A stretch of 64,000 nt of DNA, taken from the IMG/VR virus record IMGVR_UViG_3300035670_000009, positions 139,911 to 203,910 of that record; one strand, written 5' to 3'. This stretch comes from a virus. Lineage: Duplodnaviria; Caudoviricetes. A program made the position numbers and the translations under genes. Position 1 is the first letter of the stretch. Every line of letters starts with the position of its first letter. This document shows positions 1 through 64,000 of the stretch, piece by piece. A model generated the notes under the pieces. The model was not told the origin of the DNA. It saw nothing but the letters and a program-made list of their open reading frames with translations, and ran no database searches.

Positions 1-330
1 CTGGGCGAACATGGCCGCCTGCTCGCGATTGAGATCTGTCGCTGGGGAGTCGGTTACCAGCGCCCGCAACCCGAGAAACCGCGAGGCTACGGCGGCATTT
101 CCCTGCTCATTGCTCGCTCCGGCCGCGGCGAGCTGGTCGCGCTGGTAGCGACTGGCAAGAAACTGGTCCGAAAGCGCCTGCGACGGGACCAGATGCGGAA
201 TGAAGTTTTGCGGGCCAGCCGCTTGTTGCAAAAGCGGCGACCCAAACATCATAAAGGTCAGCGCCATGGGGTCGTCCATGAGCGCCTGATTCATGCCAGG
301 AGAGTAATTGGGCGGCCGGAAACTGTTCAT
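1..330 (-). CDS. 5' part of a long gene running off the left edge; probable tape measure protein
   Basis: Hand translation from ATG at 330 (MNSFRPPNYSPGMNQALMDDPMALTF...) stays open to base 1. It lies directly after the putative tail chaperone pair, where tape measure genes usually sit. Not in the ORF track. Confidence 0.5.
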   Translation of the reverse strand, partial: MNSFRPPNYSPGMNQALMDDPMALTFMMFGSPLLQQAAGPQNFIPHLVPSQALSDQFLASRYQRDQLAAAGASNEQGNAAVASRFLGLRALVTDSPATDLNREQAAMFAQ

Positions 331-338
331 GCGCGTAC

Positions 339-746
339 CTATTTTTCAAGCGTTTCCTGTCGCCACCGTTCTTGTGCGCGCTTATAGCGGTCAATCAAGT
401 TTCGTATTTCAGGCTTTATTGTATCTTTTTGTCCTTCAGCTTCGGGTCGCGATTGATCAATTGCGACCCACGGGTAAATCACTTTTTGCAGGTCAATAAG
501 CGCGGTTTCCACGCGTTTTTTGACGTCCTCGTAGCTTTCTTCCGTCAAACGGCCGTGCGCAATAAATGCGAGCCAGTGCCGCTGTACAGCCTCAAACAGC
601 TCTTCGTCATTCCTCCGCTGCATTTCTTTGATGACAAGGCGGTGGCGAATTCTCCAATAGATATCTTTGGGATCGGCTCGGGAGTAATCGATCGCTCCCG
701 ATGCGGCGGCCCGCACCATTAAGGCCGCTAGGCGATCCCGTTCCAA
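339..746 (-). CDS. Probable tail assembly chaperone, C-terminal (T-like) segment
   Basis: 135-aa helical ORF with a TTG start, in the -1 frame and overlapping the end of 728..1708. Position between chaperone and tape measure. Confidence 0.5.
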   Translation of the reverse strand: MERDRLAALMVRAAASGAIDYSRADPKDIYWRIRHRLVIKEMQRRNDEELFEAVQRHWLAFIAHGRLTEESYEDVKKRVETALIDLQKVIYPWVAIDQSRPEAEGQKDTIKPEIRNLIDRYKRAQERWRQETLEK

Positions 747-1708
747 AAAGACGGTTCGAGCGCCATCGCTTCGAGGGCTTCTACCAGACGCTGAAACTGT
801 CGGAGGTGCTGTCCGACAAGTCGCCTGGTAACCTCGTGAGCGAGAACTTTGGTGTTCACGTAATTCGTCAAAGTGACTATCGGGCTTTCTCCGTCAACCG
901 CAGGAAGCTCGCCCAGCGCAGGAACAACCGCCGTCGGTTTACCGTTGGCGTCAACAATTGCCACAAGGCTTAACGCCATGCGGTATTCGAGCATCTGTAC
1001 AAACCATTCTGCTTCCGTCACGATGCGCTTGGATTCCTGGTCTAAAACCAGCTGGCGGTGAATCATCTTGTTTTCATCTGCCAAAATGGTGTTAAACATT
1101 ACCACCATCTTGCCGCCAAACATCGGATAGTCCCGCTTGAATTTCGTGCCTCCCAGCGCGGCTGCCAAGAAGTCTTCCTTGTCCAAATCGGTGGGTACGA
1201 TTTCAAACCGTTGCCGCATGTCCCAGCCGCACCGCGGGCAAAAAGGCAACACTGCCATCGGCGTCGTGCCTGTGGTGTCTGCCGATGTTGCGGGCACCTC
1301 GGGCGGCGTGGCGCGTTCTTCTGGTCGCGGTTCTGTTGCCGCGTCCGTGACTGTGGCGCGATCGTCGATGATCTGCGGGGTCGCGTCGTCGTCCTTGAGC
1401 GTACGCAGTAATTGCTGCGCCGCCGGATTTAAGTGCTCCATCGCGGCGTCAGCCGCCCGCTGTTTTGCGGCAGCAGCGGCGGCGACTCGCGCAGCCGCCA
1501 ACATTTGCTTGATTTCTTCGACAGTGGCGGGTGGCAGTGCGGCGACGTCAACTAGCACGTCCGTTCGCGGAGACGGCGGTAACGTCTCGCGCAACTTAAC
1601 GAGCATCGGGCCCAGTTCGGCGGGAATTGCGTCGCCGTCTTTCCAGCCGAATTGGCCAAGTGTTTTCTTGGTGAATTCAGATACGTGCGGTGTATCGACC
1701 AGGTCCAT
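728..1708 (-). CDS. Probable tail assembly chaperone (G-like) with CxxC motif
   Basis: 326 aa with a CPRCG motif. Position upstream of the T-like ORF and tape measure. Function inferred from synteny. Confidence 0.45.
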   Translation of the reverse strand: MDLVDTPHVSEFTKKTLGQFGWKDGDAIPAELGPMLVKLRETLPPSPRTDVLVDVAALPPATVEEIKQMLAAARVAAAAAAKQRAADAAMEHLNPAAQQLLRTLKDDDATPQIIDDRATVTDAATEPRPEERATPPEVPATSADTTGTTPMAVLPFCPRCGWDMRQRFEIVPTDLDKEDFLAAALGGTKFKRDYPMFGGKMVVMFNTILADENKMIHRQLVLDQESKRIVTEAEWFVQMLEYRMALSLVAIVDANGKPTAVVPALGELPAVDGESPIVTLTNYVNTKVLAHEVTRRLVGQHLRQFQRLVEALEAMALEPSFWNGIA

Positions 1709-1720
1709 GGGGCACTCCTT

Positions 1721-4609
1721 TTAAACCACGCCAACAATCGGATACGTACCGTTGATGATCTGTGGTTCGGGTTCTTTGAATTCCGGTTGCCGGTATTCGC
1801 CTGCCAAATCGCCGGAACCGCTGTTGCGCCGTTTATCGCGCAACCCGTCGCCAATTATTTCGACAATTTCGAAATCCTGCTCAGCGAAGGCTGGCTCTTC
1901 GTTCAGCCATTTCCTGCCTGGAAATGGAAACGTCTCTCCGGCAACCTTTGTTTCAACAGACTTTTCTGTCCAACGTTCAGGGATTTTGCCAGCCAACCGG
2001 GCCAACTGCTGCCAACGATCTTCGTAAAGCATGAAATCTGGAACGCGATATTGCTCGTCGTTACGGAAAGAAAATTCCATGATGTCGATCACGCGCGCGT
2101 TGCCCGGTTGTTTGTCTTCATACCACAACCCTTCGAGGTATGTTTCGTCAACTGCGTCGCCGAGGTTTGGCAGTACGTCTTCAATGTACGCGCGTATTTT
2201 GTCAACGCCCTCGTCGACCTGCGCCTGGCACTTTCCGTCGCACGGCCCCACGAAAATGAAACCGTTGGCTGCTTCTTGCGTGAAAACGTGCCCTTCGCTG
2301 GCGAGCAAGTTGCCGCGCGCCAGTACGTTACCGTCGACCACCAAATCTTTGTTGCAGCCGAGCGGCCCGCAAACCAGCGTGAAATCTTTGCTGAAATAAT
2401 TCGCTTTTTGCGTATCGTCGTCGGCGCTGGCGCGGAAAAAATGCGCGATCTGGCCGTTTTGGCCAATGTAATGAAAAAGCTGGTCGCTCTTCGTGACTAG
2501 GTCTGCCTCGCCTTTTCCGGCGTCGATCGTGATGTTGCCCGGTTCAATTGTTGAACCACCGCCGCCGGTGCGCAGATAGATTTGATGCGCCAGGCTCACC
2601 ACATTCGAGTCTGGTGCGCGCAGCACTACGCCGCCAAAACGAATATCGTCGCCGACCTCTTCGAAGTCGTAATCCTGCACTTCGGAACGACTCTCAATAA
2701 GCACGCCGCCCGGGCCGCCTTTATTGCCAGCCAGCACGAGCACGTCTTTCTCGCTTTTGATGCGCACGCTCTTTTCGGTCGTGGAGATGTCCACAGTGCC
2801 GTTCGAGCGAATAATGGCGTCGCCGCCGGACCAGATTTGAGAATGGCGGCCGCTTTTGATCCACACGTCGCCCGGCGCTGAGAGCGTAAGTATGCCGCCG
2901 CTCATTTTGATTTCAGCGCCATAACCGTCGCCGATAACCACGCTGCCGTCTTCCAGGATTGAGAGGAACGCCTCAGTTTCGTAGAAGTCTTGCGTGTTGT
3001 ACCGGTGATCGACCTTAATCTTTTTTGGCTCGGGTTGTTCGAGGTACATCGACCCTTTGAGGCTCGTGTAGTCTGGCACCTTGAGGTTGTACTCAGCGTA
3101 CGGCAACTCGTCTTGTTCGTAAGTCTTGTAGTCCTTGTAATGCCAGTGGAACGGATGCAGTCCGGCGTAGTTAAAGAGGTAACCGTGCAGATCTAGTACG
3201 GCGGTGGCGCGCTGCAAATTCGGGTGGTCGCCGCTGGTTTTGATGTCGCCGGTAATATCGTGGTCTGGCCCTGCGCCGAACTGTGACGCGGCCTTGTAAT
3301 TCTTTTCAGCGTCATCGCCGTCGCCCGCCTCGATCCGTTTGAGGCGCACCTGCGTGGGCAACAACATTCTTTTGCTGATCGTGATTCCCTTAGCGCTGGC
3401 GATAAATCGGCGCCCGTCCAGCGCTACATTATCTTCGTGCAAACCAATTGGCGGCTTGCCCTCGATTTCGTACGCGGTGTCTTTATCCGGGCCGCTGTCG
3501 CAATTCGGCGCAGCGCCATCGCGGCTCTGGATATTGGAATCGTAAACGCTGCCCGGGCTGCCCGTAGCGCCCTTTTTGTACATCCACCGCTGTACGCCCT
3601 CCGGCGGCGCTTGCACGACAAATCGGCGGCCTTGCCCCAAATAGCCGTAGAATTCTTGCGCGCGGTGGTATGGCTGCTGATATTCGTGTTTGTTTTCCCA
3701 GTGCGCGTAATACGGTTTGCCGTCATAGCACTGATAACAGTTAGGCGGGTACTCCTGAATCATCTGGCCGCCCGGTTGGATCAGGCCAAAATGTTCCCAC
3801 GGATACGGCGAGTAGCCCTGGTAGTCGTTGTACTCACCCTGGTCCATAAACGCGTCGCGTTCGTGGCCTGCGGTCCACGTTTGAAAGTTGTAACCGCTGA
3901 TGCGCAACAACGAGTCGTGGTAAAACCCAAACACGCCCGTGAACTCATTCACGGCCATTTGGACCATAAAGTCGTCAAGCGTGACTTTAAGGCCCGTGGT
4001 TGAAATCGCGCCCCATTCGCTGGCTAGCGTTGCGTCGAATGGGCGCCAGGCGCTCCAGTCAACTACCTGGCCCGAGAGCGGCTGCTTAATGTACTTTTTG
4101 TGGCAGTCGTCAACGCGCTTGCGCGACGCTTGTGTAATGTAGTCGTGGTAAGCGCGCTTGCCGACATCGAGCACGCCAGGAACAGCGCCAAGAATGTAGC
4201 CGGTAGAAAGTTTGTCGTGGACCATTAGGACCACGGGAGTGCCGGGCGAAAAAGTGTTAAGCTCTGCCGCCCCGAAGCAGACTGCGCTGGTGTTGGTCAC
4301 CGAGGCGGCAATAATCGGAGCGCGGCCTTTTTCAACCTGCACCCGATAGCAATTGGCAATCGCCGTGCCGTCGACGATCCAGCCAACACAAACACGCCCG
4401 GTGTCCTGAAACCCGGTCTTGAAGCCGACCAGGTTTATATTTGGATCCGCTACCGGCGTGAGCTGCCCGCCGTAAGCTGCCGTTCCCGTGCGGCTGCCAA
4501 ACTGTGTGGCGTTTTGCAGCCGCCGGGCGGCCTGCGTCGGGTCGTACGTGTTGTTCGTGCCAGACTGGGGAGTAACCCCAACCGGCTTTCCGGGAGGCTG
4601 CGCGGTCAT
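1721..4609 (-). CDS. Baseplate hub/central spike-like protein (gp5/gpV-type)
   Basis: 962 aa. N-terminal OB-fold-like segment (YRVQVEKGRAPIIAASV) and a run of beta-helix-like repeats (GAEIKMSGGILTLSAPGDVWIKSGR...TVDISTTEKSVRIKSEKDVLVLAG). In the tail operon. Confidence 0.5.
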   Translation of the reverse strand: MTAQPPGKPVGVTPQSGTNNTYDPTQAARRLQNATQFGSRTGTAAYGGQLTPVADPNINLVGFKTGFQDTGRVCVGWIVDGTAIANCYRVQVEKGRAPIIAASVTNTSAVCFGAAELNTFSPGTPVVLMVHDKLSTGYILGAVPGVLDVGKRAYHDYITQASRKRVDDCHKKYIKQPLSGQVVDWSAWRPFDATLASEWGAISTTGLKVTLDDFMVQMAVNEFTGVFGFYHDSLLRISGYNFQTWTAGHERDAFMDQGEYNDYQGYSPYPWEHFGLIQPGGQMIQEYPPNCYQCYDGKPYYAHWENKHEYQQPYHRAQEFYGYLGQGRRFVVQAPPEGVQRWMYKKGATGSPGSVYDSNIQSRDGAAPNCDSGPDKDTAYEIEGKPPIGLHEDNVALDGRRFIASAKGITISKRMLLPTQVRLKRIEAGDGDDAEKNYKAASQFGAGPDHDITGDIKTSGDHPNLQRATAVLDLHGYLFNYAGLHPFHWHYKDYKTYEQDELPYAEYNLKVPDYTSLKGSMYLEQPEPKKIKVDHRYNTQDFYETEAFLSILEDGSVVIGDGYGAEIKMSGGILTLSAPGDVWIKSGRHSQIWSGGDAIIRSNGTVDISTTEKSVRIKSEKDVLVLAGNKGGPGGVLIESRSEVQDYDFEEVGDDIRFGGVVLRAPDSNVVSLAHQIYLRTGGGGSTIEPGNITIDAGKGEADLVTKSDQLFHYIGQNGQIAHFFRASADDDTQKANYFSKDFTLVCGPLGCNKDLVVDGNVLARGNLLASEGHVFTQEAANGFIFVGPCDGKCQAQVDEGVDKIRAYIEDVLPNLGDAVDETYLEGLWYEDKQPGNARVIDIMEFSFRNDEQYRVPDFMLYEDRWQQLARLAGKIPERWTEKSVETKVAGETFPFPGRKWLNEEPAFAEQDFEIVEIIGDGLRDKRRNSGSGDLAGEYRQPEFKEPEPQIINGTYPIVGVV

Positions 4610-4666
4610 TGTCCACCAGTCACGGTGAGGTTGCGGGCCGAAGCCCCAGGCTTTCGCCTATTACCG

Positions 4667-4701
4667 TAAACGGCGGCTGCGCTTAGCGCAACCGCCGTTT
4701 A
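4667..4701 (-). terminator. 16-bp hairpin after the tail tube gene (terminator or processing stem)
   Basis: Minus strand reads TAAACGGCGGTTGCGC-TAA-GCGCAGCCGCCGTTTA. The single imperfection is a U-G wobble only on the minus strand. No U-tract follows. Confidence 0.55.
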
Positions 4702-4731
4702 TTCGGCATCAGATTGTCTCGCGCGCGCCGA

Positions 4732-5202
4732 TCACTTGTAGTAGAGATCGATGAACACAAAACTCATGTTTTCACTGATCACAACGCCTTCAGCGGTGAC
4801 GGATCCGCCAAGCTCGTTGAGCGTGGCGTCAACGCACGTGTAGTTAACGCCGCCGCCGATGACATTCTGCCCGCACGGCTTCTGGCGGGCGTCAATCTCC
4901 AAGTTACGCGGGTTGCAGATGTTGCCGAAAGCCTGGGCCATATCCTTGAAAGACTCTCTACCGCCCACGACGCGGCGGAACTGGGCCGTGCCCGAGCGCC
5001 GGTTACCGACGTAGTAAACGGCTGGAGAGCCGATTTCGTACAGAATGCTCACCTGACGCGCGCAGCGCCACTGAGCTTCCTGTACCAGAAGACCCTCAAG
5101 GTTTCTATTGCCGGTCCACGAAAGAACCACGTCCTCGGCGCGAAAAGTACCGGCGTGATACTGATCCGCGCCGCCAATGGGCGTGAAAACGCTACCTGCC
5201 AT
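4732..5202 (-). CDS. Tail tube protein
   Basis: 156 aa directly after the sheath gene. Tube-like pattern (LLVQEAQW..RQVSILYEIGS..YYV..RRSGTAQFRRVVG). Confidence 0.7.
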   Translation of the reverse strand: MAGSVFTPIGGADQYHAGTFRAEDVVLSWTGNRNLEGLLVQEAQWRCARQVSILYEIGSPAVYYVGNRRSGTAQFRRVVGGRESFKDMAQAFGNICNPRNLEIDARQKPCGQNVIGGGVNYTCVDATLNELGGSVTAEGVVISENMSFVFIDLYYK

Positions 5203-5220
5203 GTGTGATTTCTCCTAAGC

Positions 5221-8055
5221 TCAGACGACCAAATGAAGCTCAATGTTATTGAGCGGGGCCGGAACAACCAGGTCGAGAACGATCTCGATCCGATCGCGCA
5301 GCAGCGGATGAATCCGCAAAATGCGGATCGTGCCGTCGATCAGCTGCGAGCCCAGCTCAATGGTATTACCGTTGGTTTTGAAGAAGTCGATGATCTTCGT
5401 GACCTCGTAATCCAGCTGGCGCACCATCGACGGAGTCGCATTGGTCCGGCCGATGTACGGACGGAGCCGACGGAGGAACAGGTAGGAAATCGAGTCCACG
5501 TTGCGGCGGATCATCTCTTCCCGACGATTCAGGTCGAGATTGTCCGTCGTCAACGCGTGCCGCGTGTGCGGCGTGCCGTCACGGTCCTCCGTCACGATCC
5601 ACACTCCTGCCTCGGCCATCCGATTCAGCTGCGTTTCGTTGAAGTACTTGTAACTACGCGTGAAATCGTCGAAACCGGCAACCTCGACGTTCGTGAGTCC
5701 CTGCTGCGGGACCACGCCCGACGCAAGACCCGCGAGCGCCGCGGCGAGGTAATAACCCGCCATAAGCGTGCCTGCTTCGCCCACCTGGTCCGGCCACACT
5801 GCGGCGACGCGGCGGTTCGAAAACGCACCGGCCCGCGTTGCGATGTCATCAGCGATCTCGTTGCGGTTGAGATTGTGATGCACCTCGACCCGCTGCGCGA
5901 TAGACACAGGAGCGTCGGCGCCCGAGTAAAGCAGCAGCGAATTTTCAGAAAGCACCGCGTCTACAACGAACTCCTGATACTGTTCCTCGCCGAAACCGTC
6001 CACCGTGTACAGGTAACGTACGAGGTCGCCCGGCTGCACTTCGTTCGTAACGAAGTAGCCGCTTCCCTCGGACACCTGCAGCAGCGTGTACTGCGTATTG
6101 GTGGCGTTCGGATCGTCGCTCAAGGTCGCCAGCACCGGCTCGGGCATTGTGAGTCCGGCCACGCCGGTGATTGCCGCGCCTTCGCCAACCAGGAGCTTGC
6201 TGGTCACCGCCTGCAAGGCGAAGAAACCAGCCTTCCAGTTGTTGGCGTACTCGTTCGACTCACCGTTGATATGCGCGGCGTACAGGTTGTGAACGCGAAC
6301 GTCAAACGTCATCGGGACGAGGTTATACATGTCGTCCCGGCCCTTGATGCGCTCAAGAACCTGAACCCAGCTATCAAGATCCGTCGGCTCAAGAACCGCT
6401 GTGTACTTCACCACGGTTCCGTTGCTGTTGGAAAGCGCCTTGTAGACGCCCCACTTCAGCGGGTTGTCCGGGTGAAGCTGACCCGCAATCTTGTCCAGCT
6501 CGGCCACGCTCTGCACGCTGTTGACCTCGTCGGTCAGATCGCTAAGCCACTCGCGGTACTCGACGTAAAGCGTACCGCCACGAACGTCGAGCGGCTGTTC
6601 AACGCCGTTATCGGTCCATTCGGGATGGTAGGCGACGATGCCCTCGTGCACACAGATCTGCGTTGCTTCCTGCGCGTAGTTCTTCAACGGCGCAAAACCG
6701 ATGCGGTTCTCAGACACCTGAATGTTGTCTTTGATGAACAGCCGCAGCTCGATGTCAGAAGCCGACGCAATTTCAAGCGGAAGATCGTCGCGAAGGATCA
6801 GCCGCCGAACAGGTCCGGCCTGGCTCGATTCCGCATTGATGTACCACTTGTCGCCCTTACGCAGCCCAGGAACCGGATCACCGGCATCTGCACCGTGGAA
6901 AGTGATCGTCACACCGTGCGAACCGATAGCCACCGCCACGTTGTGATCAACGACTTCGGTCGGGCCCGAATAGTCGAGACCCTTCACAGTGCGAACGGTG
7001 ATCTCGGGAAAACCGGTCGGGCTGCTCTCGTCGAACAGGCCGCCCTTGGTGCACTCGACGATGTAGACGTCGTTCTTGTCGCCGTCGTAGCCGTCGCCGC
7101 CCGAGGTCGCTTCGACCTTGGTGAACTCCTGCTCCACGACTACGCGCCACTTCTGGCCGGTCACTAGCGCGTCCGGCGCGACGTTATCGTCGTCCGCCGC
7201 CACTGAGCAAGCGCTCGACGGATCGTAATCGAATGTCACCGTAAGCCCGCGGGTACCGATCGCCGTCGGCGTGCCCCAGTCTTCGGGCGTAACCTCAGCC
7301 ACGTCGTCGTTGCCACTCGCCGAGCGGACGCGCAGCCGAGCAGCCGCGCAACCAACGACTGAGCTCTTGATAACCTCGATTGTGTACTCTTCTTCGATGT
7401 CGCCATCGACGAGGCCGTCGTACTCAGAAGCGTCGACCGAGGCCACGATGCAGTTATCGGGCCCCGCGATCTTCGTGAGCGTAGCGCTCGTCGACCCAAC
7501 GGCATCCTGATTGTCCTGATCAGCCGCGGCCTCTTCGATCTGCGACGCGACCAGCTCGCTGGCGAAACCGGTGACAGTTGTCCACAGTTCCTTTTCCTCG
7601 CAGCTCTCGCTGTCGACTGCGCGAAGATAAACCACGTCGCCGCGCTGAACATCGCGATCGTTGAAGACCGAGCTGCGCGGATAGGCCACGCCATTGCTCT
7701 TGAACGCCAAGTCGCTCGACTGAATCCAGTTCGTGCGACCGCTGACCGCGGTGATCGTGGTCGACGTGTCGCCGAGCATGTGCTCGTAGAAGAGCAGCAA
7801 CGCGTCGTCGATGTACAGCTTGGTGTACGACTCGTCGACGTTCGAACCCGGCAAACGACGCGGCCATGCGTAGCAGGCGTCGTTCAGATAGTCGTACGCG
7901 CCCAGACGGCAATCTCGTTTTTCGTCCGCGTCGTTGTAGCGATGGAGCATCGCGTGCGGGCCGGAGATATGAGCGCGCAGCGGCTCCGTGATCTCCGTCG
8001 GGATGATCTGGAATTCCTGGAAAACGAGAACTTGTGGTTTAACGTAGCTCGACAT
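5221..8055 (-). CDS. Contractile tail sheath protein
   Basis: 944 aa. Typical sheath N-terminus (MSSYVKPQVLVFQEF) and C-terminal domain (QGLTNVEV..FNETQLNRMAEAGVWIV..TRHALTTD..REEMIRRNVD..DRIEIVLDLVVPAPLNNIELHLVV). Followed by the tube gene. Confidence 0.85.
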   Translation of the reverse strand: MSSYVKPQVLVFQEFQIIPTEITEPLRAHISGPHAMLHRYNDADEKRDCRLGAYDYLNDACYAWPRRLPGSNVDESYTKLYIDDALLLFYEHMLGDTSTTITAVSGRTNWIQSSDLAFKSNGVAYPRSSVFNDRDVQRGDVVYLRAVDSESCEEKELWTTVTGFASELVASQIEEAAADQDNQDAVGSTSATLTKIAGPDNCIVASVDASEYDGLVDGDIEEEYTIEVIKSSVVGCAAARLRVRSASGNDDVAEVTPEDWGTPTAIGTRGLTVTFDYDPSSACSVAADDDNVAPDALVTGQKWRVVVEQEFTKVEATSGGDGYDGDKNDVYIVECTKGGLFDESSPTGFPEITVRTVKGLDYSGPTEVVDHNVAVAIGSHGVTITFHGADAGDPVPGLRKGDKWYINAESSQAGPVRRLILRDDLPLEIASASDIELRLFIKDNIQVSENRIGFAPLKNYAQEATQICVHEGIVAYHPEWTDNGVEQPLDVRGGTLYVEYREWLSDLTDEVNSVQSVAELDKIAGQLHPDNPLKWGVYKALSNSNGTVVKYTAVLEPTDLDSWVQVLERIKGRDDMYNLVPMTFDVRVHNLYAAHINGESNEYANNWKAGFFALQAVTSKLLVGEGAAITGVAGLTMPEPVLATLSDDPNATNTQYTLLQVSEGSGYFVTNEVQPGDLVRYLYTVDGFGEEQYQEFVVDAVLSENSLLLYSGADAPVSIAQRVEVHHNLNRNEIADDIATRAGAFSNRRVAAVWPDQVGEAGTLMAGYYLAAALAGLASGVVPQQGLTNVEVAGFDDFTRSYKYFNETQLNRMAEAGVWIVTEDRDGTPHTRHALTTDNLDLNRREEMIRRNVDSISYLFLRRLRPYIGRTNATPSMVRQLDYEVTKIIDFFKTNGNTIELGSQLIDGTIRILRIHPLLRDRIEIVLDLVVPAPLNNIELHLVV

Positions 8056-8161
8056 GCGTCAGGCCTCCATGCCTAAATGTCGTGATGGACGTGGCTGCGA
8101 GTTAGTATAGCGCACCCCAGCGCAACAAAAAAATCCGTTTCACGACGATGTGAAAAGTCCC

Positions 8162-8875
8162 TTAATACGACAACAGGTCGGTCGCCTTAAAGACAATCCG
8201 CTTGAGGCGCGGCGCATACGGCTGGAGCGTCCAGGCTTCCTCGGCCATGTATGCCACTGTTACAGGTACGGCGTAGCCCTGCAACGCTTCTTGAACTTCG
8301 CCAACCCCGCCAACTTCGCTGACAAAAAACTGGTGAAGGTTCATTTGTTCGCGAATCCAGGGTCCGAAGTTGTGCAAAAATTTAACGGTCTCCGTTGCGA
8401 GAAACTCTGTTTCAGCGCCCGCGGGAGCCAGGCAAAACAGCGTGTGGCTGCCTTCCCAAAAACCCACGTATGAAGTCGCCCCCTCGTATACGTTTGTGAA
8501 CAACTTGTCGCCAATTCCCTGCCGCATCCAGCGCCAACCATTTCTTTTTATCAAAATAGCCGGGCGCTTGTCGGCCGTTGCTGGCTGCCAGCGTGTGATA
8601 CTTTCTATCAAAATACCGCCCGCGTTTAAACCGTTGTCGCTCGGCCGCCACATGCCGATTTCTGCAAGCTGCCGCCGGACGCGCGGTTCTTCAATATTGT
8701 TCGGATCGGAGAAATGGGCCAGCAAAAGCTGCCGCAACAGCCCCGTCATAACATGCGGCCGCATGCCATACGAGCAAAGCGAAGAAACCTTATCGACGCG
8801 GTTTTCCGGCTGGCTTCCCGCGGGAAACTGCTCTTCGACCTCCGGCGGATTCGGCGAGTTGTTGCAGTCGCTCAA
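8162..8875 (-). CDS. Probable tail terminator/completion protein
   Basis: Position between neck and sheath genes. Motif RPAILIKRNGWRW. TTG start uncertain. Confidence 0.45.
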   Translation of the reverse strand: MSDCNNSPNPPEVEEQFPAGSQPENRVDKVSSLCSYGMRPHVMTGLLRQLLLAHFSDPNNIEEPRVRRQLAEIGMWRPSDNGLNAGGILIESITRWQPATADKRPAILIKRNGWRWMRQGIGDKLFTNVYEGATSYVGFWEGSHTLFCLAPAGAETEFLATETVKFLHNFGPWIREQMNLHQFFVSEVGGVGEVQEALQGYAVPVTVAYMAEEAWTLQPYAPRLKRIVFKATDLLSY

Positions 8876-9019
8876 GAAAACCGTCCTTTGCTGCGTTTTC
8901 GCCCGTCATGCGGATTATTGCCAGCATACGCTTTGGCGGGTCGTACAGCCTAATTTTTGGCAGCCCTACCGAAATCTTTTTTGCGTTACTCATACAATAC
9001 CTAATTACACAAGAGCACG

Positions 9020-10330
9020 CTAGAAGCGCCAGAAATCGTCCTCTTCTTCCGGCGACGGCGCGGGTAGTCGTTCTTCAGTCTCGGTAATAACAGATTCGCT
9101 GACCTCGGTTGCCAAGTCGGCTGGCAGGGCGTCGCTTGTTTCAACACCCAGCGCCGCAACAGTCCACACGAATGAGCTTTCAGCGTCTGCTGGCACGGCG
9201 GCAATGTAATCGTAATCAGGCCCCCATTCGCCCGGTTTTTCGTAAAGCACGGCGTAATCACCCGGCTCGACCCGCAGAGATTCTGTCCAGCGACCGTTTA
9301 CGCGTGTCGTGGTTCCAGCGACGGCCAAATTGCGGCTAGGCAGCGCCGGGTAAGCGGCGTCAAAAACATCTTTCGGAAAAATGTAAACGTTTGCGCCCAC
9401 CACGCTGTAGCCGGTCGCATCCCGGTAGGCCAGGTTGTCGACACCGCCGTAATTGTGATCGACCAGCACGGAACCGCAGCCCAAAATCGGCAAGGTCGGG
9501 CCAGGCCGTTCAGCTGGTTCGCCGCCTATTTCTATCGCATAAATAGCGTTGGTCAGCGGCACGAGGCCCATTTCGACGTCGTAAATCAACGGTACGCCCC
9601 GGATGGCGGCGGCTACCTTGATGGAGTGAATGATCCAGCGCTCATCGCTTGCGCCATTCACCCAGATGTCATTGGTGTTCAGGGTCGGAAAACCGATGAC
9701 GCGCGCGCGGGTCATGTGGTCTTTGCGGGTCGTGCCCAGGGCGTTGGTGTCCTGGTCCTCGGTGATCGTGTACGGCGCCACGTCCCAGCACTGCAGCGGC
9801 AGGGCCGGGTGGTAGCCCACTTCAAAACCTGTGCCCGAGCAGACCGGGCAGTTGGAGTCTAAAACTTCGCCGGTGAGCTGGTCGCGGCAGCGGGTGCAGG
9901 GCCGTCCAAATCGGAAGGGCTTGATCAGGAAGCCGGAAACAGAGACGTACTTGTGACGAAGCTGCTCCTTGCGGATGATTTCGCGGGCAATGTTCCAATC
10001 TCGCTCGGCCAGCTCGCCGAAACAAGAAACAGGCTGGCTGACATAGATATCTTTCGGCGTAGTTAGCGTCACGCGGTAATGCGTTACCAGGTCGCTACCG
10101 GCAGCGCGCCAGACGTCGTCGTAGGCGACGTACCCGTCTGTGACCGGGCCGCCGACGTTGCGCCAGTCCGCCGCGTCGTTTAACGGGGTGTTGCCATACT
10201 GGAGCTGAAAGACGTACGGACCGGGGTCGTTAAAGGTCCGCTCTAGCTGCCACCAGACCCGGGTGACGCCGCGGACCATGTGATCCACGGCCACCTGGCG
10301 GAACGGAAATAAGCGTTTAAAACTGGACAT
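9020..10330 (-). CDS. Probable head-closure/neck protein with Zn-binding insert
   Basis: 436 aa with PCTRCRD..NCPVCSGTGFEVGY four-Cys motif and acidic C-terminus. Located between adaptor and tail terminator. Confidence 0.5.
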   Translation of the reverse strand: MSSFKRLFPFRQVAVDHMVRGVTRVWWQLERTFNDPGPYVFQLQYGNTPLNDAADWRNVGGPVTDGYVAYDDVWRAAGSDLVTHYRVTLTTPKDIYVSQPVSCFGELAERDWNIAREIIRKEQLRHKYVSVSGFLIKPFRFGRPCTRCRDQLTGEVLDSNCPVCSGTGFEVGYHPALPLQCWDVAPYTITEDQDTNALGTTRKDHMTRARVIGFPTLNTNDIWVNGASDERWIIHSIKVAAAIRGVPLIYDVEMGLVPLTNAIYAIEIGGEPAERPGPTLPILGCGSVLVDHNYGGVDNLAYRDATGYSVVGANVYIFPKDVFDAAYPALPSRNLAVAGTTTRVNGRWTESLRVEPGDYAVLYEKPGEWGPDYDYIAAVPADAESSFVWTVAALGVETSDALPADLATEVSESVITETEERLPAPSPEEEDDFWRF

Positions 10331-10363
10331 AGACGTTATTGTAGCTGGCCGCGCTGATAGCTA

Positions 10364-10400
10364 AGAAAAACGCTGCGCCCGCCCCGAAGGGCGGCGCGCG
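10364..10400 (-). terminator. Intrinsic terminator
   Basis: Minus strand GCGCCGCCC-TTCG-GGGCGGGCGC then AGCGTTTTTCTT. GC stem with a UUCG tetraloop and U-tract, downstream of 10421..10705. Confidence 0.65.
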
Positions 10401-10420
10401 AACGCTTTTCTGAATCACGA

Positions 10421-10705
10421 TCACTCGTCTTTCGTCTCGGCCAGCCGTTGTCGGACTATTCCGGGCCAGTCGATACTTTGAACGCAGTCCTTGAACACGT
10501 TTTTCAGGAACGTCGGCGCAACCAGCAAGAACGGGGCGTTCAAGCTCATGAACGCCGCGCGGATCGCGACGCCAATTTTCTCAGCGTCGCCTGCGTCGCC
10601 GTGGTTTTCCGTTACCTCGCGGAGCGTTGGGCCCTCTTCTTGGTCCATCTCGCGAATCCAATTAAGAATTATGGTGCTCAGCTCATTCAGCTCTGCGGTG
10701 CTCAT
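10421..10705 (-). CDS. Hypothetical protein, paralogue of 10705..10989
   Basis: 94 aa. Shares (I/L)RE(M/L)D, IG.A, PF..(V/L)AP and (I/V)DW blocks with its neighbour. Confidence 0.7.
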   Translation of the reverse strand: MSTAELNELSTIILNWIREMDQEEGPTLREVTENHGDAGDAEKIGVAIRAAFMSLNAPFLLVAPTFLKNVFKDCVQSIDWPGIVRQRLAETKDE

Positions 10706-10989
10706 TAGTTCAGCTCCGGACGAACGAGAAGGTTGTCGATGACATAAGTCCAGTCGACTTTAGCCATAAAGTTGTTGAGCAGCGCCACCGTCGGGGGCGG
10801 GGCCAATGCGACAAACGGGACGTAGGCGACACGAATTGCGTTGGCCAGCGCCTCTCCTATGCTCGCCACGTCGTCTTCTTTGGCGCGCGCCACTGCCTTT
10901 TCCACAAGTGCGCCGCCCGTTCGCTTGTCGAGCTCACGCAAGCTCCGCAACGCGAGCAGCGTTTCTTTGTTAGCCACTGCCAGTGGCAT
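10705..10989 (-). CDS. Hypothetical protein, paralogue of 10421..10705
   Basis: 94 aa with a strong SD (GAGGAGG) and stop/start overlap with the downstream paralogue. Confidence 0.7.
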   Translation of the reverse strand: MPLAVANKETLLALRSLRELDKRTGGALVEKAVARAKEDDVASIGEALANAIRVAYVPFVALAPPPTVALLNNFMAKVDWTYVIDNLLVRPELN

Positions 10990-11176
10990 GACGTAGCCTC
11001 CTCAGCGGGCTACTGGGTAGCGCCCAGCGCGCAGCGGCTTTCCGATACAGCCGCCAATAGATATCTATTCCGCGCGTTTCACACGGTAGCGTGATACTAC
11101 CGCGCCGAAACACCGCAGGGAATGCGCTCCGGTGCAAAACCCTGGGCAATTAATATGCCCGCGTTTCCGGACTTTT

Positions 11177-12190
11177 TTAGTAGCGCATCCGGGCGCCGCT
11201 GGTGTAAGCCGAATACTTGTAAGTGCTAGTAACTTCGCCGTAGCAACTCTCGAGATTAATCGCGGCCTTTGTGACCCGGACCCAATCTCGATAGGCCTGC
11301 CAGCGGGCCTGTCCGGCCTGGTCATACGCCTGGGACTTGTTTTGATCGTTGATCTGAAGCCCGGCGGCGGCGTACTGGAAATCGTTGCGGCGGAACTGCT
11401 CGGCGACCATGAAAAACAAGTTGGCGCAGATCCCCTCGAGCCAGTGGTATCGAAATGGGAAACTTTGGGTCGTGTACGTATCAATCGGCGGTGGCGTCTC
11501 GTTCCAGTACATAACTGGGCGCGAGACGGCCAGCGCGATTTCGGCGTCGTCAAACATCAGATTATCGAGCAGGTAGCTTTCGCCGGGCGAGCTGTCGCGA
11601 AGATGAAGCCGAATCTCAGAAATTGACGGCGGGCCGCCTTCCTGTCCTTGGGGGCCGAAGGTGCCGCGGTTGATGACCACCGAGAAGGTGTTTGAGAAAA
11701 CAACGCAAGGCTGCCCGGCTGCTTCGGCCTGGACGCTCACCAGGGCCATCTCGCCGTAATAGACGCCAGGCAGGTCGGTCATGCCTTTAGTCAGCTCAGC
11801 TCGCACGCGCCCTTCTGACGCGTCGACAACGGCTGCCTCGACCTCCAGCGGCGGCCGTTGGTTGCCCAGGCTAAGTTGCTCCTTGAGGCGCAGGACGACT
11901 CTGAAATCGGCGTCTGCGACGCTCTGAGAACCGTCTGTAAGGCCACAAGGCTCCAGGTTTACCGGATGGCCGTGCTGGTCGTGCAGCTGCCAGTCGAGAA
12001 ATCCGCACTGCCCTTGCGTAAAGTTTACGGCGCGCATCCGGCCGTAGACCGGCGCGCCATTTACCGTAGAAACCGGCGCGCTGATGACGTTCTGTGTGGC
12101 GCAAGGTACTGGATTTAACTGGCCGTTAGACAGTTGTGGTTCTGGATACGGAACTTGTGGATACGGATTGGGCGTGGCGACGACAACCAT
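11177..12190 (-). CDS. Probable head-tail adaptor with N-terminal Ig-like domain
   Basis: Start reassigned to ATG 12190 (SD GGAG). C-terminal helical adaptor-like segment (ISEIRLHLRDS..FDDAEIALAV..WNETPP..RNDFQY). Follows the capsid genes. Confidence 0.55.
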   Translation of the reverse strand: MVVVATPNPYPQVPYPEPQLSNGQLNPVPCATQNVISAPVSTVNGAPVYGRMRAVNFTQGQCGFLDWQLHDQHGHPVNLEPCGLTDGSQSVADADFRVVLRLKEQLSLGNQRPPLEVEAAVVDASEGRVRAELTKGMTDLPGVYYGEMALVSVQAEAAGQPCVVFSNTFSVVINRGTFGPQGQEGGPPSISEIRLHLRDSSPGESYLLDNLMFDDAEIALAVSRPVMYWNETPPPIDTYTTQSFPFRYHWLEGICANLFFMVAEQFRRNDFQYAAAGLQINDQNKSQAYDQAGQARWQAYRDWVRVTKAAINLESCYGEVTSTYKYSAYTSGARMRY

Positions 12191-12194
12191 TGGT

Positions 12195-12299
12195 TTACTC
12201 CATAAAACAGTGGATAACCCACAAACCGGGCGCGCCCAGCGCGACCTCGGGCCATAGGACAAACGCAGTCGCAAGGAGCATTACAAAAAAACGACGCAT
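12195..12299 (-). CDS. Possible 34-aa hydrophobic peptide
   Basis: MRRFFVMLLATAFVLWPEVALGAPGLWVIHCFME. SD GAGGA 7 nt upstream. Its stop abuts the SD of the adaptor gene. Confidence 0.35.
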   Translation of the reverse strand: MRRFFVMLLATAFVLWPEVALGAPGLWVIHCFME

Positions 12300-12378
12300 C
12301 GTGCGGTCCTCATAGCGAAGAAGGCTGGCCGCATGCGCAGCCAGCCTTCTCTTACGCGTGACGATCGGTTTGCGCGAC

Positions 12379-12744
12379 TCAGTCGTCGTTGTCGACCCAG
12401 TCGCTCGTGCCGGTACCGGTCGGATCCCACTGGGGGTCGACCGTGCCGAGCACAAGGCCGTCGAGTGCAAGCTCGCGAGTCACCTCAGCCTCAGCGCTGT
12501 AGAGATACGTAGCTGGCGAGCTGACGATCTTCAGATCGCCCGCCTGCAGCGCGGTCTCGAGCGCCTTGAACTTCCGCTGGCTCCTCTGTCCGCCCAGCTT
12601 GCTGACGAGGTCGCCCGGAACCGTATAGGTCTCGTTCGCCTCGAGTCGCTTGCCGTGCGTACCGAGGAAGCCGAACACCTTGGCGGCGCCAGAAGTGTTC
12701 TCAACCGTCGTATACAGGCCAGTAGTCACAGGGGTGTAGGGCAT
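12379..12744 (-). CDS. Hypothetical virion protein
   Basis: 121-aa ORF in the head operon with host-like high-GC codon usage. Confidence 0.7.
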   Translation of the reverse strand: MPYTPVTTGLYTTVENTSGAAKVFGFLGTHGKRLEANETYTVPGDLVSKLGGQRSQRKFKALETALQAGDLKIVSSPATYLYSAEAEVTRELALDGLVLGTVDPQWDPTGTGTSDWVDNDD

Positions 12745-12762
12745 GATTCACTCTCTTTCTGT

Positions 12763-13161
12763 TCACTCGGCGTTCTGCATCGCCGCGGCGGCAGCAGCCT
12801 GCAGCGTGAGAATCGCGTTGGCGATCTCAGGCTGGCCGACCACCACATCCGCAGCCCCGTTAAACGCCGCCGACTTCTCGGTCGCCGCAGCGTCCGCACC
12901 GCCCATGCCAGCAGCAGCAAGCATGGCATCCAGCTCCTGGTTCACAGCGACCAGGCCCGAAGCGCTCGCCGCGGCGGCCTTCTCCTGCTCAGCCGTGTAG
13001 AGCACATGAAGCTTCTGCGCAGCCGACCACATGTCGGCGGCTTCCTGCTCAGACCGCGGCGCGATGCCGTGAGCAGACAGCTTCTCAAAGAAATACGGCG
13101 CAGCAAGCTCCGACACAATCGTGTTGTAGGCCTGCTCGGCCGCGACTTTTACATCATCCAT
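12763..13161 (-). CDS. Ala-rich head protein with K-x-A motifs
   Basis: 132 aa immediately after the major capsid gene. Contains KVA, EKAAA and EKSAA. SD AAGGAG. Confidence 0.7.
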   Translation of the reverse strand: MDDVKVAAEQAYNTIVSELAAPYFFEKLSAHGIAPRSEQEAADMWSAAQKLHVLYTAEQEKAAAASASGLVAVNQELDAMLAAAGMGGADAAATEKSAAFNGAADVVVGQPEIANAILTLQAAAAAAMQNAE

Positions 13162-13188
13162 GAGTAGTGCTCTCCTTGTTTTGATCCG

Positions 13189-13220
13189 GGGCAGCGGGCG
13201 TTTTTAAGCGCCCGCTGCCC
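13189..13220 (-). terminator. 12-bp hairpin after the major capsid gene
   Basis: GGGCAGCGGGCG-N8-CGCCCGCTGCCC perfect inverted repeat with no U-tract. Likely an mRNA-stabilising stem or weak terminator. Confidence 0.5.
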
Positions 13221-13241
13221 GAAGATCGCTATATCACGGCA

Positions 13242-14168
13242 TCACTTGAAATCGACGCGAGCGAGACCGTTCGTGTGACCGAACGAGCCGCCCTGCGTGT
13301 TGTAGGCGAAGTACTCGAGCATGTACGCCTCACGACGGATGTACATCGTGGTGGGCTCCAGCTCGTAATTCTTGCCAATGAACTTGGGCGACGCGAACAT
13401 GAACATCGAGTCGTCCGGCACAAGGTCGCGCTTGATCGTGACGATCCAGCGGCAGTTGAGGAAGTTGGTCTCCGCCCAACCGTTCTTGATGATGTCCTGC
13501 GAGAAATCACCGCCCATCTCGTCGCGGCCGAACTTCAGCAGCTCTTTGATGGTGATGTTGTTCACCAGGCAGGTCTCGACCTCGAAGTGCGAGGGCGTCC
13601 GCGGCATAACCTTCAGCGCGTCGACAATCGTCTCACGCGTGATGCCGCCGTGGATTTCCTCGTACTGCACGACACCGGACGCAACGTTCGCCACGCCCGG
13701 GGTCGGGAGGACGGCGTTGAACGCGGCGATGAACTTGGAATCCTCTTCCGCCAGCATGTCCTTGATCATGTTGTCGGAAAGGACCTGACGGATGTCGATC
13801 ACGTAGGTACGCAGCTCGTCGACGTCCTTCACAGCGCGGGGCGACACGATCCGGTCAAACATGACGCGGTATCGCGGGCCACGGATGTAGAAGTTGATCG
13901 GGAGCGTCGCGAACGGGAGCGACACAGCCGCCGGGGAGTCGGGTTCCTTGTCGACCACCTTGACGGGCTTGTCAGTGTCAACCTGACGGTCAAGCTCGTC
14001 GTTGGTGATGGTCAGCGGCGGCATAATCCGCCGGTAGAACCCGTCTTCACGCATCTTGGTGCGCGTGAAGTCGTTAACAGCGTCAACGGCCTGCTTCTGC
14101 ATGCCGGGGGTGTCAAGCTGCTCGAAGAGCGTCTCGTTGAGCAGCTGGATTTCTTGCGGAGTGGGCAT
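13242..14168 (-). CDS. Major capsid protein (HK97 fold, encapsulin-like size)
   Basis: 308 aa, strongly GC3-biased. TRTKMREDGFYRRIMPP and IKDMLAEEDSKFI segments. Position after protease, scaffold and cement genes. N-terminal KQA motif at residues 25-27. Confidence 0.8.
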   Translation of the reverse strand: MPTPQEIQLLNETLFEQLDTPGMQKQAVDAVNDFTRTKMREDGFYRRIMPPLTITNDELDRQVDTDKPVKVVDKEPDSPAAVSLPFATLPINFYIRGPRYRVMFDRIVSPRAVKDVDELRTYVIDIRQVLSDNMIKDMLAEEDSKFIAAFNAVLPTPGVANVASGVVQYEEIHGGITRETIVDALKVMPRTPSHFEVETCLVNNITIKELLKFGRDEMGGDFSQDIIKNGWAETNFLNCRWIVTIKRDLVPDDSMFMFASPKFIGKNYELEPTTMYIRREAYMLEYFAYNTQGGSFGHTNGLARVDFK

Positions 14169-14208
14169 TTAAGGAACCTCCATGTTCCGGGTGTAACTAG
14201 GGATGGAC

Positions 14209-14757
14209 TCAGGCGGCCTCGCCCGGGAGCCACACGGTCCAGAAGGACAGTGCGAAGACCCCGTTGTGGTTTTTGGCCTTACCGGACGACACGACACCGA
14301 CCACCGGCGTCACAAACTGCTCGACCGACTCGTTGGTGATCCGACCACCGGTCGTGGCGTCGGAATTCGAAGCCACCGCGGTGAGAAGATCGCCGGGAGT
14401 GTAAGTGCGAGACGAGTCGAACTCCGTCGACGCGATCTCATAACCACCCGTCGCCACAAGGCCGGACATCTTGCCGGTCGGGGCGATGGCCCGGTGCATG
14501 AAATTGCCAGACGCCGTGGTGCCGGGGTTACTGACGTCCGCTTCGGCCGAGCCGTTGAGCAGAAAGACCGCAACGCCGGTGTTGTGCGCACCCGGCCGGA
14601 AATTGCCGTCCGTATCAACGTGAACCACGCGACCGCGCGGGACGTCGAAAGAAACGACCGAAGCGAGCTTGGCGTCGTAGTCAAGGGCGGCCATCTGGAA
14701 CCAGCCCTTTTTGACGTCGAGCCCCTTCTCAGTGATCAGATTGGGAGCAGTTGCCAT
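14209..14757 (-). CDS. Probable capsid cement/decoration protein
   Basis: 182 aa beta-rich protein (PRGRVVHV..YTPGDLLTA..PVVGVV) directly upstream of the major capsid gene. Confidence 0.6.
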   Translation of the reverse strand: MATAPNLITEKGLDVKKGWFQMAALDYDAKLASVVSFDVPRGRVVHVDTDGNFRPGAHNTGVAVFLLNGSAEADVSNPGTTASGNFMHRAIAPTGKMSGLVATGGYEIASTEFDSSRTYTPGDLLTAVASNSDATTGGRITNESVEQFVTPVVGVVSSGKAKNHNGVFALSFWTVWLPGEAA

Positions 14758-14805
14758 GTTAAGACCTCCATGTCTTTTTGGTGAAAATCACAGATCCATG
14801 TGAAA

Positions 14806-15231
14806 TCAGGCAGTGGGCGGGTTCAGACCAAGACCCTGGAACAACTTGATGTCCGAGGCCTTGAGCTTGCCGTCACGAGCGCCCACATACCCGCTCGTCA
14901 GGCTGTTCGACGGGTCGTAACCGGCGGTTTTGGTAGCCACCGGCGTGCCCAGGCGTGCCATCTCGGCAGCGTTTTTGTGCGCTGCGAGCTTGATCACGAG
15001 TTCCATGGCGCGCACCGGATTAGCGAGAGCCGCTGCAAGGGCCTCTTTCTGGTGCGGCTCGACCCGTTCGTTTTCGAGACAGGCCTTCACAGCTTCAGGG
15101 ATCAGGCGCGCCAGCTTCTCGTTCTGCTCTTCGCGCTCCTTGATCACCGCGGCGGCCTTGGTCATCGCCGCATCGGAAAAACCGATGTAGTCGACGATGT
15201 TTTGGACCAGCGGGTTATTGCAGTTGGACAT
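14806..15231 (-). CDS. Helical head/scaffold-associated protein
   Basis: 141 aa, coiled-coil-like, with HKNAA and TKTAG motifs. In the head operon. Confidence 0.65.
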   Translation of the reverse strand: MSNCNNPLVQNIVDYIGFSDAAMTKAAAVIKEREEQNEKLARLIPEAVKACLENERVEPHQKEALAAALANPVRAMELVIKLAAHKNAAEMARLGTPVATKTAGYDPSNSLTSGYVGARDGKLKASDIKLFQGLGLNPPTA

Positions 15232-15252
15232 GGTTTCAAACCTCCGTGTGAT

Positions 15253-16542
15253 TTACCGGTTGACGAGTTCCAGAACGTGCTGCTTCATGATGTCGCGCAG
15301 CTGACGCGACCGCTTGGTGCGTGCTTCCTTGACCTGGAACTTGCCGCTCCGCTTGAAGTTGATCACGGCCGCGCCGATCGCGTTCAGGTCGTTCACTGAA
15401 GCCATCTTGGGCGCCATCTCGGCGCCAGCCTCGGGGCCAGCGGGCGGCATGTCGCCTGCGCCGCCACCGCCCTGCAGGGCACCAATCAGAGCCTCGGGCG
15501 GAATGCCCAGCTCTTCAAGCGCCATGGCCAGCTCCTGAACCGCCTCGTCTTCTGACGGGGCGCCAGCGCCCTCGGCACCCATCGGCATTGCACCGGCGTC
15601 TTCGCCGCCCATCATGCCCTCGAGACCGGCGGATTCAGCGCCCATCTCTCCGGCCGGGCTTGCGCCGGACTCGTCGTCACCGGGAGCCGAGTGATCCTCG
15701 CCTTCCGCAGCCTCATCGCCCATGTCCGCAGCCGCGGCCTTTGAAGCGAGGAAGCCAATGAACAGGTCCGCCATCTCGTCGGCCTCGCGGAGCGTGTTTG
15801 CCGCAACTTCGCGCACGGACGCTTCAGCCGCCTCTTTGCTCATGCCGAGCGCCGCGGCCAGCTCGTAACCAGCTTTGAAAGCGGCTTCCTTGCCCTCGCG
15901 AAGAGCTGCGAGATCAGAACCCTCGATCTTGCCGTCGTTGTCAACGTCAAGTTTGTGCTGATCACCCTTCAGCTCCCCCTTCGGCGCGTCCTTCTTCTTT
16001 TCCTTGAGGAAGGCAGGCATCTCGGCGGACTTCTCTGCGCTGGCGTTGAGCAGCGTCGCGAGAATGTCGTTACCAAGCGCCGCGGCTCGGGTCATCGCTT
16101 CTTTGAAAGAAACCGACGAATACTTTTCGCCGTCGTTTGCCTTCGCGGGGTGCGAGGTGCCCGGGTCGTCCTTGTCGCCCTTGTAGTCGTGCTCGGCGGC
16201 CGGATCTTCGCCAGTGGCGGCAACGTTTGTGCCGATGTTCTGCTGGACTTCGTCCTGACGGCCCTCATAGGGAAGCTCGGGAGTGTTGTCCACTGCGAGC
16301 GCGCCCTGCTGCTTCTTGATGTCGGCTTCGTATTCCGACGCGCGCGAACCAGTCTCCGCCTTCTGCACGTTGTTGTCGACGTGCGCGGTGGGGTGCGTAG
16401 ACGCGCCCATGTAAGTGCCGGGGTCCGCCGGGGTGGGGCCGCCCTCCGCCTTTTTCTCGGCGGCTGTTTTCACAGCAGTGTGTGAAATCTCTTCGGCCAG
16501 GGCGTTAAGCTGCGCGAAAAGCGATCGTTGCATCCGTGCCAT
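15253..16542 (-). CDS. Probable scaffolding protein
   Basis: Acidic, Ala/Gly-rich, low complexity, with many K-x-A motifs. Lies between protease and capsid genes. Start reassigned to ATG 16542 (SD AAGGAG). Confidence 0.6.
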   Translation of the reverse strand: MARMQRSLFAQLNALAEEISHTAVKTAAEKKAEGGPTPADPGTYMGASTHPTAHVDNNVQKAETGSRASEYEADIKKQQGALAVDNTPELPYEGRQDEVQQNIGTNVAATGEDPAAEHDYKGDKDDPGTSHPAKANDGEKYSSVSFKEAMTRAAALGNDILATLLNASAEKSAEMPAFLKEKKKDAPKGELKGDQHKLDVDNDGKIEGSDLAALREGKEAAFKAGYELAAALGMSKEAAEASVREVAANTLREADEMADLFIGFLASKAAAADMGDEAAEGEDHSAPGDDESGASPAGEMGAESAGLEGMMGGEDAGAMPMGAEGAGAPSEDEAVQELAMALEELGIPPEALIGALQGGGGAGDMPPAGPEAGAEMAPKMASVNDLNAIGAAVINFKRSGKFQVKEARTKRSRQLRDIMKQHVLELVNR

Positions 16543-16587
16543 GTTCTTCTCCTTTAGGCTCCACACGCTCTAACGCGCGGACTCCAT

Positions 16588-18045
16588 TCAAGTGATGTAA
16601 TTTTGCAGAACACAATGGTTTGCTGTCAACCAGCAATTTCCATATTTCTCGCTGAGGGTCGCGTAAGCCGCAATCTTATAGAAAGCGTACTGCCGCGCAA
16701 GTGCCGAAGCCGCGGGTTTATTATCGCCCGCCTCCTTGGCAAGAGCTGCAACCTGCACGTCGCGAAGCGCGCTATGGTAAGCGCGCTTTTCCACGGCTTG
16801 CGGTCGTACACTGTGCGTCATAGCTACCTTTTCAGCCCAGACCTGGACAGGCATTGCCGCGGCCGGAGCCGGAAGAAATGCGTTGTTTTCAAGCTCGCCC
16901 GCGGTGTCCGGGTCGTTTGCAAGTTTACTGAAAATGCTATCTAGCGCGCTAGTCACAGCGCGCACCAGGTTATCGCTCGCGGCTTTTACAGTAAGCGTTA
17001 AGAAATCGCGGACGGGGAGCACCACTCCCGCATCGGCTAGCGCGCGCAGGACCTGCCCGAATTTCACGTTCTCGCAAGGCGCAAAGTCGACCGGCGGCTG
17101 CGCGTTAGCCGTCGACGCCAGCGCAACTTGTGTCCAGGCGCGGGGGTCGTGGATTACCGCGCGCTCGGCCGCGGCCAGTTTTTCAAGTGCCGCGAGTTGG
17201 CTTTGCAGCTGCAGGCTGGTGGCAACACGATCGAAACCCAGCGGCGCTGTAACGCCCAGCTGTTCGGCCAACTCGGCCCCTGAGAGCACACCAGCGCTGG
17301 CTGCCTTTTGCAGAGTGCCAGAGATGTAGGCAATGCGATCAGCGGGGCGGAAAACGTGGCTGATGTCGAAGAACGTCGGATCGGGGTTGTCGGCGTGAAG
17401 GATGTGGCCGTCAGCGAGAACCCGCCCCAGGTTGTGTTTCAGCCCGCCCGCCTTGCACATGCCGCCATTCTCGACAGAGTCGCAATACTCTGCGCGCGTG
17501 CGAGCTTTGTTTCCGCAGCCAGAGCAAACGTCGAAAGGAATCTTGCAGGCCATCGAAACACCGATATCGTCGCCGCGAGCCAATTTCTCCGTTTCTTTGT
17601 CGGCGAGCAGGCCGCCGTTGCGCTCGGCAGCCTCCTTGCTGGCATTTAGCGCGCAGATCAGCTCGATCCGGTGCATTGGCTCGTTGTAGGCAGCGAGCTT
17701 CACAACGCCGTAGCTTTTGGCCGGGTTCTTGTTGAGATGGTCGCGGTAGAAACGCGCAAACTTCTCGAACGTGTGGTGGTGCTTGCGGCAGCAGTCGCGA
17801 GTGAAACCGTCGGCATTGCGGTTTGGGCCGTAATCTTCGGTGGCGCCGATCGCGATCATGTGGACCGGGATCTCGTCCGCCGCGAACTTGATGCGGCTGA
17901 GGCGCTCGGCGAAATCCACGCCCGCGCGTTTCACAAAAGCGTCCTTGTCGGCTCCCAGTAGGCCGCGGCTGGAAATTTTAATTAGCGACGCTACCGGCTC
18001 GCTGAAATCCTGCGAGTTCGGCTGGATGATCTTGATCATGCTCAT
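16588..18045 (-). CDS. Prohead (maturation) protease, HK97/assemblin-like, with Zn-finger
   Basis: NRNADGF..FYRDHLN..SYGVV..IGVSMACKIPFDVCSGCGN..EYC pattern gives candidate catalytic His and Ser. C-terminal half carries multiple K-x-A motifs. Position upstream of the scaffold. Confidence 0.7.
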   Translation of the reverse strand: MSMIKIIQPNSQDFSEPVASLIKISSRGLLGADKDAFVKRAGVDFAERLSRIKFAADEIPVHMIAIGATEDYGPNRNADGFTRDCCRKHHHTFEKFARFYRDHLNKNPAKSYGVVKLAAYNEPMHRIELICALNASKEAAERNGGLLADKETEKLARGDDIGVSMACKIPFDVCSGCGNKARTRAEYCDSVENGGMCKAGGLKHNLGRVLADGHILHADNPDPTFFDISHVFRPADRIAYISGTLQKAASAGVLSGAELAEQLGVTAPLGFDRVATSLQLQSQLAALEKLAAAERAVIHDPRAWTQVALASTANAQPPVDFAPCENVKFGQVLRALADAGVVLPVRDFLTLTVKAASDNLVRAVTSALDSIFSKLANDPDTAGELENNAFLPAPAAAMPVQVWAEKVAMTHSVRPQAVEKRAYHSALRDVQVAALAKEAGDNKPAASALARQYAFYKIAAYATLSEKYGNCWLTANHCVLQNYIT

Positions 18046-18054
18046 AGGAGTGCC

Positions 18055-18681
18055 CTAGTTGTTGCCGCGGTTCAAGAGCGAATACATCAAAAGGGCGCCA
18101 GCAGCTGGAATGCCGAGCTTTCCCGCTCGCGGAAGTTTGCTGAAATTTTTGGCCAGTTCGCCGCTCCCTCGGAGCGTACTTTTGATGTAGGGCGCGGCAG
18201 CTGGTACTGCCTTGCCAGCCTGCAACGCGCCGCGCACCGCCGCGCGATTAATCTGTTTGGCCGCGATCGGCGCATAGCCTGCAGCGGCAGCGGCACCAGC
18301 AGCGCCCAGGCCGACGCCGACGCCCTTGGCTACTGGGCTGAGTTTGCTTTTTACCGGCGCCTGAAGACTCTTTGGAGGCGGCGCAGTCGCGTCGCCAAGC
18401 ATTTTTGCGCCGAGCGTCAAACCACCTGCGCCCAAACCGCCAAGCAGCGCGTAGTGAAGCGCTTTCCGTTTTTTGTCTTCGCCGCCGGTTGCAAGGCCGA
18501 GCAGCCCGCCTGCGCCAGCGCCTAGCAACGCATTACGCAGCGCAGGATTTTCCAGCGCTCCCGAAAGATGCGACTGGATGTCGCCCATATTCAGCGCCGC
18601 CTTCACCATTGGATCTGGCTCGCCGTACACCGCTTGGTGCGCCAGGTTTTCGGCAAGGGCTTGAAGTGTGGTGTCTTCCAT
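18055..18681 (-). CDS. Gly/Ala-rich putative internal head (ejected) protein
   Basis: MVKAA motif followed by glycine-zipper hydrophobic stretches (LLGAGAGGLLGLATGG; ALLGGLGAGGLTLG). Confidence 0.65.
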   Translation of the reverse strand: MEDTTLQALAENLAHQAVYGEPDPMVKAALNMGDIQSHLSGALENPALRNALLGAGAGGLLGLATGGEDKKRKALHYALLGGLGAGGLTLGAKMLGDATAPPPKSLQAPVKSKLSPVAKGVGVGLGAAGAAAAAGYAPIAAKQINRAAVRGALQAGKAVPAAAPYIKSTLRGSGELAKNFSKLPRAGKLGIPAAGALLMYSLLNRGNN

Positions 18682-18688
18682 GACTTCC

Positions 18689-20545
18689 TCAAATCATCTG
18701 CCGTTCGAGATTTTTTGTGTCCATCTGAGCTTTTGCAGTTTCGGCCCTGGCCTTCTCCATGTCGATGAGCTGCTTCACATCGAAGTCGGCCATCTGCCCG
18801 GACTCAAGCCGTTTGCGCAGCAGCGCTTGCATAGCGGCCGGGGAGTCAACAAACTGCGGCGCCACGTCTGCCAGCTCGTTGAAAGCCTGCGCCACCTCGG
18901 TTGGATCGTGGCCGGAGATCACCGGGTCGTTAAGCACCATATCGTGGAGCATGCTCTGTGCCCGGATGTTGCGCAGGGCCGTCTCGTGCTCCGGATCGGT
19001 AAGGCTCTGGTAGGCCTTGGTCTTCATCTTTTTCTCGCCTTCAGCCGCGCCCTGCGCCATTCGGCTGGCGATGGCCTTGGCCGCGCTGAGGAAACCGCTG
19101 CGCACCGGAGCAAGGCTAAAGCCGCCGCTTTCGCGCTCGCCGCCGCGGCTACCTTGTCGCCGCTGCCGACCAGAACGTGATGGTTGAGAAGGGCGGCCAC
19201 CGCCGCCAGAACCGCCACCGCCAGAACCGCCACCGCCAGGACCGCCACCGCCAGGACCGCCGCCTACTGGCCCCGCGTCTTCAAAGCTGTCGGGTTCCGC
19301 GCCCTCGTCTGAGTAATCGAGTTCGTCGTCTTCTGGAATTAGCGGCGAGCCGGAGTTTCGCTGTTGCTGCTGGCGCGCAGCTCGATTAGCAGCCTCGTGC
19401 GCCAGTTGCTCGGACCGCATCCGGTCGTATTCATCTTCGGGCATTGTTTCGTCCTGATGCACCCAAACAGGGTTGCCGAGCTTATTGTCAGGCATAACAA
19501 GTCGGAAATTGTCGCCCGGCGATGGTCGCCGATTGACAAAGTCTGCATGCGCTGCCGGGTCGACCTCAGTTCCCTTGTTGCCAAGCCGCGGCGCGCCTTC
19601 TTGCCCAGCGCGCGGCGGATCGACTAGGCCCCAGCGATCGCCAGCCGCCATGGCGCCCTTTAACACCAGCGGTTCATCGGCCGGGTTGTGCAGAATGCTT
19701 CCGGTGACGACCGCTGGCTCAGCTTTTTTTGCTGCGGCCTGCTTCGCCGCGGGCACCCGCGCCTGCGCCTCGTTGTAAGCTTCAAGGGCGCTGAGCACCG
19801 CGGCGGCCAGCTTGCAGGGCTGGCAATCGCCGATGATGACGTCCTTTGTGGCGGCCTGCTTGGTCAGGTGCGGGTAAACGGCGGCTAGCTTGTTAAGCAC
19901 GGTCACGCCGTCCTCGCCGTAGCGCAATTCGGTCTCGCGCACGGCGTCTTGAAAACTCAAATTGCCCGGACGGCGGAAATACTCGTGAAGCTCTTCCATC
20001 GCCGCCGCGGCTTTGCTGTAAGCCGCCGTGGCCTGACGACGAAGCTCTTCCTGGGCCAACTCTGCAGCCCGCTTCTCAGAGGCAGCCCGTCGAACGGCCG
20101 CTTCTTCGTCGCGAGGCGGAGGGACCCACGTCTTCTCGGGCAAAGATATCTTTGCAGCGGCCTCCTTGGACTGCGCGGCCTTGCGGCGCGCCAGCATTCC
20201 GGCAGGACTAACGGCGTAGTCGGCCGAAACCGCATGCGCGCTTGAAAGTTCAGCAGAAGTTTTCACCGCTTTGGGAAACAACGCGTCCATCACGGTGTCG
20301 GCGTCGGCCAGAGGGAAGTCGGCTGCCTTTTCCAGCGTGCTTTCGCCCTGCTCGCGTTGTTTGGTCGTGCGGCCCGTGTTGTAGGCGTGGACCATAAGAT
20401 TGATATGGCCCGCGGGAACGTCCGACTCGCTGGCGCTCTTGATGATCGCGGCGTTCGGAGTAAGACCGGCGTTCACGTAGCTGGCCGCGCGCTCAATCGC
20501 GCTGATCAGCTGTGCTTCAGCCTGTTTCGAAAGGGGCTGCATCAT
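18689..20545 (-). CDS. Large putative internal head protein
   Basis: 618 aa, Ala-rich coiled coil, with SKQAE, IKSAS, EKAAD, SKEAA, TKQAA and AKQAA. Central Gly-rich linker. Confidence 0.65.
   Translation of the reverse strand: MMQPLSKQAEAQLISAIERAASYVNAGLTPNAAIIKSASESDVPAGHINLMVHAYNTGRTTKQREQGESTLEKAADFPLADADTVMDALFPKAVKTSAELSSAHAVSADYAVSPAGMLARRKAAQSKEAAAKISLPEKTWVPPPRDEEAAVRRAASEKRAAELAQEELRRQATAAYSKAAAAMEELHEYFRRPGNLSFQDAVRETELRYGEDGVTVLNKLAAVYPHLTKQAATKDVIIGDCQPCKLAAAVLSALEAYNEAQARVPAAKQAAAKKAEPAVVTGSILHNPADEPLVLKGAMAAGDRWGLVDPPRAGQEGAPRLGNKGTEVDPAAHADFVNRRPSPGDNFRLVMPDNKLGNPVWVHQDETMPEDEYDRMRSEQLAHEAANRAARQQQQRNSGSPLIPEDDELDYSDEGAEPDSFEDAGPVGGGPGGGGPGGGGSGGGGSGGGGRPSQPSRSGRQRRQGSRGGERESGGFSLAPVRSGFLSAAKAIASRMAQGAAEGEKKMKTKAYQSLTDPEHETALRNIRAQSMLHDMVLNDPVISGHDPTEVAQAFNELADVAPQFVDSPAAMQALLRKRLESGQMADFDVKQLIDMEKARAETAKAQMDTKNLERQMI
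19199..19264. repeat. 15-nt tandem repeat encoding a (GGGG-S/P)n linker
   Basis: Units accgccaccgccag(a/g), about 4 copies. Translates on the minus strand as GGGPGGGGPGGGGSGGGGSGGG. Confidence 0.9.
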
Positions 20546-21474
20546 TATTCTCCCGGGAACCGTAGGTCCTGGATCAATTTTTGGTCGGTTAGTTTACCGC
20601 CAGCGGCGACAATCATCAGCTCGTCGTTGCGCAACTCTGCCGCTCTGTCATCGTAAGGTAACATTTTCTCGGCTGCGGATTCCAGTTTTGTCCCAATTCG
20701 GAACGGCAAGGCGCCCAGCATGGCGCCTATGTTCTCAACGATTGTGCTTTGTGCTTTCCCGGCGTTTTCGCTGGTTTTTTCGATCTGCACGTACTGTACA
20801 AAACTGTCAATAATCGCCAGCTGCGTGTGCGTGTTAATAGGCACCGTAAGCGTGGCGATAGCCGCTTTGTGCTTCACGGTGTTCACGGCAAAGTCCTGGA
20901 AGAACTGGCCGACGTCCTCGGGTCGTTCAGGCTTGGAAATAGGGCTGCACTTCGAAATAACCGACTCCAGCACATAGGGGCCGCCTTGGTAGCCAAAAAG
21001 CTTCCAGAGCAGGTCGTACTGTCGCTCAGACACGCCGCGAGTTACAGCGTCGGCCATAACTACGTTTACAACGTAAAGTTTGTCGTTGAGCCGGTCCCGG
21101 ACGTCGAAGAACACGTTCTCGTACGCCTCAATGATCTCGGAGTTGGTGCCGATCTTTGCGGCAATCTGCTGACTGGTCATTCCCGCCAGGACGCAAGCCT
21201 CTATGGCCCAGCGCATCGGGCTTCGTTCGTCGAGCCACATTGAATGCGCCCAAAACAAATCCCGGTCGTACTGGATCAGGCGGTACAGCGCGTCAGGTCG
21301 GTTGCCAGCCTTTTCGTAACGCCGCTTCATCCGCGACGCCCGGCGGATCCACGCAAAACCGGTTTCGCCGTCCGCGGCCCTGGTCGCCCGCGGACCGCCA
21401 GTGTCGATCTGAACAGCCCGCAGCCAACGCCAATTCGGCGCGCGGCGCGGGTTATCGCGAAGTGCTTGAAGCAT
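20545..21474 (-). CDS. Hypothetical protein with possible central HTH
   Basis: 309 aa containing VLAGMTSQQIAAKIGTNSEIIEAY, a helix-turn-helix-like pattern. Confidence 0.55.
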   Translation of the reverse strand: MLQALRDNPRRAPNWRWLRAVQIDTGGPRATRAADGETGFAWIRRASRMKRRYEKAGNRPDALYRLIQYDRDLFWAHSMWLDERSPMRWAIEACVLAGMTSQQIAAKIGTNSEIIEAYENVFFDVRDRLNDKLYVVNVVMADAVTRGVSERQYDLLWKLFGYQGGPYVLESVISKCSPISKPERPEDVGQFFQDFAVNTVKHKAAIATLTVPINTHTQLAIIDSFVQYVQIEKTSENAGKAQSTIVENIGAMLGALPFRIGTKLESAAEKMLPYDDRAAELRNDELMIVAAGGKLTDQKLIQDLRFPGE

Positions 21475-21869
21475 TAGCCCATCTTCGGGACTTCAATCGT
21501 CACCGAGAACACAAAGTTCTTGGCGCCCGAGCCCGCCGGGGTGATCTTCAGGTAAAGATATCTTTGTGGATTTGTCGGCGTGCCGTCTCGGTTGATATAG
21601 GCCACTTCAGCGCTGTGGTCGTCGACCTTGGCCGCCGTGGGCAGCGTGATGTCGAGAATGTGAAACGCCTCAGCGGGCAACGTGCTGTTTGGCGCAGTGT
21701 CCTGTTTGCTGGTGTAGAGCGCCGCAGCGGCACCGGCATTGGCGCCGCTAGTCTGTGTCAGGCTGTAGCCGCGAATAATGCCGCGGTGCGGCACGCGAAT
21801 TGGAACCACCGTCTGCGTGCCGCTCGCAGCTTCAAACGTCGTTTCGCCTGACCAAATCGTACTTGCCAT
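21474..21869 (-). CDS. Small beta-sandwich-like virion protein
   Basis: 131 aa with alternating hydrophobic beta-strand pattern (YLYLKIT, FVFSVTIEV). Confidence 0.6.
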   Translation of the reverse strand: MASTIWSGETTFEAASGTQTVVPIRVPHRGIIRGYSLTQTSGANAGAAAALYTSKQDTAPNSTLPAEAFHILDITLPTAAKVDDHSAEVAYINRDGTPTNPQRYLYLKITPAGSGAKNFVFSVTIEVPKMG

Positions 21870-21878
21870 GTTTCACCT

Positions 21879-24254
21879 TTAAGCGCTTGCGACATTGGAG
21901 AGGTCGGTGTCTGAGCCGCCTTCTTCTGGATACGGCTCAATCGTCTTTTGCTTGAGGAAGAGAATTACGTCGCCCAGCATTTCAAAGGCGTTACGCAACG
22001 AATCTTCCAGCTCTGGCATATCAGATTTGCCATAACGATCAGCGAACCGATCACCGTGCCAATAGAACATGAACAAAATGCGGCCCAGCTTGTCGAGGCC
22101 ATTGGTCAGCTCGCCCATATAACGATCGACCAACGAATCGTCCCGGACAGCGCGCAGCATCGAGCCGATCATCGCCGTGTCGAACACTTCTTTCTGGCCT
22201 GTCTCGGCGGCCTGCATCACGCTGCGGATATCTTTTTTGTCCAGTCGCGTGTTCGGGTTATAGATCTGCCGATCGGTGTTGGCGGCCGCCATGTCCGACA
22301 CCGGCATACCAATATCTATGCCCATTTGAGTTGGGACGTCGGCGCCCATGATTGTTTCGCCGCCCATCACCGGACCCGGATCGGTCGGCGCCGTTGGGCC
22401 CTGATTGACCATCATCGGCGCGCCGTACGGATTGGCATACTTCACGCGGCAAGCGAACTTCTTTTTTGCCGCCGCTGTCTTGAGGATCGCGCGAGCAGCG
22501 TCCTCACGCAGACCATGATGCTCAACAAGCGTCACCAGCGCGGCAATCGGGCTGCGCGCGGCTTCTTTGTTGATCGTGACTTCTGTGCCGTTGTGGTAGA
22601 CCTCGAGCGCGGCGGTCTTGCCTAGCAGTTCAAGCTGCGCGTCAGCCAGGTTGCCGGGCATCAGCGGCGGCATCTCGCTCTGGCCGCATCCGCACGCGCC
22701 CTGGTCCTCGGCCGTCTCATCGTCATCTTCGCCGGGAGCGCACTTGAGCAGCTTGTAGCCCTCGGGGACAAAAATGTCGCCCATCGAGCTGCGCAAACTG
22801 GAACCTTTCTTGCCGTTGAGATGGATCCGGACGCCGTCGCGCCACTTGTCGTAGTTCAGCGGGTCGGTATAGCAGCAGCTGGAGATGTGACCCTTTGGCG
22901 GAAACTTCGAATGGTCCTCCATGTGGACCTCGTAACTCGTCACGCCGAATTCGCTCTCGCCGTACTCGCGGATCACGCGAACCGGAACGGTGGCGTCGCC
23001 GTTCTTGTGCACCAACATGTAGCGCCCGCTCGACGGAAGGCTGTTTGCGTCTGGTAAGCCGTTAAACCACTCTTCTTCTTCCTTGTCGGTCGGGCAGGCG
23101 ACACAAAACACCTGGTCTGCGCGCGTGTTAATCCACTCAGGCTTGCCCTCGGTACGGACGACGGTGACAAAGTCCGAACGCTTCGCGGGCCCCATCGGGA
23201 ACATGGCGATGTAAACCCGCTCAATGTTGCCCGGCTTGACGAGGATGTCGTAAAGACCCGAGCTGGTCGGGTTCCAAAGTTTCTTTTCAACCTGAATGTG
23301 ATAGGGAATCGACACGTTGTCCCGCTCGCGCTGATCGAGAATCAGCACGCCGTCGCGGAGCAGCTTTTCCTGGTCTTCCTCGGTAGTCTCCGGCGGAAGC
23401 TTGGTCTGCATTGTGACGTTCATCGTGATGATCTTGAGCCCTGCGACGGCCGGGCTCTTTTCAGGTGCCTCCGACAGCACACTGGCGATCTTCGGGCGAT
23501 TTTCGCGTTCCTTGGCCGCCGCGATGGCTTCCTTGATCACGCCCAGGCCGTGAAACTCATCAAATGCCTTGGCCAGCGCCGGGGCGTCTTGGAACGTCTT
23601 GACGAGCATGTCGATCGTCGTGACGCGGGCTTCTTTAAGAAACCGCGGCAGATCTAACGCCCGGCCGATTTCCTGAAACACCAGCGCCGTGTTCATCGTG
23701 GCGCACTTAGCAAAAGTCGGCATCGCGGCCGTCATCATCTCGCGCAGCGTTGGCTTGGCCGAGCCAAACTTCGCCGGACTGCGAGAGAGCTGCGTGAAAT
23801 CGGGCTGCCGCTGGCCCATTGACGACCGATTGCGGTCCACCGCGCTGCCCAAAATGTTGGGCTTGCGGTTCACCAAGTAGTTAATCCAGTTTTCTTTAAG
23901 CGGCACGAACATGTCCTGGTTTTTGATGTACAGGAGTTCGTGACCTTTAAGGTCGCCGTTAAGAAAAAAGACTGGAGCATAAAGCCAATTCGAGCCAACT
24001 TTGAACGCAAAAACGCCAATAGCTTTGGTGTTTTCGCGATTGCGGTCTAGCAGCTGAAAACCGATTTCGTGGTCCAGCAGCCGCGGAGCTGAATCACGCA
24101 GATAGGCGTGCGCCAGGTTACTGAACGCCTGCTCAAACGACGTGGAGTCGCCTTTGCCGCCAAAATCGGCGGCTTTCGTTTGCGTCCGGTCGTGCAAACG
24201 TACTACGTTCAGCCAGTGCGCCTGGGACGATTCAGTCTTCTTGCGGTTGTACAC
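21879..24254 (-). CDS. Large conserved-type head protein with K-x-A motifs
   Basis: About 790 aa. Start reassigned to GTG 24254 (GGAGGT SD 7 nt upstream). Contains TKAAD, LKEAR, GKTAA, NKEAA and VKYAN. Confidence 0.65.
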   Translation of the reverse strand: MYNRKKTESSQAHWLNVVRLHDRTQTKAADFGGKGDSTSFEQAFSNLAHAYLRDSAPRLLDHEIGFQLLDRNRENTKAIGVFAFKVGSNWLYAPVFFLNGDLKGHELLYIKNQDMFVPLKENWINYLVNRKPNILGSAVDRNRSSMGQRQPDFTQLSRSPAKFGSAKPTLREMMTAAMPTFAKCATMNTALVFQEIGRALDLPRFLKEARVTTIDMLVKTFQDAPALAKAFDEFHGLGVIKEAIAAAKERENRPKIASVLSEAPEKSPAVAGLKIITMNVTMQTKLPPETTEEDQEKLLRDGVLILDQRERDNVSIPYHIQVEKKLWNPTSSGLYDILVKPGNIERVYIAMFPMGPAKRSDFVTVVRTEGKPEWINTRADQVFCVACPTDKEEEEWFNGLPDANSLPSSGRYMLVHKNGDATVPVRVIREYGESEFGVTSYEVHMEDHSKFPPKGHISSCCYTDPLNYDKWRDGVRIHLNGKKGSSLRSSMGDIFVPEGYKLLKCAPGEDDDETAEDQGACGCGQSEMPPLMPGNLADAQLELLGKTAALEVYHNGTEVTINKEAARSPIAALVTLVEHHGLREDAARAILKTAAAKKKFACRVKYANPYGAPMMVNQGPTAPTDPGPVMGGETIMGADVPTQMGIDIGMPVSDMAAANTDRQIYNPNTRLDKKDIRSVMQAAETGQKEVFDTAMIGSMLRAVRDDSLVDRYMGELTNGLDKLGRILFMFYWHGDRFADRYGKSDMPELEDSLRNAFEMLGDVILFLKQKTIEPYPEEGGSDTDLSNVASA

Positions 24255-24337
24255 AGCGGCCACCTCCGTGCGGCATTTTCAGGGCGTGTAAATAGCGATT
24301 TACCGCGCCGAGACCTCTACATCCTACAGAATCGGGC

Positions 24338-26212
24338 TTATGGGCGCCATCCGCTCGTTGCGCCAGTCATTCCAAAGGTTTCTCCGCGGGCCAGCCCTGG
24401 CACAAAGCTGCTGCCCGCGGTGTCGCTAGTTGCGCCCCGATGCACGCTGCTAAGCAGGCCGCGTTCTTGGTACGAGCCGAGCATACGCGTCATCCAGTCC
24501 GGGTCGTTCGAAATATTCGCCATGCCGCGAACCATTTCTGGCTGAAAAGGCGGCTGCTGCTTGTGCGCCTCGATATTGTTAATGCCGTATTTTTGCAGCG
24601 TATTAACGACGTTACGGCCAATTTTCGTGCCAATTGAATAGTGCAACACGGGCCGCTCCAAATAATGGCCCTGCAGGCTCTTGGGCGCGCCTGTCACACT
24701 GCCCGCGCGGGGTTGCCAATTTCGCTCGATCATCGAATATGGCACAACGTCGTCTGGGTTGTATTCGCCATGCTCGTCGGTCATACGGACGTGATTCACC
24801 AGCCCGCGCGCGAGCAGCTCGATGTTGCGGCGGTGGCCGTTGACGTTAGAGTTTTGAAGTACCTGCCGCATGGCTTGAACGAAATACCGGCGGCCCTCGC
24901 CGATGCCCTTGTGGCGCACCACTTCGGACGGATTAGGCATGCCGTCGGTGAGCGAGTCACCTGCCTCGATCTCCTGGCCCTTTTTGACGGTGATCTCGCG
25001 GTCCACCGGGATGTAGTGGTCCTGGCCGCCGACCTGGACGTAGTAACCGCCCTGGGGCGCCTCCTTGATCTCTTGGACGTGGCCGTCAACTTGGGCGTGC
25101 GTGGCGCCATTGGGGTATTTCTTGGGAACCTGGACCAACGCGTTGATCGCTTTGAAGCCGCCAATAGCGCTCGCGCCACCGACGCCGCCGGAATGTTTAG
25201 ACGAGATCTGCGCTTGGGTAACTGGTTCCGACAGAGCTTGCGCTGCGGCGATGCCAACGTAGTCGCCAATAGGCGGCATTTTGCCCTTCTCGCGATAGCC
25301 GACGTCTCTGGCGTACACGCCGCCGTCGTCTGGGCCGCCGACCAACGGACTGCGAACCAGCAGATCCTGCACGCCCATTCCTTTGATATCTTTCAAAATC
25401 TTCGGCGTCAGAACAGTATTGCGCTTGTATGGTCCGACGGGTCGGGCGAGCAGCGCGCCTTCGTTGTCCATGTCGTCGACGTCAGTGGGATAGCCGCGGT
25501 CGTGCGCGGTGGCATTGCGCTCCTGATCGTCGTCATCGTCGGCGGTGACGAGCAGCCGATGCGTCATTTGGCTGAGCTGCTTGCCGAAAAAACCCGCGTC
25601 CGCAGTAGCCGTCTTCAGGTCGAGCACGCCCTTGCGGGCGCCAAAGGCGCCCGCAAAATACTCTACGGGCCGTAAACCCTGGCCGTAGCCGCGCAGTACG
25701 GGAATAGGAATAGGCTCGTTTTTATGGTCGACGTACTGCAAGTCTGCGCCGATAAGTGAGTTGAGGCTGAACTTGTTTCCGCGGCTAACGCCGTGGACCT
25801 GGTGAGCCAGCGGGTTGTCCGTTGCCTTGGCTTCTTCGTAGACCTTTTCAACGAGGTCTTTTTGCGCGGTCGAGGCGAGCTGGAGCAGCTTGAGGTTACG
25901 CGTTTTCTCGTCGAGCGCGCGGTCGGCGAGAATGCCGCGGAGCTGCATCTGCACTTTGTGCTGCGCCTCCTTGGCGGCGACGGTCTGCTTGATGTCCTTC
26001 AGCCCGAACGAAAGACCACCCGCCGAATAAGACGTGTCGCGGGCCACGTCGTGAAGGTTCTTCATGACCTCCCGATACTTGTCGGGATGCTTTTCGGCGA
26101 GCTGCGTCGCGAGATTACCCATGTCTTTCTTAGTGAGGACGCGGTTGTAGTCGCGCAGATCTTCCGGCAGCGCTTCGTTAACGAGAATCTGGCCGAGTGT
26201 GGTTTTAAGCAT
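24338..26212 (-). CDS. rpoC: DNA-directed RNA polymerase, beta-prime C-terminal subunit
   Basis: Bridge helix YFAGAFGARKGVLDLKTATADAGFFGKQL and trigger loop AAQALSEPVTQAQISSKHSGG. N-terminus KTTLGQIL..SFGLKD matches the middle of bacterial RpoC. Confidence 0.93.
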   Translation of the reverse strand: MLKTTLGQILVNEALPEDLRDYNRVLTKKDMGNLATQLAEKHPDKYREVMKNLHDVARDTSYSAGGLSFGLKDIKQTVAAKEAQHKVQMQLRGILADRALDEKTRNLKLLQLASTAQKDLVEKVYEEAKATDNPLAHQVHGVSRGNKFSLNSLIGADLQYVDHKNEPIPIPVLRGYGQGLRPVEYFAGAFGARKGVLDLKTATADAGFFGKQLSQMTHRLLVTADDDDDQERNATAHDRGYPTDVDDMDNEGALLARPVGPYKRNTVLTPKILKDIKGMGVQDLLVRSPLVGGPDDGGVYARDVGYREKGKMPPIGDYVGIAAAQALSEPVTQAQISSKHSGGVGGASAIGGFKAINALVQVPKKYPNGATHAQVDGHVQEIKEAPQGGYYVQVGGQDHYIPVDREITVKKGQEIEAGDSLTDGMPNPSEVVRHKGIGEGRRYFVQAMRQVLQNSNVNGHRRNIELLARGLVNHVRMTDEHGEYNPDDVVPYSMIERNWQPRAGSVTGAPKSLQGHYLERPVLHYSIGTKIGRNVVNTLQKYGINNIEAHKQQPPFQPEMVRGMANISNDPDWMTRMLGSYQERGLLSSVHRGATSDTAGSSFVPGLARGETFGMTGATSGWRP

Positions 26213-26213
26213 C

Positions 26214-26453
26214 TCACGGCTTCCAGAGCATCTTGTCGATCGGCTTGGGTGTGAGGTCGTTGACCACTACAGTCTTATCAACGCCGAGAACGCGAAGAAG
26301 ATTATGAAAGTCGTCATCGCCAACGTGCGAGCAGATGATGTGATCGTCATGCTGCAGCGCCACGTAGATCGGGTTTCCCAGGTCATCTTCAACGATGACG
26401 CTGTGCGCCCGCTGCTCGTGTGGCTGCAGGTTGTGTTGCAGCTTAACGCGCAC
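26214..26453 (-). CDS. Small acidic/His-rich hypothetical protein between the RNAP genes
   Basis: 79 aa, tightly coupled to both neighbours (1-nt gap to the RNAP gene, short overlap upstream). Confidence 0.6.
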   Translation of the reverse strand: MRVKLQHNLQPHEQRAHSVIVEDDLGNPIYVALQHDDHIICSHVGDDDFHNLLRVLGVDKTVVVNDLTPKPIDKMLWKP

Positions 26454-27177
26454 GCTCGAGGCTCCTGAACAACGCCGCCACGGCCGCTGCCTTCAGCTGC
26501 GTCTCTGTCGGCGCGTCCGGGTTCTGCTCGGCAAATTGGGCCAGCGGTTTATCCCACCAATGCGCCATTTTTCCGGCCGACGGGTCCATCGGTGCCTGGC
26601 TCGGATCCATCGGCCCGCCCGGGGGCATCGGGCCGCCGGGGGGCTGCGGACCAGCTGGCGCGTTGGGGTCCTGGGGCGGCGGGGCCATCGGGCCGCCAGG
26701 TAATGCCGTCTCGGCAGGCGGCGCGCCGGTTGTGCCCGGCGGAAGAACGAGCGACTCGGGCGGAACCTGGACCCCCATCGCGTTCATAATTGCCGTTAGC
26801 TGCTGCTGCATGTTATAGAGCCGATAGTCAAGCATCTGCATCATCTGCTCGGGCTTGAGTTTTTGCTGGCCAGGAACTCCGCCCTGCGGCGTGGCAGGCG
26901 GCATCGGGGCCGGAGCGGCCGCGGGAGGAGCGGCAGCTGTTGCGGCGCCAGTCGGATCCTGCGAGGGGTCAATCGGCGCAGCGCCCATGGCGGCCGTGGC
27001 AGGATCGACGGGCTGCGCAGCGCCCTGAACGCCCAGCTGCGAAGGGTCGGGAGCTTCGCCGCCCATTGGAGGCGCGCCCTGAGCGGCCATCATGGCAGCA
27101 TCCGACGGCACGACCGCGGACTTCTCGAACGCGTGACGAGCCATCTTTAGCAGCTCGGGATTGACCGTGAAACTCAT
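26443..27177 (-). CDS. Pro/Ala/Gly-rich putative internal head protein
   Basis: FEKSAV near the N-terminus. Long disordered Pro-rich tracts around a short coiled coil (MMQMLDYRLYNMQQQLTAIM). Confidence 0.7.
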   Translation of the reverse strand: MSFTVNPELLKMARHAFEKSAVVPSDAAMMAAQGAPPMGGEAPDPSQLGVQGAAQPVDPATAAMGAAPIDPSQDPTGAATAAAPPAAAPAPMPPATPQGGVPGQQKLKPEQMMQMLDYRLYNMQQQLTAIMNAMGVQVPPESLVLPPGTTGAPPAETALPGGPMAPPPQDPNAPAGPQPPGGPMPPGGPMDPSQAPMDPSAGKMAHWWDKPLAQFAEQNPDAPTETQLKAAAVAALFRSLERAR

Positions 27178-27190
27178 GGGAACCTCCGTG

Positions 27191-30100
27191 TTAACTCTCG
27201 ACTATATGCACCGGGGTATCGACCTCAATCTCGCCTCGCCGATAGGCCTTAATGGCGTCCTGCCGTGACTTATATACCCGCGGCTTCGCGCGTTTGTCGA
27301 CCCGGCTGCTGGCCAGGTAAATCCCGGACTGAAACTCAGCCTGCGGAATATAGTGCGCTTTGAAGTTAGCCGCCGCAAACAAGTTTTTTGAGGGAAGCAT
27401 CTTTTCGACGGCTTCCTTTGCCGCGTCGTCCGTGCTAGGAACGTGATACTGCATCGCGTCCCCGTCGAAGTCGGCGTTAAAACCCTTGGTAATGACCGGA
27501 TTGACCTCCATCACCTTGTTCTTAGTGAGCTTTGGGTAGAAGGCCATCATACCGTATCGATGAAGCACCGGCGCACGGTTGATTACAATCGGCCGGGACG
27601 ACATCTGCCGCTCCAGCTCCGCGTGCGCCTCCTTGTTGCGGTCCTCGACGTGCTGGAGGGCCTGCATCCGCGGCAACCCCCGCCGCACCAAGCCGCGCAC
27701 CACGAACGGCTTGTAGACCTCCCAGGCTTTGTCCTCGGGCAGCGCCACCTCGTCCATGTCCAGGTCCGGGTTTGGCGTGATTACGGCGCGGCCCACCAGG
27801 TCGACCGTGGTGCCTAGAAGTTTGCGTTGAACGGTGCCGTACTTCGGCGAACTGCCGAAAATGTGCTTCAAGAATCCCTTGACCTGCCGCTCCTGATTCT
27901 TGGGCTGCGTCGGATCTCCCAGGCCAGAGACCGCCTTCATCGCGTCATACAGGCCGAGGCGCTCGTTGCCGTACTCCGCCAGGGCGCCGGAGGCGTCCTT
28001 CAGCGCGCTGTTTGAGTCGATCAACTCCTTGTACAGATAATTCGCGTCAGCCACGAGCGGGAGCTTCTTGGCGCCCATCGTCGAGACCGGCCGGAACAAC
28101 GGCGGCAAGACGGGCATCTTGGTGAGCATCCACTCCTGGGGATGAATTCCCTGGCTCTCGGCGGCCTTGAGAAAACCGAGCTTGCGCACGGCGGCGTCGC
28201 GGAGCGTTTTGCGGCCCGACTTAATGTCTTCTCGGCACTGTTCAATAGCCTTGGGAAGATTAATCCGGCCAAGCGCGTCTTTAATCGCGCTAGGACCCGA
28301 CTTGTCGAACAGCTGCGTCTCGCCCGCCAAGACAGAGCGAAACTGCTTTTCGGTAAGTCCCAAAACTCGACGAATTGGCTCTTCCATAACCGGATTGGGC
28401 ATCGGCTCGTGCAAAGATATCTTTGCCCAACGATTTCCGCCGTGTCCGCCGGTTAATTTCTCGTCGAATAGGCCGCCCGGAACTGGCTTCAATCGTCCTT
28501 TCCAGTCCACTGTTTCAGAACTGGTGATTTCTCGATCTTCAGCCAGCTGATCGACGTCTTTGTCGGCGATGGCCATGATGTGCGTTTTAGTACCGGTGCG
28601 GACAGTGTTAATGCCGCTGGCCCGCAATTGATTGACAAATTTCTCATAAACGTGCGGCACTTTGGGCAGCGGCGGCGTATAGCCCGACATGAACTGTGAC
28701 CAGTACTCGGGGTTGGCCTGCCCGCGGACCATCTTTGCGTCACGGATGACCTTTCCGGCGCCGTGGCTTAAAAGCGCGCCCAGGTCCAGCATGCCAACGC
28801 GCTTGGCGCCCTCCGAGCCGCCTTTAGCGGGAGTTCCTTCTGCCGTGTACGCGCCCATTGCGCGACCCTGCCCCTTAGACTCCGACGTGTGGTGAAGTTT
28901 CATAAAGAACCGGTGGCCGGTCAGCACGCCTTTGATCTTACGACCGGTCTCCGGATCAATGACGTCCTCAGTGTCGGAGAGGCCGTGCTTCCCAAGCTCG
29001 TTCTGCGCAAACGCAATGATGTCTTTTTCGCTGTCGAAGTCCTTTATCTTGAAAGGCTGTCCGGTTTTCGCGGCGACTTTACCCAGTGCAGCTTCGATAA
29101 CCTGAGAGGCATTTACGCGAGAGATCAGCCCCAGCGGCGAAACCAGAACCTCCATCGGGCTGCCGTCCTTGTCGTGCGGCATCTGGTGGTCCGGGACGAT
29201 GTCGGCAACAACGCCTTTGTCACCAAAACGCCCTGTAAGCTTGTCGCCCACCTGCATCTCGGCGGTGCTTTTCACGACGACCGACACGCCCTTATCAGTG
29301 TGCTCGACGTCAGTGACGATACCCGGCGAGTGATGATCCCAGGTGATCGTATCATTACTGAACGCGCCCGCGCGTCCGCGGTGAACTTTGCCGTAAGTGG
29401 TTTCCTTGGCTTTAGCCTGCAGCACCAGCGGGTCGCCGTAGTTGACTACGGTCCCCTTTTGAATAGCGCCCTTGTCGTCGAACTGGGCCAGCGTCTTCTT
29501 GTCGTACTCAGAGGGGAAGAGCGACACGAAAGCTTTCTTGCCAACGTGCGTGTTGTCGCTCCACTCAGCCTCGTGCTGGTACATGTGCTGGCTAGTGAGC
29601 TTCTTGGCCGCCGACTCCGAAATCACCACGGCATCTTCGTAGACCTTGCCCCTGAAAGGAAGGTAGCCAACGCGAAGGTTCTTGCCCAAAGCAGCTGAGC
29701 CCTGCTTGTCGGTGAAGTTCGAGTGCGCCAAAAGCTGCCCGGGCTTAATCGTGTCGCCCGGCTGCACAGCTGGCGTCTGGTGCCAAAAGGTCTTGCGGTT
29801 GAACGGCATGTCGTTGTAGAGATCGACTGTCGATTTGTTACCGTCTCGATCGCGGAGCACGATCTCGTCGGGCGACACGGAAACAACCTGGCCGTGGAAC
29901 TGGGCCTTCACGGCGCCAAGCTTTTCGCCCATCTCGTCTTCGTGGCTGATGCCGTCCTTGTCGACAACAGCCGACTGCACGAAGGGCGCTTCTGCGTCGT
30001 TCAAGGGCAGCGCTTGGGTAAACATGCGGCTGCCCATGATCGCGCGCTGGCCCTTAATCATGCTCTTGAGCGGCAGCATGTTCGAGAGCGCCGAGAAGGT

Positions 30101-31561
30101 GCTGTCCATGTGCGGCAGAGAATATTGAACCTCTTCCCGCGGCATGTACTTCATCTTGCCGCCCACGAGAGCCGCGACCATCGGCAGGTCGGTTTTCTCC
30201 TCGCCAGGAAACGCCACGGGCATGTCGGCCAGTTCGCCCGGCGTCTTGTATTCCTGCGCGCCGGTCTGCATGTTGCGCACCGGCGTATAGATCTTGCCGT
30301 CAGAACCCTTGACGGCGCCCCGCGCGAAGCGCATGTCGACGCCCGCTTTGCCCGACTCCGGCGTGCGCAGAAAATCGATGTAGCCAAGGTGGCTGGGCTG
30401 CACGGCGCGGGATTCCACCGGCACTGCGTCCAGCGAACCGATGCCGCCCTCGCCCATACGAGTCACGCGGTTCTGGTGGTCGAAGATTTCGGCCGGGTTA
30501 ATTTCTTCGAGCGAGCTGCCCAAGCCCGAGCCAATCAACGCAGCATTGATCGCCTTGTTGAAGAACCCCGTAGGCACGTGGTCAAGATTTTTCTTCGCCG
30601 TGGCCTTCCAAAGCAACTTGCGCAGCGCCTGCTTGTCTTTACTGAAGCGCTCAGCAATCAGGTCCTCGGGTCCGACAACGCTTTGATATGCCATTGCGTC
30701 GCGGTCGTCTGGATCGGCCTCTTTGCGATTAACGGCAATGAGCTTTTTCGTAATGTCGAGAATCGCTTCGGGGGTAAGGTTCTTGTATTCCTTGCCAAGA
30801 GTGCGCCGCGTAACGTCGGGGTCGAGTTCCATGCGGGCAAACTCTGTCGCAATAGCTTGCTGCTTAGCGGCCGCGTCCAATCCCGGAGTTTGCTTGTAAA
30901 CAAGTCGCTGGTAGAGCTTGTCGAGAGTGCCCGCGTCGCCCTTCTCCATGTTGACGGCGGTGATCTCGTTGCCCCAAGCGCCGCGGATATCGGCATCTTT
31001 GGCGCCGAGCGCTTTGAGCAGCGGCATCAGCGGAATCTGGGCCTGGCCAATGTTAATTTTCATCACGCCGGTCTTCGGGTCGAGGAAGTACCGGTGCATG
31101 CGTCCCTTGCCGGGCAGCACGTTAACGTGCGCCTCCAGCTCGCCGTTGTCTTTCTCGCGCGTGTAGACGCCCGCCTTGAGCCGCATCTGGTGGGCCAGGG
31201 TGTACTCGACGCCCCGGTTCACAAACGTGCCCGAGTCAGTGAGGTACGGCACGTGCGCAATCGTCTGCTGACGTTTGGCGATCGGCTGCCCGGTGGCGTT
31301 GTCGATTAAATTCCAAGTGCCGGTGAGCCGCCGGTGCAACGAGTTTCCGGTAAGAACGGCCCGTTTTTGATCGCGCTTGTTGTAGCGCTCCGGCCCCGTG
31401 TAATTCACGTCCGAAAGTTGGAGCGTGTAGAGATCGTTTTTGATCGGCTCGATCGCGCTGGCGCTTTGGAGCGCGCGATCAAAAATGCCGGAACGCAGCG
31501 CGTGGATGTCACCAAATGCGCGGTGTTGCGGCGGCGTTTGCCCGAGAATCGAGTCTGGCAT
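27191..31561 (-). CDS. rpoB: DNA-directed RNA polymerase, beta subunit fused to beta-prime N-terminal half
   Basis: Beta motifs: TDSGTFV, HQNRVTRMGEGG, RTPESG, QRAIMGSRM, YEDAVVISE, GDKLTGRFGDKGVV, MKLHH. Beta-prime motifs follow: PVLPPLFRP, GRAVI, NRAPVLHR and catalytic GFNADFDGD. Confidence 0.96.
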   Translation of the reverse strand: MPDSILGQTPPQHRAFGDIHALRSGIFDRALQSASAIEPIKNDLYTLQLSDVNYTGPERYNKRDQKRAVLTGNSLHRRLTGTWNLIDNATGQPIAKRQQTIAHVPYLTDSGTFVNRGVEYTLAHQMRLKAGVYTREKDNGELEAHVNVLPGKGRMHRYFLDPKTGVMKINIGQAQIPLMPLLKALGAKDADIRGAWGNEITAVNMEKGDAGTLDKLYQRLVYKQTPGLDAAAKQQAIATEFARMELDPDVTRRTLGKEYKNLTPEAILDITKKLIAVNRKEADPDDRDAMAYQSVVGPEDLIAERFSKDKQALRKLLWKATAKKNLDHVPTGFFNKAINAALIGSGLGSSLEEINPAEIFDHQNRVTRMGEGGIGSLDAVPVESRAVQPSHLGYIDFLRTPESGKAGVDMRFARGAVKGSDGKIYTPVRNMQTGAQEYKTPGELADMPVAFPGEEKTDLPMVAALVGGKMKYMPREEVQYSLPHMDSTFSALSNMLPLKSMIKGQRAIMGSRMFTQALPLNDAEAPFVQSAVVDKDGISHEDEMGEKLGAVKAQFHGQVVSVSPDEIVLRDRDGNKSTVDLYNDMPFNRKTFWHQTPAVQPGDTIKPGQLLAHSNFTDKQGSAALGKNLRVGYLPFRGKVYEDAVVISESAAKKLTSQHMYQHEAEWSDNTHVGKKAFVSLFPSEYDKKTLAQFDDKGAIQKGTVVNYGDPLVLQAKAKETTYGKVHRGRAGAFSNDTITWDHHSPGIVTDVEHTDKGVSVVVKSTAEMQVGDKLTGRFGDKGVVADIVPDHQMPHDKDGSPMEVLVSPLGLISRVNASQVIEAALGKVAAKTGQPFKIKDFDSEKDIIAFAQNELGKHGLSDTEDVIDPETGRKIKGVLTGHRFFMKLHHTSESKGQGRAMGAYTAEGTPAKGGSEGAKRVGMLDLGALLSHGAGKVIRDAKMVRGQANPEYWSQFMSGYTPPLPKVPHVYEKFVNQLRASGINTVRTGTKTHIMAIADKDVDQLAEDREITSSETVDWKGRLKPVPGGLFDEKLTGGHGGNRWAKISLHEPMPNPVMEEPIRRVLGLTEKQFRSVLAGETQLFDKSGPSAIKDALGRINLPKAIEQCREDIKSGRKTLRDAAVRKLGFLKAAESQGIHPQEWMLTKMPVLPPLFRPVSTMGAKKLPLVADANYLYKELIDSNSALKDASGALAEYGNERLGLYDAMKAVSGLGDPTQPKNQERQVKGFLKHIFGSSPKYGTVQRKLLGTTVDLVGRAVITPNPDLDMDEVALPEDKAWEVYKPFVVRGLVRRGLPRMQALQHVEDRNKEAHAELERQMSSRPIVINRAPVLHRYGMMAFYPKLTKNKVMEVNPVITKGFNADFDGDAMQYHVPSTDDAAKEAVEKMLPSKNLFAAANFKAHYIPQAEFQSGIYLASSRVDKRAKPRVYKSRQDAIKAYRRGEIEVDTPVHIVES

Positions 31562-31566
31562 TGCGC

Positions 31567-32775
31567 TTACTCATCGGACTCAACAGTCGATTTGATATGC
31601 GCGAGCGACTCCGGGTCGACCCACACGGGCGGCAAGCCCTTTGTCCGCGCGCGGGACGCCTGCGCCTTAGCCAGGTTCTCGCCTTCGGTGAGATTCTTGG
31701 TGCGGTCGTACATGTATTTGGCGCCAAGCCCGCCAGCGCCCAGCAGCGTAAGCAAGTAAGCAGTCCGCAAAGTTTGCGGCGTGTTCCACAAAGCGCTGGC
31801 CGTACTCGAGAGCATGTTGGCTTGCTTGACGCGATCAAAAGCGACGTCGAGGGCGCTCGCGGACTTCCCGCCCAGCGCGTTGTAATACTCGGCACGCGCG
31901 GCTTCGAGCGCGGATTCGCGATCGCGTTTCTTCTTGGCCTTCACGAGCGAATTAATGAGCTTCGCGCCTGCATAGGTACCCAACGCCGCGCCACCGATGT
32001 TGGCGGCCGTGCTCCAGCTTTTTCGCCACGGGTGCGGGTCAGCAGACGGCGCCGGACCGCGGCCTGGTACGTTCGGGGCGCCGAACGGCACCATCGTCGT
32101 GGGGAGCGCCTTGCCAACCGATTCTGAAAGGCTGTTCAGGTCGAAACTGTTCTTAATCGCGAACGGGTTATTCGCGGTCGAGAACGGGCCCTGGTTGTTG
32201 TTCGGCATGCCATTTACGAAACCAAACGGCTGCGGCGCGGCAGGAACAATATTTTTGTTAATGCCGGGGTTCATCTGCTGCTGCGGGGCGAATGAATTAG
32301 CCGCGCTCGTTGTCTCGAACGGTCGTGCGGCCTGCATGGCCTGTCCGACACGTGCGTACATACTCCCAGAGGAGAACGGAATTTTTGTGAGAGACTGCAT
32401 AAAAGGCACATATTGCCGCATGCTTTCGGGATTAAAGCCGCCAAACGGGCCATTTTGGGCGGGTCGATTCTGCGGCATAATTCCGGAACCACCGACAAGC
32501 GACATGTCGAGCGGGCGACTGGGGTCATATCTGAGATTGGCTTCCTTGGCGATCATCGGCGTACCCGAGCCATAGCTCGGGTACTTTTTTTCCTTTTTGC
32601 CTTCGGGTTTCATACCGCGAAGCAAGTGGTACAGCGCCGCAGCGCCGAGACCAATACCGGCACCGGCTCCCGTGCTCGACAGGAGCCGCTTGCCGTAAAA
32701 CTGCTGCAAAAGCTGCTCGCGCTCAGCAGCAGACGGGCCACCAAAGATTCCAGCGAGCTTTTCAGTGTTGTTCAT
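31567..32775 (-). CDS. Gly-rich putative internal head/ejection protein with hydrophobic segments
   Basis: Start reassigned to ATG 32775 (ATGA overlap). Motifs TEKLAG, AKEAN, GKSAS and VKQAN. Three glycine-zipper hydrophobic stretches. Confidence 0.65.
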   Translation of the reverse strand: MNNTEKLAGIFGGPSAAEREQLLQQFYGKRLLSSTGAGAGIGLGAAALYHLLRGMKPEGKKEKKYPSYGSGTPMIAKEANLRYDPSRPLDMSLVGGSGIMPQNRPAQNGPFGGFNPESMRQYVPFMQSLTKIPFSSGSMYARVGQAMQAARPFETTSAANSFAPQQQMNPGINKNIVPAAPQPFGFVNGMPNNNQGPFSTANNPFAIKNSFDLNSLSESVGKALPTTMVPFGAPNVPGRGPAPSADPHPWRKSWSTAANIGGAALGTYAGAKLINSLVKAKKKRDRESALEAARAEYYNALGGKSASALDVAFDRVKQANMLSSTASALWNTPQTLRTAYLLTLLGAGGLGAKYMYDRTKNLTEGENLAKAQASRARTKGLPPVWVDPESLAHIKSTVESDE

Positions 32776-33128
32776 GACGTTGCCTTCGGCGGAATCATCC
32801 CGTAAACCTGGGCCCATTCCAGCCATACGCGGTAGTGCTTGTTTTCTTCGTCATAGACGTCTGCCCGCTTCAGCAGGCGATACCAACCGTTCACTATCTT
32901 ATCATTTATGTCGTCAAACTCGGCTTTTGCCTCGGGTTCCCAGAGTAGGAACATCTTCGAGCGGTAGTCGTAGCGCAGCTCGAGGTTTTCCAGCTCATCC
33001 TGTTTGAGATTGGCCGTCGCGCTCTGCGGGCCGATGACGGGAAAGCCGTCCAGCGTGCCCGGCCAGCTCAGGCGCTCTCCGCTGTGCTGCGGGCCGCCCA
33101 TTTCTGCGTGAAACTTGCGCAAACTCAT
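32772..33128 (-). CDS. Hypothetical protein
   Basis: 118-aa globular-looking ORF coupled to its neighbours. Confidence 0.7.
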   Translation of the reverse strand: MSLRKFHAEMGGPQHSGERLSWPGTLDGFPVIGPQSATANLKQDELENLELRYDYRSKMFLLWEPEAKAEFDDINDKIVNGWYRLLKRADVYDEENKHYRVWLEWAQVYGMIPPKATS

Positions 33129-33146
33129 CGCACTGCTCCTTCAGTT

Positions 33147-33494
33147 TTAGCGGGCAGTACGGTACTCCCGCAGTTTCCGCCGCGCCTTCGCCCGGGCCGC
33201 CATCACCTTGTAGGTGTTGATCAGCTCCTCGTTTTTCATCTCGTCTTCATCGAGCTTGGGCGCGGTTAGTTTAGCGGCGCCATAACCAAGTGCGCCACCG
33301 CCTAAAAGCGAGGCGGCTACGGGCAGCCCGACGATGCCGCCCGCGGCAGTTGCGATGTCGCCCACGACACCTGCGGTTTTCTCGTTGAATTCGGCAACAC
33401 GGCTCAGGCGCGCGGCCAGATCTTCGCCGGTCAGGCCTTCTTCAGCGCAGCGAGTAAGAAAACCAAGTTTGAACAGCTGGGCGGCATCCATCAA
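33147..33494 (-). CDS. Putative internal head protein (FKLGF...EKTA type) with TM-like segment
   Basis: QLFKLGFLTRCAEEG...NEKTAG, then GGIVGLPVAASLLGGGALGYGAA. Confidence 0.7.
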   Translation of the reverse strand: MMDAAQLFKLGFLTRCAEEGLTGEDLAARLSRVAEFNEKTAGVVGDIATAAGGIVGLPVAASLLGGGALGYGAAKLTAPKLDEDEMKNEELINTYKVMAARAKARRKLREYRTAR

Positions 33495-33979
33495 AACTCT
33501 CCTGGCAGAATCAGTTTTTTGGGCTTGGCGCCGAGAGAGAAGTCGGGCGTGACGTGCTTGCCGGTGTCCTTGCCTAGCGGCAAAACGCCCGGCAGCGCAG
33601 TGTTAAAGTTGGCCGCGCCTGCCATTGACACCCGCCCGCGCTTGTGCGGTCGGTGTCTGGCAAACCACTCAGCAACTTCAGGATCACTTCGGTCGCCCTG
33701 CTCTTTCGCCTCCTTGCAACATTCCACCATGTTCTCAATTGCCTGCTGTAACTCCAAACGATCAGCCAAAATCCAAGTTTTTCCTGGGTTTTGAACAGCC
33801 TGCTGCCGCAGGCGTTTCGCTTCGTCCGAAAGCGCTAAAGCGCGCTGGAGAAACTCTTTGCGCGTCAGCACAACGAACGACCCGTCTTCCTCGTCGTGGA
33901 GGCAGATGTAGCCGTTTTTGGCGTAAAACTTCAAATCACGCCAGGAGTAGCACTTGCCGACCGTGTTTTCGCCGGGCAT
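33491..33979 (-). CDS. Hypothetical protein
   Basis: 162-aa ORF coupled to its neighbours. Confidence 0.65.
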   Translation of the reverse strand: MPGENTVGKCYSWRDLKFYAKNGYICLHDEEDGSFVVLTRKEFLQRALALSDEAKRLRQQAVQNPGKTWILADRLELQQAIENMVECCKEAKEQGDRSDPEVAEWFARHRPHKRGRVSMAGAANFNTALPGVLPLGKDTGKHVTPDFSLGAKPKKLILPGEF

Positions 33980-33982
33980 GAA

Positions 33983-34453
33983 TTACCGCCTCCGAAAGAT
34001 GCGGCGCGGCGATACCGGCACCGGAACAACCGGAAAGCCAGAGAGCGGCGCCGCAGGCGCCGCTTTTTCTACTGGGCACGTTCCAGTTACGCAAGGCGCC
34101 GGAGGCGCAGCAACTGGCGCCGGAACAGCAGAGGTCTGCTGCGGTTTAGCGAACGGACCCGGCGGCAAAGTTACTTTCGCTCTAGGCAACTCGCCCGGCG
34201 CGGTTAACGGCTGGCACGTGGGGCATTTCGTCCATTCGTGCCCGTCGCCTGACCGTACTTTGCCGGTACCCTTGCAGGTCGGGCAATTCGGGTCGACGGG
34301 TTGCGGCTGCGGTTTGTCGGGCCGGGCGGTGTCAGGAAGCAGAGCAGCATAAGCAGCCTCTGCAGCGACCATGCCGATATAGTCCGAAGCTGGCGCTGGT
34401 TCGGCATATGGCAACACCGGCAAAAACAGCAGTGTGTAAAGCCAGCCGTTCAT
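33983..34453 (-). CDS. Exported protein with CxxCxGxG..CxxC Zn-finger
   Basis: Start reassigned to ATG 34453 (SD GGGAGG). Signal-like N-terminus, NCPTCKGTGKVRSGDGHEWTKCPTC, Pro-rich tail ending RRIFRRR. Confidence 0.7.
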   Translation of the reverse strand: MNGWLYTLLFLPVLPYAEPAPASDYIGMVAAEAAYAALLPDTARPDKPQPQPVDPNCPTCKGTGKVRSGDGHEWTKCPTCQPLTAPGELPRAKVTLPPGPFAKPQQTSAVPAPVAAPPAPCVTGTCPVEKAAPAAPLSGFPVVPVPVSPRRIFRRR

Positions 34454-34476
34454 GTTAACGCCTCCCACGTGCCAAG

Positions 34477-35502
34477 TTAAATGTTTCCTAGCGCGCCCCA
34501 ATTTTTAAGCGCTTTACGCTTCCAGCCGTTAAAGCTGGAGAAGGCGATCGCGTCGCGGTTCTTGAGGTCGCTCCAGCGCGCCCAAAAAGCGCCAATCGGA
34601 ATAAGCAAGTTCGTGTCCATGATCTTGCGCGAACCGTCATTCCAATTTCCCCAACTGTTGGCCACGCAAATCAAGGGTTCTTTGTAAACGTCGATAATTT
34701 CTGGCCGATCATCTGCCGCAATATAGGCCATAGCGTGCGCCCAGCCTTTGGCGGTGCGTTTCGATACGCCGTTCGCGTCGCGCTCCGCCGAAAAAGACTC
34801 GCCGCCGCACGAGCTGATGCCGTAACCGTTCGCGAGCATGTCCCGAACTTCTTCATAACTATTCAGGACTGTAGTCGACCGAATCAGGTGCTGCTGCCCG
34901 ATCTCGAGCCACGATTTAGGCGGCGTCTTGCTGCCGTAAATACCGGCGGCGCGCGATGAGTACTGCTCAAAGTCGACGTTAATTTCAGGGTAGGCTTTGC
35001 GCAGCCAGAGCCCCGATTCTTTCATCACCACTCGCGCAGCGTCGGAGCAAAACCAACCGTCTCCGCCATGACGACGCCAATTGTAAATCGCTTCAGTGCT
35101 GAGCACGCCGTTGAGTCGGGCCTTGTCGGAGATCTCCGGCGCGCCTTCGACGTTACCAGTCTCCTCGTCGGCCAGTCCGCTAGTAATGTCGGTGCACATC
35201 GTGATCAGCCCGGCGTTCCGGGTTGACCATGAAACACAGTCGCCGCGTCCTTGAGCGCCGCCAGGGAGGCAATCTGGATAAAGCGAAAACACGTCCAGAA
35301 ATGGCGCGCTGAGCTTTCCCTTGCCGGTTTCCTCGAGCCCATAAGCCGAGCAGGCCATCGCGCCCTCGGGAAGTCCGCCCGCTTCGGCAATAGCGGCCTT
35401 GAGCATGTCGGCGCGCTCGGGATCGCACATCGCGCCGACAAAACCGTCTTCGTACGCTTTCTGTACGTCAAACACCGATTCAAAAAATACTTCGCCGTCC
35501 AT
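34477..35502 (-). CDS. Papain-like (C1) cysteine peptidase
   Basis: Catalytic triad motifs QGRGDCVSWS (Cys), WAHAM (His) and ANSWG (Asn). Confidence 0.85.
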   Translation of the reverse strand: MDGEVFFESVFDVQKAYEDGFVGAMCDPERADMLKAAIAEAGGLPEGAMACSAYGLEETGKGKLSAPFLDVFSLYPDCLPGGAQGRGDCVSWSTRNAGLITMCTDITSGLADEETGNVEGAPEISDKARLNGVLSTEAIYNWRRHGGDGWFCSDAARVVMKESGLWLRKAYPEINVDFEQYSSRAAGIYGSKTPPKSWLEIGQQHLIRSTTVLNSYEEVRDMLANGYGISSCGGESFSAERDANGVSKRTAKGWAHAMAYIAADDRPEIIDVYKEPLICVANSWGNWNDGSRKIMDTNLLIPIGAFWARWSDLKNRDAIAFSSFNGWKRKALKNWGALGNI

Positions 35503-35536
35503 GGCTACCTCGTTTCCGAATTGCGAACGACGTATG

Positions 35537-36034
35537 TCAGCGCGCCGAGTTTGCGATCAGCGTGCAGGCCTCGACAAGCTTTGCGCGTACGGCGTCGTCG
35601 ACAGACTGTACGTCTTTCGGATCGCGCTTTCCTTCGGGATCTAGTTCACGAAGTTTTGCGTCAAACACGGCCTCGATCGCCGCGTCGAGTCCGGAATACT
35701 TGCCACGCATCTCAGGGTCGATGGCATTCTTGAGCGTGTTGGCCTGCCACAGCGCTAGCTGCTCAGTCGTCTTGATGAGTCGCGTCTTTGCGTCGCGCTC
35801 GAGCACGACCACCATAGCTGTGTAGACGCCGCGAACGCGCGCCTTGTCCGCGGGCGACGCATTGGCGAGCAGCTCGACGATCTTCGCGTCTGTCACTACA
35901 GCTGGTTCCGGCGGTACCGGAGTAACTGGAGTGACAGGCGTAACTGGACCAGTCGGCAGTTTGAGAGAAATGCCGTTAGGAAATAGCAGGGCAAAAGCAA
36001 GCAGCAGCCCAGCAGGCCAGATCAGCTTTTTCAT
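35537..36034 (-). CDS. Membrane-anchored/exported protein with PVT-repeat linker
   Basis: Start reassigned to ATG 36034. MKKLIWPAGLLLAFALLFP signal/TM segment followed by PVTPVTPVTPVPP. Confidence 0.7.
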   Translation of the reverse strand: MKKLIWPAGLLLAFALLFPNGISLKLPTGPVTPVTPVTPVPPEPAVVTDAKIVELLANASPADKARVRGVYTAMVVVLERDAKTRLIKTTEQLALWQANTLKNAIDPEMRGKYSGLDAAIEAVFDAKLRELDPEGKRDPKDVQSVDDAVRAKLVEACTLIANSAR

Positions 36035-36039
36035 GGTAC

Positions 36040-36333
36040 TCACCCCGCGTGCGGATGTTTGTGGTCGATCAGGATTTTGAGCAAGAGCGAGCACGCCTCG
36101 ACGCCCTCTTCACAGCCCTCAGCGGCAAACCGGTCCCGAAGCTCGGAAACATCGAGCAGGTCGTCGACGAGCAGATCGCCCGTGACCGGCGGCGCGTCAG
36201 GCGCGACGGGATTGACCACCGGCCGCGGCAATTTGGGCAGCCTGGCCTTCAGCCGGGCATAGATATCTTTGCCGTAAGCTGCGAGGACTACACCGGCAAA
36301 GAGAAGCAAAGCAAGAAGCTGAAACGTAGTCAT
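36040..36333 (-). CDS. Small single-pass membrane protein
   Basis: N-terminal TM segment (FQLLALLLFAGVVLAAYG). SD GGAGG. Confidence 0.7.
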   Translation of the reverse strand: MTTFQLLALLLFAGVVLAAYGKDIYARLKARLPKLPRPVVNPVAPDAPPVTGDLLVDDLLDVSELRDRFAAEGCEEGVEACSLLLKILIDHKHPHAG

Positions 36334-36383
36334 GGGACCTCCATGCGCAAAACTGTCAGAAACTGACAGAGTCTAGCAAAAAC

Positions 36384-37193
36384 TCAATTCTTGGGTACGA
36401 GGATGTACGGCTTTCCGTTGATCACAATGGTGCCGCCCAGCTCAACTGAAGTGTCTTTGAACTTGGAATACGGCACCTTACGTTTGCCGTACAGCTCCTG
36501 AATCTCGCGGACATCGCCGTCCTGTGGTTCAGTAACGTTCGGGTCGTAGTAAGGGGCCATAAGGTTGCCGTTGGCCAGGTGCGGCAGACCCAACGCATGA
36601 CCAAGCTCGTGGCAAATCACAGCCACAGCCATATTGAAGTTCCAGTGCTCAGCTTCGTCGTACATCTGGTCAAGCTGAATGCCCTCATGTACGCCGCAGG
36701 GCAGCTCGCTCCAGGCAAGCGTGCCGCCCTTGCTATCCAGGCCGTGCTTCTGCCCTTTTCCCGATCGCGCCAAAATATTGGCTTTCGTTGGATCCTCGAC
36801 GGGCTCGGGCTCGATGTTGCACACGCGCGCCCACTGGCTGAACGCAATATCAAACGCCTGCTTAGCCTGAGCCGTCGTGATGCCGGGCAGCACAATGTCG
36901 GGATGGTAAGTGATCGCCTTGTGCGGCCACTTGCACTCCGTGTCGCCTGCCGAAAAGTTGAAATCGGGCAGGCCGCAACGACGACGTTCAAGCACATGCG
37001 CCGTGGTTTCGTCGACGCGGCCATCCGGATCCAGCCCGTGAAAACGCTGGTACTCGCGAATGGCGCGCGTCAATTCCGCGCCTTTAATCTGCCGAACCTT
37101 TGCCCAGGTTTTAGTACCGAAGTATCCGAACGCGAATAGTTTTCGAAGGATCTCTTCGGTCGGCAGAACGTGATTTGATGGCATCCTTGCCAT
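36384..37193 (-). CDS. Matrixin (M10/MMP-like) zinc metallopeptidase with PG-binding-like prodomain and cysteine switch
   Basis: AIREYQRFHGLDPDGRVDETT (PG-binding-like), RRCGLPD (Cys switch), KW...ITY, HELGHALGLPH, Met-turn LMAPYY and IQELYG. Confidence 0.9.
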   Translation of the reverse strand: MARMPSNHVLPTEEILRKLFAFGYFGTKTWAKVRQIKGAELTRAIREYQRFHGLDPDGRVDETTAHVLERRRCGLPDFNFSAGDTECKWPHKAITYHPDIVLPGITTAQAKQAFDIAFSQWARVCNIEPEPVEDPTKANILARSGKGQKHGLDSKGGTLAWSELPCGVHEGIQLDQMYDEAEHWNFNMAVAVICHELGHALGLPHLANGNLMAPYYDPNVTEPQDGDVREIQELYGKRKVPYSKFKDTSVELGGTIVINGKPYILVPKN

Positions 37194-37222
37194 GATAAGT
37201 CGCGTCCCTGCGAGAAATGCGG

Positions 37223-37636
37223 TTAGTCGCCGGGCGGCTTATACATTTCTCCCAGCCACAACAGCTCGTCGACGGTTTCGTCGTCGGCTTCGTCGCTGAG
37301 ATCGTAAACGGCCTCCACGAGCGGATTCTCTGATTGTAACAGTTCTATTGGGCAGTTGTTGCGCCACAGCTCATTGAGCTTGCGCCGCAACCGTACGCTG
37401 CGGATTGGGCCAATGTTGCGCAAGTCGCGCATGTCCAAGCGAATTTCGTTGGACGGGCGCTTTTCGCGGCAGTGGATTATGACCTGCACGATAATTGAAA
37501 TGACCGAGATCACCAGGAGCGGATTGAACGCGTAGCCCTGCGGAGCACGAAACGCGATTTCATCTTGAAGTCGGTTTCGAAGCCGCGTGAGCGCCGGGGA
37601 GTTCTCGATCCGCTCCTGGAGAGCTTCGGGCGTCAT
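37223..37636 (-). CDS. Single-pass membrane protein
   Basis: TM segment FNPLLVISVISIIVQVII. Start reassigned to ATG 37636, just after the upstream stop. Confidence 0.65.
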   Translation of the reverse strand: MTPEALQERIENSPALTRLRNRLQDEIAFRAPQGYAFNPLLVISVISIIVQVIIHCREKRPSNEIRLDMRDLRNIGPIRSVRLRRKLNELWRNNCPIELLQSENPLVEAVYDLSDEADDETVDELLWLGEMYKPPGD

Positions 37637-37637
37637 T

Positions 37638-38003
37638 TCATTCTTTCTCGGCGCGAATGCGCTCAACTGCGATCGCTTCCATATACCGGTACCGCGCGTC
37701 GATCATGGCTTCTTTCACGGCAACGCGTGCCGAGATGTACTTCCAGACGAGCGCCGCATTCACAATGATCACCTGCGCCGCGCCGATCAACGCAGCAAGG
37801 CTTCGGCTAACCGTCTCGGCATCACTGGCGCTAATCCAACCCAGCACCACGCCCACCGCGATGAGATTTGTGACGGCCGAGACGACCATCGTCCAAAACT
37901 CAGGGGTGAACCAATCGGAACCAGCGGGCGCCACCTCGTCGGCAGCCTGTCCCAACTCGCGCAGCTCTTCGCGAATCGACGCAATCGGCTTCTTTGTCGC
38001 CAT
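37638..38003 (-). CDS. Two-TM holin-like protein
   Basis: W.TPEFW followed by two TM helices and a charged C-terminal tail. SD AGGAG. Confidence 0.5.
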   Translation of the reverse strand: MATKKPIASIREELRELGQAADEVAPAGSDWFTPEFWTMVVSAVTNLIAVGVVLGWISASDAETVSRSLAALIGAAQVIIVNAALVWKYISARVAVKEAMIDARYRYMEAIAVERIRAEKE

Positions 38004-38066
38004 GTTTAATTTTCTCCTAGTTACGTGGCCGGGCTATTCTGCCATCGGTCCGGGGGTCGCGCAAGG

Positions 38067-39101
38067 CTAATACCCGCGGAAAAGTGGCGGCATAGCCGCA
38101 TGCATCATCCCGCCCCAAAGACCCAAATCCTGGAGCTTATGTTGTGTTGCAGGAGGCAGCACCGCCAGCGCTGAAAGCGTCCGCCCGGCGACGTTAGCCG
38201 TCGCCATTCCGACACCGGCCGAGGCAAAGCCCCGGACCACGTCGATCGGGCGAATCATGGGGGACTGCAACCCCGTGCTAATGCCGCTCATCAATCCCGT
38301 CGCGGCAGCAGCGAGCGGGGGCGGCGTGTGCTGACCAAACGGCCCGTAAGGATCAATCATGCCCTTGTGCACGTCACGCCACAGCGCCGTGTTGAACTGC
38401 GGCACAGAGATTGTCGGCTGATTTATGCCCACGGCGTCAGGAACCATCGGATTAGCTGGATTAAAACCGTAGTTGACGACGTAGCTTTCCTTTTCGAACG
38501 GATACACAACAGGTGTGTCGTTACTGGTTATCAGACTTTTCAAGTAGGGGCGCTTCAGAGCTTGCGCATTGGCGTAGGCGTTCAGCGCGCCCACTCCCAA
38601 GCCAGTTCCGGCACCCAGGAGGCCAAGTGTTTTACTTAACCGGCCGCGGCGCCTAGCTCGCTCTGGAAACAGACGCTCAGCAAGCGCGCCGGTGCCGTAA
38701 CCCAGGCCGCCCAGCATCAGCGCCGAAACAATGCCGTTTGAGAGCGGTGTCGGACCGCCCAGCGCAGCGTTGCCCAGCTCGAAGACGTGCTTTGCGCCAG
38801 GGAGCGCCGCCTGCTTGATAAGAATCTCGCGCTCCAGGTTCGGCGCCTGGCAGTTGCGCACGAAACCATAGTCGCCCAGATGCTCTCGGTAAATCGCGGC
38901 GTTTTTCTCAGGGAGCGGCGCCTTTGTCCAGAGCGTAATCGTGTTGCACTCGGCCATCCATGTCGCGACGGCCAGCGGAAGAATATCGGCAGCCAGCGCC
39001 GCTTTCTCGTGCGCAACGCGTGCCCGAGCCGCCGCAGGCAGCAGCTCGGCCACCCGCGCAGGGACCGCCTCCCACGCATAGATATCTTTGGCTGCCGTCA
39101 T
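38067..39101 (-). CDS. Putative internal head protein with glycine-zipper segments
   Basis: HEKAAL and IKQAAL motifs. Hydrophobic Gly-rich helices (ALMLGGLGYGTGALA; LGLLGAGTGLGVGAL). Confidence 0.65.
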   Translation of the reverse strand: MTAAKDIYAWEAVPARVAELLPAAARARVAHEKAALAADILPLAVATWMAECNTITLWTKAPLPEKNAAIYREHLGDYGFVRNCQAPNLEREILIKQAALPGAKHVFELGNAALGGPTPLSNGIVSALMLGGLGYGTGALAERLFPERARRRGRLSKTLGLLGAGTGLGVGALNAYANAQALKRPYLKSLITSNDTPVVYPFEKESYVVNYGFNPANPMVPDAVGINQPTISVPQFNTALWRDVHKGMIDPYGPFGQHTPPPLAAAATGLMSGISTGLQSPMIRPIDVVRGFASAGVGMATANVAGRTLSALAVLPPATQHKLQDLGLWGGMMHAAMPPLFRGY

Positions 39102-39107
39102 GGCTGC

Positions 39108-39371
39108 TCACGCAAAAACAGATTTAATGAACTTCCAGGCGCTACGGCACAGAACGTAGACCCAAAGTACCACACCGGATAACGCCAAGAACACCATCAC
39201 AGGAATAGTGACGACCGCCACGCCCAGTTTCTGTTTGTCGATCTGCCGCAGCAAAAACAACGCTTTGAGCCAGGCAGCGCGGGCTGGATTCGCCACGTCG
39301 TCGGGCGCTGGGACTGGCGGCGTCGGGGACGGCTCGTCGGGCTTTTTGGGCTTCCAGGGAAACCAGGGCAT
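39108..39371 (-). CDS. Small membrane protein
   Basis: 87 aa with a long C-terminal hydrophobic stretch. Confidence 0.65.
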   Translation of the reverse strand: MPWFPWKPKKPDEPSPTPPVPAPDDVANPARAAWLKALFLLRQIDKQKLGVAVVTIPVMVFLALSGVVLWVYVLCRSAWKFIKSVFA

Positions 39372-39373
39372 GT

Positions 39374-40507
39374 TTATTTCCTTCCGGGGGAGAACTGCGC
39401 CAGCACGTCGTCGCCGTAACGAGCGATGACCTGGTCAATGAGGTTGGGGCGCTCCGTCTGGCCGCGAATGGCTTTCAGTGCAAGCTGGTGCCGATAGCGC
39501 GGGTCAAGCTGCGCCCGCCACATTTTGTGATTTCGATCGCTGTCGCGGATGAAGTCGCCCCGACGCTTGGCCTCGGTGAGCTGGCTCTTGATGTTCTCGA
39601 AAACCGGCTTGCTGGGGTCGTAAGGAATCGGCTTCTGGATAGCGAGCGGGTCAAGCATCTGTCGCCCCTGATCGAGGTAGACGCTGCCGCCGTCCTTCTC
39701 TAGTTGCTGGATTTTTTTGTAGTAGGCCGGTTCTTCGGACAAGTGATCCTTGGCAATTTCTTTGGCGACTTCTGCATTGTTCGTGTGTTCGCGCTCATGC
39801 TTCTTGCCTTCTGCCAAGGCCTCCGGTGGAAACTGCTCATCGGGCACATGATCCGCCTGGCCGCCGGGCAAGACGTCCAGGACTTTTTCAGCCGCCGCCT
39901 TCAGCTCGCCCCGGCTGGTGGCCGAGTCAAACTTGCTAACGTTGTTGTTACCGAGCACCTTCGCGCGTCGGACAGCCACCGTGATGTGGAACTGATGATC
40001 GCCATTGGGCAGAGCTGACAAACCGTAGCTCTTACGCAAAGCGGCCAACTCTGGGCTGGCGACTTGAATCGCCCAGACGCGGCTGATGCCGTCGATGTTC
40101 TTAGGCGCGAGTTCTTTAACGGGACCAAGGGCGTAGTGAAAATTGTGCCCGCGCTCGTTGATCTTGTTCGCGCCAATTTTGCTGACCTCGTCAGCGGTCA
40201 TCACCGAAATGTGCGCATTCAGCAAATCTGGCTTTACGTCTGGAACGTTAAGGGCACCAGCAAGTGGTAATTCAGCGCCTGGAGCAGTCATGGCGTCGAA
40301 TACGCCGCGCACCAGGGCATTTGGGACCGACAGCAACAGCCAGCCGCTTTTAGAGACGTACAGCCGCCCGGCGAGATAGTGATTGGTCGTCGCCGCGGCA
40401 CCGGTCTTTGAAAGCCAACCGGCCGCGTTTCCAACGGCATAGGCCGGATGAAGCTTGAAACCGGTCGCGTCCCACGCCAAAGGATCGAGAATGGAAAACC
40501 CGTCCAT
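39374..40507 (-). CDS. 2H phosphoesterase fused to an EHT..DHL..YY domain
   Basis: Two H-x-(S/T) motifs (NAHISV, QFHITV) with intervening SPELAALRKSYGL. Then EGKKHEREHTNNAEVAKEIAKDHLSEEPAYYKKI. Confidence 0.75.
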   Translation of the reverse strand: MDGFSILDPLAWDATGFKLHPAYAVGNAAGWLSKTGAAATTNHYLAGRLYVSKSGWLLLSVPNALVRGVFDAMTAPGAELPLAGALNVPDVKPDLLNAHISVMTADEVSKIGANKINERGHNFHYALGPVKELAPKNIDGISRVWAIQVASPELAALRKSYGLSALPNGDHQFHITVAVRRAKVLGNNNVSKFDSATSRGELKAAAEKVLDVLPGGQADHVPDEQFPPEALAEGKKHEREHTNNAEVAKEIAKDHLSEEPAYYKKIQQLEKDGGSVYLDQGRQMLDPLAIQKPIPYDPSKPVFENIKSQLTEAKRRGDFIRDSDRNHKMWRAQLDPRYRHQLALKAIRGQTERPNLIDQVIARYGDDVLAQFSPGRK

Positions 40508-40517
40508 GGCCGCTACC

Positions 40518-41081
40518 TCATTTCAACTGCGAGGGCGGAGACACGGACAAATCAGCGGGCTGCGCGGGTTTCTTGACGGCATCCTGCAGCTCGGCCACCG
40601 GCGTAATGAACGCGAAGAACTGTGGCGCGCCGAAGTGGAGAACGCTGCCGACGCTCACCAGGCACATGACCGGCAACTTGTCTTTGCGCAGCACCGGATA
40701 GACCGCGCGGTAATGAATGCCTTCAATGCCGCGATCGCTTTTGGTCCTGGCCCGGTCGAGGCCCTGAAGATGCTTGTCGCGCAAATAGTCTGGAATAATC
40801 TGCGACAGGCCGTGATCAATCAATTCGCGCTCGGTGTAGCCAGTAATCTCCCAGACTGCGTCGTTGGCAAACAAAACGTCGCCTGATCGGTCACAAACAA
40901 TTACGGCGTCGGCCGAATAGTTCATTATCTTGATCAGCTCGCTTTCGCGCGCGTTCAGCGCAGCGGCGTAACGCCAAAGCAAAATGGCGCACAACGCCGA
41001 CGCAGCCACAGCCCACCACGCGGCGGCGCTGCGCAGTTTTCCAGCGCGTGGTTCAACCATCATGGCGGCGAACATAGTCAT
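40518..41081 (-). CDS. Membrane-anchored stand-alone PAS-domain protein (FixL-like PAS)
   Basis: Start reassigned to ATG 41081 (ATGA coupling). One TM, then SADAVIVCDRSGDVLFANDAVWEITGYTERELI...IIPDYLRDKH...FFAFI. No output domain. Confidence 0.85.
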   Translation of the reverse strand: MTMFAAMMVEPRAGKLRSAAAWWAVAASALCAILLWRYAAALNARESELIKIMNYSADAVIVCDRSGDVLFANDAVWEITGYTERELIDHGLSQIIPDYLRDKHLQGLDRARTKSDRGIEGIHYRAVYPVLRKDKLPVMCLVSVGSVLHFGAPQFFAFITPVAELQDAVKKPAQPADLSVSPPSQLK

Positions 41082-41215
41082 GGCCTGGTTGATGTGCCGG
41101 ATTGCGCACCCGCGACGGCGCGAGCGTGACTGGCTACTGCCGCCGCGGTCGACAGCAACGCCAATGAACAGAGCAGCGTCGCCACCCATGCCGCGGCAGC
41201 CAATGTGTTTCGCAC
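41078..41215 (-). CDS. 45-aa hydrophobic peptide between holin and PAS genes
   Basis: GTG 1 nt after the holin stop. MRNTLAAAAWVATLLCSLALLSTAAAVASHARAVAGAQSGTSTRP. Its TGA overlaps the PAS ATG. Below the ORF-track cutoff. Confidence 0.55.
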   Translation of the reverse strand: MRNTLAAAAWVATLLCSLALLSTAAAVASHARAVAGAQSGTSTRP

Positions 41216-41216
41216 T

Positions 41217-41561
41217 TTACGATCCGCCATTGTCGTTACTCCTATCGTGCTCGTGCGTGATTTTTACCTTAATGCCCGCGCCGGAAAGAACTGACCACAC
41301 GACATCGGTCACCGCTGAGCCGCTCATACCAGCGAACACGCAAATGCCAATCAGCCCATAAATGTTCTCTGATTCTCGGTAGTGCTGGTACCAAAGCAGC
41401 GAAATAGCCAAACCCAGGCAGCCCGCATTCAGCATTGCGCTAAACAACCCAAGCCGGGTCATTTTACGAGAAAACCGGAGATATGTGGCCAGCCCCGCAA
41501 ACGACGACACTCCGAACGCGCTCAAAAACACCCAGAACGGATGAGTCAAATCCATAAACAT
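41217..41561 (-). CDS. Holin-like protein (LydA-type, 3 TM)
   Basis: Start reassigned to 41561 or 41555. Three hydrophobic helices with a SFAGLATYL..AGCLGLAI..ICVFAGMSG pattern and a charged C-terminus. Confidence 0.65.
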   Translation of the reverse strand: MFMDLTHPFWVFLSAFGVSSFAGLATYLRFSRKMTRLGLFSAMLNAGCLGLAISLLWYQHYRESENIYGLIGICVFAGMSGSAVTDVVWSVLSGAGIKVKITHEHDRSNDNGGS

Positions 41562-41597
41562 CCTACTGGCCCCCGGCGCGCTAATTGTGCTGCTGAT

Positions 41598-41840
41598 ATA
41601 CCGCAAGCTCCTGGGATCCCCTACCCACAGGTCCGGCCCTGGAAAACCAGGGTTTAGCGGTGACTTACAAAGGCAAATGTTTGCCCCGTGTGGCATTCAC
41701 CGCGCCTCCAACCGTGTTCACGCCATGCTCTGACCACGGATCCAGCTACCCCGGCAACTTCCATGTTGCCGAAATAGCGCCTAACCGATCGGCCACCACG
41801 ACCAGCTTGCGATATTTGCGCACTTTCGCGCGCAAATACT
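41598..41840 (-). ncRNA. Candidate structured non-coding RNA / leader, family unrecognised
   Basis: Nested helices found by eye: 41804-15 with 41598-609, a 14-bp hairpin at 41745-78, 41697-703 with 41657-63, 41637-52, and a GAAA-capped stem at 41813-38. Mismatches are G-U wobbles on the minus strand. Confidence 0.65.
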
Positions 41841-41952
41841 AATTTATCACGTCGCGACAGGCGGGCGCAAAGCGGGATGTCAAAGAGCAAACAACGGCTG
41901 ACTTATTACAAATAGCGCGAAACGGCAGATTCGACCAGCCCCAAAAAGAGGG

Positions 41953-42576
41953 CTATCGTCCAAATCGCGCACGTTGCTCACGCCAAAAAGCGAGTTTTGC
42001 GGTGCGCGGAATATCAGAATCGTCTCCGCGTTGAAAGACCAACGCGCGCGCTTGTCGAACGCCGTACACCTGCCCGCCCACCTGGCGCACCAATTGGCTG
42101 ACGCGCACGTCGACTGGTTCGATGTTTGGTAGCTCGAGAGCCAGCTGACAGCCCCGCAAGTTAATTATGTAGCCATGCGTGCCCCAAATCGCGCCGACAA
42201 TGCGCACAACGTATTCGCCCAGCGCAACGTGCGGGGCGCGCGTGGCGTGCAGATGCCATACGTGCCAATCTGCGGGCAGCTCGGCTACGGCAGCAGCAAA
42301 AACGGCGCTGAAATCACTCGCAAACACTACGTCATCTTCAAAAACGGCGACAGCGGGCAACTGTGCATCAATACAGTGCTGCCAGATCTGCCTGTGACTG
42401 TCCAAACAACCAGCCGCTGCGCGATGCAACGTCCGATAGGGCGAGCGTTGATGCGTCACGGCGGGCCAGCGGACAACAGGCAACGCAATGCGCGCAAACT
42501 CGGCCTGTGCCTGCGTCCAACGATCAACTCGCCGATCGAGATTCACGCAAAACGCAGCCAGGTCGCCGATGTTCAT
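41953..42576 (-). CDS. Glycosyltransferase family 25
   Basis: AFCVNLDRRVDRW..GCLDSH..W...VFEDD..THGY. Start reassigned to ATG 42576 (ATGA overlap). Confidence 0.85.
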   Translation of the reverse strand: MNIGDLAAFCVNLDRRVDRWTQAQAEFARIALPVVRWPAVTHQRSPYRTLHRAAAGCLDSHRQIWQHCIDAQLPAVAVFEDDVVFASDFSAVFAAAVAELPADWHVWHLHATRAPHVALGEYVVRIVGAIWGTHGYIINLRGCQLALELPNIEPVDVRVSQLVRQVGGQVYGVRQARALVFQRGDDSDIPRTAKLAFWREQRARFGR

Positions 42577-43874
42577 GTCTTTGTGCGCGGAAAAAAGGCC
42601 GGGTGATGTGCCTGGTGCTGCTTTACCAATTCTCGCGGAGCGTACCGCCGCATTTGGGCAAACACGAACTGCATCGTGCTGTCCTCTGGCGCCATCGGCG
42701 GTTGAAACAAATATTTCACCGCGCACGCCGTCACTTCGTGCCCGACCGCGGCAAGCTGCACGTCATATTCTATTGGCGCGCAGACGGGTTGCCCACGGTA
42801 CACGTCCACGACGCGCCCCATAACATCGTAATTAAACACTTCCAATTCCGTGCCGATGTACGTCAACGGATAAAGCGTTGGTCGAAATGGCTCAAGTTGC
42901 GTCGGCATTGCGCAATAGATGTACGGTAAAGTAACGCCCGTTGCGGCGGCAAAAGTGTTAACGCTTTTGCCTGTGCCTTGCAAATCGACAAACAGACATT
43001 TTGGCGTTTGCGCCGCAGCTTGCGCGTAAGCACGAAAAGCCGGAGAAGGATCTTCGTACGTTTGGCGGCTGGCGTAGAACGTGGCCGTGTCAATGCTCGG
43101 GTAAAGGGCGTTGTACACCCGCTGAAGCAGACACGTGTCGCGCGATAAAAACCACAAATGACGATAACCATGTTCGGTTACGTACTGGTGTAACCGGGCG
43201 GCGCATAGCATCAGAAACGGAAGGTTGAATTGCGCTTGTTTGTTCCACACGCTCCAACGCGGATCAGGGCGATAGTACGGATTCTGCAACCGCACACAGC
43301 GGGAAATACCCACAACGTCCCAGTGCCCCGCGGCATGCAGCATCTTGTCAAACCCGGTAGCTTCACCTCCCCTATAGATAACGGCGGGAAAACCATAGCG
43401 GCGAGCCTGCTCATAATCTGCAAAACGGTTGTCGCCAGTGTGCGCTCGTATTTTGCGCGTTTTACGCCTCAACTCTTTCCAGACCGTTCCGTGGTGCTTG
43501 CCGCCGTAAGTCGCGACGATCTCGACCGGCGGTAAGCCGATGCAATCCGCCAACTGCCGAATTTCCGCCGCGTTGAAATACGTGTCCGTTACAACAAGAT
43601 CGTTCGCAGCAACTCCGGAGACGTTTTCGAGAATCGGAAACGCCAACCGCTGTTCCCATTGCCACTCTTGGTTTTGCAACTCGTTAATGCGGTGGCTAGA
43701 CCACCCCGTCATTTGCCGCAACGCCCGGTAGATGTCGTCGAAAGTCTTGTCACTCTTTTGCTCTGCCTGTTGTCGGAGCCGGGAAAATTCTTCGCCGCCG
43801 ATTAGCTCGAAGACCCGATATGGCGCGCCGCAGGCACGACCAAGCAGCGTGTCGAAAAAATCCCAGCTTCGCAT
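42573..43874 (-). CDS. HAD-superfamily hydrolase of the type found in polysaccharide loci
   Basis: SWDFFDTLLGR, HTGDN..D, FLSRD and FVDLQGTG motifs. Confidence 0.75.
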   Translation of the reverse strand: MRSWDFFDTLLGRACGAPYRVFELIGGEEFSRLRQQAEQKSDKTFDDIYRALRQMTGWSSHRINELQNQEWQWEQRLAFPILENVSGVAANDLVVTDTYFNAAEIRQLADCIGLPPVEIVATYGGKHHGTVWKELRRKTRKIRAHTGDNRFADYEQARRYGFPAVIYRGGEATGFDKMLHAAGHWDVVGISRCVRLQNPYYRPDPRWSVWNKQAQFNLPFLMLCAARLHQYVTEHGYRHLWFLSRDTCLLQRVYNALYPSIDTATFYASRQTYEDPSPAFRAYAQAAAQTPKCLFVDLQGTGKSVNTFAAATGVTLPYIYCAMPTQLEPFRPTLYPLTYIGTELEVFNYDVMGRVVDVYRGQPVCAPIEYDVQLAAVGHEVTACAVKYLFQPPMAPEDSTMQFVFAQMRRYAPRELVKQHQAHHPAFFPRTKT

Positions 43875-43929
43875 GACGTGGGGTCCTGCAGCATTTACGT
43901 GTGCGGGTTCATTTTAGCGCCCGCGGCGC

Positions 43930-44958
43930 CTACGCTACTGGTCGTAAAACACGCCACACGTCGGCCAGTCGGACCTCGGCGAGCCAGCAGTCAGTGTCAT
44001 GGTGGCCAAAAGAAATGAGCAAATTGTCTTGTTTACGCGCCAGTCCGGCAGCGAATTCCACGCTCAAAGGCGTCAAAAAGTGAAAAGGCGGCGAAACAGC
44101 AACCGCGGCCAGCGGATCTCGGCGGTAAAGCACGAAACGGTGCAAATATGCGCGGTGATACCCGTGCCGCCGTTCTTTGGCGTTCGGCACGTTAAGCAGC
44201 GTCTCGTGCACTACCCCGATCGCGTGTTCTTGGTCGATGTTGACGATTTGCGTGCCGCCGCGCGCGCGGTTTAACACCGCAGGCGTGGCTGTCGGGGCAT
44301 CGTAAGTAAATTCTCGGCCGCTTTCGCTAACGCGGCATTGCACTGTAGCGGCGGGACTGTACAGCCAGGCGAGCGCGCCCTCAATCGGCATCCAGTTTTT
44401 CTCATTCTGTGGGCCGCGGCCGGGCAAAATGCTCAATCGCGTCCAATTGAACGCAGCGTCGAAAAACATCAGACCGATGCGCACCAACAACTCGCCGTTA
44501 TGCGAACACTCCGGCACGTCCGCAAAAGACGCGCTGGCAAACCAATTTCCGCCGACCTGAAACAGTCTGGCATCTTCGGGGCCAAAACTGGAGAAAAAAG
44601 AGGCGGCGGTAGGTCGTTCGAGCGCCTGCACATGTTTGATTTCCGCCAGCTCCAGCCGATCAGTGACGGTTACGATCACCAGCTCTGAGTGCGTGGGAAA
44701 TCCCTTTACGACCGGCCAGGAAGCGTACCGCACCGCGCAGCGGTACCCGCCTGCCGGATGCGCGCAAATGCTGGGATTTTTGTAGGTCCAACCCGGGTGC
44801 CGCGACACAATCTTCATCGGGTAGTAATGGCTGCCCACCAACCGATCGAGACTATCGGCGTGCGCAGCAAGTTCCAGCCGCAACGCGTCCTGCTCTGGCG
44901 CAGTTGCAGGCAGCGCCACGAGACGACGTTCAATCTCGGCGGCAGCGGCGTTCTGCAT
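43930..44958 (-). CDS. Five-bladed beta-propeller glycosidase-like protein (GH130/GH43 clan-like)
   Basis: YKNPSI, GPEDARLF, NEKNWMP, RGGTQ, EFAAGL and ISFG motifs. Confidence 0.7.
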   Translation of the reverse strand: MQNAAAAEIERRLVALPATAPEQDALRLELAAHADSLDRLVGSHYYPMKIVSRHPGWTYKNPSICAHPAGGYRCAVRYASWPVVKGFPTHSELVIVTVTDRLELAEIKHVQALERPTAASFFSSFGPEDARLFQVGGNWFASASFADVPECSHNGELLVRIGLMFFDAAFNWTRLSILPGRGPQNEKNWMPIEGALAWLYSPAATVQCRVSESGREFTYDAPTATPAVLNRARGGTQIVNIDQEHAIGVVHETLLNVPNAKERRHGYHRAYLHRFVLYRRDPLAAVAVSPPFHFLTPLSVEFAAGLARKQDNLLISFGHHDTDCWLAEVRLADVWRVLRPVA

Positions 44959-44961
44959 GAT

Positions 44962-45381
44962 TTAGAGCGGCTCAGGGCGCCACACGGCGGCAGGATCGAC
45001 AGCGCCGAATTCAACCACGGGAAGAGTTTCCGTAACCGATTGCCGCGCCCTAAACGCGTCGAGCCACTCCAGATCGGCGCGGCCAACCAACTCCGGCAGG
45101 TCGTCGATCCAAATGTCGACCAGCAACCCCCGAGCTTCGGCAGCCGCCCGCTTCGGACGGTGACTGGTGAAAACTAGCGCAGCCAAAAGCTGCAGTGTCG
45201 GCGCGCCGATCACGTCGGCGACCAAGGCGCGGTTCTCTGGCGTATCGTGCCGCGCCGTAACCAGGCACACAGCGTGGCCGCGACGACCGGCGAGCTGCAC
45301 AAACAAGCGCCAGAACTCGATGTCCGATGTGAACGTGCAGTCAAAATCCAGCGCGATCGTCGTGTTGCGGCGCGGCGTCAT
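44962..45381 (-). CDS. Small HAD-like phosphatase
   Basis: IALDFDCT (motif I), VTAR (II) and IWIDD (IV). Confidence 0.8.
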   Translation of the reverse strand: MTPRRNTTIALDFDCTFTSDIEFWRLFVQLAGRRGHAVCLVTARHDTPENRALVADVIGAPTLQLLAALVFTSHRPKRAAAEARGLLVDIWIDDLPELVGRADLEWLDAFRARQSVTETLPVVEFGAVDPAAVWRPEPL

Positions 45382-45647
45382 TAGTGCCAGTCACTCAGGT
45401 GTTTCACGGCGATGTAGGTGCCCGCAAACGCGCCGCAGGCAAGCGGAATCAAGTACCAGGGATTGTGAAGATAGCTCATCACGCCATACGCGCCCAGGCT
45501 GTAAAGCGCAGAGCTGATAAAACTAGCTGCGAGCACCTGTTTGCGGCTCACGCAGAGCACGTACAGCGCGTACAGAATGTCGAACACGACGTAGACGACG
45601 AACACGATCGCCGCCATAAACCAGCTGAACTCGCCTGCCGCGTCCAT
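45381..45647 (-). CDS. Small 3-TM membrane protein
   Basis: 88 aa, almost entirely hydrophobic helices. Confidence 0.7.
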   Translation of the reverse strand: MDAAGEFSWFMAAIVFVVYVVFDILYALYVLCVSRKQVLAASFISSALYSLGAYGVMSYLHNPWYLIPLACGAFAGTYIAVKHLSDWH

Positions 45648-45663
45648 GGTATTACCCTGCCCC

Positions 45664-46644
45664 TTACGTTTTCGGCTCGTAATCGAGATGCGCCATGTAA
45701 CGCTCGATCTGCCGGGCCACGTCGTCCACGGTGATTAACGACATGCAGTAGGCGATCCACTGCCCGTCTTCCATCGCGACCGGGATCTCGCAAAGACTCT
45801 TGTCTTTGCCGTCTTTATCGCCCAGCGTCACGACACGGCTTTTCCAGCACCCGCCCTGGCTGCAGCAGTTGAGCATGCCGCAGGTGTGCAGAAACTGGTG
45901 ACTGGGGCCCTGCTCCCAATGCGCCGGTTCGCGCCCGCCCGCAATCGTAATGTTGGCGCGATAGGCCCGCTTGAAACGCGGATGCGCGGGAACAGCGTAC
46001 GCCAGGTGCATGGGAAAGCTGACACCAGAGATTACGCCGAACGAGTTGTACACAAGCCGAATGAGCTGCCGCGCGTTTGTTTTCCCCACGAAGTTCAACA
46101 CATTGGGCCCTGAAAGCACAGGATGACGGTGCTCTTTAGAGCCGACTTGCGCAAACCATAGGTTAGGAAACCGCTCAACCAGCTCTTGGTAGCGCTTGAA
46201 ACTCCAGGCCTTGGCCGTGTAATCCAACTTGTGCCCGGCGTTGATCACCCAATATGGCACGTCACGTTTAAGAATCTCGTGAACGCCGGAATACCACTGA
46301 GCCTCTTGCTCAGTGATTGGCAAGAAATCCTGAAACCGACTGGAGCGGATCGGAACGCCCAGCTTTCGGCTGAGATCTTCGCTGAACGACTCGACAAAGC
46401 GAACCGGATGAGTGTTGCTGCGGTGGATACTGGGATACTCGACCCGAATCTTTTTCACTTCGGGGTCGTTCTTGTCGAGCGGCGTGATCAGCGAATTGCC
46501 GTAAAAGATATCTTTGACCGAGCAATCGACGTCGGTAAGAAATGCGCCGGGATGCGTCTCGTGAAGACTCGTAACAGCGTGCAACAGCATCACCAAGTCG
46601 CCCGGACTTTGAAAATTCTGAAACACGACTTTAAGCGGCGCCAT
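45664..46644 (-). CDS. Glycosyltransferase family 9 (heptosyltransferase-like)
   Basis: PGDLVML, AKAWS..Y, NFVGKTNARQL..VISGVSFPMHLAYA. Start reassigned to ATG 46644 (SD AGGAG). Confidence 0.8.
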   Translation of the reverse strand: MAPLKVVFQNFQSPGDLVMLLHAVTSLHETHPGAFLTDVDCSVKDIFYGNSLITPLDKNDPEVKKIRVEYPSIHRSNTHPVRFVESFSEDLSRKLGVPIRSSRFQDFLPITEQEAQWYSGVHEILKRDVPYWVINAGHKLDYTAKAWSFKRYQELVERFPNLWFAQVGSKEHRHPVLSGPNVLNFVGKTNARQLIRLVYNSFGVISGVSFPMHLAYAVPAHPRFKRAYRANITIAGGREPAHWEQGPSHQFLHTCGMLNCCSQGGCWKSRVVTLGDKDGKDKSLCEIPVAMEDGQWIAYCMSLITVDDVARQIERYMAHLDYEPKT

Positions 46645-46657
46645 GGTACTCCTGCGT

Positions 46658-48052
46658 TCACGTGAGACTGAATTGGTGTTCGATCTTGTCGGCGTTGTAA
46701 ATAAACGGCCCAGCAAGCACGCCGTCTGATCTTGGCAGCATGATTGTCGCTGTTTGCCCAAGATGCGTCTTTAAAATCATCCGCTCAGCAATAACCGTCC
46801 AGAACGTCTCATTACTGCTCGCGGGCGCTAAACGGCCGCTTGGCGTCAGTTTAGTGTCCATCAAATGAGCGCCGTCGCCGCGAAGAAACCGCACTGTCGG
46901 CGCCTGTGTAAACGCCAAGAACTTCTTTTCGGTCAAGTAGTCCAGCCACGACGTCTGCACAATATTCATTTTCGGCGTCTGCGCCAGTGCCGCCAGAAGA
47001 TGAGCCCTGATCGTTGGAACGTCGAGAAAATAATCCAGTTGCCAGTGCGCAATTGCCGCGTGCTCTTCCGCAGCGGAAAACATCGGCGCCGTATCTGCGC
47101 ACATCCACGTCAGCGTGGCTTCCTCTGTGTAAGGCACAATCCCGTACCTGTGCTGATGCATCTTGCGCACGATCATTTCCGTCTCGTCGGTGTAGAACCG
47201 GTCGGCGGCGCCGATGCACATCGCCAACACGCCGGGCGCGACGGCGAACACGTGCGAGCTACCTGCGCCTGTCAGCAGGCGGCAGTTGTTGAATAGCGTC
47301 GTAAGAATTTGCAGTGCCATGAAATGCGTGCCGTGCTTCCGCACCAGATCGCGCTGCATTGTTTTGTCGAGACCCGCGAGCGGCGTGCCGGACTCTTGCA
47401 ACACACGCAGGCGGGCATTGAATTTACCGAACTTCTCTTTGACCTCGCACCAAAACGCGTTGCGGGGCAGCTCGTGTTTAGCGTTGAGGGCGTGAAAAGT
47501 CTCGAGGCTCGACTCCCGCAGGAATATGCGGCAGTCGCTAAATTGCGCAATCACGTGCTCAGCAGAATAGTGGCCGTAAATCGCGCGCCACGGCGATTTG
47601 TACCGGCGGCGCGCGTCTGGAATTTTGTCCGCTGCGATTGGCAGGGCGTCCCAGGGCAGGTCGTCGTGCTTATAGATATCTTTCCAACCGGCGAGCTGGT
47701 CAAACCCTTTAGTGCTCGTCGAAAACGTCGAGAACCAGCCGAACATGGCGTCCAGCGAGCCTTTTTGCAGAATCACCGCGTCTGAAAACATGCCAAAAAA
47801 CGGCAACTGGTTTTCGTGACCGATCGAAATCAGCTTGATCTTGTGCTCGCGGCAGAACAGCGCCAGCTTGAAAAGATGTACGTTCAGCCACGCTTCGTGA
47901 TGATGCGGCGCGACGATGATGGCGCTGTCGTACGCGCGTTCTGGATAGAGATCCAGATAAACGTGAGGCCGGTCATTCCCCGGTACGTCGTACGGCGTGA
48001 ACGTAGCGTCGGGAATACTGACGATTTGTTGAATTGCAGTGACTGGTAACAT
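46658..48052 (-). CDS. Hypothetical protein in glycosylation island (possible glycan-modifying enzyme)
   Basis: 464-aa ORF with LLTGAGSSHVFA, reminiscent of a GT-B C-terminal motif. Assignment mostly by context. Confidence 0.55.
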   Translation of the reverse strand: MLPVTAIQQIVSIPDATFTPYDVPGNDRPHVYLDLYPERAYDSAIIVAPHHHEAWLNVHLFKLALFCREHKIKLISIGHENQLPFFGMFSDAVILQKGSLDAMFGWFSTFSTSTKGFDQLAGWKDIYKHDDLPWDALPIAADKIPDARRRYKSPWRAIYGHYSAEHVIAQFSDCRIFLRESSLETFHALNAKHELPRNAFWCEVKEKFGKFNARLRVLQESGTPLAGLDKTMQRDLVRKHGTHFMALQILTTLFNNCRLLTGAGSSHVFAVAPGVLAMCIGAADRFYTDETEMIVRKMHQHRYGIVPYTEEATLTWMCADTAPMFSAAEEHAAIAHWQLDYFLDVPTIRAHLLAALAQTPKMNIVQTSWLDYLTEKKFLAFTQAPTVRFLRGDGAHLMDTKLTPSGRLAPASSNETFWTVIAERMILKTHLGQTATIMLPRSDGVLAGPFIYNADKIEHQFSLT

Positions 48053-48057
48053 GCACT

Positions 48058-48861
48058 TTAATCCACACTGACGTTGTGCCGCGCCACAAATTCAAGAAAC
48101 AGCGACCAATCGGGGTGCTCTGGATGAATAAAGTGAATGTGCGTAAAACGGCCGCCAAACAAACTGAAGTTCACGATGTTGGGCCACTGCGTCGTGAAAT
48201 GACAATCGACCTGATGCACACGAACGAACCGCGCGGCAACGGCTAGGGCCTGGTCGCCGTAGCACCGCACCTGATCGTTGTGCGGCTGACAAATGAAATT
48301 CAAAAACTTACGGCACTCTTCGTCTTCAACGATCATTTGCAAACAAGGCGAAGACAAAAAGCTGGACTCGCGTTCGTGGTGCAAAATTGCCTTGTCGCGT
48401 TGATTCGTGTGCAAAATGCGCGACGCGTGCGCAGAACGCGCAATACCGTTGAAGAACAACGGCTCGAGCCCGGCGCCATAATCGCCGCAAATGTACAACG
48501 GGTGTTTCCAGTTGTAATCGGCATCCAATCGCGCCACCGTTCCGGCGACGTCATTGATCGAGTCGTCGTCGATCTTGTACCACCACCGCGCCGAAGCAGC
48601 CTGCGTTGGCGCAAGTTGCCGCACAAAGTCGTAGTTCTTGATTCCGCCAAACCGAAACGCTGACGAAACAAATTCCACCTCGAACGGCCATGTGGCCGGA
48701 GCAAACTCGTTTGGCACCGGCTCGCTGCCGGACAAGAAGTACACCTTCATTGACACACCGGCCCTATTTAAAAGACCGTACTTGCGAAACGCCGCAAGCC
48801 GCGCGTAATATTTTCCGTTGAACGAAACGGGCGCAAAATAAATAATATCGTACATGTGCAT
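48058..48861 (-). CDS. Fringe/GT31-like glycosyltransferase
   Basis: WWYKIDDDS DxD motif, LYICG, and GDQALA near the C-terminus. Confidence 0.6.
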   Translation of the reverse strand: MHMYDIIYFAPVSFNGKYYARLAAFRKYGLLNRAGVSMKVYFLSGSEPVPNEFAPATWPFEVEFVSSAFRFGGIKNYDFVRQLAPTQAASARWWYKIDDDSINDVAGTVARLDADYNWKHPLYICGDYGAGLEPLFFNGIARSAHASRILHTNQRDKAILHHERESSFLSSPCLQMIVEDEECRKFLNFICQPHNDQVRCYGDQALAVAARFVRVHQVDCHFTTQWPNIVNFSLFGGRFTHIHFIHPEHPDWSLFLEFVARHNVSVD

Positions 48862-48886
48862 CCCTTAAATCGACGGCGGACAACGC

Positions 48887-49660
48887 CTATATTTGCGGCG
48901 CAAGTTTTTCGTACTCTGCGAGTAGCGGCCCCGAATCCAGCAAAGCCCGTTGCGTGTGAAATGCAAAATGCGAACACAAAGCAGCTCCGCAAATCATCAC
49001 AGGACCATACATGTGCGGCGCAATTTCAGTTAGCCAAAGCTCTTCGTCAGACACTGGGAGCTTTCCAGCAAATTGCTGAAACACATCGCCGCGCCAACTT
49101 ATGGCATTAATGCTGATACGCTCACCAGGCGTAAGAAACCATCGATCAAATTTGTACCTGTCTCGGCCGCCCGATAAAAATTCGCGATGTACTAGCTGGG
49201 CGAACTCTGGGTTTTGCCAACCAACCGGATCGAAGGAGTTGTACTTACACGGCGGCAAAATACCGAACCTAAAATGAAGATGCGAACAGATCGCGTTGTT
49301 AATCACGTTTGCGGAGACAAGAAAAGCGCGATGCTCTCGTTCACGCGCTTGAAACATAATGTCCACAAAGTTGTCGTCGCACCACACAATGTCGTCGTCC
49401 AACCGCAAATACAGCGCTGACGCATCGCAGCTATCAATCGGAAAGAAGGTATGAATATTTTGAATTCCCAACTCGGGCCGCGAATCTGGCGCAATAATAA
49501 TCTTTGCCGGTAGCGACATGCAGTAAGCAATGTCGGCCGCGTCCGTGGTGTTAAGCCACAAGTGCCACTCATCAAATGAACTAGCTTGCGCTGCCAAATG
49601 CCGACTCAACAACCGCAAATAGCGCGCGCGACCGGCGGGCGTAACAATAATTCTGCGCAT
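48887..49660 (-). CDS. GT-A fold glycosyltransferase-like protein
   Basis: IVTPAGR..YL, LYLRLDDDIVW (DxD), SANVINN and SDEE. Confidence 0.7.
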   Translation of the reverse strand: MRRIIVTPAGRARYLRLLSRHLAAQASSFDEWHLWLNTTDAADIAYCMSLPAKIIIAPDSRPELGIQNIHTFFPIDSCDASALYLRLDDDIVWCDDNFVDIMFQAREREHRAFLVSANVINNAICSHLHFRFGILPPCKYNSFDPVGWQNPEFAQLVHREFLSGGRDRYKFDRWFLTPGERISINAISWRGDVFQQFAGKLPVSDEELWLTEIAPHMYGPVMICGAALCSHFAFHTQRALLDSGPLLAEYEKLAPQI

Positions 49661-49666
49661 TGTGTG

Positions 49667-50767
49667 TTACATCTTTATGTGTAAAAACTGTTTTGCGGTT
49701 GTCAGGGCGCTGCCAATGACCTGGTGCATGTCGTAATACCGGTACTCGGCCAGTCTACCGCCAAAAACGTATTTTGTCTCGGCTTTGGCTGCCTGCGCGT
49801 AGGCGGCGTAAATTCCGCGGTTGCGCGCGTCATCAATCGGGTAGTAGGGCACCGAATCCGGCCGCCACGTTTCGGGATACTCGCGCGTCACGTAGGTGCA
49901 ATCGCCGGACCCGCCGACAAAATGCCGGTGCTCGATACTGCGCGTAAACGCCACCGCTTCGTCGGTGTAGTTAATGATGGCGTTGCCTTGGTAGTCAGGC
50001 ACGGCATAAAGCTCCGATTCAAACCGGAGCGTTCGGTACTCCAGCGCGCCGTGTTTGTATTCGTAAAACTGATCTAAGCAACCCGTAAAGACCACGGTGC
50101 GGGCGCGGGCGTCCCAAACGTCGCGCTGCGCAAAGTAGTCGACGCCCAAAACAACGTCGGCGCCGGAAAGCATCTCCGTAATCATTGCCGTGTAACCCGC
50201 CGCTGGCACGCCTTGATAGGCGTCGTTGAAGTAGTTGTCGTCAAAGTTCAGCCGGATAGGCAACCGCCGCACAATGGCGGCCGGAAGGTCACGCGGTTCG
50301 CGCCGCCACTGCTTCTTGGTATAGCCGTAAATGAACGTGCGGTAAATCTCCTCGCCTACCTGGGAGAGGATCCACTCTTCAAGATTGTCCGGTCGGGCAA
50401 TTGGCACACGCACCTCGGCCAGCTTCTGGCGGGCCGCTTCAGGGGTCTGCACGCCCCAAAGCTGATACAGCGTAAAAAGATTGATTGGAAACGAATAGAG
50501 CCGCCCGGCGTAGTGAACCTTGGGCCGGTTCACAAAAGTATTGAAGGTAGCGAACTGCCGCACGTAGTTCCAGATAGTTTCGCTGTTGGTGTGGAAAATG
50601 TGCGGGCCATAGACGTGCGCCTCAATACCGTGCCGCGACTCGGTGTAGCAATTACCCGCGATGTGCTCGCGCTTATCTATGACGAGCACCCGTTTGTTCG
50701 CATTGAGGCACTCGCGGGCAAAGGTTGCGCCAAACAGGCCGCCGCCCACGATTAGAACGTCGTACAT
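49667..50767 (-). CDS. glf: UDP-galactopyranose mutase
   Basis: IVGGGLFGA FAD motif, HIAGNCY, HVYGPHIFHT, YGYTKKQW, RLPIR..FDDNYF, YQGVP, PYYP and GGRLAEYRYYDM. Confidence 0.95.
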   Translation of the reverse strand: MYDVLIVGGGLFGATFARECLNANKRVLVIDKREHIAGNCYTESRHGIEAHVYGPHIFHTNSETIWNYVRQFATFNTFVNRPKVHYAGRLYSFPINLFTLYQLWGVQTPEAARQKLAEVRVPIARPDNLEEWILSQVGEEIYRTFIYGYTKKQWRREPRDLPAAIVRRLPIRLNFDDNYFNDAYQGVPAAGYTAMITEMLSGADVVLGVDYFAQRDVWDARARTVVFTGCLDQFYEYKHGALEYRTLRFESELYAVPDYQGNAIINYTDEAVAFTRSIEHRHFVGGSGDCTYVTREYPETWRPDSVPYYPIDDARNRGIYAAYAQAAKAETKYVFGGRLAEYRYYDMHQVIGSALTTAKQFLHIKM

Positions 50768-50798
50768 TATTACAGCTTCACATATGTAGGCGTTTGAG

Positions 50799-51257
50799 CT
50801 ACTTCAATGATTGCGCTGTTAACAACACGTGCCAAGCTTTTTCCCAAGGCACAAGCTGGCGGTAATAAAGCCAGTCTTTTGTGAAATCGATCTCCGCAGC
50901 GGGCACAATAAAAATTGTGTTGTGCTTCATCGTGACGCAAATCATAACGTCGATCATAGACGTTGTGTACTGCTTGTCTCGATTCTCGGCGACGTTTTGC
51001 CCTGAAAAGCGTGCTCTTCGGCGACGCATGTTGAAACGAATTTGATGCAGCTGCGGGCGGTCAGCAAAACCCTCAAGCTCAGATTTGATTTGACAACGTT
51101 TCAACACCCCGTTTGCGTCAGTAATCAGATCGTATCCGACATCGACGGTTGGGTGCGCTGTTGCAATACCAACTTTGAAAAGCTCCATGGCCGCATAATG
51201 CGTTCCGGCCTGCCCAACCATCTGAGCAGTCCGTTTCGGCAATTCGAAGTCATCCAT
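50799..51257 (-). CDS. PD-(D/E)XK endonuclease-like protein
   Basis: GQAGTHYAAMEL..YDLI..RCQIKS..IDVMICV. Start moved to ATG 51257 because the longer ORF overlaps the tRNA. Confidence 0.7.
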   Translation of the reverse strand: MDDFELPKRTAQMVGQAGTHYAAMELFKVGIATAHPTVDVGYDLITDANGVLKRCQIKSELEGFADRPQLHQIRFNMRRRRARFSGQNVAENRDKQYTTSMIDVMICVTMKHNTIFIVPAAEIDFTKDWLYYRQLVPWEKAWHVLLTAQSLK

Positions 51258-51311
51258 GACGCAAGCCCCAGCGAATGCGCCTGATCCGTCAAGCGCGGCG
51301 TAAGACAAAAG

Positions 51312-51383
51312 CTGCCCGACCAGGATTCGAACCTGGAACCTCACGATTAACAGTCGCGCGCACTACCGTTGTGCTATCGGGCA
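51312..51383 (-). tRNA. tRNA-Asn (GTT)
   Basis: Full cloverleaf TGCCCGA/TCGGGCA, D-arm GCAC/GTGC, anticodon arm CGCGA-CTGTTAA-TCGTG, T-arm CCAGG-TTCGAAT-CCTGG, discriminator G. CCA is not encoded. Confidence 0.95.
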
Positions 51384-52061
51384 TCATGGGTCGTTTTCAG
51401 CGGGCCCGTCTGTTAATTCTTCAGGCGACAACTGCAGTCCCGTCCACAGATCGCGACCGCGAGCAAGGCGCGCGCGCAGCACTCGCGCGCGTTCACGGCG
51501 AATTTTCTCTTGCAGCGTCTGCAGGTTTTCGTGAGTTTCCGCAGCTGCGAGCTGCAGCGCGCGCTCGCGTTTTTTGAGGCGCTCTAAACGGATCACCTCC
51601 GCGTACGGCATTTTGAGCCCAAGGCGTGTTAGGTAAGACACGATCGAGCGCTTATTTAACGCGTGCTCGGGACACTGCTCGTTCCAAATTTCAGTCAATT
51701 CCCGGGGCGTGCGATTGGCAAAGTGCGCGCGCAGAAAAGACTTCAGCAAATCGCGCGTTTCGACGCTGAGCCGTTTGATGGGCATACGTTTCGACAGCCC
51801 CATGCGCCTGAGCTGCTTCTGAATTGACATCAAACTTCTAGGCAGAAGCGCCCGCCGCGCAATGAGCAGCGCAGAGAAACCCTGAGCAAACAACTCGGCG
51901 AGTTTCTGTTTTTCTTCCTCGGCCCATCGAGAACGCAACGCACGCGGTTGGCGCAATGCAAGTTTTGTTCTGGCGTTTTGAATACTTCGCCGTGTGCGCC
52001 CTGGAATAATACCAGTGCGTCGGAGCGTTTCTAATTCGGCGGCAGTGTAGTGGCCCTTCAT
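51384..52061 (-). CDS. Basic protein with tandem Myb/HTH-like repeats (putative DNA-binding)
   Basis: Repeats YTAAELETL..GRTRRSIQNAR and WAEEEKQKL..PRSLMSIQKQLRRMGL, plus a third degenerate repeat. Start uncertain (52061 or 52151). Confidence 0.6.
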   Translation of the reverse strand: MKGHYTAAELETLRRTGIIPGRTRRSIQNARTKLALRQPRALRSRWAEEEKQKLAELFAQGFSALLIARRALLPRSLMSIQKQLRRMGLSKRMPIKRLSVETRDLLKSFLRAHFANRTPRELTEIWNEQCPEHALNKRSIVSYLTRLGLKMPYAEVIRLERLKKRERALQLAAAETHENLQTLQEKIRRERARVLRARLARGRDLWTGLQLSPEELTDGPAENDP

Positions 52062-52395
52062 TAGACGCAAGTTAAAAAAGGCGGGCTGGGCGCTGGCAGC
52101 AGGACCGCTCGTGTCCCACTTGTGCTCGTGTTGCGTAAGGGCGAAGGACACGCTCGGACGGCGTTAGGAACCCAGCAACCAGCGTTAAGCGCGAAAAGAT
52201 ATCTTTCCGCAGCATCCCGGCGCCCCGGCTGTCCGATAGGGTGCAAAGTCGGCCCGGGTCGGCAGGCCGCTCCCGCAGGTACTTTTTCCGTCGCGGCGCG
52301 ATCGTTTATAGCAATCGCGGCCAGGTCGGGACCGCCTCCCTGCGTCTTTCCCGCATGTGCCCTCTGTGTACGAGTGAATGAACGCGCGGGGTATT

Positions 52396-53133
52396 TTAAG
52401 CAACCTGTTCGGAGGGCGCAACGCTCAACAGCAGCTGTTCCAGTTCGTGCATCTTGCGCAGCGAGCCGCCGCGCGCTGACCAACCCTCTAAGGTTGCTTT
52501 ATCTGTGCGCCCGTAAAGTTCGTGACCGTAGAGCCAACCAACAAGCAATACCACATACGGCGCAATGCACGCCTCTTCGAGTGCGCGCTTGGTCAAAGCA
52601 AACACGTAAATAATATTGCGGATAGCTTCCAGTGACGCAGCGCGCTTGTGCGTCAAGTGCAGCTTCATGGCCGTGTCTTCGTCGAACAGCATGCCGCGCA
52701 TAGGTTCAGACCCTTTTACGTCGATCAAAACGCGCCCACCGGCCAAAATGCAGTCCACGCCGTTGTCGCCCTTGAATTTATCCTTGTCGCGCAGTTTGCG
52801 GTTGGCAACAAACCCATTAAACCCGCCACTACCTGCAAATTCAGACCATTTGTACCAAGCAGCCTCAGCCGCCATGCCGGTGTATTGATTTTCAGGGCGC
52901 TCTGCCTCGCGACGTGCCCGTTCTTCTTCTTTGGTCATATCCCAAATATCAGAATGAAAACCGACAGGCAAAATTGCGTTCCCGGCGTATTTTGCAACAA
53001 GTACGCGTTCTTCTTGCGTAAATTCAATCGCAATTGTGTCGTGCGCGCAAAGAATACCGCACATAATCGACTCCTTCGTAAGCAGGGGTAATTCCTGTGC
53101 GAAAGAGTCTAGCGACACATAGCTGTCAGTCAA
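52396..53133 (-). CDS. Restriction-endonuclease-fold (PD-(D/E)XK-like) protein
   Basis: GMAAEAA..GDNGVD..IDVKGS..IYVFA..VLLVGW pattern. Confidence 0.6.
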   Translation of the reverse strand: MTDSYVSLDSFAQELPLLTKESIMCGILCAHDTIAIEFTQEERVLVAKYAGNAILPVGFHSDIWDMTKEEERARREAERPENQYTGMAAEAAWYKWSEFAGSGGFNGFVANRKLRDKDKFKGDNGVDCILAGGRVLIDVKGSEPMRGMLFDEDTAMKLHLTHKRAASLEAIRNIIYVFALTKRALEEACIAPYVVLLVGWLYGHELYGRTDKATLEGWSARGGSLRKMHELEQLLLSVAPSEQVA

Positions 53134-53138
53134 GAAAA

Positions 53139-53855
53139 CTACAGCCGCTCTAAGACAGTCGTAACGATCGGATGGCGTACGACGTCGGCGTTTCCAAATT
53201 TCACCGTGGCAATGTTGCGCGCGCTCTCAAGTCGTGCAACAACGTCCGTCAACGGAGCAGGCGAAATAGGCAAGTCGCTCTGTTTGGGGTCACCAGTCAC
53301 AATCATTTTGCTGCCCTCGCCAAAACGCGAGAGAAACAGCTTGAGCTGCGTGTAGGTCGCGTTTTGCGCCTCGTCGAATACGCAGACTGCGTTCGAGAAC
53401 GTACGGCCGCGCATGTAGCAAAGCGGCGCGAGGACCACGGCCTTGTTGATCGTTTCGCGCTTCGCGGATTGCTTGCCGACCAGCGTGTCCATGGCGTCGT
53501 ACAGCGGCTGCATGTACGGATTTACTTTTTCGCCAAACGTGCCCGGCAGGTAACCCAACTTTTCGCCTGCTTCGACGATCGGCCGAGTGAGCACGATCTT
53601 TTCGGCCTGGTTGGTCAATACGGCGTTTAGCGCGTACGCCATCGCAAGAAAAGTCTTGCCAGAACCCGCCGAGCCAAGCAGAAACGTGATGAGGTTTTCT
53701 TCCAGCGCGTTCCAGGCCAGCTTTTGCACTGGCGTGCGCCACGTAATTTCAAGCGGCTGCCGAATCTGCTGTTCGCGGATCTGCTGGCGCTCTTGTCTGC
53801 GGCGCGCTTTTTCTGCAGTTTTCTTTTCCGCAGACTGCGTAGGCTTTTTCCGCAT
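53139..53855 (-). CDS. phoH: PhoH-family ATPase
   Basis: GSAGSGKT, LTRPIVEAGEKLGYLPG, PLCYMRGRTF, DEAQN, GDPKQSD, DVVRHP. Start moved to ATG 53855. Confidence 0.95.
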   Translation of the reverse strand: MRKKPTQSAEKKTAEKARRRQERQQIREQQIRQPLEITWRTPVQKLAWNALEENLITFLLGSAGSGKTFLAMAYALNAVLTNQAEKIVLTRPIVEAGEKLGYLPGTFGEKVNPYMQPLYDAMDTLVGKQSAKRETINKAVVLAPLCYMRGRTFSNAVCVFDEAQNATYTQLKLFLSRFGEGSKMIVTGDPKQSDLPISPAPLTDVVARLESARNIATVKFGNADVVRHPIVTTVLERL

Positions 53856-53893
53856 AGTGCCAGGATTCCTTTCCGTGGCGGGCGGGATAGATA

Positions 53894-55087
53894 TCAATCG
53901 GCGACGGGTTTGTCGTCCGGCGATACAAGCGCGCCATGCGGGCGGAGATTTTCGCCCTCAGACGGGTCGCGCGGCGTCACCTTGTGCAGCTTAGATTCGA
54001 TCGACGGCTTGCCGCCCTCGACGACCTCTTCGTGCTCTTTCTTGGTGAGCTTGAACGCATGGCTGCCCGCCTTCTTCTCTTCTTTCTTTTTCTTCTTGCT
54101 GCCGACCGGGCGGCAGGAGTCTTCGCTGTAAGGCGCTTTGCCCGGAACTGGTTCGTAGCCCTTCCAGCAGCGCGCCAGCTTGAACAGGTCGTTGGCGCTG
54201 GCTTTCTTCGCATCAAGGTTGGGCAGCATCCGCGCGATCATGTCTTTGTTCTTGGTAAGAAACTCGTACTGCTGCAGCGCGTCTGCACTCGAGAGACTCG
54301 GGTCGCGCCCCATGAGCACCGTAGCGCCCATGCCGGGACTCAAACCAGAAAGCCGGTTAATCTGGCTCGCCGTGTCGCTCTTGCCGCCAAAAAACGAGCC
54401 GAGGTTGTAGAGCATTTTGCCCGAGAACCGGCGCGCACCGTCGCCAAACGCGCCGCCACTGGCGCCCCCCAGCGCTGCGGCGCCAAGACCGAGCGCACCG
54501 AGACCGAGGCCTCCGAGGCCGCCTTTACGACCGAGGTAACCGCCAAGCAGCGCCAGGGGGACGCCAGCACCAATCGCGTACCGAGCTTCTACCGGCAAGT
54601 TCTTCCACATGTCCATGCCGCGCTGACTGAGCCCGGCCAGGCCAGAGGCAGGCGAGACTGACACTGCGGGCGAGGCTGCAGGCGCCGCGGGCTTAGAACC
54701 ACGGCCTGTAAGAGCAGCCGCACCCGCACCAAAAATGCCCGCGCCCGTCGCCACATTAAGCGGATTGAACTTGCTCGTGTGCGGCATGCCAGTCAGACGC
54801 TCGACGCCTTTTTGTAACGCGCCCACTGTTTTCGTCCCAAGTCCCTTTGCCGCAGTCGACGCGTTCCACAGCGCCTTGTTTATTTCAGGCGCAAACTCCG
54901 GACTGATACCAGGCCGCGTCAGCGAAACGCCGAGGTCGCCAACTGCGTTCAGCCCGCGGCGTGCCGTGTTCAGCGCAAAACCGCCCACGCCACCAGGAAC
55001 GCCAGCCACGGCGCGACCCACGGCGCCCGGTACGGCCCGCACGGTCTTGAGAACGTCAGCAACGTTGACTGCTTCTTTCTCGGTCAT
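53894..55087 (-). CDS. Gly/Ala-rich putative internal head protein with CWKGY motif
   Basis: Begins MTEKEAV. Glycine-zipper hydrophobic block, KKASA, CWKGYEPVPGKAPYSEDSC and a Lys-rich tail. Confidence 0.65.
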   Translation of the reverse strand: MTEKEAVNVADVLKTVRAVPGAVGRAVAGVPGGVGGFALNTARRGLNAVGDLGVSLTRPGISPEFAPEINKALWNASTAAKGLGTKTVGALQKGVERLTGMPHTSKFNPLNVATGAGIFGAGAAALTGRGSKPAAPAASPAVSVSPASGLAGLSQRGMDMWKNLPVEARYAIGAGVPLALLGGYLGRKGGLGGLGLGALGLGAAALGGASGGAFGDGARRFSGKMLYNLGSFFGGKSDTASQINRLSGLSPGMGATVLMGRDPSLSSADALQQYEFLTKNKDMIARMLPNLDAKKASANDLFKLARCWKGYEPVPGKAPYSEDSCRPVGSKKKKKEEKKAGSHAFKLTKKEHEEVVEGGKPSIESKLHKVTPRDPSEGENLRPHGALVSPDDKPVAD

Positions 55088-55488
55088 GTTTCTTCATCCT
55101 TGTCTTCAGGCTCTTGCTGCCCAGCTCTCACGACGTCTTTGTCGGAGTGGTGCGTGCTGAATTCAGTAATTACAGAGTCTTCTACGCCCTCAAATCTGTG
55201 CCACATGCCCGGCGGAATATGAAAAGCCATATCGGGCGTCAGCGTGATCTGCGCCGCGTGTGCCTGATCTTCATCCCAGCCGTACGTGAGAATGATTTTA
55301 CCAGACTCCAGGTACATCACCTCATCCTTCACACGGTGGTAATGAAACGAGCACATTTTGCCCTTTTTCACGTGCAGCTTCTTGCCGCAGTACCGGCCGT
55401 TGTAGATCCAGTCCTCGTGCCCCCAGGACTTCTCAACGTAGACGCGCTGCTCAACGTTGAGAATGAAACGTTTGGCGGGATCAGGCAT
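55084..55488 (-). CDS. Cupin (sugar isomerase-like)
   Basis: VEKSWGHE, SFHYHRVKDE, IPPGMWHRF and EFSTHH. Confidence 0.85.
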   Translation of the reverse strand: MPDPAKRFILNVEQRVYVEKSWGHEDWIYNGRYCGKKLHVKKGKMCSFHYHRVKDEVMYLESGKIILTYGWDEDQAHAAQITLTPDMAFHIPPGMWHRFEGVEDSVITEFSTHHSDKDVVRAGQQEPEDKDEET

Positions 55489-55795
55489 TGTCGTCCTCCT
55501 TCACAAAGACGCCGTTGGGCATCAGGATGCCCTTGCGGTCCTTGATCATGCCGTAGGCGTGCGCGAGGCAGTCGCGGATATCCAGACCGCTGAGCCTGGC
55601 GAACAGAATCAGCGTTACAAGGACGTCGCCAATGCCGTCGATAATCTCGAATCTGTCGCGTTTGAGCTGCGCGTCGGCCAGCTCGCCCAGCTCGCTCATG
55701 CACTTGAGCAGCTGCGCTTCGGGCGTGCTATTTGGAATGATCTTCCGCGCTTCCGCCCACTGCTCTACCGCCGTGATCAGCTCGTTCCACGTCAT
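55481..55795 (-). CDS. MazG-like nucleotide pyrophosphohydrolase
   Basis: WAEARKI, QLLKCMSELGEL and DGIGDVLVTL. Confidence 0.85.
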   Translation of the reverse strand: MTWNELITAVEQWAEARKIIPNSTPEAQLLKCMSELGELADAQLKRDRFEIIDGIGDVLVTLILFARLSGLDIRDCLAHAYGMIKDRKGILMPNGVFVKEDDNA

Positions 55796-55946
55796 GCGAA
55801 TTAGCCTCCTGAGTTATCGAACTCGGAGGATTGTATTCGCAACGGCCGCCTTCGCAACACGTCTCAATAATCAGATGGCAGAACGGACAGATGCGCTTGC
55901 CGCGCAGTTCTGTCGTTTCGCTTTCGCAGGCGGGGCACAGCGACAT
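55728..55946 (-). CDS. Small Zn-ribbon protein
   Basis: CPAC...CPFC..TCCEG. TAATG coupling to the upstream stop. 3' end overlaps MazG. Confidence 0.55.
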   Translation of the reverse strand: MSLCPACESETTELRGKRICPFCHLIIETCCEGGRCEYNPPSSITQEANSHDVERADHGGRAVGGSAEDHSK

Positions 55947-56605
55947 TACCAGAGAACCTTGACCGGCTTCTGGAACCGAATGCCGCCGCCGGTGCCGAGA
56001 CCCGTCGTATCAATCGGCGAGCGGAAACGCATGTTTGGAATGCGCACGGGCGAACGGAAGTTCACGCCCTGACTGTCGACGACGATGGGATTGCGCAGCG
56101 TGTTGTAGCCACCGTAAAGCGCGAGCCCGGCGCCCAGCGCAGCAGGCGCGCCGCCCTTGGCAATAGATTGCCCGGCGCCTGCAAAGCCCCGAGCAGCGCC
56201 CGACAGTCCGCCAGTGACTAGGCCCGTGACGGGCTTGGTGACGGCGTATGCGCCGCGCGCCATATTGCCTACGCCTTTTGCAACTGCAGGAGCTGCCTTC
56301 ATAGCCCCTCGCGCAAGAGTGCCCAGTCCGCTAAAAAAACTGGCCTCTTTTTCGACAACTAGCCGCACGAGCTGCGCTTCAAAACTTGCGGCTTTTTGCG
56401 CCGGAACAGCCTCGTGCTCGGCGAGAGCGCGCGGCGAAGAAATCGACATCTGATTCATGCTTGTCGGGCCCTGCTGCGGCAGCGGCACGGGCGCAGGCTC
56501 GGGCAGCGGCGGAGCGGGTGGCGCGACTGGATCGCGCTGCATCATTTGCTGCATGAGCATTTGCGGAATGTACTCGTTCGCAAACTTGTAAGCAGCTGAT
56601 GACAC
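55946..56605 (-). CDS. Putative internal head protein (K-x-A family)
   Basis: Pro-rich N-terminal part, QKAAS and EKEAS, then a Gly/Ala amphipathic region. Confidence 0.65.
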   Translation of the reverse strand: MSSAAYKFANEYIPQMLMQQMMQRDPVAPPAPPLPEPAPVPLPQQGPTSMNQMSISSPRALAEHEAVPAQKAASFEAQLVRLVVEKEASFFSGLGTLARGAMKAAPAVAKGVGNMARGAYAVTKPVTGLVTGGLSGAARGFAGAGQSIAKGGAPAALGAGLALYGGYNTLRNPIVVDSQGVNFRSPVRIPNMRFRSPIDTTGLGTGGGIRFQKPVKVLW

Positions 56606-56630
56606 GGCGCGATTCCTTGAATAGATATCT

Positions 56631-57266
56631 TTAGCGCGGCAGTGTGCCCGGAAGCGCAGACGGCGCAGGTGTCGGCGGCATCGGCGCAGAAGGCTGTGGA
56701 TTGCCGCTGTTGTGGAAAAACGAACCCGCGACTAGCGGATTTTTCACCGCGGCATTTATCGTGGCGCGCACTGGGTTCTTCATGAACGTAGCGCCTGCAC
56801 GGACTGGCACAACTTTCTGAATACCCTGAGAAATAGCCTGCGACGCCTGTTCGCCCACACGCCCGGCCAGGTTGCCACCCGCAACGCCCAGCGCGCGGCC
56901 TGCGCCCACAGCACCGCGGCCAGCCACATGAAGGCCCGTCTGGATCGCGCCCCTGGCTGCCTGCGGTAACACGGTGCTAGCGCCAACGCGAGCGCCAGCG
57001 CGCATTAGACCACCCCCGAGGCCCTTCAACCCGCTGGTGATTGCCCCGCCGCCAAACAAACTCAGGCCTGTGTTCGCCGCGTTGCCAAGCGCACCAAGAT
57101 AGTTCCCGCTGCGCAGCGAGTTGTAGGTGTCGTAAATGCCCGTCGGCACGCCCGTCCAAGGATTCGAGTAAAGAGCCACGTCGGCAAGAAGCCCGCGCGC
57201 TTCTTTCTCAGCAGCCTCTTTGGAGAGCGAACCGAGGTGCCGACCAAACTCGTACGGCGTGGTCAT
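56631..57266 (-). CDS. Putative internal head protein (YEFG..KEA leader)
   Basis: Start reassigned to ATG 57266. MTTPYEFGRHLGSLSKEAAEKEA, then a Gly-rich amphipathic body. Confidence 0.7.
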   Translation of the reverse strand: MTTPYEFGRHLGSLSKEAAEKEARGLLADVALYSNPWTGVPTGIYDTYNSLRSGNYLGALGNAANTGLSLFGGGAITSGLKGLGGGLMRAGARVGASTVLPQAARGAIQTGLHVAGRGAVGAGRALGVAGGNLAGRVGEQASQAISQGIQKVVPVRAGATFMKNPVRATINAAVKNPLVAGSFFHNSGNPQPSAPMPPTPAPSALPGTLPR

Positions 57267-57285
57267 ATCGGCATTCCTGGGAAGA

Positions 57286-57945
57286 CTACTTGCTCTTGCG
57301 CCAGCTCTCAAAATTGGTCTGCATCTTCTTACCAGCGTCGACGGCCTTGTTGCTCACGGTCTTCGCCGTGGCCGTGGCCTTGTCGGCCACCTGCTTGGTC
57401 TTATCTTTGACGTTCTGGACCATGTCGCCCACGATGCCCGCTTCCTTACCCGCGTACGACGCCGGACCCATCATCTTGCCCGCGCCCATCAGGCCGCCGA
57501 CTGCGCCAAGGCCGCCGCCAATCAGCTGCGCCGGAACGCGATATTTAGCGGGCAGCGCATTGGCAACCGTGTTGCCAATACCGGCGCCCACGCTACCGCC
57601 GAGCGTCGCGCCAGCGCCGTAACCCATGCCGCGCCCGGCGCCTTCAACTCGGTTGCCCGCTCCGGCCGCGAGCGCGCCACCAACGCCCGCTATGCCAAGA
57701 TTTGCGACCAGATCGTTGCCGCGTGGAAGCGCCTGCAAGACGTTGCCGCCGAGCGTTTTAGCGCCCTGACCAGCCATGCCTGCGAGTCGCTTACCGGCCT
57801 CAATCGTCTGGCGCGCCGCGTCGCGGAACGGCGCGCTCTGCACGCCCTTGCCCGGAATTGTCGCCAAAGCGTTACCAGCCAGGCGGAAATTTACGGCCTG
57901 CTTCTCAAGACTGCCGACAGCGTAACCGAATTCGAAAGCGTTCAT
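57286..57945 (-). CDS. Putative internal head protein (FEFG..KQA leader)
   Basis: Start reassigned to ATG 57945 (SD AGGAG). MNAFEFGYAVGSLEKQA, glycine-zipper helices and GKEAG. Confidence 0.7.
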   Translation of the reverse strand: MNAFEFGYAVGSLEKQAVNFRLAGNALATIPGKGVQSAPFRDAARQTIEAGKRLAGMAGQGAKTLGGNVLQALPRGNDLVANLGIAGVGGALAAGAGNRVEGAGRGMGYGAGATLGGSVGAGIGNTVANALPAKYRVPAQLIGGGLGAVGGLMGAGKMMGPASYAGKEAGIVGDMVQNVKDKTKQVADKATATAKTVSNKAVDAGKKMQTNFESWRKSK

Positions 57946-58042
57946 GACAGCTCCTTGCAACTCTAAATCTGGACTCTGGGCGACCCGGTCATAATACCAA
58001 ACACGGCGCCGCAAGCGCTACGCGAAAAGTACCGCCAGACGC

Positions 58043-58510
58043 TTATAGCGGCCGCAGACGGGGCGTTTTTGTCGCGCGGCTGTCCGCCAGGATACGGCGG
58101 ATCCGCTCGCAGTCTTCGTAGCTGTCCTGGAGCTGGTCTTCGTAAAACACGGCCATATACCGCGACTCCAGAAAATTTGCGCCCTCGAGCTGCGCCAGGC
58201 GCTGCGTGTAGTTTGCCACGACCTCTTCTTCCATCTCGCGGGCGTAGTCCAGCACGTCTTCAACGCGCGTAAAACACTCAAAATCGCTGGCCGAGGTATC
58301 CACTGCCGCGGCGCCCAGGCCCCAAAGCCGGTCTTGGAACGCCGTTACGTGCGCCAGCTCGCTCGCGGCGGCTTCCAGCAGCCACTCCCGATATTCACGC
58401 TGACCGTGCAGCCCAATCACGGCGCTAGCGTGATAAAGATAGAAATTCAGATGCTTGCGCTCGTTTCGCAGATCGCTCGCGAGAAGTTCGAGCAATTCAG
58501 CCCGGGTCAT
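58043..58510 (-). CDS. Ferritin/bacterioferritin-like four-helix protein
   Basis: LRNE..Y..H, SELAH and MEEEVVANY, consistent with a di-metal centre. Confidence 0.8.
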   Translation of the reverse strand: MTRAELLELLASDLRNERKHLNFYLYHASAVIGLHGQREYREWLLEAAASELAHVTAFQDRLWGLGAAAVDTSASDFECFTRVEDVLDYAREMEEEVVANYTQRLAQLEGANFLESRYMAVFYEDQLQDSYEDCERIRRILADSRATKTPRLRPL

Positions 58511-58581
58511 GCGTTACTCCTTAAAAATTACGACTCGCCATTACCGCGCCGACAGCGTAACACAGTCGCCAAAGATATCAA

Positions 58582-58938
58582 TCAAATTCGCGCCTGGGCT
58601 GGAATGAACTTCTGCTCGTAGACGCAGTACACCTCGGCGTACGCAACACCCCAGGCCGCGTCATGCGCAAGCTTGTTGAACGCCTCGTCGGTCGCGCAGG
58701 CGTCGAGCCGGTGATTCCAAGCCAGCGCGTGCGCCCACTCGTGAATGAGTACGTCGATGGCGCGGCTTTCGTCAAGCCGGTGGTCGAGCTGAATGATGAA
58801 CTTCTTGCCGTTTTTCCAACAGCGCCCTTCGATATGCGACGGAAGCTTGACGCGTTTGACAAAAATTGGAAACGCGGGAGAACAGTGGGTCTTGAGCGTC
58901 CGGACAAGCGCCCGGTACCGCGAGAATTGAGCAGCCAT
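58582..58938 (-). CDS. Small HEXXH zinc metallopeptidase-like protein (IrrE/SprT-like)
   Basis: IEGRC..IIQLD...DVLIHEWAHA...H..AWG. Confidence 0.75.
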   Translation of the reverse strand: MAAQFSRYRALVRTLKTHCSPAFPIFVKRVKLPSHIEGRCWKNGKKFIIQLDHRLDESRAIDVLIHEWAHALAWNHRLDACATDEAFNKLAHDAAWGVAYAEVYCVYEQKFIPAQARI

Positions 58939-59056
58939 GCTCTCTGCCCCTCAAAGGCGCCCGGACGTCCCTGCCGCGGGTGCTCAGAGTATACCTGAGA
59001 GACATGCGCGCCATTTGAGGGGGAAAAATAGCGGCAATAAACGCAATTTGCTGGTT

Positions 59057-59407
59057 TTACGTCGCTATTGCAGCTTTGCGTGCAGCGTATTCGGCGGACA
59101 AAGTTGCGCGATATTGGCCATAACCAAGCATGACTGCCGTCAAATCTTCAATGCCAAGTTCGCGCGGAATGCCGTCCATATCGATAATTGGCGGCACGTT
59201 TAAACCCAATACAGCCGCTTCTTTTGCAAGCACGAATGCGCCTGTGAGCAAAGTTACGTCTTCTTGGCGCAATCCAAGACGAAAATTACGCCCAGGCACT
59301 GTATAGCCAGCCGCAAGCTGGGTATCAAACCACGCGTCGATGTCCGTGAGCAGTTTTTGCCTGTCAATCTCCGCCGCTCGTTGAGGATTCAGAAACAATT
59401 TGCTCAT
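59057..59407 (-). CDS. Tail fibre assembly/chaperone-like protein
   Basis: 116-aa helical protein directly downstream of the fibre genes. Confidence 0.55.
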   Translation of the reverse strand: MSKLFLNPQRAAEIDRQKLLTDIDAWFDTQLAAGYTVPGRNFRLGLRQEDVTLLTGAFVLAKEAAVLGLNVPPIIDMDGIPRELGIEDLTAVMLGYGQYRATLSAEYAARKAAIAT

Positions 59408-59711
59408 TATTTTGCTCCTGCGTTGTTTGACTTTGCGCCGCTAGTTCGGCTGCAATTCTCTTCGCCTCCTGCTCCTCGAACCACGCTGCCGCGCCGATCC
59501 CGTAGCCGTCGGGCTCCGAGAAATCACAATCCCACGCTTCGCGGTACTCGCGGTCTGGCAGTTCTGAGTCGTCCACGTAGACGTATGGGAGTCCAGCGGG
59601 AACGTCCTTGCGGGCGATTTCCTCCAGCGGCAGAGTGCAGTTGGAAGCGGGGACCACTACCCACACTCCGGCTTCGGGCGGCGGCGCTGGGTGGACGATG
59701 ACTGTAGCCAT
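59364..59711 (-). CDS. Tail fibre assembly-like protein
   Basis: LEEIARKDVPAGLPY..VDDSELP..YREAW..DF.EPDGYG. Start moved to ATG 59711. Confidence 0.7.
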   Translation of the reverse strand: MATVIVHPAPPPEAGVWVVVPASNCTLPLEEIARKDVPAGLPYVYVDDSELPDREYREAWDCDFSEPDGYGIGAAAWFEEQEAKRIAAELAAQSQTTQEQNNEQIVSESSTSGGD

Positions 59712-59719
59712 ATTGCGAC

Positions 59720-62203
59720 CTAGATGATGGCGAGGAAGGAGCATCCGATCATCGCATCGGACGCGGCCGGTACACCCTGTCCGCCGGATATGACGATGTT
59801 GATGTCCTGCGTCGCTAGTCTAGCGCCAGACGCAAACGAACGCACGCCCATTCGCATGGTTGTGTTAGCAATTGTGTCCGACTCGTTGCCGACATTACCA
59901 AGACAGCACGGATTGCCGGACGGCAGCGGTGTCTCAAAGTTGATCCGGTACTTACCCGTCGCGTTGCGTGAGGTGATCGAACTGACATTGCCGGACCCAT
60001 ATCGGTTGGCGTTGTAGAAGTATGCCCACGCCCGCACAAAGTATCCCGGCACGCCGTTGTGCGTGATGTTGCCGCCCGGAGCGATGACGAGACGCTCGGT
60101 GCCGAATCCGCCCCACGAGCCATCTTCGTTGATGGAAAAACCATTACTGGCGGCGTGCTGTATGCCTATAGTCCACGACTTCACGCCTGCCTTGTGGTGC
60201 CAGATTCGCGGCCCGTCCTGTAGCCCGTTTCCGGCCCAGTTGTCGCACCGTAATTCAAGCGTGGCGCCGTAAGAGCCCCAACCGCCAATTGCTTCGATCG
60301 CGCGGGACGTTCCTCCGTAGCAGCCAAACGTCCCATCGTCATAAGACCATGCAGACCACCCGCCCGCTTGACTGAGAAACCCGATTCGGTTGCTGTTGCA
60401 GTGAATGAGCCTTTCGCCCTCGTTACTGTCGCGCATCGCTATGTACGAGAATTCTGCCGTGTCGCTCTTTCCCACATACAAATAGTTCCCAAAGATTTGC
60501 AGCGAGTCTATGTCCATGCCCGCCATGCGGCTTGTGCCGTTCGGATCGCAGTAGTACGCAGCGTTTTGACTGTCGTAGAATATCGGCGCATACATGGCCG
60601 TGCCAGACGAGATGGCGCCGCCTGTGTAAAATTGCTTGTCCGCGTACACGCGCACGTAGGTGGAATCATTCATCCATATGCCGCCGCCGTACGTCTCGCT
60701 GTACCACCCGCTCGCTCCGTTGCTCCGAAACCAATTGCTAGAGTAGACCGCGCCAGTGGTGGTGATGTTGCTCGACGTTGACGCACCACGCGAGCAAACG
60801 GTCGACAGCGTCTCGCTGTTCGCGGTTCCTGTGACGTTGATCCCCCACGTACCGCTGGCGCCGCCGCCGGTCAGGGTCGGCGCGTAGGAGGTGTAGTTGC
60901 CGCTGTGAATGAATCGGACCCATGAGCCCCATGTGCCGCCCTGCACATTGCGCGACCACAGTTCGTTCGCGTTGTCCTCCCACCCCCACGCATTCTGGCG
61001 GCCCCAGTAGTTGGTGGCGTTGCTGTGCCGCATATTCTCGACGAACCACCACGCACCTTGCGGACCACCGGCAGACATTTCGCGAAATGCTCTGTTGTGC
61101 GCAGGTGTCTCGGTGAAGTTCGTGTTGAAGTTGTTGGCCGTTCCGGACCCGACTTGGTACGTGCAGGTCGTCGCGCTGCCAGCGCTCCCCGTCACGTTGA
61201 TTGACCAAGTCCCGCTTGCGCCGCCGCCCGTCAGAGTTGGCGAATAGGAGTTATACGTGGCGCTGTCCAGAAACTTGCGCCACGTTTGCCACGTCCCGCC
61301 TCTGCGCTGGCGAAACCAGAGCCCGGCGTCTCCGTCGGTGGGCGTGTAAAACTGCGCGACCCAACTGCCATCACCCGCGTGGTCATAATCCCACCTGTGC
61401 CCATACCTCGCGCCGTCAGGGAGGTTCGACGCAGTGGGTGCTACGTGCCAGTAGCCTTCCACCGGCGCGTTCATGTCGGCGTTGGGGTACGAACCGTCGA
61501 CACGAAAGTAGTTGGATGCAGCGACGCCGCCTAGTTGCGCGGCGCTGCCACTAATTGATATCGCCCACGTACCAGTCGCGCCGGATCCGCCAGACGTAAC
61601 CGCGTCTGTGATTCCATAACCCGCCAAGGTCGTGGGATTTGTTCCCGCGGTGACGCGACCTTTTGCGTCGACCGTCACTGACCGATAAGTACCAGCAGTG
61701 ACGCCGCTATTGGAAAGCGTTGCCGCAAATGAACCAGTACCGCTGCCAGTGACGTCACCTGTAAGAGTAATGCCGCTCGATGTCGCCATCGCGCCCAGTC
61801 CGCTCACCTGCGTGTTGCTGATCGTGGCGGCCGTTGTCAGAACTCCAGACGTTGTTGTCACAACGATCTGTCCGCTGGTTGAACCAATCGCTCCGGCGTT
61901 GGTTATGTTACCGTGCGTATGACTTGTAGGCGCGCGAGCGTCACTTAACCGACCGTCATTGCCCTGACAAAATGTGTTTGCTGTTGTTCCAAAACTGCCA
62001 ACCGTTATTACGCCAGACGTTGTCGTGATCAATGGCAAATTAGCCGTTGATCCAATCGCGCCCACGTTGGTTATGTTGCCGTGCGTATGGCTTGCCGACG
62101 ATATTGCAGCAACAGCGGTCGCAGACAATTTGGTAATGTCAATCGCGCCGTCTGCGATGCCGTCAGCTGAAATGCGTGTGCGAACTTTAGGGTTTTCAGG
62201 CAT
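59720..62203 (-). CDS. Tail fibre protein (mosaic)
   Basis: SHTHGNIT repeats, VTVDAKGRVTAGTNPTTLAGYGITDA fibre motif, repeated PTLTGGGASGTW.INVTG, and an NWFRSNG..GWYSETYGGGIWM segment. Confidence 0.9.
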   Translation of the reverse strand: MPENPKVRTRISADGIADGAIDITKLSATAVAAISSASHTHGNITNVGAIGSTANLPLITTTSGVITVGSFGTTANTFCQGNDGRLSDARAPTSHTHGNITNAGAIGSTSGQIVVTTTSGVLTTAATISNTQVSGLGAMATSSGITLTGDVTGSGTGSFAATLSNSGVTAGTYRSVTVDAKGRVTAGTNPTTLAGYGITDAVTSGGSGATGTWAISISGSAAQLGGVAASNYFRVDGSYPNADMNAPVEGYWHVAPTASNLPDGARYGHRWDYDHAGDGSWVAQFYTPTDGDAGLWFRQRRGGTWQTWRKFLDSATYNSYSPTLTGGGASGTWSINVTGSAGSATTCTYQVGSGTANNFNTNFTETPAHNRAFREMSAGGPQGAWWFVENMRHSNATNYWGRQNAWGWEDNANELWSRNVQGGTWGSWVRFIHSGNYTSYAPTLTGGGASGTWGINVTGTANSETLSTVCSRGASTSSNITTTGAVYSSNWFRSNGASGWYSETYGGGIWMNDSTYVRVYADKQFYTGGAISSGTAMYAPIFYDSQNAAYYCDPNGTSRMAGMDIDSLQIFGNYLYVGKSDTAEFSYIAMRDSNEGERLIHCNSNRIGFLSQAGGWSAWSYDDGTFGCYGGTSRAIEAIGGWGSYGATLELRCDNWAGNGLQDGPRIWHHKAGVKSWTIGIQHAASNGFSINEDGSWGGFGTERLVIAPGGNITHNGVPGYFVRAWAYFYNANRYGSGNVSSITSRNATGKYRINFETPLPSGNPCCLGNVGNESDTIANTTMRMGVRSFASGARLATQDINIVISGGQGVPAASDAMIGCSFLAII

Positions 62204-62211
62204 TGGCAGAC

Positions 62212-62532
62212 CTAATCGTTGTTTGTGCCAGAAATCACGCCCTGCTCAATACCTATTTTACTGATGTACGCCATCAACGCTCCAACCGCCGCCGCGAGGT
62301 CTGAATCGGAATTGGCGCCTGCGATCAGGTCGCTAACATGGAGCCGGATAGGCTCGGCGGGCGCTTCCTCCACGCCGTCGTCGGTCGTCCTAAATCGAAC
62401 GAGAGTTATTCGAGCTTCGGCGTCGCCGCCCACTGTTTGCGCGGAAATTACGATTTCTCGCACCCACAGTTTCTCATAGGTGGCTGAGATGGACAGCGGC
62501 TCGCTCGCAAACAGCGTGGGAATTTCAGGCAT
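62212..62532 (-). CDS. Small fibre-associated protein
   Basis: 106-aa ORF between two fibre genes. Confidence 0.65.
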   Translation of the reverse strand: MPEIPTLFASEPLSISATYEKLWVREIVISAQTVGGDAEARITLVRFRTTDDGVEEAPAEPIRLHVSDLIAGANSDSDLAAAVGALMAYISKIGIEQGVISGTNND

Positions 62533-64000
62533 GGTTTAGTCTCTCCTCTAGTGCAGCGATGCGCGACTCTAGTTGCTGGATGTATTTCAGCATTGGCGCG
62601 ATCAGTTTTGAATAAGTAACGCCTCTCAGTTGCGGTTCGCCGTCCACCACGTCGTAGAAACACAATTCCGGCCGCACCGTTTCCACGTCTTCGGCAATCA
62701 GCCCGTAGTCGGTCACACCGTCCGCTTCGTCGCTGTATGTGCCGTCGGCGTTCTTCTTGCGGTAGCGATACGATACGGGCGAAAGCGCCGAGAGCCATGA
62801 CACGTCTTCCAGCGTGACAATGTCCGTTTTCGACTGGCGGATGGAAGAGACGTAGCCGAGTTTGCCCGTGCTGTCGACGTAGAGGTCGCGGTTGGTCGCA
62901 CCGACAGTGTCGCTGTAGACCTGCGATGCGGTGATTGTTCCGCTCGACGACACGGTCATCAGCGTCGACTCGCCTGCCCCGTATCCGTTGTTGTTGATAA
63001 GCCGCAAAATCTTGCTACTCGTGGCGTCGCACTGCCACGCAAATCCGCCTTGACCATTCACATCAAGTTGGATTGCGCTCTTTCCCGTTCCTCCACTTTG
63101 CGTTTGAAGCCCCTGAGCCGTCACAAGTCCATCGCCCGCGGTGCGATAGAACAGTGCTGCGCCGCGCACATCTAGCATGAAACCTGTGCTAATAGTCGTT
63201 GTACCGATGCCGATGTTACCACCAAAGTAGCATTGCGCACCGGCGTCAGAGTAAATAGCGTAGTTGTTAGCGCCAGCGGGCGGGTTGACTATGCGAATGC
63301 CGTAGTTGTTGGTGGCGTTGTATGTGTTGACGTAAACGCCTGTGTTCACCAACGCCGCGCCAGCCGCCTGTCCCATTACCGCATAGTTGACAGTTCCAGC
63401 GCCGCCATTGTTGAGGCAATTGATTCCCTGCCCGCCATTGTGAATGACCTCCAGACGAGAGCCAGGAGTCGTCGTCCCGATGCCGACGCGACCGCCACCA
63501 CTCTGAAGCACAAGGTCGCCCCACGCGGATCCGCCGCCGGTCAGTGCCCCTATAGCGCCAAACGTGTTGCCCGTCGACGCGCCGGTGTAGGTCGTCACAA
63601 CCGTTCCTGTGCCGTTTGCCAATGAAAAGTTTGTGTTAGTTAAATAAGACTCTCCGCCACTGACATGCAGTGTTTGAGCCGGATTGGTCGTGCCTATGCC
63701 GACGCGGCCGAGCGCGGTCACTCGCACCCGCTCAACTCCATCCGTCACTACCGCCGCGACGTTCGCCGCCGGGAAATACAGCCCCGTATTCGGGTCGCCG
63801 TTCTGTGCCACGCTGCACGCTGACACGCTGCCTGCGGTGACGACTACCTGCCCCGCGAACGTGGCGGTGCCGCTGGAGGAGATGCGGAGCCGCTCTGTCG
63901 ATGTGCCGCCAAACACGCCGCCATAAACAACAAATGCGCCAGTTTCGTTGCCGATTAGGCAATTATGTAGGTCAGTCGCTTCGCGACCCAACGCCAGATA
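62525..64000 (-). CDS. Tail fibre/spike with C-terminal intramolecular chaperone (S74-type), 5'-truncated by the window
   Basis: RVGIGTT.P repeats. SSIRQSKTDI..L.PVSYRY..GLIAEDV..V.YSKLIAPML..IQQL coiled coil. Frame is open to base 64000. Confidence 0.9.
   Translation of the reverse strand, partial: YLALGREATDLHNCLIGNETGAFVVYGGVFGGTSTERLRISSSGTATFAGQVVVTAGSVSACSVAQNGDPNTGLYFPAANVAAVVTDGVERVRVTALGRVGIGTTNPAQTLHVSGGESYLTNTNFSLANGTGTVVTTYTGASTGNTFGAIGALTGGGSAWGDLVLQSGGGRVGIGTTTPGSRLEVIHNGGQGINCLNNGGAGTVNYAVMGQAAGAALVNTGVYVNTYNATNNYGIRIVNPPAGANNYAIYSDAGAQCYFGGNIGIGTTTISTGFMLDVRGAALFYRTAGDGLVTAQGLQTQSGGTGKSAIQLDVNGQGGFAWQCDATSSKILRLINNNGYGAGESTLMTVSSSGTITASQVYSDTVGATNRDLYVDSTGKLGYVSSIRQSKTDIVTLEDVSWLSALSPVSYRYRKKNADGTYSDEADGVTDYGLIAEDVETVRPELCFYDVVDGEPQLRGVTYSKLIAPMLKYIQQLESRIAALEERLNHA

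Follow-up and report, generated by a model that had tools for sequence, protein, structure and literature searches.

A conserved structured RNA at the head of a 2H phosphoesterase operon in uncultured jumbo phages and its candidate link to phage-encoded CsrA

The DNA studied here is a window of 64,000 nucleotides (positions 139,911 to 203,910 of the IMG/VR virus record IMGVR_UViG_3300035670_000009). A gene-free gap in this window carries, on the minus strand, an undescribed structured phage RNA of about 220 nt, which is followed on the same strand by genes for a holin-like 3-TM protein, a hydrophobic peptide, a membrane PAS protein and a 2H-SAK phosphoesterase. The coordinates of the RNA, its helices, its promoter and the downstream genes are provided in Table 1. 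The language-model neighbours of the 3-TM protein were Phage_holin_3 families at 0.90-0.91, which is taken as a lead only. The PAS gene was also found in G011 and is absent from most loci.

Table 1. Features of the RNA and of its operon, in window coordinates
Feature	Position	Strand	Evidence or remark
Upstream box TCTTTGACA(A/T)	41878..41887	minus	45-60 nt upstream of the -10; in most family members
Extended -10 element TGATAAATT (TAAATT with upstream TG)	41841..41849	minus	position conserved across the family
GAAA-capped 5'-terminal hairpin	41813..41838	minus	compensatory changes within the window's own subclade
Structured RNA, ~220 nt	41816-41597	minus	folding and covariation
P1, 5' strand	41804..41815	minus	pairs with 41598-41609; 10/12 pairs changed on both sides
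P2 hairpin	41787..41803	minus	stem covaries; loop 41796-41792 (GUGGC) in pseudoknot
J2/3, GGUUAGG	41780..41786	minus	near-invariant, distant members included
P3, long variable hairpin	41744..41779	minus	tip 41766-41757 is a 3-bp stem with nGGA loop
P4 hairpin with conserved GGUCAG	41712..41739	minus	covariation at every basal pair across the broad family
J4/5 with invariant GG-n-GG	41704..41711	minus	conservation
P5/P5a	41657..41703	minus	compensatory changes in P5 (6/7 pairs) and P5a (5/6)
P5 internal loop GCCAC	41694-41690	minus	3' half of the pseudoknot
P6, variable hairpin	41637..41652	minus	7/7 pairs compensatory
J6/7 with conserved GG-n-C	41632..41636	minus	conservation
P7 hairpin	41610..41631	minus	stem covaries; loop AGGGGAU(C) near-invariant
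P1, 3' strand	41598..41609	minus	pairs with 41804-41815
Linker with ribosome-binding region and start codon	41559..41597	minus	ATG 41561-41559; second ATG 41555-41553
Holin-like 3-TM protein, 114 aa	41217..41561	minus	first operon gene in the core clade; no Pfam match
Hydrophobic peptide gene, about 50 aa	41078..41230	minus	most loci have a ~50-aa ORF behind the 3-TM gene
Membrane PAS protein	40518..41189	minus	Pfam PAS; insert of some lineages only
2H-SAK phosphoesterase + DUF5661 protein	39374..40507	minus	Pfam PF22547 and PF18905

That this gap is free of genes and folds on its minus strand had been proposed in an earlier note, made from the letters alone, and it was found to be real by both folding energy and covariation. 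The minus strand between 41845 and 41590 reached -114.9 kcal/mol, below all 200 dinucleotide shuffles (-91.0 +/- 4.6; z = -5.2). The plus strand of the same region gave a z of -5.6, but its energy was -96.3 kcal/mol, since the 14-bp hairpin has three U-G pairs that turn into A-C mismatches on that strand. The region could alternatively code for a small protein (41654..41890) or act as a site at the DNA level, with no RNA involved, given that a 78-aa ORF is present in the window and that the plus strand folds well too. However, this frame, which had been named beforehand as something that might explain the region, was stop-free in only 2 of the 61 distinct members, the length of the stretch differs modulo 3 among members through indels that are not multiples of three, and the ORF had no Pfam and no PHROG match. 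In addition, the G-U pairs and the compensatory changes agree with a minus-strand RNA, and we consider a protein gene or DNA site hardly credible.

In the secondary structure, P1 closes a junction of six hairpins, P2 to P7. The members of the family covaried strongly: among 61 distinct sequences, canonical pair cells amounted to 98.4% and compensatory changes were present in 40 of the 56 pairs, while none of 500 shuffles was as good and slid controls reached 35-44%. The diverged relatives were 96% paired, with 52 of the 56 pairs covarying. Covariation upheld the outer stem drawn by eye in the earlier note (41815-41804 with 41609-41598, now P1), as well as its 14-bp hairpin (41778-41745, P3), its GCGGTGA/TCACCGC helix (41703-41697 with 41663-41657, P5, with an inner GGGGC/GCCUU helix) and its CCCTGG...CCAGGG hairpin (41652-41637, P6). 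The GAAA-capped 5' hairpin (41838-41813) covaries as well, but it is restricted to the subclade of the window, and in other clades the -10 abuts P1. The helix that had been drawn between TGGATCC (41744-38) and GGATCCCA (41619-12) was rejected, because the variation of its 5' side (GGAACC, GGUUCC, GUCC, CGUC) is not compensated by the invariant 3' side. A pairing of the P7 loop with J3/4 was discarded for the same reason, and a long-range pairing between the 3' arm of the 5' hairpin and the linker, seen in the window, was not kept in L002.

The comparative analysis also added P2, P4, P7 and a pseudoknot to the helices previously drawn. The pseudoknot is formed by 5 bp between the P2 loop and the internal loop of P5 (Table 1). 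All 305 of its 305 cells in the 61 sequences were canonical, three of its five positions covaried, and at least 8 different complementary sequence pairs were found among 18 diverse members. The P7 stem is likewise variable (CCUGUG/CACAGG, CUCGCG/CGCGAG, CCUGCG/CGCAGG and others), and its loop holds a second invariant GGA in addition to that of the P3 tip, this P7-loop GGA being present in 61 of 61 members. The domain has about 70 invariant positions, and the junction strands GGUUAG, GGnGG and GGnC probably form a compact core together with the P7 loop AGGGGAU. Columns 118 and 158 of the A4 alignment switch from A-U to U-A and are a candidate tertiary pair, unproven because the switch separates two clades only.

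Searched against Rfam 15 at the gathering threshold and at E <= 10, neither the RNA of the window nor those of 12 diverse members had a match, and only spurious short matches appeared in the region at E <= 10. The single gathering-level match in the window was a tRNA-Asn at 51312-51383, and ARAGORN reported no tRNA or tmRNA in the RNA region, but only a tRNA-Asn elsewhere in the window. The earlier statements that the RNA bears no tRNA or tmRNA signature and is an undescribed structured phage RNA are in agreement with these searches and with the strong covariation. GUCGUGGUGGCCGAnUGGUUAGG is identical in letters to the 5' portion of a phage tRNA-Cys and is paired differently in the RNA. Published descriptions of the RNA were not found in the literature on phage and jumbo-phage riboswitches, holin riboswitches, phage CsrA and CMfinder.

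Regarding its distribution, neither a DNA search with the region nor a protein search with the 3-TM protein produced a match among GenBank phages, and no related loci were found with the GT25 protein encoded upstream as query. A pattern scan of bacterial genomes yielded 17 matches, all of them GC-rich chance matches with no covariance-model match, and with this pattern no copy turned up in a bacterium or prophage. The same kind of scan in metagenome contigs recovered 22 further members, all from the same tight clade, and 5 chance matches. Each genome has one copy of the RNA. As far as searched, only uncultured jumbo phages, about 170-230 kb in size, carry the family.

Core and distant family members alike have a TGnTAAAnT or TATAAT-like box at a constant distance ahead of the RNA, a few nt upstream of P1 whatever the clade, and transcription is predicted to start at about 41836 +/- 3. 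The -10 motif is rare in the window (3 matches, the chance level) and therefore is no general phage motif. With respect to the promoter TTGCGC-N18-TAAATT suggested earlier, the -10 TAAATT is conserved in position but the -35 TTGCGC is not. The sequence CTTTGACA has a single exact occurrence in the window, at the upstream box. No terminator was found between P1 and the next gene, and the next start codon lies 11-59 nt from the end of the RNA across the family (20-59 nt in the core family), with a linker that is variable in length and sequence and tolerates intervening genes. In the window, the start codon is inside AGGAUGU, which resembles a CsrA site. Folding of 42 leaders revealed no conserved expression platform or anti-SD partner, the SD partners differing by member, nor were downstream terminators needing read-through identified. 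The previous description of the RNA as a riboswitch-like leader is still plausible, given its position near the promoter and 11-59 nt before the next start with no terminator between.

It had also been suggested that the RNA controls lysis genes. This had to be revised, given that the holin-like, small-peptide and PAS genes are optional inserts and the constant partner following the RNA is the 2H-SAK gene. The RNA was directly upstream in 80 of the 80 loci fetched via the 3-TM protein and upstream in 78 of the 80 fetched via 2H-SAK, one of the two exceptions being a contig cut 49 nt upstream. In distant phages, 2H-SAK orthologues that are 40-52% identical are found downstream of the RNA, and in L264, L266 and L268 the RNA is 18-28 nt before the 2H-SAK gene. 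In many members a NUDIX domain accompanies the 2H domain of the enzyme. L259 and L260 retain the RNA although the catalytic histidines of their 2H domain are replaced. An AlphaFold model of the 2H protein matched only 2H enzymes in Foldseek (LigT, CPDase, Usb1), and these matches were weak (E 0.02-0.5; TM 0.33-0.38), so that the 2H subfamily is not assignable. Searches of PDB sequences with the 2H protein and its profile gave nothing relevant. Concerning the holin-like gene, Lambda-type dual-start control (S107/S105 with the sdi stem-loop) would require two closely spaced start codons (M-x-M) behind a small stem-loop; MFM was confined to the window and a few of its close relatives, and the proteins of the other members begin with MLDE, MGDE or MSDE.

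The tip of P3 has an invariant C-A-n-G-G-A-n-G, that is, a CANGGANG hairpin with the CsrA/RsmE consensus pattern of a 3-bp stem and a 4-nt loop. Its first loop base varies between G and U, and therefore the pattern is not GNRA conservation. The GGA of this tip was kept in 60 of 61 core members and in 16 of 18 diverse members; it is lost in L266 and in L264, the latter among the phages with an adjacent csrA. Sites similar to CANGGANG were seen at the start codon of several genes that come first after the RNA. The clade of the window has a GGA at the SD or start codon (AGGAUGU/GGGAUGU), as do L313, L321, L337, L267 and L269, and large subclades lack it, e.g. CAGGCGGUUA. The RNAs contain 6.3 GGA on average against 5.6 expected from composition, and for this reason only the two sites at the P3 tip and the P7 loop can be considered truly conserved. 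Covarying nGGA hairpins were also found over the start codons of other phage genes. The genome-wide count of CANGGANG, 110 versus 127 in shuffles, is not usable as a regulon statistic, since it is not above the shuffles and is strongly strand-biased by coding.

The phage of the window encodes a CsrA of its own, a protein of 69 aa (G000:C1:104897-105106, minus strand), which was identified by PF02599 at 78.6 bits and retains the N-terminal MLVLSRK and the V-x-R-x-E RNA-binding residues. A CsrA is encoded in 17 of 18 near-complete genomes carrying the RNA; in G015 the RNA is present and no CsrA was above threshold. In four lineages (G013, G014, L313 and L337) csrA directly adjoins the RNA-2H operon in convergent orientation, and the two nearest cultured phages are without RNA, CsrA and 2H-SAK alike. 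It should be considered that the co-occurrence of RNA and csrA is not phylogenetically independent, because it is largely within one phage lineage.

The fold, its presence in every relative at the head of the 2H operon and the phage CsrA indicate that this is probably a gene-control RNA, and probably of a new kind in phages. We tentatively propose, at somewhat less than even probability, that it is a cis-acting element for post-transcriptional control of the 2H-SAK operon through the phage CsrA. The fold, the family, the promoter position, the tie to the operon, the CsrA-type motif and the presence of csrA are shown by the analysis, whereas regulation by the RNA, its binding by CsrA and the direction of the effect are inferred. 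According to this proposal, the RNA would be the first element transcribed from the operon, from its own extended -10 promoter, and the pseudoknot between the P2 loop and P5 would lock its fold. A dimer of the phage CsrA would bind the apical CANGGANG hairpin of P3 and a second GGA, either in the P7 loop or at the start codon, and would in this way set the translation or the stability of the genes located 11-59 nt downstream. Possibly, the ornate core would additionally sense a small molecule. A pseudoknotted junction of six helices that holds about 70 invariant positions is much more than CsrA would need for binding, which is a point contrary to the CsrA model.

An alternative is a small-molecule riboswitch in which the junction binds a metabolite, the stabilised P1 modulates initiation at the nearby start and CsrA is not involved. 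The ligand would plausibly be a nucleotide-derived substrate of the 2H(+NUDIX) enzyme, such as a 2',3'-cyclic or cyclic-oligonucleotide signal, ADP-ribose or a derivative. The location in the 5' UTR, the covariation, the invariant junction nucleotides and the strict tie to one enzyme gene across diverged phages, often joining 2H and NUDIX domains, are consistent with it, and with linkers of 11-20 nt the footprint of the ribosome would abut P1. However, a recognisable expression platform is absent, with no terminator and inconsistent SD partners in the 42 leaders, the linkers vary and intervening genes are tolerated, L259 and L260 keep the RNA despite their replaced histidines, and there is no likeness to any Rfam riboswitch, nor does the sequence name a ligand. 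A riboswitch acting alone is thus rather unlikely in our judgement. More doubtful is a reading that unites RNA, phage CsrA and 2H(+NUDIX) enzyme in one module, where the RNA would sense a signal derived from a nucleotide, such as a second messenger of host immunity or stress that the 2H/NUDIX enzyme destroys, and would show or hide the CsrA site, turning on the enzyme and the membrane proteins.

The ornate pseudoknotted fold with its many invariant unpaired nucleotides could also belong to an RNA functional in its own right, co-transcribed with the operon and then released, either as a ribozyme or to serve the 2H enzyme as RNA subunit or substrate. It would then be comparable to Usb1, which acts on U6 snRNA, or to the Y RNAs of the rsr-rtcBA RNA-repair operon. 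P1, by joining the 5' end of the transcript to the 3' end of the domain, would make a closed and stable module, and the partner enzyme family, to which the fold matches are weak, acts on RNA 2',3'-cyclic phosphate or 2'-5' ends. But P1 is followed by no terminator or conserved processing site and always immediately by a same-strand gene, and no Rfam ribozyme family was matched, which makes a released RNA unlikely. The consensus CsrA hairpin, the second invariant GGA loop and the csrA gene in nearly all carrier genomes, adjacent in four lineages, could also be read as signs of a trans-acting decoy of the CsrB/RsmZ type that titrates host or phage CsrA; with only two conserved GGA sites, a GGA count not above composition, no terminator of its own and an architecture that differs from the serial GGA hairpins in Csr/Rsm sRNAs, this role is improbable. 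Finally, its place directly after the promoter at the operon head in every member would suit an RNA acting on the polymerase by processive antitermination, like HK022 put, or one merely protecting the 5' end of the mRNA. Both are very improbable, given that no downstream terminators needing read-through were identified, that size and conservation go far beyond a 5' stabiliser and that Rfam showed no likeness to put or EAR.

Surveys have recorded CsrA proteins encoded by phages (PMC8450108), and our literature searches gave no paper in which an RNA partner of such a protein is named. The RNA described here is a concrete and strongly conserved candidate for such a partner, and the same phages supply a set of other candidate CsrA-type hairpins at start codons. 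Additionally, its new and ornate fold, with six helices, a pseudoknot and deep covariation, is fit for structural work, it may tie an uncharacterised phage 2H/NUDIX enzyme module to control at the RNA level, and testing in vitro is feasible without a cultured host. If the reading as one signal-sensing module were true, this would be a riboswitch that acts via a CsrA encoded by a virus, and a phage CsrA would have its first cognate RNA partner.

With respect to known systems, covarying phage intergenic RNAs from the same data source were reported in an IMG/VR catalogue of candidate structured RNAs of 29-151 nt (PMC10690425). Given this size range the full domain of ~220 nt is not described there, and a fragment of it may be listed. 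The ornate RNAs raiA, ROOL, GOLLD and OLE are alike in multi-helix junctions, pseudoknots, invariant unpaired nucleotides and occurrence in phages, whereas the present RNA has no Rfam match, is strictly promoter-proximal in one operon and is smaller than ROOL, GOLLD and OLE. The lysine and cobalamin riboswitches have a P1-closed multi-helix junction with long-range loop contacts in a 5' UTR and are in the same size class; in contrast to them, the phage RNA has no sequence or profile similarity and no identifiable expression platform or ligand. GGA hairpin loops and a genomic partnership with csrA are shared with the CsrB/CsrC/RsmX/Y/Z sRNAs, but in the phage RNA just two GGA loops are conserved, where those sRNAs have many; it also lacks a terminator of its own, has a complex tertiary fold and always has a gene behind it. 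CsrA/RsmE-regulated leaders (glgC, pgaA, hcnA, and moaA, with CsrA sites on the Moco riboswitch) resemble it in the (A/U)CANGGANG(U/A) hairpin with a GGA loop upstream of the start and in a CsrA-family protein of the same genome, and in some phage members the start codon carries a second site. Unlike in those leaders, the second site in the RBS region is not universal in the phage RNA, the CsrA is phage-encoded, and the candidate site sits inside a six-helix pseudoknotted domain of 220 nt.

The record IMGVR_UViG_3300035670_000009, of which the window is the final 64 kb, is 203,910 bp in length with direct terminal repeats and belongs to an uncultured jumbo phage with a G+C content of about 58%. 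Among cultured phages, Salmonella phage Arash and Vibrio phages D69 and D181 come closest, and their multisubunit RNA polymerases share only about 32% identity with that of this phage. The structured RNA described here is almost certainly genuine. The folding energy of the minus strand of 41590-41845 was −114.9 kcal/mol, against −91.0 ± 4.6 in dinucleotide shuffles (z = −5.2), which bears out the minus-strand fold drawn by eye in the earlier note. The plus strand also outscored its own shuffles, yet it was 19 kcal/mol weaker, since A-C mismatches there take the place of the long hairpin's U-G pairs. In agreement with the absence of known RNA signatures stated in that note, the region had no match in Rfam 15 at the gathering threshold, nor at E ≤ 10, and ARAGORN revealed neither a tRNA nor a tmRNA in it. 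The sole Rfam or ARAGORN match in the window was tRNA-Asn(GTT) (51311-51383, minus strand).

Twelve related viral loci were reached via the downstream 3-TM (holin-like) protein, and the RNA region was located upstream of its gene in 12/12. Searches with two independent sequence patterns gave 65 and 69 viral stretches, and a third pattern yielded 22 members among metagenome contigs; 17 matches in bacterial genomes were chance matches and were rejected as members. The covariance model R1 detected a single copy in the phage genome, and its covariation set comprised 93 hits (61 distinct sequences), in which 98.4% of the pair cells were canonical and 40 of the 56 pairs had changes on both sides. 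None of 500 shuffles reached the covariation values observed in this core family, and sliding the partners by 1-3 columns as a control gave only 35-44% pairing. Distant jumbo phages, reached via a structural gene with CsrA-type hairpins, described below (34-44% protein identity), carried full-length, diverged copies, scoring 29-64 bits with R1 and 72-107 bits with its broadened version R2. When 18 sequences were aligned together, 96% of the cells paired and compensatory changes were present in 52/56 pairs, the most durable nucleotides being GGUUAG in J2/3, GGnGG in J4/5, GGAC in J6/7 and AGGGGAUC in the P7 loop.

Helices (P) and junction strands (J) of the structured RNA, in window coordinates.
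Element	Position	Strand	Conserved letters
P1	41815-41804 with 41609-41598	minus	
P2	41803-41787	minus	
J2/3	41786-41780	minus	GGUUAGG
P3	41779-41744	minus	
P4	41739-41712	minus	
J4/5	41711-41704	minus	GGnGG
P5/P5a	41703-41657	minus	
P6	41652-41637	minus	
J6/7	41636-41632	minus	GGnC
P7	41631-41610	minus	loop AGGGGAU

Helices P1, P3, P5 and P6 of the earlier note, together with the 5′ hairpin and the inner helix that P5 encloses, were confirmed, while its TGGATCC/GGATCCCA pairing was discarded because the 5′ side varies without compensation. A pseudoknot absent from that note joins the P2 loop GUGGC (41796-41792) to GCCAC in the P5 internal loop (41694-41690). It was canonical in 305/305 cells, with 3/5 positions covarying, and its letters change while complementarity stays (GUGGC/GCCAC, GGCAC/GUGCC, GACAC(U)/(G)GUGUC and (A)GGUGC/GCACC(U), as well as GGCGC/GCGCC, AGGUGU/ACACCU and AGCAC/GUGCU). 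The 23 letters GUCGUGGUGGCCGAnUGGUUAGG of P2 and J2/3 (41780-41802, minus strand) are near-identical to part of a tRNA-Cys(GCA) gene carried by unrelated phage contigs (L027, L055, L056 and L069), namely its 5′ acceptor strand and D-arm; in the structured RNA they are paired differently. This likeness may be fortuitous or a trace of origin.

Every clade has a −10 box a few nucleotides ahead of P1, reading TGnTAAAAT or TAAACT in core-family members and TATAAT-like in distant ones, which places the start of P1 at the transcript's 5′ end or beside it. Because the extended −10 motif has few matches in the window, it is not a generic phage motif. In the window's own subclade, a covarying GAAA-capped hairpin is inserted between the −10 box and P1. 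The distance from the RNA to the next start codon was 20-59 nt in the core family and 11-38 nt in distant members, and no terminator was found 3′ of the RNA. In most family members a TCTTTGACA(A) box (41878-41887, minus strand; one exact copy in the window) is conserved 45-60 nt upstream of the −10 box, and many relatives have an inverted repeat (e.g., UUUUAUCCGCC...GGCGGAUAAAA) between the two.

In the core clade, the RNA is followed by the 3-TM protein, then by a small peptide (about 50 aa) and by a 2H-SAK (+NUDIX) + DUF5661 protein, the 2H phosphoesterase; the window and the relative G011 encode an additional PAS protein. The language-model neighbours of the 3-TM protein were Phage_holin_3 families, no more than a lead, and in distant phages its gene is replaced by that of a coiled-coil/TM protein or has no counterpart. 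The RNA was present at 80/80 loci fetched via the 3-TM protein and, upstream on the same strand, at 78/80 fetched via a 2H-SAK alignment; of the two exceptions, L340 is a truncated contig and L274 an AT-rich outlier. Given that 2H-SAK is constant across RNA-bearing loci and the 3-TM gene is not, the RNA is the leader of a 2H-phosphoesterase operon and not specifically of a lysis cassette, in contrast to the lysis-gene control suggested in the earlier note. The AlphaFold model of the 2H domain (pLDDT 85) matched only 2H enzymes, all weakly (LigT-like, CPDase, Usb1, and poxvirus and phage cGAMP/oligoadenylate phosphodiesterases).

Some variation was observed within this operon. The 2H-SAK/DUF5661 protein of most core-clade phages also contains a NUDIX domain (about 600-650 aa; L010:3440-5392, L099:6001-7839), and that of the window has 377 aa and no NUDIX domain. 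Two distant orthologues (L259:2226-2783 and L260:529-1113) lack both catalytic HxS/T motifs, with GIVV and SIVV replacing HISV and HITV, and the RNA is still upstream. In one relative a tRNA gene (L149:1996-2067) is inserted just 3′ of the 3-TM gene.

The P3 tip, a 3-bp stem with a 4-nt loop, has C, A, G, G, A and G as invariant letters, and both N positions of (A/U)CANGGANG(U/A) vary. Because G and U both occur as its first loop base, the tip cannot be a conserved GNRA fold, and the conserved feature is therefore nGGA. Outside the window, the phage encodes a 69-aa CsrA homologue (G000:C1:104897-105106, minus strand, also locus L212:1438-1647; PF02599, 78.6 bits; PHROG "CsrA-like regulator") in which the RNA-binding residues, N-terminal and V-x-R-x-E, are retained. 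CsrA is encoded in 10/10 other near-complete core genomes and in the relatives G011-G014, G017 and G020, G015 being without it, which together with this phage amounts to 17/18 near-complete RNA-bearing genomes, some with two CsrA proteins. In G013, G014, L313 and L337, csrA lies directly behind the 2H gene, in convergent orientation to the RNA operon; in Arash and D69, RNA, CsrA and 2H-SAK are all absent together.

Other start codons of the phage are also overlain by nGGA hairpins. In a gene of 632 aa, both the SD and the AUG are covered by a tandem pair of CsrA-type hairpins (UUCACA-CGGA-UGUGAA, then GGACA-CGGA-UGUCC; G000:C1:127406-127450, minus strand, locus L223, outside the window). The hairpin over the start codon persists in the relatives L224-L256, whose proteins are as little as 34% identical, and its stem varies in a compensatory manner (UGCCA/UGGCA, GCUCA/UGAGC, ACCA/UGGU). 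Further ones lie in the window at 37178-37193, ~16538, ~13162 and ~51258 (all minus strand), including the AUGGCAAGGAUGCCAU hairpin at the start of an MMP-like peptidase gene (36384-37193). These may constitute a phage CsrA regulon; the genome-wide CANGGANG count was not above shuffles.

Our leading reading, held tentatively, is that the RNA would be a cis-acting leader controlling the 2H operon and read by the phage CsrA. Against CsrA as the whole story, GGA is conserved at two positions of the RNA only and is not enriched over composition, large subclades lack it at the ribosome-binding site, and L264 and L266 have lost it from P3. Moreover, the co-occurrence of RNA and csrA is phylogenetically clustered, folding of 42 leaders gave no consistent pairing partner for the SD region, and the fold is much more elaborate than a CsrA site needs.

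A pure small-molecule riboswitch is unlikely, and somewhat more doubtful is that the RNA itself serves the 2H enzyme as partner or substrate, or acts as a ribozyme. It is improbable that it serves as a CsrA decoy, and still less probable that it is a polymerase-directed or stabilising element. A non-RNA explanation has hardly any likelihood: the 78-aa ORF, raised in the earlier note as a coding frame that might account for the region, was rejected as a protein gene because its frame is open in 2/61 distinct homologues and the length of the stretch varies modulo 3.

With respect to known RNAs, the family is new to Rfam 15 and no description was found in the literature searched; a fragment of it might be listed in a catalogue of 8,495 IMG/VR candidate RNAs of 29-151 nt (PMC10690425).
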